Shown here piece by piece: positions 1 to 14,182 of a stretch of DNA of 14,182 nt. Both the position numbers and the translations under genes were made by a program. Each line of letters starts with the position of its first letter. The first letter of the stretch is position 1. The DNA is taken from positions 1 through 14,182 of the forward strand of contig JAZDCZ010000037.1 of the NCBI GenBank assembly GCA_036679605.1, in the 5' to 3' direction. This DNA comes from Gemmatimonadota bacterium (lineage in GTDB: Bacteria; Gemmatimonadota; Gemmatimonadetes; Gemmatimonadales; GWC2-71-9). Below the pieces are notes generated by a model. That model was not told where the DNA came from, did not search any database, and worked only from the letters and a program-made list of their open reading frames with translations.

Positions 1-522
1 GAGATCCTCCAACGCTGCCTGCATCTCCAGGGGTAGATCCGTGGTCGACTCGGCCGAGACGATCATCGTCTCGCCATCTACTACGATTTCGTTAGTATCG
101 CCCTTGCCGATCCAGAATTCATAGTCCGAAGAAACCAAGTGCGTGGCCACGCGCCAGATCAACGATACGTCTTTGTAGAAGATCCGCGGGTAAATGACCT
201 GGCGACTACCAGTCGTGCGTTTATTAGCCCCGGCATGTCGTGGAACGACGTAGACGACAAAAAAGCGTAGATCAGGATTCTGCCGTACATTGGTAAGGTA
301 GAAACTGTTACCGAACAGTTCAACTTTGTATTTCGGGGTAAAACCAGAAGAGAGCAGCTGCAACGGCCGACGTTTGGCCTCGCCCGCCGGACGGATCTTG
401 GCCCCTTCGTCTAGAAGCCTGCGAAACCTGCGTTCGATCCGACTCGGGCTCGCCACCGAAGGCCGAACGCTCGGCACGATACGGCTCTTGTTTGGCCCTG
501 TTGCACGCTCGCGTTCCGTCAC
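1..522 (-). CDS. Hypothetical protein, 5' part only (runs off left edge; absent from ORF track)
   Basis: Manual translation shows a frame open from 558 to position 1. A GTG at 522-520 lies 2 nt after the acyl-CoA dehydrogenase stop. It reads MTERERATGPNKSRIVPSVRP...FTPKYKVELFGNSFYLTNVRQNPDLRFFVVYVVP...IYPRIFYKDVSLIWRVATHLVSSDYEFWIGKGD...ESTTDLPLEMQAALEDL (174 codons, globular-looking composition). No family recognised. Confidence 0.8.
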   Translation of the reverse strand, partial: MTERERATGPNKSRIVPSVRPSVASPSRIERRFRRLLDEGAKIRPAGEAKRRPLQLLSSGFTPKYKVELFGNSFYLTNVRQNPDLRFFVVYVVPRHAGANKRTTGSRQVIYPRIFYKDVSLIWRVATHLVSSDYEFWIGKGDTNEIVVDGETMIVSAESTTDLPLEMQAALEDL

Positions 523-524
523 GG

Positions 525-2219
525 CTAGGGTGCCATCTCGTAGGCACCGTCGAGCACTTTAACGTGCTTCTCCCACACCTCAGTAGCACGCGCTTGGTCG
601 TAAACCGACTTGCGTATCATACGTTGACACAATTCCATCTGTTTGTCCGTTGAGTTGGTCTTGGAGTAAAGCTGTAAAGCGTGCTTGGACATGTCGCGCA
701 CCATGAAATCGAAGATCTGATCCAACAGTCCGTCGTCTATCGCGTAAATGTCGGAGTTTTCGAGGATCAACTGCGCGTAGACCACCAGCGCGAAGATCTC
801 TCCACCGGCCAGCAAGAAGTCCACGTCCTTCATTTGATCCGGCCCCGGAGGATCGGAGGCTAACAGCTCGCGGTAGATTTCGGCCTGCTCGAAAAAAAGT
901 TTCACGTTGGGCAACTCACATTCAGCAAAAGCGCGATGGTAGTCGTGAAATTGAATCTGCCCGAGCCCCCCGGCGCCGCCTTGATGAAACAGGAAGTCAT
1001 CGTTGACGGCTCGGTCCTGTTTGGTCACTTCTGGATATTCGGCTGGATTGAAAAAGAAATTCGGCATGAACTTGACTATCAAAGCAATGTTTACATGCAC
1101 CGTTCCTTCGAGCTTGGGTAGGGCGCGGATGTCGACAGCCGCCTGCGAGAAATACATGTCCTTCTCGAAACCCTTGGCCGCTATGGCGTCCCACAAGAGA
1201 TTGATTACGTCTTCCCCCTGTGTGGTGACCTTCATCTTCACCATGGGGTTGTAAAGGAGATAGCGTCGGTCCTCGGCCGAAGCCGCACGCATGTAGTCGG
1301 CTGCGCGCAACGCAAACAGTTTCATTGCTACCAAACGGCAATAGGCGTCGACGAACATCCGGCGCACGTGAGAAAAATCGGTCACGGGCATGCCGTACAA
1401 AACCCTGTTGGCCGCGTGCGTGATCGCTTCGTAGAGCGCGTGCGTACACATACCGATCGAGGCCCAGCCGAGGTTGTACTTGCCGATGTTGACGGTATTA
1501 AGCGCGGCGTTCCAAGCCTCGCGTCCGCGATGCAAAATATCGGCTTCGCCAACGGGGTAGTCACACAGTTCAAACTCGGAGACGTAGTTCTGGCTGGCAA
1601 CAACGTTCTTGATCAGTTTGTAATTCTCGTGCGAGGGATGCGAGGCGAAAAACACATACTCGTCGCCTCCTTCAAAACGCCCGAAGGTCGACACGATCGC
1701 CGCCTGATTGCCGTTGCCTATGTAGTACTTGCGTCCGTTGGCCCGCCATCGGTCACCGTCGGAGCCAAGGATCATGTCGGTCGAATAAATATCGGCACCG
1801 TGGGTCTTCTCGGACAAGCCAAACGCGAAGATCCCACCCTCCTCCAGCGCCTGGGCGGCCTGTTTGCGAACCTCCTGGTTCTCGCTCATCCAGATGGGAC
1901 CCAGGCCGAGTACCGAGACCTGCCAGGTGTACCAATACTGTAGGCCGTAAAACCCCAGAATTTCGGCAAACTCGCAATTGCACCAGGTATCCCAGCGGCA
2001 GTCGTCGGCCCCTTCGCCCGCCGGTGTGCAAAGCCGGGCGAAAATCCGCTTCTCGCGTACGAACTCGAGGAAGTCCTCGTACCAGGGGCGCGCGTAGTAG
2101 TCCGCGAGTAGTTTCTCTTTACCCTTAGCTTCAAAAAAGCCGATGGTATCCTGCATGATTTGCTTCGAGCGTTGATCGGCATACGCACGGTTATGCTGTT
2201 TGGGGTTTAAAAGGATCAT
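525..2219 (-). CDS. Acyl-CoA dehydrogenase family protein (564 aa)
   Basis: ACAD motifs FAFGLSEKTHGAD and WRANGRKYYIGNG (FAD-binding region), and LPKLEGTVHVN with a Glu at the MCAD-type (YEGT) catalytic position. SD AAGGAG at 2234-2229, 9 nt before the ATG. Substrate cannot be assigned. Confidence 0.93.
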   Translation of the reverse strand: MILLNPKQHNRAYADQRSKQIMQDTIGFFEAKGKEKLLADYYARPWYEDFLEFVREKRIFARLCTPAGEGADDCRWDTWCNCEFAEILGFYGLQYWYTWQVSVLGLGPIWMSENQEVRKQAAQALEEGGIFAFGLSEKTHGADIYSTDMILGSDGDRWRANGRKYYIGNGNQAAIVSTFGRFEGGDEYVFFASHPSHENYKLIKNVVASQNYVSEFELCDYPVGEADILHRGREAWNAALNTVNIGKYNLGWASIGMCTHALYEAITHAANRVLYGMPVTDFSHVRRMFVDAYCRLVAMKLFALRAADYMRAASAEDRRYLLYNPMVKMKVTTQGEDVINLLWDAIAAKGFEKDMYFSQAAVDIRALPKLEGTVHVNIALIVKFMPNFFFNPAEYPEVTKQDRAVNDDFLFHQGGAGGLGQIQFHDYHRAFAECELPNVKLFFEQAEIYRELLASDPPGPDQMKDVDFLLAGGEIFALVVYAQLILENSDIYAIDDGLLDQIFDFMVRDMSKHALQLYSKTNSTDKQMELCQRMIRKSVYDQARATEVWEKHVKVLDGAYEMAP

Positions 2220-2231
2220 GGCAAAAATCTC

Positions 2232-2249
2232 CTTGCAGGTCTTGCAGGT
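2232..2249. repeat. Perfect 9-bp tandem duplication CTTGCAGGT x2 overlapping the ACAD ribosome-binding site
   Basis: Copies at 2232-2240 and 2241-2249, seen directly. Confidence 0.7.
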
Positions 2250-2488
2250 CGACGTCGCATATCGGTACCATCACCCTGAGCGGTACTGAGGCTGAAAGAT
2301 AACGGTGACATCCTTACACCAAATGCGCGGCTAACCCCATAGCGGACTAGACGAAATCAACGCTACGGGCTGCTCTGAAGGTAAAGGGCCGGACGGCTAT
2401 CGGGGCGCGAGGCGCCCTATGTATTGGGTTGCCTAGCCCTTGGCGAACGGATACGAAACCATAGACGATCGCACGTGGAGGCATGACG

Positions 2489-2878
2489 ATGACGACCGAT
2501 CTCTGGATGCTTGTGTACAGTTCGCTTCTCTGTCTGGGACTGCCCCTGGTCTACGTAGGCGGCCACCTCTCGGTACCAGGTGGAATCGCCTGGGGGTTTG
2601 GCAATCGAGACAAGCCCATGCAGTTCCCCGAGTGGATGGCGCGGGCCGAGCGAGCCCACCGAAATCTGTTGGAAAACCTCGCGCCGTTCGCGGCCCTGGT
2701 ACTGGTTGCGCACCTGGCAGGTAAGGCCAACGAGACAACCGCCCTAGGGGCGGCAATTTTCTTTTGGGGACGGGTAGCACATGCCGTGGTCTACACGGCC
2801 GGAATCCCAGGAGTTCGCACAGCGACCTTCATGGTATCTTTGATCGGCGAGACGATGATCCTGCTCCAGCTCTTCTGA
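2489..2878 (+). CDS. MAPEG family membrane protein (~129 aa)
   Basis: MAPEG signature RAERAHRNLLENLAPFAAL and FFWGRVAHAVVY, with about four hydrophobic helices. GGAGG at 2477-2481 is 7 nt before ATG 2489, so this start is preferred over 2483. Confidence 0.92.
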   Translation: MTTDLWMLVYSSLLCLGLPLVYVGGHLSVPGGIAWGFGNRDKPMQFPEWMARAERAHRNLLENLAPFAALVLVAHLAGKANETTALGAAIFFWGRVAHAVVYTAGIPGVRTATFMVSLIGETMILLQLF

Positions 2879-2924
2879 TCCGCTGGCTCTGAGTCGATCG
2901 CCCGCACGGGCATCCTCGTACGAG

Positions 2925-3443
2925 TTACTCGCCGCCGACCACTACCTTACCGCAGGCGAGCATACTGCTACCATAGTACGGGTTCTTGATATCGCCCACC
3001 GTTTGTAGCCAGCTCGCGTCGGCCATCGGACAGAAGACGACGTTAATTCCCGCTGGTGTAGACATCGTCGCCCACATCGCCAACGGGCCGGACAAGAGCT
3101 TGAACGCCTGTCGCGCTTCTTCAATGGTCTGCGCTTTCGCCAACTCAGCTGACGCCGACACGATGGCAGCTGGAAGTTTCTTGTAAGGCTCAGTAAGCTC
3201 ATCCCTGATGTTCTCCACGTCGAGCTTCGCCGCTAAGACAGCAATGCTTGTCGCGGTTTCCGCGACGCCTTCTACTGAGTCCGCGGCAAGGGCTTCCTGC
3301 GCCGCAATATAGCCAGCCAATATCGGTTGTATACCCGCGTCGAATTCATGAATACCCGAATTCGCTAGCGCCGACGTCACGAACAACGCGGCGCAGATCA
3401 ACGCCATGGCCGGTATGCCAACGGTACTACAGTTAGTTTTCAT
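2925..3443 (-). CDS. Exported DUF3347-like putative metal-binding protein (172 aa)
   Basis: Signal peptide ending in ALA, helical body Y..AQEALAAD...ARQAFKLLS, and C-terminal FCPMADASWLQ..IKNPYYGSSMLACG motif typical of DUF3347 proteins. SD GGGAGG at 3454-3449. Last gene of the efflux cluster. Confidence 0.87.
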   Translation of the reverse strand: MKTNCSTVGIPAMALICAALFVTSALANSGIHEFDAGIQPILAGYIAAQEALAADSVEGVAETATSIAVLAAKLDVENIRDELTEPYKKLPAAIVSASAELAKAQTIEEARQAFKLLSGPLAMWATMSTPAGINVVFCPMADASWLQTVGDIKNPYYGSSMLACGKVVVGGE

Positions 3444-3500
3444 TTTAACCTCCCTATTGCTAGGGCCCCGAAGGCGTCCCGACCAAGCTCAGGCATTGCA

Positions 3501-6500
3501 TTAGCCCTCCCCGTTCTCGGCTTGCGCCCTCGCAAAGCGGCGTTCGAGGATGATCTCGTAGACAATCGGGATGACGATGAGTGTGAGCGCTGTCGCGCTG
3601 ATCAGTCCTCCCACCATCGGGGCAGCAATACGCTTCATGGTCTCGGCACCGGTCGAAGTCGCCCACATGATCGGCAGCAGGCCGATCAGTGTGGTGGAAA
3701 CCGTCATCAGTTTCGGTCGCACACGCTGAACCGCACCGTCGATGATGGCTAACCTCACGTCGGCGGGACGCTGCAGTTTCCCTTCGCGTTTCATACGATC
3801 GTAAGCTTCATCCAAGTACACGAGCATGACGATGCCGGTTTCGGCGGCCAAGCCGGCGAGTGCTATGAAGCCAACGTAGACGGCAACCGACAGGTTGTAA
3901 GCTTCACCGCCGGTGGCCTTGCCGAGCAAGTCAAGGAACCAGAGCAACCAAACCCCGCCGATCAATGCGAAAGGAAGGCTCAGCATCACGACCGAGGATT
4001 CGACGAAATTTCCGAAATGCATGTACAGAAGAAAAAAGATCGTGAGAATCGCCAACGGGATCAGCAATTTCAATCGCGCTGCCGCCTCCTGCATGTACTC
4101 GTACTGCCCCGACCAAACTATGCTGTAGCCGGTAGGCAGCGTCACCTCCTCAGAGACCGCCCGTTTGGCCCGCGCCACATAGGAACCTACGTCGACACCG
4201 GCCAGATCGACATAGATCCAAGCTGTGCGCCGGGCGTTCTCGCTCTTGATGACCGGAGGACCTTTGCTGATGCGAATCTCCGTGAGCTGACTGATCGGCA
4301 CCTGAGCACCACTGGGTGTGGCAATTAAAGTACGCTCGAGGGCCGAGCGGTTGTCGCGCAACTCGCGAGGATAGCGGACGTTGACCGGATAGCGCTCCAA
4401 CCCTTCTACCGTATAGGTTACGTTCATTCCGCCCATGGCCGACATGATCACGTTCTGCACGTCCTGTACGCTCAGGCCATAGCGGGCAAGTTTTTTACGG
4501 TCGATTTCAAAATCGAAATAATTCCCGCCGACTGTTTTCTCCGGGTACGCAGACAGCGTGCCCGGCAGTGTTCTGACGACGGCCGCAGTTTTTTCGGCCA
4601 GTCGACCTAGCTGTTTCAGATCGGGACCCATGATCTTGATTCCTACCGGAGTCTTGATGCCGGTGGCAAGCATGTCGATGCGTGTCTTGATGGGCATCGT
4701 CCAGGCATTGGTCAGACCGGGTAATTGCACGACATCGTTCATCCCCGGCAAACGTGTACCCGAAGCGTCTTCGTAGCCGTAGATCAGTTCCCTGGTCGTG
4801 ATCTGACGTTGGAGGGGCAGCACCTTGGCAAGTAGGTCACGCAGGGGCGCGGGCCAGTCGGCGAAAAAGCGATCAATCGAAACCTGCCTCCACTTGCCCC
4901 CGTCCTGCTCGAGCATGATCGTACTCTCGATCATGCTCAGCGGTGCAGGGTCGGTCGCGGTTTCGGCGCGGCCGATCTTGCCGAAAACATGATGCACCTC
5001 GGGGAATGAGGCGATAAGTTTATCGGTCTGCTGCAGAATCTGTTTGGCTTTGGTCACACTAATGCCCGGATCGGTAGTCGGCATATACAGCAAGTCACCT
5101 TCGTTGAGAGGCGGCATGAATTCGCTCCCGAGACCTGGAAAGAGTCCGGCAGCTCCCCTCACCACGACATCGGCACCTCGGGCCAGTCGACGAAGCAGCA
5201 ACGTGGAATCGGGACGGCTCCACCGGCTAAGCGTCGGTTCGACGCGTTCGGCAAGTGGGACCAAACCGACTAAGGGAAGTACCGTCAACACGAGCAGCAG
5301 CCCAGCGCCGACCAAAGTTGCACTGCGCCTGTTGAGCGCAGCCTCGAGAACCGGCCTGTAGATGCGGATCAGAAACCGCGAGACCGGGTTTTTTTCTTCC
5401 GGCCGGATACGGCCATGAATGAAGACATCCATCAAAACCGGGATGACCGTGATGGCTAGTAGGGAGCTGAAGGCGATGGCAAAGGTCTTCGTGTAGGCAA
5501 GAGGTCGGAAAAGACGGCCTGATTGCCCCCCCAAGGCGAAGACGGGGAGGAAGCTGACTGTGATTATCAGCAGGCTGTAGAACAAGGCCGGCCCGACCTC
5601 TCGGGCCGCCGCGATCATGATCTCTCGATGGGGTTTTCTACCGCCGTCGCGTTCGAGGTGTTTGTGAGCGTTTTCGACCATCACGACCGATGCGTCGACC
5701 ATCACGCCGATCGCAATAGCAATACCACCGAGGCTCATGATGTTGGCGTTGAGTCCGAGCCAGTTCATCATCGCGATGCTCATCAACACCGCAAGCGGAA
5801 GGGTAAACACGGCTACCAACGCCGAGCGGAAATGCAGCAGGAAGATTACGCAGACAATCGCCACGACCGCCATCTCTTCGATGAGCTTCTCACGCAGAGT
5901 TTCGACGGCACGCTCGATCAATACCGAACGATCGTAGGCTGTCTGAATGCCGACACCAGGAGGAAGACCGGCCTCGAGTTCATGCAAACGGCGCTTGGCT
6001 CGCTCTATCACCTGATACGCGTTCTCACCGAAGCGCATGATGACGATACCGCCAACCGCCTCGCCTTCTCCGTTCCAGTCCGCCAGGCCGCGGCGGATGT
6101 CGGGGCCGGTCTCAACTGAACCTATGTCGCCAAGATAGATTGGAGAGCCCGAAGGCGTGGCTCCTAGGCTGATGTCGCGGATATCGTCCAGATTGCGTAT
6201 GTAGCCGAGGCCGCGGACCATGTACTCGGTCTCGCTGGTCTCGATCACCCGCCCACCGACGTCGATATTGGAGCTCCGAATCGCGTCGCGGACACGTTCG
6301 ATTGAAATGTTGTAGGCAAGCAGACGGTTGGGATCGACGGTCACCTGATACTGGCGCACAAAGCCACCGATGCTTGCTACCTCCGAGACTCCCTGCACCG
6401 CAGCGAGTTCGTACCGTATATACCAGTCCTGCAGACTGCGAAGGTCCGAAAGGTCCTGCTGCGCCGAGACGACGGACCCGTCCCCGATCGGGCAGCTCTC

Positions 6501-7151
6501 CAAATCCGCCGGTAACGCTCTCACTTTGACTATATTGTCACGCCGCTCAGCAGGAGCGTCCTCGAGGCGCGCGTACCAGTCGATGTCGGTACGGCGCCCG
6601 CCTTGGTCGGCTGTGGCAGCACCGTCGCCGACGATATTCCGACCCCAGGTCGACAGAGCATCCCCTGGATCGTAGGCCCACAGTCCGCCGGGGTAGTCTG
6701 TGCAGTAGTTGCCTGCTGTAATCACGTACTGGTAAACCCAGCCCACACCCGTGGCATCCGGTCCTAATTGAGGACTCACAGTGCTCGGCAACTTGTTACG
6801 AACGAAATTCAGATATTCGAGCACACGTGAGCGCGCCCAATAAATGTCAGTGCCGTCCTCGAAGATAATGTAGACGAAACTGAGTCCGAAAAAGCTGTAA
6901 CCACGTACGACCTTGGCAAACGGCACCGACAACATCGCCGTGGTCAGCGGATAGGTTACCTGGTCTTCGACGACCTGGGGAGCCTGGCCGGCATACTCGG
7001 TGAAGACAATCACCTGAACATCGGATAGATCAGGGATCGCGTCCAGACGGATCGTAAACACAGAGAAGATCCCCAAGGCCGCAGCAACCGCGGCCCCGAT
7101 CAAGACTAGGCCTCGGTTGCGGATACTGTACTCGATAATGCGTGCAATCAT
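3501..7151 (-). CDS. cusA: CusA/SilA-type heavy-metal (Cu(I)/Ag(I)) efflux RND permease (~1216 aa, with insertions)
   Basis: Motifs LDAIPDLSDVQVIV, GPDATGVGWVYQY, DLRSLQDWYIRYEL, NIMSLGGIAIAIGVMVDASVVMVENAHK, LAAETG and RVRPKLMT. The Met-triad equivalents are intact (DLLYMP, APLSMIE, RIDML). Start placed at ATG 7151 (MIARIIEYSIRNR) with GGAG at 7161-7158, not 7184. Confidence 0.96.
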   Translation of the reverse strand: MIARIIEYSIRNRGLVLIGAAVAAALGIFSVFTIRLDAIPDLSDVQVIVFTEYAGQAPQVVEDQVTYPLTTAMLSVPFAKVVRGYSFFGLSFVYIIFEDGTDIYWARSRVLEYLNFVRNKLPSTVSPQLGPDATGVGWVYQYVITAGNYCTDYPGGLWAYDPGDALSTWGRNIVGDGAATADQGGRRTDIDWYARLEDAPAERRDNIVKVRALPADLESCPIGDGSVVSAQQDLSDLRSLQDWYIRYELAAVQGVSEVASIGGFVRQYQVTVDPNRLLAYNISIERVRDAIRSSNIDVGGRVIETSETEYMVRGLGYIRNLDDIRDISLGATPSGSPIYLGDIGSVETGPDIRRGLADWNGEGEAVGGIVIMRFGENAYQVIERAKRRLHELEAGLPPGVGIQTAYDRSVLIERAVETLREKLIEEMAVVAIVCVIFLLHFRSALVAVFTLPLAVLMSIAMMNWLGLNANIMSLGGIAIAIGVMVDASVVMVENAHKHLERDGGRKPHREIMIAAAREVGPALFYSLLIITVSFLPVFALGGQSGRLFRPLAYTKTFAIAFSSLLAITVIPVLMDVFIHGRIRPEEKNPVSRFLIRIYRPVLEAALNRRSATLVGAGLLLVLTVLPLVGLVPLAERVEPTLSRWSRPDSTLLLRRLARGADVVVRGAAGLFPGLGSEFMPPLNEGDLLYMPTTDPGISVTKAKQILQQTDKLIASFPEVHHVFGKIGRAETATDPAPLSMIESTIMLEQDGGKWRQVSIDRFFADWPAPLRDLLAKVLPLQRQITTRELIYGYEDASGTRLPGMNDVVQLPGLTNAWTMPIKTRIDMLATGIKTPVGIKIMGPDLKQLGRLAEKTAAVVRTLPGTLSAYPEKTVGGNYFDFEIDRKKLARYGLSVQDVQNVIMSAMGGMNVTYTVEGLERYPVNVRYPRELRDNRSALERTLIATPSGAQVPISQLTEIRISKGPPVIKSENARRTAWIYVDLAGVDVGSYVARAKRAVSEEVTLPTGYSIVWSGQYEYMQEAAARLKLLIPLAILTIFFLLYMHFGNFVESSVVMLSLPFALIGGVWLLWFLDLLGKATGGEAYNLSVAVYVGFIALAGLAAETGIVMLVYLDEAYDRMKREGKLQRPADVRLAIIDGAVQRVRPKLMTVSTTLIGLLPIMWATSTGAETMKRIAAPMVGGLISATALTLIVIPIVYEIILERRFARAQAENGEG

Positions 7152-7167
7152 CGTCGACTCCGTTCGC

Positions 7168-9210
7168 CTATTGCTGCGGCGCAACCGCCGGTTCAGTGGG
7201 TAGGCTCACCGGATCGCCGCACTGATTCATCGAAAATCCATAGTAGGGATTGCGGGCCTGGTCGCCGGTTTGCAGCCAACTGCTGCCGGCCATCGGGCAG
7301 TAGAAAGCGCTCAGTTCCATGTCTATATTGTCCGGGCCGACGAGGGCCAGCAGTCCGGTCAGTTCTTTGGAGAGTTCGCTGAACTGCGCGCGAACCGAAT
7401 CGAGCGAACGACCGCGCATCCGAGCAGTCGTTCTGAGCGCCGCCTCTACGTGGGCGCGCGCAGATGCGTGACCCGCGTTCTCCTCGTCGGCGACAGCCAG
7501 AAATACCGCCATTGGTGCCTCCAGTTGATCAACAACCGCCGCGAGGCTGTCGCGCCCGTCTTGGGCAAGGACGTTCTGTAAAGCCAAATAGCCCGCAAAA
7601 ATAGGTTCGGCGGCTGTCGCCAGATCCGAGGCCGAACCCATACGCGGCGCATCGACAAGGACCGGCGGCACCCCCTCTTCCGATGGTACCGCCATAGCCA
7701 TCTCGGCATCGCTAGACATCTCGGCACCCCGTTGTGAGTTCTGTTCGTCTGCGCCGCCCCCTTTCTGGTCAATCATTTTCAGCACTGCCTCGCGAAGCTT
7801 AGACTCGCTGTCCAGCAGGAACTGACCGCTCGTCACAACGAGTTCGCTTTCGCTAAGCCCTTGAAGGACCTCGACCAAATCGTCACCGAGATCGACGCCG
7901 ATTTGCAGATAACGGGGTTCGAAGCGCCCTTCTCCCAGAGCAACAAAGGCGACTTGCCGTGCACCGGTATCGATGACAGCCGAGCGAGGTATCTGCAGGC
8001 CTTCGCGTCCAAGATCCGCACGGAGCTGCACGTCGGCGAACATCCCGGGCTTGAGCTCCAAGTGGGGATTGTCGAATTCAAGTCGTACTTTAACGGTTCG
8101 CGTGCCGGTATCGACGAAGGGATACACGTAGATGACTTTGCCGTGGAAGACCTTCCCCGGCAGGTAGGACAATTCCACCGTCGCGTCCTGACCGATCTTG
8201 ACGAACGAAACTTCGTTCTCATAGATATCCACGTATACCCACACACGCGACAGGTCGGCGATCGTGTAGAGCTTCATGCCTGGACGGACCTGCATCCCGT
8301 CGCGCGCCGTCTTTTCCGTGATGATCCCGGTGTAGGGACTCATCAGTTCGAGCGTCTTTGTGGGTTTTCCACGCTGTTCGAGCGCGTCGATCTGCTCATC
8401 GCTGATATCGAAGAGCTTCAATCGCAGCCTTGCAGACTCGACCAACTCTCGCATGTAACGCCCGGCCTGCGGTAAAATGTCGGAGGTGACCGTATCTCCG
8501 GCCCTAATGGCTAAGAGGTACTCCTCCTGCGATGAGTACAGTTCGGGTGAATACACGCGAAACAAGGGCATACCTTTTTCGACCTGCTGCCCTGTGTAAT
8601 CGGCGTACAGTTGTTCAATCCATCCATTGAACTTCGTCGTGACCTCACGAACGTTCCGTTCGTCGTAGTCTATCGAACCGACGGTACGCACCGTACGCGC
8701 AACCGGCTTTCGTTCGACCGAAGCCGTCCTCACTCCCATGTGCTGCACGACGACAGGGGAGATACGAATCTCGGCGCTCCCCTGCCCGCCCCTCTCGTCT
8801 TCGTAGACGGGAACCAAATCCATACCCATAGGACTCTTGCCCGGATGATCGGAAATAAAATCTGGATCCATCGGAGCACGCCAATACTTCACTTTACGTT
8901 TGGCTCCGGCTGAGTGTTTCTGCGGAGGCTGGGTCTGTACCTTGACGGGCGTCAACTCCATCTGACAGATGGGACATTCACCCGGTTCCTCGGAAAGAAC
9001 TTGTGGATGCATGCCACAGGTGTAGAGTTCTGCGCCGGCGTGTTCGTGCTTATGCGGGTCGACCGCTACCGGAGTTGCAGATTTGCTCTCCGGCCAGAAG
9101 GCCAGCAACAAAACAGCGGCGCAGCCTGCGACGATCAGGATCGTCCATATGCGAATGCTCCCTCCGGCGATGCAGCCGAAGCGATACCTGGTAGGATGGG
9201 CGTCTCTCAT
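7168..9210 (-). CDS. cusB: CusB-type RND periplasmic adaptor with N-terminal heavy-metal-binding modules and C-terminal DUF3347-like domain (680 aa)
   Basis: N-terminal TM anchor; YTCGMHPQV..PGECPICQMELTP; YWRAPMDP..PGKSPMGMDLVPVY; adaptor core (GWIEQL, YSPELYSSQEEYL, ADLSRVWV, TRTVKVR, LKPGMF, SGQFLLDSES); C-terminal YCPMAGSSWLQ..NPYYG.SM..CG. ATGA overlap with the upstream stop at 9207-9210 and GGAG at 9222-9219. Confidence 0.95.
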   Translation of the reverse strand: MRDAHPTRYRFGCIAGGSIRIWTILIVAGCAAVLLLAFWPESKSATPVAVDPHKHEHAGAELYTCGMHPQVLSEEPGECPICQMELTPVKVQTQPPQKHSAGAKRKVKYWRAPMDPDFISDHPGKSPMGMDLVPVYEDERGGQGSAEIRISPVVVQHMGVRTASVERKPVARTVRTVGSIDYDERNVREVTTKFNGWIEQLYADYTGQQVEKGMPLFRVYSPELYSSQEEYLLAIRAGDTVTSDILPQAGRYMRELVESARLRLKLFDISDEQIDALEQRGKPTKTLELMSPYTGIITEKTARDGMQVRPGMKLYTIADLSRVWVYVDIYENEVSFVKIGQDATVELSYLPGKVFHGKVIYVYPFVDTGTRTVKVRLEFDNPHLELKPGMFADVQLRADLGREGLQIPRSAVIDTGARQVAFVALGEGRFEPRYLQIGVDLGDDLVEVLQGLSESELVVTSGQFLLDSESKLREAVLKMIDQKGGGADEQNSQRGAEMSSDAEMAMAVPSEEGVPPVLVDAPRMGSASDLATAAEPIFAGYLALQNVLAQDGRDSLAAVVDQLEAPMAVFLAVADEENAGHASARAHVEAALRTTARMRGRSLDSVRAQFSELSKELTGLLALVGPDNIDMELSAFYCPMAGSSWLQTGDQARNPYYGFSMNQCGDPVSLPTEPAVAPQQ

Positions 9211-10628
9211 GACTCTATCTCCAGACCAGTCGGCGAGATTGGTAGGGAAGCACCTATCAACCTCTCCAATTCGGCCAGTTCTTGCTGGAATGAACTCAGG
9301 CTTTTCTCGTACGAGATTTCAAAGTCGAGCAGCCGTCTCCAGTTCTCCACGAAAGTCAGGAAATCCACCTGCCCGGCACGATAAGCCGATACCGTCGCAT
9401 CGAGAGTCTGGCGGGCTTCGGGAACGATTACGCTGCCGAACAGTTGCACCAGACGTTGCTCAGCGTCGACTTTCAGCATCCCTTCTTGAATCTCGAAAGC
9501 CGTAGAATCCTCGACTTCAGTCAACGCCTGACGGCTGGCTTGTAAACGGGCTTCGGCCTGTTCCCGGCCGGCGCCTAGGCGCCCAAACCATATGGGAAGC
9601 GTGATTCCCAGCGTCAGTTGGCGATTGTCTTTGCCGTTGGCCACGGGGCTGACGCCGGAACTGTCGATCTCCGTGTAGCGATAGTCGACCGTTACATCGG
9701 GCAGGTAGTCGAGTTGTGCGAGCTTGAGCGATGCGCGTGCACGCTCGATATTCTCTCTCGCCGCGGCAATGTCCGGATTCGTCTCGGAAGCGGTCGCAAT
9801 CAACTCGGCCAGCTCGACTTGGACCTTCGCCGCCTTTATCGGCGTAGTCACGGGCAAAGGACGGTTTACCGGGTATGACATGAGACGGTTCAACCGAGCC
9901 CGCGCTGTATCACGGCTCTGCCGCAGCGTAATCAGTTGGTTCTCGAGGTCGTAAAGTTCCACCTGGGCGCGAAGGACGTCTTGCTGAGGAACGCGTCCGG
10001 TTTCGTACTTGCGCGCCGCAATATTGCGAAAATCGCGAAGCAGATTGCGGCTTTTGGTCGTTAGCTCGATCGAACGATCGGCGAAGTAAAGCACATAAAA
10101 AGCGCGGCGAACCTCAGCACGCAGCCGCAGCAACTCGCCACGATAGGCTTCATAGGCCGCAGCCGCCACGTGCGACGCCGCCCGGCCACGTGTGTAGAGC
10201 TTGGCGGGAAACGGAATTTTCTGGCTGATGCCGATCGCTCCGCTTACCTGACCCGCGGCCGTTTCCGTCAAATCTCCCGAGGAAGGGACGACCGTAAGCG
10301 ATGGGTCGGGCAAACTGGTCGCCCGTGCGATCTCGTAGCCGGCCGCTTCCGCGTTGCGCAGTGCCCGCTTCAATCCAGGATTGCGCGCGAACGCCGTCGC
10401 AAGGTAATCCTCGACGGTCGCCGAGACCGGCAGGCCAGGGAGTTCCGGCTTCGCCTCCGACGCCTTCGACCTTGCGTGATCCTCGCCGATTGTGCGGGTG
10501 AGGCCGAGACTCGTGTAAGTGCCGTAGGCTTCCCTATTGCTGCCGAGGAGGGCCGGACTGCAGCTCGCCGAAGCGATCGCTACAACAACCGACGCAGCCA
10601 AATAGCCGCTTCTCCTAGTCGCCCTCAT
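9207..10628 (-). CDS. TolC-family outer-membrane efflux factor (CusC-like, probable lipoprotein, ~473 aa)
   Basis: Two OEP-like repeats (ARNPGL..LPDP..ISQKIPFPAKL..KYETG..QQDVLRAQVE; TNPDI..YLPD..ITLPIW..AYRAGQVDFLTF). Located directly before the adaptor. Best start is ATG 10628 (MRATRR..VAIASASC; basic N-region, hydrophobic core, imperfect lipobox Cys), preceded by GAGGG and overlapping the upstream gene by 14 nt. Confidence 0.93.
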   Translation of the reverse strand: MRATRRSGYLAASVVVAIASASCSPALLGSNREAYGTYTSLGLTRTIGEDHARSKASEAKPELPGLPVSATVEDYLATAFARNPGLKRALRNAEAAGYEIARATSLPDPSLTVVPSSGDLTETAAGQVSGAIGISQKIPFPAKLYTRGRAASHVAAAAYEAYRGELLRLRAEVRRAFYVLYFADRSIELTTKSRNLLRDFRNIAARKYETGRVPQQDVLRAQVELYDLENQLITLRQSRDTARARLNRLMSYPVNRPLPVTTPIKAAKVQVELAELIATASETNPDIAAARENIERARASLKLAQLDYLPDVTVDYRYTEIDSSGVSPVANGKDNRQLTLGITLPIWFGRLGAGREQAEARLQASRQALTEVEDSTAFEIQEGMLKVDAEQRLVQLFGSVIVPEARQTLDATVSAYRAGQVDFLTFVENWRRLLDFEISYEKSLSSFQQELAELERLIGASLPISPTGLEIES

Positions 10629-11067
10629 AGGCTTTACCCTCACCTGCGCGGTCGCCATTTGCGTGTAGATGTTCATCGTCATGTTCATGCCGGCCCCCCT
10701 GACCATGGTTCTCATGGCCGTGGTCTACTGTTCCGTGTCGTGCGTTACCGTTTTCCCCGTAGCCTTCAGGGGCGTAGCGGATTTCTTCAGCAACATCCCC
10801 GCCGCCGTGCAACTCGACAACGACCCGCATTCCAGGGCGTAGGTCTTCTAACGTCCCGGACTCCTCACCGAGCGAGTTATATCGTGTAGTTGGACCGATC
10901 TTGACGACAACGGTTCCGTTGGCCTCGGATTCGATCCTGATCTCCGACCTGTCGATGGCCTGGATGGTTCCATACAAGACCTCTTCTGCGCCACCATGCG
11001 CATCGGCGATTCCACAGAGGCCGAGCATGAGAACCAGCACCAAGGTCGGGGTTGATATTCGTTTCAT
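10615..11067 (-). CDS. Exported small beta-rich (OB-fold/DUF5666-like) protein with His-rich tail (150 aa)
   Basis: Start ATG 11067 with GAGGGAG upstream. Signal peptide MKRIS...GIADA|HGG. Pattern GTIQAID..IRI..VVVKIGPTTRY..GTLEDLRPGMRVVVE resembles small OB barrels. Eight His in the acidic C-terminal tail. The fold call is inference. Confidence 0.82.
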   Translation of the reverse strand: MKRISTPTLVLVLMLGLCGIADAHGGAEEVLYGTIQAIDRSEIRIESEANGTVVVKIGPTTRYNSLGEESGTLEDLRPGMRVVVELHGGGDVAEEIRYAPEGYGENGNARHGTVDHGHENHGQGGRHEHDDEHLHANGDRAGEGKAYEGD

Positions 11068-11089
11068 CGCATTGACTCCCTCTTCGCGT

Positions 11090-11698
11090 TCAATGATGAC
11101 CGTCTGCAGCCCGTGCCCGAGGCGCCCCATGCAGCACAAACTCGGCTTCAGCGGTCCGTTGGGCGCATTCACGCGGGCTCATCGGATTCCATCCTTTCAT
11201 CTGCGCTAATTCGCTTCCCGAGATGTCCGGCAGATGTCGGATGAAGTGCACCAGATTCCCGCTCTCCATATCCTCGTCCGAACGCCCGTTCCCCCAAGCC
11301 GGCATACCGTTGAGGCGTACTCCGTTCGAGATAACGTAAAACAGCTCGCCATCGGTCAGGGATTGTGTTTCGTCCCTACGCATATCGGGAGCCTTCGGGT
11401 ACAGGTTACGGCCGATCGCCGTGTCGCCACTTCCGTCGTTGGCATGGCAGACAGCGCAGTGGTCGGCGAAGTGCTCGAGTGCGCTTTCTAGAACGCCGGG
11501 CGAGACAGAAACCGGATTCGGCAACTCAGCGGCCCCGGCGGGCAGCGCCAAACGACGCGCCGCGCGGGCGAGGACTTTTTCCACAGCGCTCGGTCGCTCT
11601 CGCGCGCTGAAGCCACGCCCACGGATCGATATCCATCCGATCGCAAGAGCGACCGCTATCAAACTCAGCAGCATCGCTGTTCTTTTCTTTCCCATCAT
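11090..11698 (-). CDS. Membrane-anchored or exported monoheme c-type cytochrome (~202 aa)
   Basis: Heme motif CAVCH, followed by LYPKAPDM, TDGELFYVISNGVR, and the probable axial Met in GMPAWG. N-terminal KKR plus hydrophobic helix. Start ATG 11698/11695 with GGAG at 11711-11708 (11734 is an alternative). Confidence 0.92.
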   Translation of the reverse strand: MMGKKRTAMLLSLIAVALAIGWISIRGRGFSARERPSAVEKVLARAARRLALPAGAAELPNPVSVSPGVLESALEHFADHCAVCHANDGSGDTAIGRNLYPKAPDMRRDETQSLTDGELFYVISNGVRLNGMPAWGNGRSDEDMESGNLVHFIRHLPDISGSELAQMKGWNPMSPRECAQRTAEAEFVLHGAPRARAADGHH

Positions 11699-11909
11699 TT
11701 CGACTTGCTCCGTCGACTCGAGTCGTCTTTTCATCGTGTCCGCATCACCGCTGGCCAGTCGACGGGCCATCGCCGGAGCCACTGCAAAACTTACGCGATC
11801 CACGCCGTTGGACATGCATCTATCGGGCAATGGTCGCGAACGTCGTCGCCGTGCGCGTAAGACTCGCCCCGCGTAAGCGGAACGGGTCCAATCTATTCGG
11901 GGTGGGAAG

Positions 11910-12389
11910 TCAGATTAGAAAGGAAGCGTTCGTCAAGTATAGAGGCGGAGACAGAGCCAGGTTAGCCACAGGCTCGCGCGTAACCTTCTCGGCCCGGCAA
12001 TCTGCAAGCTCGCACTGTATCAGCGAAACCGTAACGACGCCGGTGGGAGCGTCGAGGTCGATGTTCTTGCTGACCGTGACACGGAACTTGCCGGTCAACT
12101 CGCAGCAGGTACGAGCGGGCATTTGGTCATCGGCGCTAGAAGCATCGGCATGAGTAAGCTCGACACCGTGAGAGCCGCTATGCCCAACAGCATGCGAGTC
12201 GTGAGAATCCGCTTGGGCGGAGTGTTGCATGGGACCGGCGAGCATGGGGCAGCACGCCGAGGACCCTTCGGCTCCCCCTAAGGGAGCGGCAATGCAACAG
12301 ACGGACATGTAGGGAAGCCATACGGTAGCGACTACGGCCAGTGTCAACCGTGACCGTCTCAATCTCGAAAAACGCATACGCTCAAACAT
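11910..12389 (-). CDS. Cys/His-rich exported-type hypothetical protein, candidate metal-sensing leader (HYC_CC_PP / CutF / CruR-like architecture)
   Basis: Basic plus hydrophobic N-terminus, three CC pairs plus CxxxxC, six His in a low-complexity linker, and C-terminus LSPPLYLTNASFLI. First ORF of the metal-efflux cluster. Start is 12389 or 12377. Confidence 0.72.
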   Translation of the reverse strand: MFERMRFSRLRRSRLTLAVVATVWLPYMSVCCIAAPLGGAEGSSACCPMLAGPMQHSAQADSHDSHAVGHSGSHGVELTHADASSADDQMPARTCCELTGKFRVTVSKNIDLDAPTGVVTVSLIQCELADCRAEKVTREPVANLALSPPLYLTNASFLI

Positions 12390-12412
12390 GATACCGGGAA
12401 TCGTCCCTTTCT

Positions 12413-12442
12413 ATGATGGACACTTCACAGCACGTCCGTCAA
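12413..12442 (-). promoter_or_regulatory. Candidate sigma70-type promoter for the efflux cluster
   Basis: TTGACG (12442-12437), 18-nt spacer, CATCAT (12418-12413) in the 93-bp gap before the leader ORF. Confidence 0.4.
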
Positions 12443-12482
12443 CCGCAACTTCGCCTACCCTCGCCCGGCCCCGGAAACAGGC

Positions 12483-13715
12483 CTATTCCGCCGCCGTCGG
12501 CGCCGAGCCCGGAAGAAGTTTTGGTACCAGGAAAAGGACCCAGACCAAGGTCGCGGCAAGGAAAGCGCCGGCCGATAAACCAAGCCAGAGAAAAAAGTGA
12601 GATGGGTCGAAATCGACAAGCGCGCGACCCATGATCGCCGACCCAACGAGTCCGCCGATAGCCCCTACCTGCCAAGGGCGACCCGTCATCTGTTGTTGAT
12701 GGCCGCCGTGGCCAAGCACGACTTGGGTACTTACGGACAGGGAAAGAAGAGCGAAACCTCCTATAAACGCTACATGAAGACCGGCCTTGTACTGCCCCGG
12801 AAGAGCCGCAGCCAAAAAGTATCCGAGCGGCAGCATCCAAGCCGAAATCCATAGGAGTCGACGATTCCATCCCGGTTGCGACGGTGGTTTCCACAAGCCC
12901 ACGCCTAACAGCAGTTCGGCCAGCACCACTACCGCCCGCAGGAACCTCCCCGCCGAGGGCCAGCCTCTTACCTCGATGACAAAGCCGATGACCAGCAACG
13001 CCGCCGCCACAATATGCAACACGCGCACAAGGTAGTCCCGAGGACTGGACTGACCGTCAGCCGGTGCCTCGCCACGCGTCATCAACGGTATGGCCAGCCC
13101 TCCAACACCAAGGATGAAGGCGGTGAACATGCCCTGAGTGAGCAAGACCAATCCGAGTGTATGCAGCCATAGATAGTCGGTGCCCAAAACCCCGTAGGCT
13201 CCGCCCATCAACGAGCCGCTTATCCCCATGAGCAAACCGACGGGTATCCACACGAAACTGTTGGGTGGACGGCGTCTCGAAGTCGAACTGATAAACCGGC
13301 GCACGGCGAATCCGATCAGCGTAAAAGCCAGCACCAACCAGGAGCCCTGGGCTATAAGCCAATGCTGGCTCCAGGCGGCCGCGGCCGTAACTAGCGGCGC
13401 GCCGATGGCGATGAACATCTGCCAGACCTCGGGAGGTGCGCTGCCGGTACGCCGAGGGATCATCGTGAAGAGGAAACCGGTGGCAAAACACATCAGGAAT
13501 CCCTGGATCTGCACCATCGCGTGAAATACGGGGCGGTAGTTTGCAAGTATGCCTACGGCATGTAGCAGCCAGTGACCCACCCCGGTCCAGGCCAGGGCTA
13601 CACCCAAGGGGAAGAGCAGACGGTAGGGCTCACGCCGCCATAAGGGTGCGGTCGCAAGCTCATCACTGACCTTGACAGTCCCGGGGGGAATCCATGCGGG
13701 GGTCGGATTGGACAC
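12483..13715 (-). CDS. nnrS: NnrS family integral membrane protein (~410 aa; start uncertain)
   Basis: EPYRLLFPLG, FHAMVQIQGF..ATGFLFTMIPRRTG, LHVAFIGGF and QVVLGHGG match NnrS patterns, with about 12 TM helices. In-frame GTG starts occur at 13715, 13739 and 13769, none with a clear SD. Confidence 0.82.
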   Translation of the reverse strand: MSNPTPAWIPPGTVKVSDELATAPLWRREPYRLLFPLGVALAWTGVGHWLLHAVGILANYRPVFHAMVQIQGFLMCFATGFLFTMIPRRTGSAPPEVWQMFIAIGAPLVTAAAAWSQHWLIAQGSWLVLAFTLIGFAVRRFISSTSRRRPPNSFVWIPVGLLMGISGSLMGGAYGVLGTDYLWLHTLGLVLLTQGMFTAFILGVGGLAIPLMTRGEAPADGQSSPRDYLVRVLHIVAAALLVIGFVIEVRGWPSAGRFLRAVVVLAELLLGVGLWKPPSQPGWNRRLLWISAWMLPLGYFLAAALPGQYKAGLHVAFIGGFALLSLSVSTQVVLGHGGHQQQMTGRPWQVGAIGGLVGSAIMGRALVDFDPSHFFLWLGLSAGAFLAATLVWVLFLVPKLLPGSAPTAAE

Positions 13716-13803
13716 AACAACGGGAATGTTAACAATCACGGCATAAGGGCGCCAACGACAAGGGGGCACTCCGTTGCCGATCGGTGCTTTGTTGCGGAGA
13801 CAT

Positions 13804-14182
13804 ATGGATCGATTCCATGACCGCAGGGATGCAGGTCGCCGGCTCGGCGAACAACTGCAAACCTACAGATACAACGATGCCCTCGTGCTCGGCCTTCCTC
13901 GCGGCGGTGTCACGGTGGCCGAGCAGATTGCACTCGCTCTGGTCTGCGATCTGGACATCATTGTATCCCGAAAACTGAGGACGCCGGGGCAGCCTGAGTT
14001 GGCAATCGGAGCGCTCGCCGAAGGCGGCATCGCGACATGGAACGTCGAGTTCATCACGGAATTCGGATTGACAAGGGCCCAACGCGAAAAGGAACTCAGT
14101 CGGGTTCGCAAAGAACTGGAACACCTCTCCGCCGCTTACCGCTCCGAACTTGAAAGGGCTCCGATAGGCGGTCGGGTCGTTA
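13804..14182 (+). CDS. Predicted phosphoribosyltransferase (COG1926-like), 5' part only; absent from ORF track
   Basis: GGAGA at 13796-13800, then ATG 13804. Manual translation: MDRFHDRRDAGRRLGEQL..LVLGLPRGGVTVAEQIALALVCDLDIIVSRKLRTPGQPELAIGALAEGG...YR..RAPIGGRVV, open to the window edge just before the expected VDDG PRPP motif. Confidence 0.92.
   Translation, partial: MDRFHDRRDAGRRLGEQLQTYRYNDALVLGLPRGGVTVAEQIALALVCDLDIIVSRKLRTPGQPELAIGALAEGGIATWNVEFITEFGLTRAQREKELSRVRKELEHLSAAYRSELERAPIGGRVV

What the first reader, a model, noticed from the sequence alone, without database searches (positions are those of the whole stretch)
11910..12389. Candidate metal-sensing, ribosome-stalling leader protein heading the Cus-like cluster
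Seen: the first ORF has a signal-like N-terminus, 8 Cys (VCC, ACCPM, TCC, CELADC), a His-rich spacer, and a PP motif followed by only 10 residues (PPLYLTNASFLI). No CusRS, CueR or CsoR gene lies in the window. Established: Bordetella CruR (DUF2946; CxxC plus RAPP) and Rhodobacter CutF (Cys motif plus Pro-rich C-terminus) are exported upstream ORFs that regulate the downstream copper gene post-transcriptionally. The tail here resembles my recollection of HYC_CC_PP-type proteins rather than RAPP. Inference: this is a divergent nascent-chain metal sensor controlling an entire RND efflux operon.
Basis: partly seen in the sequence, partly recalled or inferred. Interest (0 to 1): 0.8.

Follow-up and report, generated by a model that had tools for sequence, protein, structure and literature searches.

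The report
Stalling-type leader before copper efflux pump
A small gene heading a copper-type efflux pump cluster belongs to an unnamed family that keeps a cysteine pair 53 residues before a proline pair; it likely works as a ribosome-stalling metal sensor like the known CutF and CruR leaders, with metal predicted to release the stall so that the ribosome frees the next gene's start site.

Summary
The ORF (12389-11910, minus strand, 159 aa) is as described. It is a real gene of an unnamed family (97 clusters at 50% identity). Only four cysteines (C32, C47, C95-C96), PP and a 10-residue tail are conserved. CC-to-PP is 51-56 residues in 131 of 132 members, close to CruR (51). 26 of 37 evaluable loci lead into outer-membrane efflux genes. 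It fails the DUF2946, CopL and HYC_CC_PP models, though 16 of 61 members hit DUF2946 weakly. Across the family, the last codons and stop pair with the next gene's start site (pooled 35 loci, p<0.0001; one 7-locus subset negative). That helix lies beyond a PP-stalled ribosome's reach. Best reading: default arrest at PP, metal-triggered release, ribosomes melt the helix and switch the downstream genes on. No stalling or metal binding is shown. This copy is atypical: LSPP instead of H-x-PP, weak pairing, and a cytochrome c as first target. Such leaders before RND pumps are published (Ozturk 2023), and this scan reported CutF/CruR-like leaders on other DNA. New variant of a known kind.

The parts
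12413..12442 (-). sigma70-like promoter (TTGACG-18-CATCAT) for the leader; overlaps an 8-bp imperfect dyad (12441-12414), possible regulator site
   Evidence: 9 of 12 matches; a similar TTGAC...CATCAT/TATCTT layout upstream of the orthologues in L027 and L026; function inferred
11910..12389 (-). leader ORF, 159 aa (start could be Met5 at 12377)
12291..12347 (-). hydrophobic export or anchor segment with conserved W-L-P-Y and invariant C32
   Evidence: cleavage not testable here
12249..12251 (-). C47, conserved in 97% of 61 members
12150..12224 (-). His-rich spacer of variable length (C32 to C95 is 42-70 residues in the family)
12102..12107 (-). invariant CC (in TCCELTGK), predicted metal site
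11943..11948 (-). invariant PP, predicted arrest core (LSPP here; H-x-PP in 111 of 132 family members)
11913..11942 (-). 10-codon tail (x-Y-L-x4-F/L-L-I) beyond the end of the DUF2946 model
11903..11920 (-). C/U-rich strand over the last codons and stop; here predicted to pair with codons 2-6 of the cytochrome c gene (11694-11680), in most relatives with the SD/AUG
11707..11767 (-). local stem (11767-11757 with 11718-11707) that holds the GGAG Shine-Dalgarno of the cytochrome c gene
   Evidence: prediction
11090..11698 (-). membrane-anchored c-type cytochrome, first downstream gene
   Evidence: PF13442; 54-58% identical to proteins in four related metal clusters
10615..11067 (-). small exported His-rich protein, weak DUF5666
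   Evidence: below cut-off
9207..10715 (-). outer-membrane efflux protein (CusC-like; true start probably further in)
   Evidence: PF02321
7168..9210 (-). CusB-like adaptor with HMBD and DUF3347 domains
3501..7151 (-). CusA-type RND pump; the three binding-site Met of E. coli CusA align to Met (residue numbers recalled)
   Evidence: TIGR00914; 1084 bits to CusA versus 453 to ZneA
2925..3443 (-). DUF3347 periplasmic protein, last gene of the cluster

Best explanation
The gene encodes a membrane-targeted Cys/His leader whose CC lies 53 residues before a PP and which heads a cytochrome c-CusCBA cluster; it likely stalls its ribosome at PP by default, Cu(I)/Ag(I) binding to the cysteines would release the stall, and ribosomes running through the 10-codon tail are predicted to melt an RNA helix over the next gene's start and so switch the cluster on. 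Shown: the anatomy, the fixed spacing, the neighbourhood and family-wide complementarity between the stop region and the next start site. Inferred: arrest, metal binding, direction of the switch and spread to the pump genes. In short, CruR-type sensing (metal relieves arrest) joined to a CutF-type output (a freed start site); the tail would invert the logic so that an efflux system is induced.
For: (1) CC to PP is 52.9 +/- 0.9 in 61 aligned members, while C32 to CC varies 42-70; it is 51-56 in 131 of 132. CruR is C90 to P141 = 51 and its spacing is functionally constrained; CutF is 45. (2) Core is H-[GASHDY]-PP in 111 of 132 (HGPP 43, HAPP 32) and RGPP in two distant members. HGPP and RxPP are reported stallers; CruR arrests with its two Pro in the P and A sites. 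(3) Three distant members with longer tails keep CC to PP at 52-55 while PP to end grows to 15, 15 and 24 (P0142, P0143; L058 counted), so the ruler is anchored on PP rather than on the stop. (4) Own-locus tail:start pairing beats cross-locus pairing: -3.8 kcal/mol in 16 discovery loci, -5.2 in 12 held-out loci, -3.3 pooled over 35, each with 0 of 20,000 permutations as good. (5) The paired strand peaks at -13..+8 around the stop, whereas a ribosome covers 11 nt past its P-site codon, i.e. to about -28 if stalled at PP. Opening energy falls 14.0 to 9.1 kcal/mol when the ribosome is moved from PP to the stop (21 of 28 loci drop >=2) but not from -60 to PP (4 of 28). (6) The model has no globular fold (pTM 0.24). 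(7) 26 of 37 evaluable loci lead into OEP genes.
Against: No arrest, metal binding or expression data. This copy has LSPP (1 of 132), at the position where Arg is irreplaceable in ApcA/ApdA/ApdP. It shows no own-locus pairing excess (-0.3, -1.7, +0.7), 0 tail:start pairs when 100 nt of upstream RNA are included, and its SD stays in a local stem whatever the ribosome position (11.0 to 11.3 to 9.4 kcal/mol). A third set of 7 loci gave no excess (p=0.60); 2 of 7 control windows and 1 of 5 had p<0.05. The leader's own start lacks a clear SD, so ribosome traffic may be too low to hold a helix open. Some members lack PP (9 of 141 at that position; L061 and L083) yet L061 keeps the pairing. 3 loci show no metal gene within 6-10 kb. 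A CsoR gene sits upstream in G326.
Confidence: 0.42

Rival explanations
1. CutF polarity: metal binding induces a pause at or near the stop codon, with PP-x-Y-L sitting 9-12 residues up the exit tunnel; the paused ribosome sits on the anti-SD strand and frees the next start site.
For: Y151, L152 and the last three residues are conserved as amino acids, and PP to end is 11 in 61 of 61. A ribosome at the stop is the position that opens the helix. A long pause would offset weak leader initiation. CutF stalls upon Cu binding and has two extra upstream Cys, as here.
Against: Members with 15- and 24-residue tails keep CC to PP, not CC to end. The core matches known elongation stallers acting at PP.
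Confidence: 0.2
2. No sensing in this copy: either the family is only a translational coupler or anchored metal-binding peptide, or this member has decayed, and metal control is transcriptional (CsoR/MerR-type factor acting at the promoter dyad).
For: LSPP instead of H-x-PP; weak pairing here; a dyad over the promoter; CsoR next to the G326 orthologue; frameshifted or PP-less relatives exist.
Against: A free periplasmic binder would not need a fixed CC-PP distance across low-identity linker sequence. The ORF is intact and under purifying selection. The G326 orthologue also lacks the His (QSPP) yet pairs strongly with its own first gene. No CsoR family match in G000 (the bin may not hold this contig's whole source genome).
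Confidence: 0.23
3. Rho-dependent attenuation as in CruR or TnaC: the C-rich patch at the stop is a rut site and ribosome position decides whether transcription continues through the 211-nt gap.
For: C:G is 21:7 in the 60 nt around the stop. Gaps of 76-385 nt resemble CruR's 162 nt more than the under-100-nt majority of CutF-like genes. It would act on the whole operon at once.
Against: Own-locus complementarity to the next start site is not needed for a rut site. The gap is predicted to be structured. CruR logic would repress an efflux pump in copper. No intrinsic terminator was called in the gap.
Confidence: 0.12

Closest known systems
CruR (Bp2923) of Bordetella pertussis, DUF2946/PF11162 (PMC9426467, passages; arrest shown in PMC12992588, passages)
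   Same: Small exported, poorly folded uORF; Cys pair a fixed 51-53 residues before PP; long gap to the next gene; heads a metal-handling operon.
   Different: CC instead of CXXC; H-x-PP (LSPP here) instead of RAPP; 10 residues after PP instead of 3; target is efflux, not TonB uptake; predicted output is start-site release, not Rho termination; no DUF2946 hit for this protein.
CutF of Rhodobacter capsulatus and the rule-based CutF-like class (PMC9973294 / bioRxiv 2022.11.11.516240, passages and one section; bioRxiv 2025.02.05.636593, parts 1 and 5 of 6 plus passages; PMC8456105, passages)
   Same: Two upstream Cys plus a Cys pair; PP within 15 residues of the end; RNA helix over the next gene's SD; OEP/CusC is the commonest neighbour of the class.
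   Different: CutF has CxxxC and PPP 2 residues from the end with a short local stem-loop; here the helix is long-range (76-385 nt) and starts 4-5 codons beyond a PP-stalled ribosome, which predicts the opposite stall polarity; 159 aa exceeds the class's 150-aa filter.
CopL family (NCBIfam NF033807) and Cupriavidus CusD/SilD/CzcI (named as CutF-like in PMC9973294)
   Same: Cis-acting or predicted leaders in front of copper oxidase or RND efflux genes; 11 of 61 family members hit NF033807 weakly (best E 0.002).
   Different: This protein has no hit; mechanism of the RND-associated ones is not established in the passages read.
HYC_CC_PP family (NCBIfam NF047658; ESM Atlas neighbours DUF8199 and DUF6769, Bacteroidota)
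   Same: CC and PP motifs by name; Atlas feature score 0.93-0.94 to those clusters (a lead only).
   Different: 0 of 61 members match NF047658 at E<=1; no HYC motif; different phyla.
RAPP/RGPP arrest peptides ApcA, ApdA, ApdP and SecM (PMC12992588 section 7; PMC7897499 passages)
   Same: x-[GAS]-PP core near the C-terminus of a small exported uORF; SD-hiding structure downstream.
   Different: They need Arg at PP-2 and sense pulling by the translocon; arrest opens the SD, whereas here release is predicted to.

Membership tests
DUF2946 / CruR | Pfam PF11162 score above gathering cut-off (23.7 bits) | tested here: not met
   No hit for the protein; 16 of 61 members hit weakly, best 20.7 bits.
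DUF2946 / CruR | CXXC metal motif | tested here: not met
   Invariant CC instead; CXXC in that zone in 4 of 132.
DUF2946 / CruR | C-terminal RAPP | tested here: not met
   LSPP here; R[AG]PP in 0 of 132 core members, H-x-PP in 111; RGPP in distant L056 and L059.
DUF2946 / CruR | Fixed spacing between Cys motif and PP | tested here: met
   51-56 in 131 of 132 versus 51 in CruR.
DUF2946 / CruR | Metal-dependent ribosome arrest acting in cis | not testable with these tools
   Needs toeprinting and reporters.
CutF-like (Ozturk 2023 rules) | PP within the last 15 residues | tested here: met
   PP at -12/-11.
CutF-like (Ozturk 2023 rules) | Shorter than 150 aa | tested here: not met
   159 aa (155 from Met5); 77 of 132 members are under 150. 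A search filter rather than a biological limit.
CutF-like (Ozturk 2023 rules) | Cleavable Sec signal peptide | tested here: inconclusive
   Basic n-region and hydrophobic helix (46 of 61 members reach KD>=1.8 in the first 40 aa); no Tat consensus (0 of 61) or lipobox (1 of 61); no signal-peptide predictor available.
CutF-like (Ozturk 2023 rules) | Same-strand downstream gene within 1,000 nt, linked to metal homeostasis | tested here: met
   211 nt to cytochrome c, then CusCBA.
CutF-like (Ozturk 2023 rules) | RNA structure shielding the next gene's SD, opened by the leader ribosome | tested here: inconclusive
   Family level supported (negative subset in 108); weak in this copy.
HYC_CC_PP (NF047658) | NCBIfam score above 28 bits | tested here: not met
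   No hit for the protein, 61 aligned members or 17 distant members; model is in the library.
CopL (NF033807) | NCBIfam model hit | tested here: not met
   None for the protein; 11 of 61 members weak, best E 0.002.

The most novel reading that the evidence does not exclude
The 10-codon tail is a logic inverter: an H-x-PP arrest leader that senses metal like CruR (release) is wired, through a long-range helix between its stop region and the next start site, to turn genes ON. The same module has been re-paired to different first genes (OEP, cytochrome c, ECF sigma factor, nucleotidyltransferase), so it would be a portable release-to-activate metal switch, explaining how CutF-like leaders with long gaps induce efflux pumps.
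Probability: 0.33. Interest if true: 0.7.

Novelty: new variant of a known kind. Interest (0 to 1): 0.5.

Why it matters
Two such leaders are worked out, with opposite polarity: CruR (metal relieves the stall, genes off) and CutF (metal induces the stall, gene on). The largest context class, leaders before RND efflux pumps, has no mechanism in the papers found, and Ozturk 2023 notes that stall-driven melting should be limited to short gaps. This family gives a concrete, testable solution: a fixed CC-PP ruler, a natural H-x-PP core, and a long-range helix placed out of reach of the PP-stalled ribosome. It predicts a third wiring, release-to-activate. The window's own copy is a poor test case; relatives with clean helices (L029, L033, L063, L027) are better.

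Tried and rejected
Pfam and NCBIfam give no hit for the protein. A protein search of 60 listed relatives of G000 found one spurious match; a 300-genome phylum sample gave one true member, with the other 9 matches a different Cys/His leader type or chance. Back-translated search of genome contigs with A1 found no confirmed locus; A2 was too variable for that tool. 2 of 9 DNA-pattern matches were out of frame and dropped. AlphaFold2 gave no fold and Foldseek no PDB match. No Rfam match in 10500-12700. Tat and lipoprotein signals were rejected. The plus-strand ORF 11830-12153 over the leader was not supported as a gene (not searched further). A first partition-function shuffle test timed out and was replaced by MFE shuffles of non-overlapping dinucleotides (>=8 pairs in 9 of 15 loci versus 6.4% of shuffles). 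Whole-region folding of the gap is no more stable than shuffles (z=0.51). No CusR-type regulator over the TIGR01387 cut-off in 5 genomes. No expression data could be examined, so transcription and metal induction are open. Literature searches found no paper on this family or on a release-to-activate CutF-like leader; most subscription journals are not in the library, and the supplements of PMC9973294 (cluster logos, lists B and D) were listed but not read, so one of its 29 clusters may overlap this family.

Full report
OBSERVATION. Downstream on the same strand lie a c-type cytochrome (start 11698, gap 211 nt), a small His-rich exported protein (weak DUF5666), an outer-membrane efflux protein, a CusB-like adaptor, an RND pump and a DUF3347 protein. 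The pump is CusA-type: 1084 bits to E. coli CusA against 453 to ZneA, with Met at the three aligned binding-site positions (the CusA residue roles are recalled). nnrS ends 93 nt upstream on the same strand, with a sigma70-like promoter in between that has counterparts before the orthologues in L026 and L027.

IT IS A REAL GENE OF AN UNNAMED FAMILY. The protein has no Pfam or NCBIfam hit. A four-sequence profile found 97 representatives at E<=0.001. A 61-sequence alignment then found 72 proteins at the 90% level, none with a Pfam domain or a name beyond 'hypothetical protein'. Invariant columns are C32, C95, C96, P148 and P149; P26, C47, H70, G100, K101 and L152 are at 90% or more. C126 and C131 are not conserved. 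Of 141 proteins in hand, 132 have PP at -12/-11; 9 do not. CC to PP is 51-56 in 131 of those 132, although the linker is barely conserved; the C32-to-CC stretch varies from 42 to 70. Profile searches favour similar spacing, but that bias applies to both stretches. AlphaFold2 gives an N-terminal helix, two short helices (95-99, 150-158) and no globular fold (pTM 0.24). Titled records that carry the family are labelled Deltaproteobacteria, Myxococcales, Candidatus Binatia, Longimicrobiales (one 2.4-kb contig) and uncultured bacterium.

NEIGHBOURHOOD. 37 distinct loci had enough downstream DNA. An OEP gene comes first in 19 and later in the same-strand run in 7. Three more have other metal-linked genes (multicopper oxidase, PF13801, YHS). 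One has an ECF sigma factor first and then the contig ends; four had only 1.5 kb and no named first gene; three showed no metal gene in 6-10 kb. Left out: six loci whose contig ends within about 310 nt of the stop (L004, L007-L010, L031), duplicates, and non-members (L013, L030, L032, L055). So the leader usually, but not always, heads efflux genes, and the first gene varies. L026 has the window's order (leader, cytochrome c, CusCBA; 54-78% identity). G326 has the window's flanks (nnrS, MAPEG, FadE at 77-86%) with the cytochrome c and DUF5666 genes moved behind CusA.

RELATION TO KNOWN LEADERS. 16 of 61 members hit DUF2946 below its cut-off and 11 hit CopL weakly; none hits HYC_CC_PP. In several hits the last DUF2946 position falls on the family's PP, so the 10-residue tail is an extension beyond that model. 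The ESM Atlas lists unnamed clusters at 0.96 and DUF6769, DUF8199 and DUF2946 clusters at 0.93-0.94 (a lead). In CruR, CXXC is at 90-93 and RAPP at 139-142, spacing is conserved and matters, and Cu relieves arrest (PMC9426467, passages); the arrest maps to the two Pro (PMC12992588, passages). In CutF, C69xxxC73 and P114-P116 are needed and Cu induces stalling that opens an SD stem-loop. Ozturk 2023 lists OEP as the commonest neighbour of 5,334 CutF-like genes, mostly with gaps under 100 nt. The family core is H-x-PP in 111 of 132; HGPP is a reported staller whose strength depends on upstream sequence (PMC7897499, passages). This copy's LSPP is unique among the 132, and Arg at that position is irreplaceable in the RAPP peptides tested (PMC12992588 section 7).

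A LONG-RANGE HELIX OVER THE NEXT START SITE. Reading the loci, I saw that the last codons, stop and next ten bases are complementary to the SD/AUG of the following gene. Start codons were picked by SD and protein features, not by pairing. Own-locus duplex energy was compared with cross-locus pairs after fitting row, column and GC-by-GC terms. Discovery set, 16 loci (windows chosen; L004 and L009 dropped as near-duplicates, L015 for an unclear start): excess -3.8 kcal/mol, 13 of 16 below -2, 0 of 20,000 permutations as good; nine shifted windows p 0.07-0.94. Held-out set, 12 loci: -5.2, 9 of 12, same p; seven controls p 0.03-0.75. Third set, 7 loci: +0.4, p 0.60. Pooled 35: -3.3, 22 of 35. Loci are related, so the p values overstate independence. 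In folds of the whole gap, 22 of 28 loci have 6 or more expected tail:start pairs; the 5' strand peaks from -13 to +8 around the stop and the partner at the SD. Helices stay folded 11 nt past the P-site codon (PMC8861025, passages), so a ribosome with P148 in the P site covers to about -28 and misses the helix. Computed opening energy of the start region is 14.2, 14.0 and 9.1 kcal/mol with the free RNA beginning at -60, -24 and +6 (21 of 28 loci drop by 2 or more in the last step, 4 of 28 in the first).

THE WINDOW'S COPY IS A WEAK EXAMPLE. It shows no own-locus excess. With upstream RNA removed, as under a PP-stalled ribosome, bases -10..+7 pair with codons 2-6 of the cytochrome c gene at P 0.4-0.9, but this is lost when 100 nt or more of upstream RNA are included, and the SD stays in a local stem throughout. 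Opening energy changes little (11.0, 11.3, 9.4). Its closest syntenic relative L026 has a pairing excess but no drop in opening energy.

MECHANISM. Committed reading (0.42): the nascent chain is targeted to the membrane; the ribosome pauses at PP; 53 residues place CC outside the tunnel, about at or beyond the translocon (inference from tunnel length, recalled); Cu(I)/Ag(I) binding releases the pause as in CruR; ribosomes cross the tail and stop, melt the helix, and the first gene is translated; the pump genes, several of which overlap their neighbours, follow by coupling or relief of polarity. The direction is inferred from geometry plus the need to induce efflux. Members with 15- and 24-residue tails keep CC to PP at 52-55 (three sequences only), which favours PP as the arrest point. 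Rivals: a metal-induced pause at the stop (0.20); no sensing in this copy, with transcriptional control (0.23; CsoR gene and palindrome upstream in G326); Rho attenuation (0.12).

CAVEAT ON THE GENOME. G000 is 6.7 Mb against 3.7 Mb for its listed genus-mate. Its RpoB is 87% identical to that genome and 51-52% to G325-G327, yet the window's FadE is 85, 79 and 65% identical to G326, G325 and G327 and has no orthologue in G001 or G036. The contig is probably mis-binned or transferred, so genome-wide absence of regulators says little.

VERDICT. The gene works, most likely, like a CutF/CruR leader but is not a member of DUF2946, CopL or HYC_CC_PP by their models. A leader before an RND pump is a published context. 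The specific addition is the H-x-PP plus 10-codon architecture with a long-range anti-start helix out of reach of the PP stall, which predicts release-to-activate wiring. Earlier notes of this scan report CutF/CruR-like leaders on other DNA (33 findings), three of the eight shown with stop:start pairing; no look-alike of this sequence family was indexed. New variant of a known kind; interest 0.5.

Noticed in passing
window (contig C300) versus G000 markers: Window genes are 65-86% identical to G325-G327 proteins while G000's RpoB is 51-52% identical to theirs; the bin is likely chimeric or the contig transferred.
   Followed up: partly
L015:1498-1938 (G000:C208): Second leader of the same build (CC to PP 54, PP plus 15 residues) heading another OEP-adaptor-RND operon.
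   Followed up: partly
L085:3257-3772 (G000:C377): Cys-rich leader-like ORF ending PP plus 9 residues, 108 nt before a globin-like gene (PF00042 weak, E 0.016) rather than a metal pump; its tail can pair with the globin SD.
   Followed up: partly
L011:904-1536 and L050/L067: In two loci the leader's first downstream gene is an ECF sigma factor; in L067 it is followed by cytochrome c, Rieske, cytochrome b, a porin-like gene and an OEP-adaptor-CusA set, suggesting a leader-gated sigma cascade.
   Followed up: partly
L061/L068: Member with RP in place of PP keeps the CC spacing and one of the strongest tail:SD helices, before a nucleotidyltransferase and a multicopper oxidase.
   Followed up: partly
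L003:4455-5909, L006, L067:3576-5111, L077: A roughly 480-aa protein with no Pfam hit recurs as first gene after the leader or just before the OEP gene.
   Followed up: no
window 12441-12414; L026 and L027 upstream regions: Imperfect dyad overlapping the -35 and -10 hexamers; L026 has a 20-nt spacer with a 6-bp dyad, a MerR-type layout (recalled); L027 has a CsoR-family gene with an operator-like palindrome just upstream.
   Followed up: partly
window 3501-7151: The CusA-type pump carries inserts relative to E. coli CusA (about residues 157-239, 637-684 and 768-814), the first containing two Cys.
   Followed up: no
L017, L019, L020, L023: G000's listed relatives carry a different Cys/His leader type ending PFA-x-[AG]PP, before a TonB-receptor-like or other exported gene; three of them hit DUF2946 weakly.
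   Followed up: no
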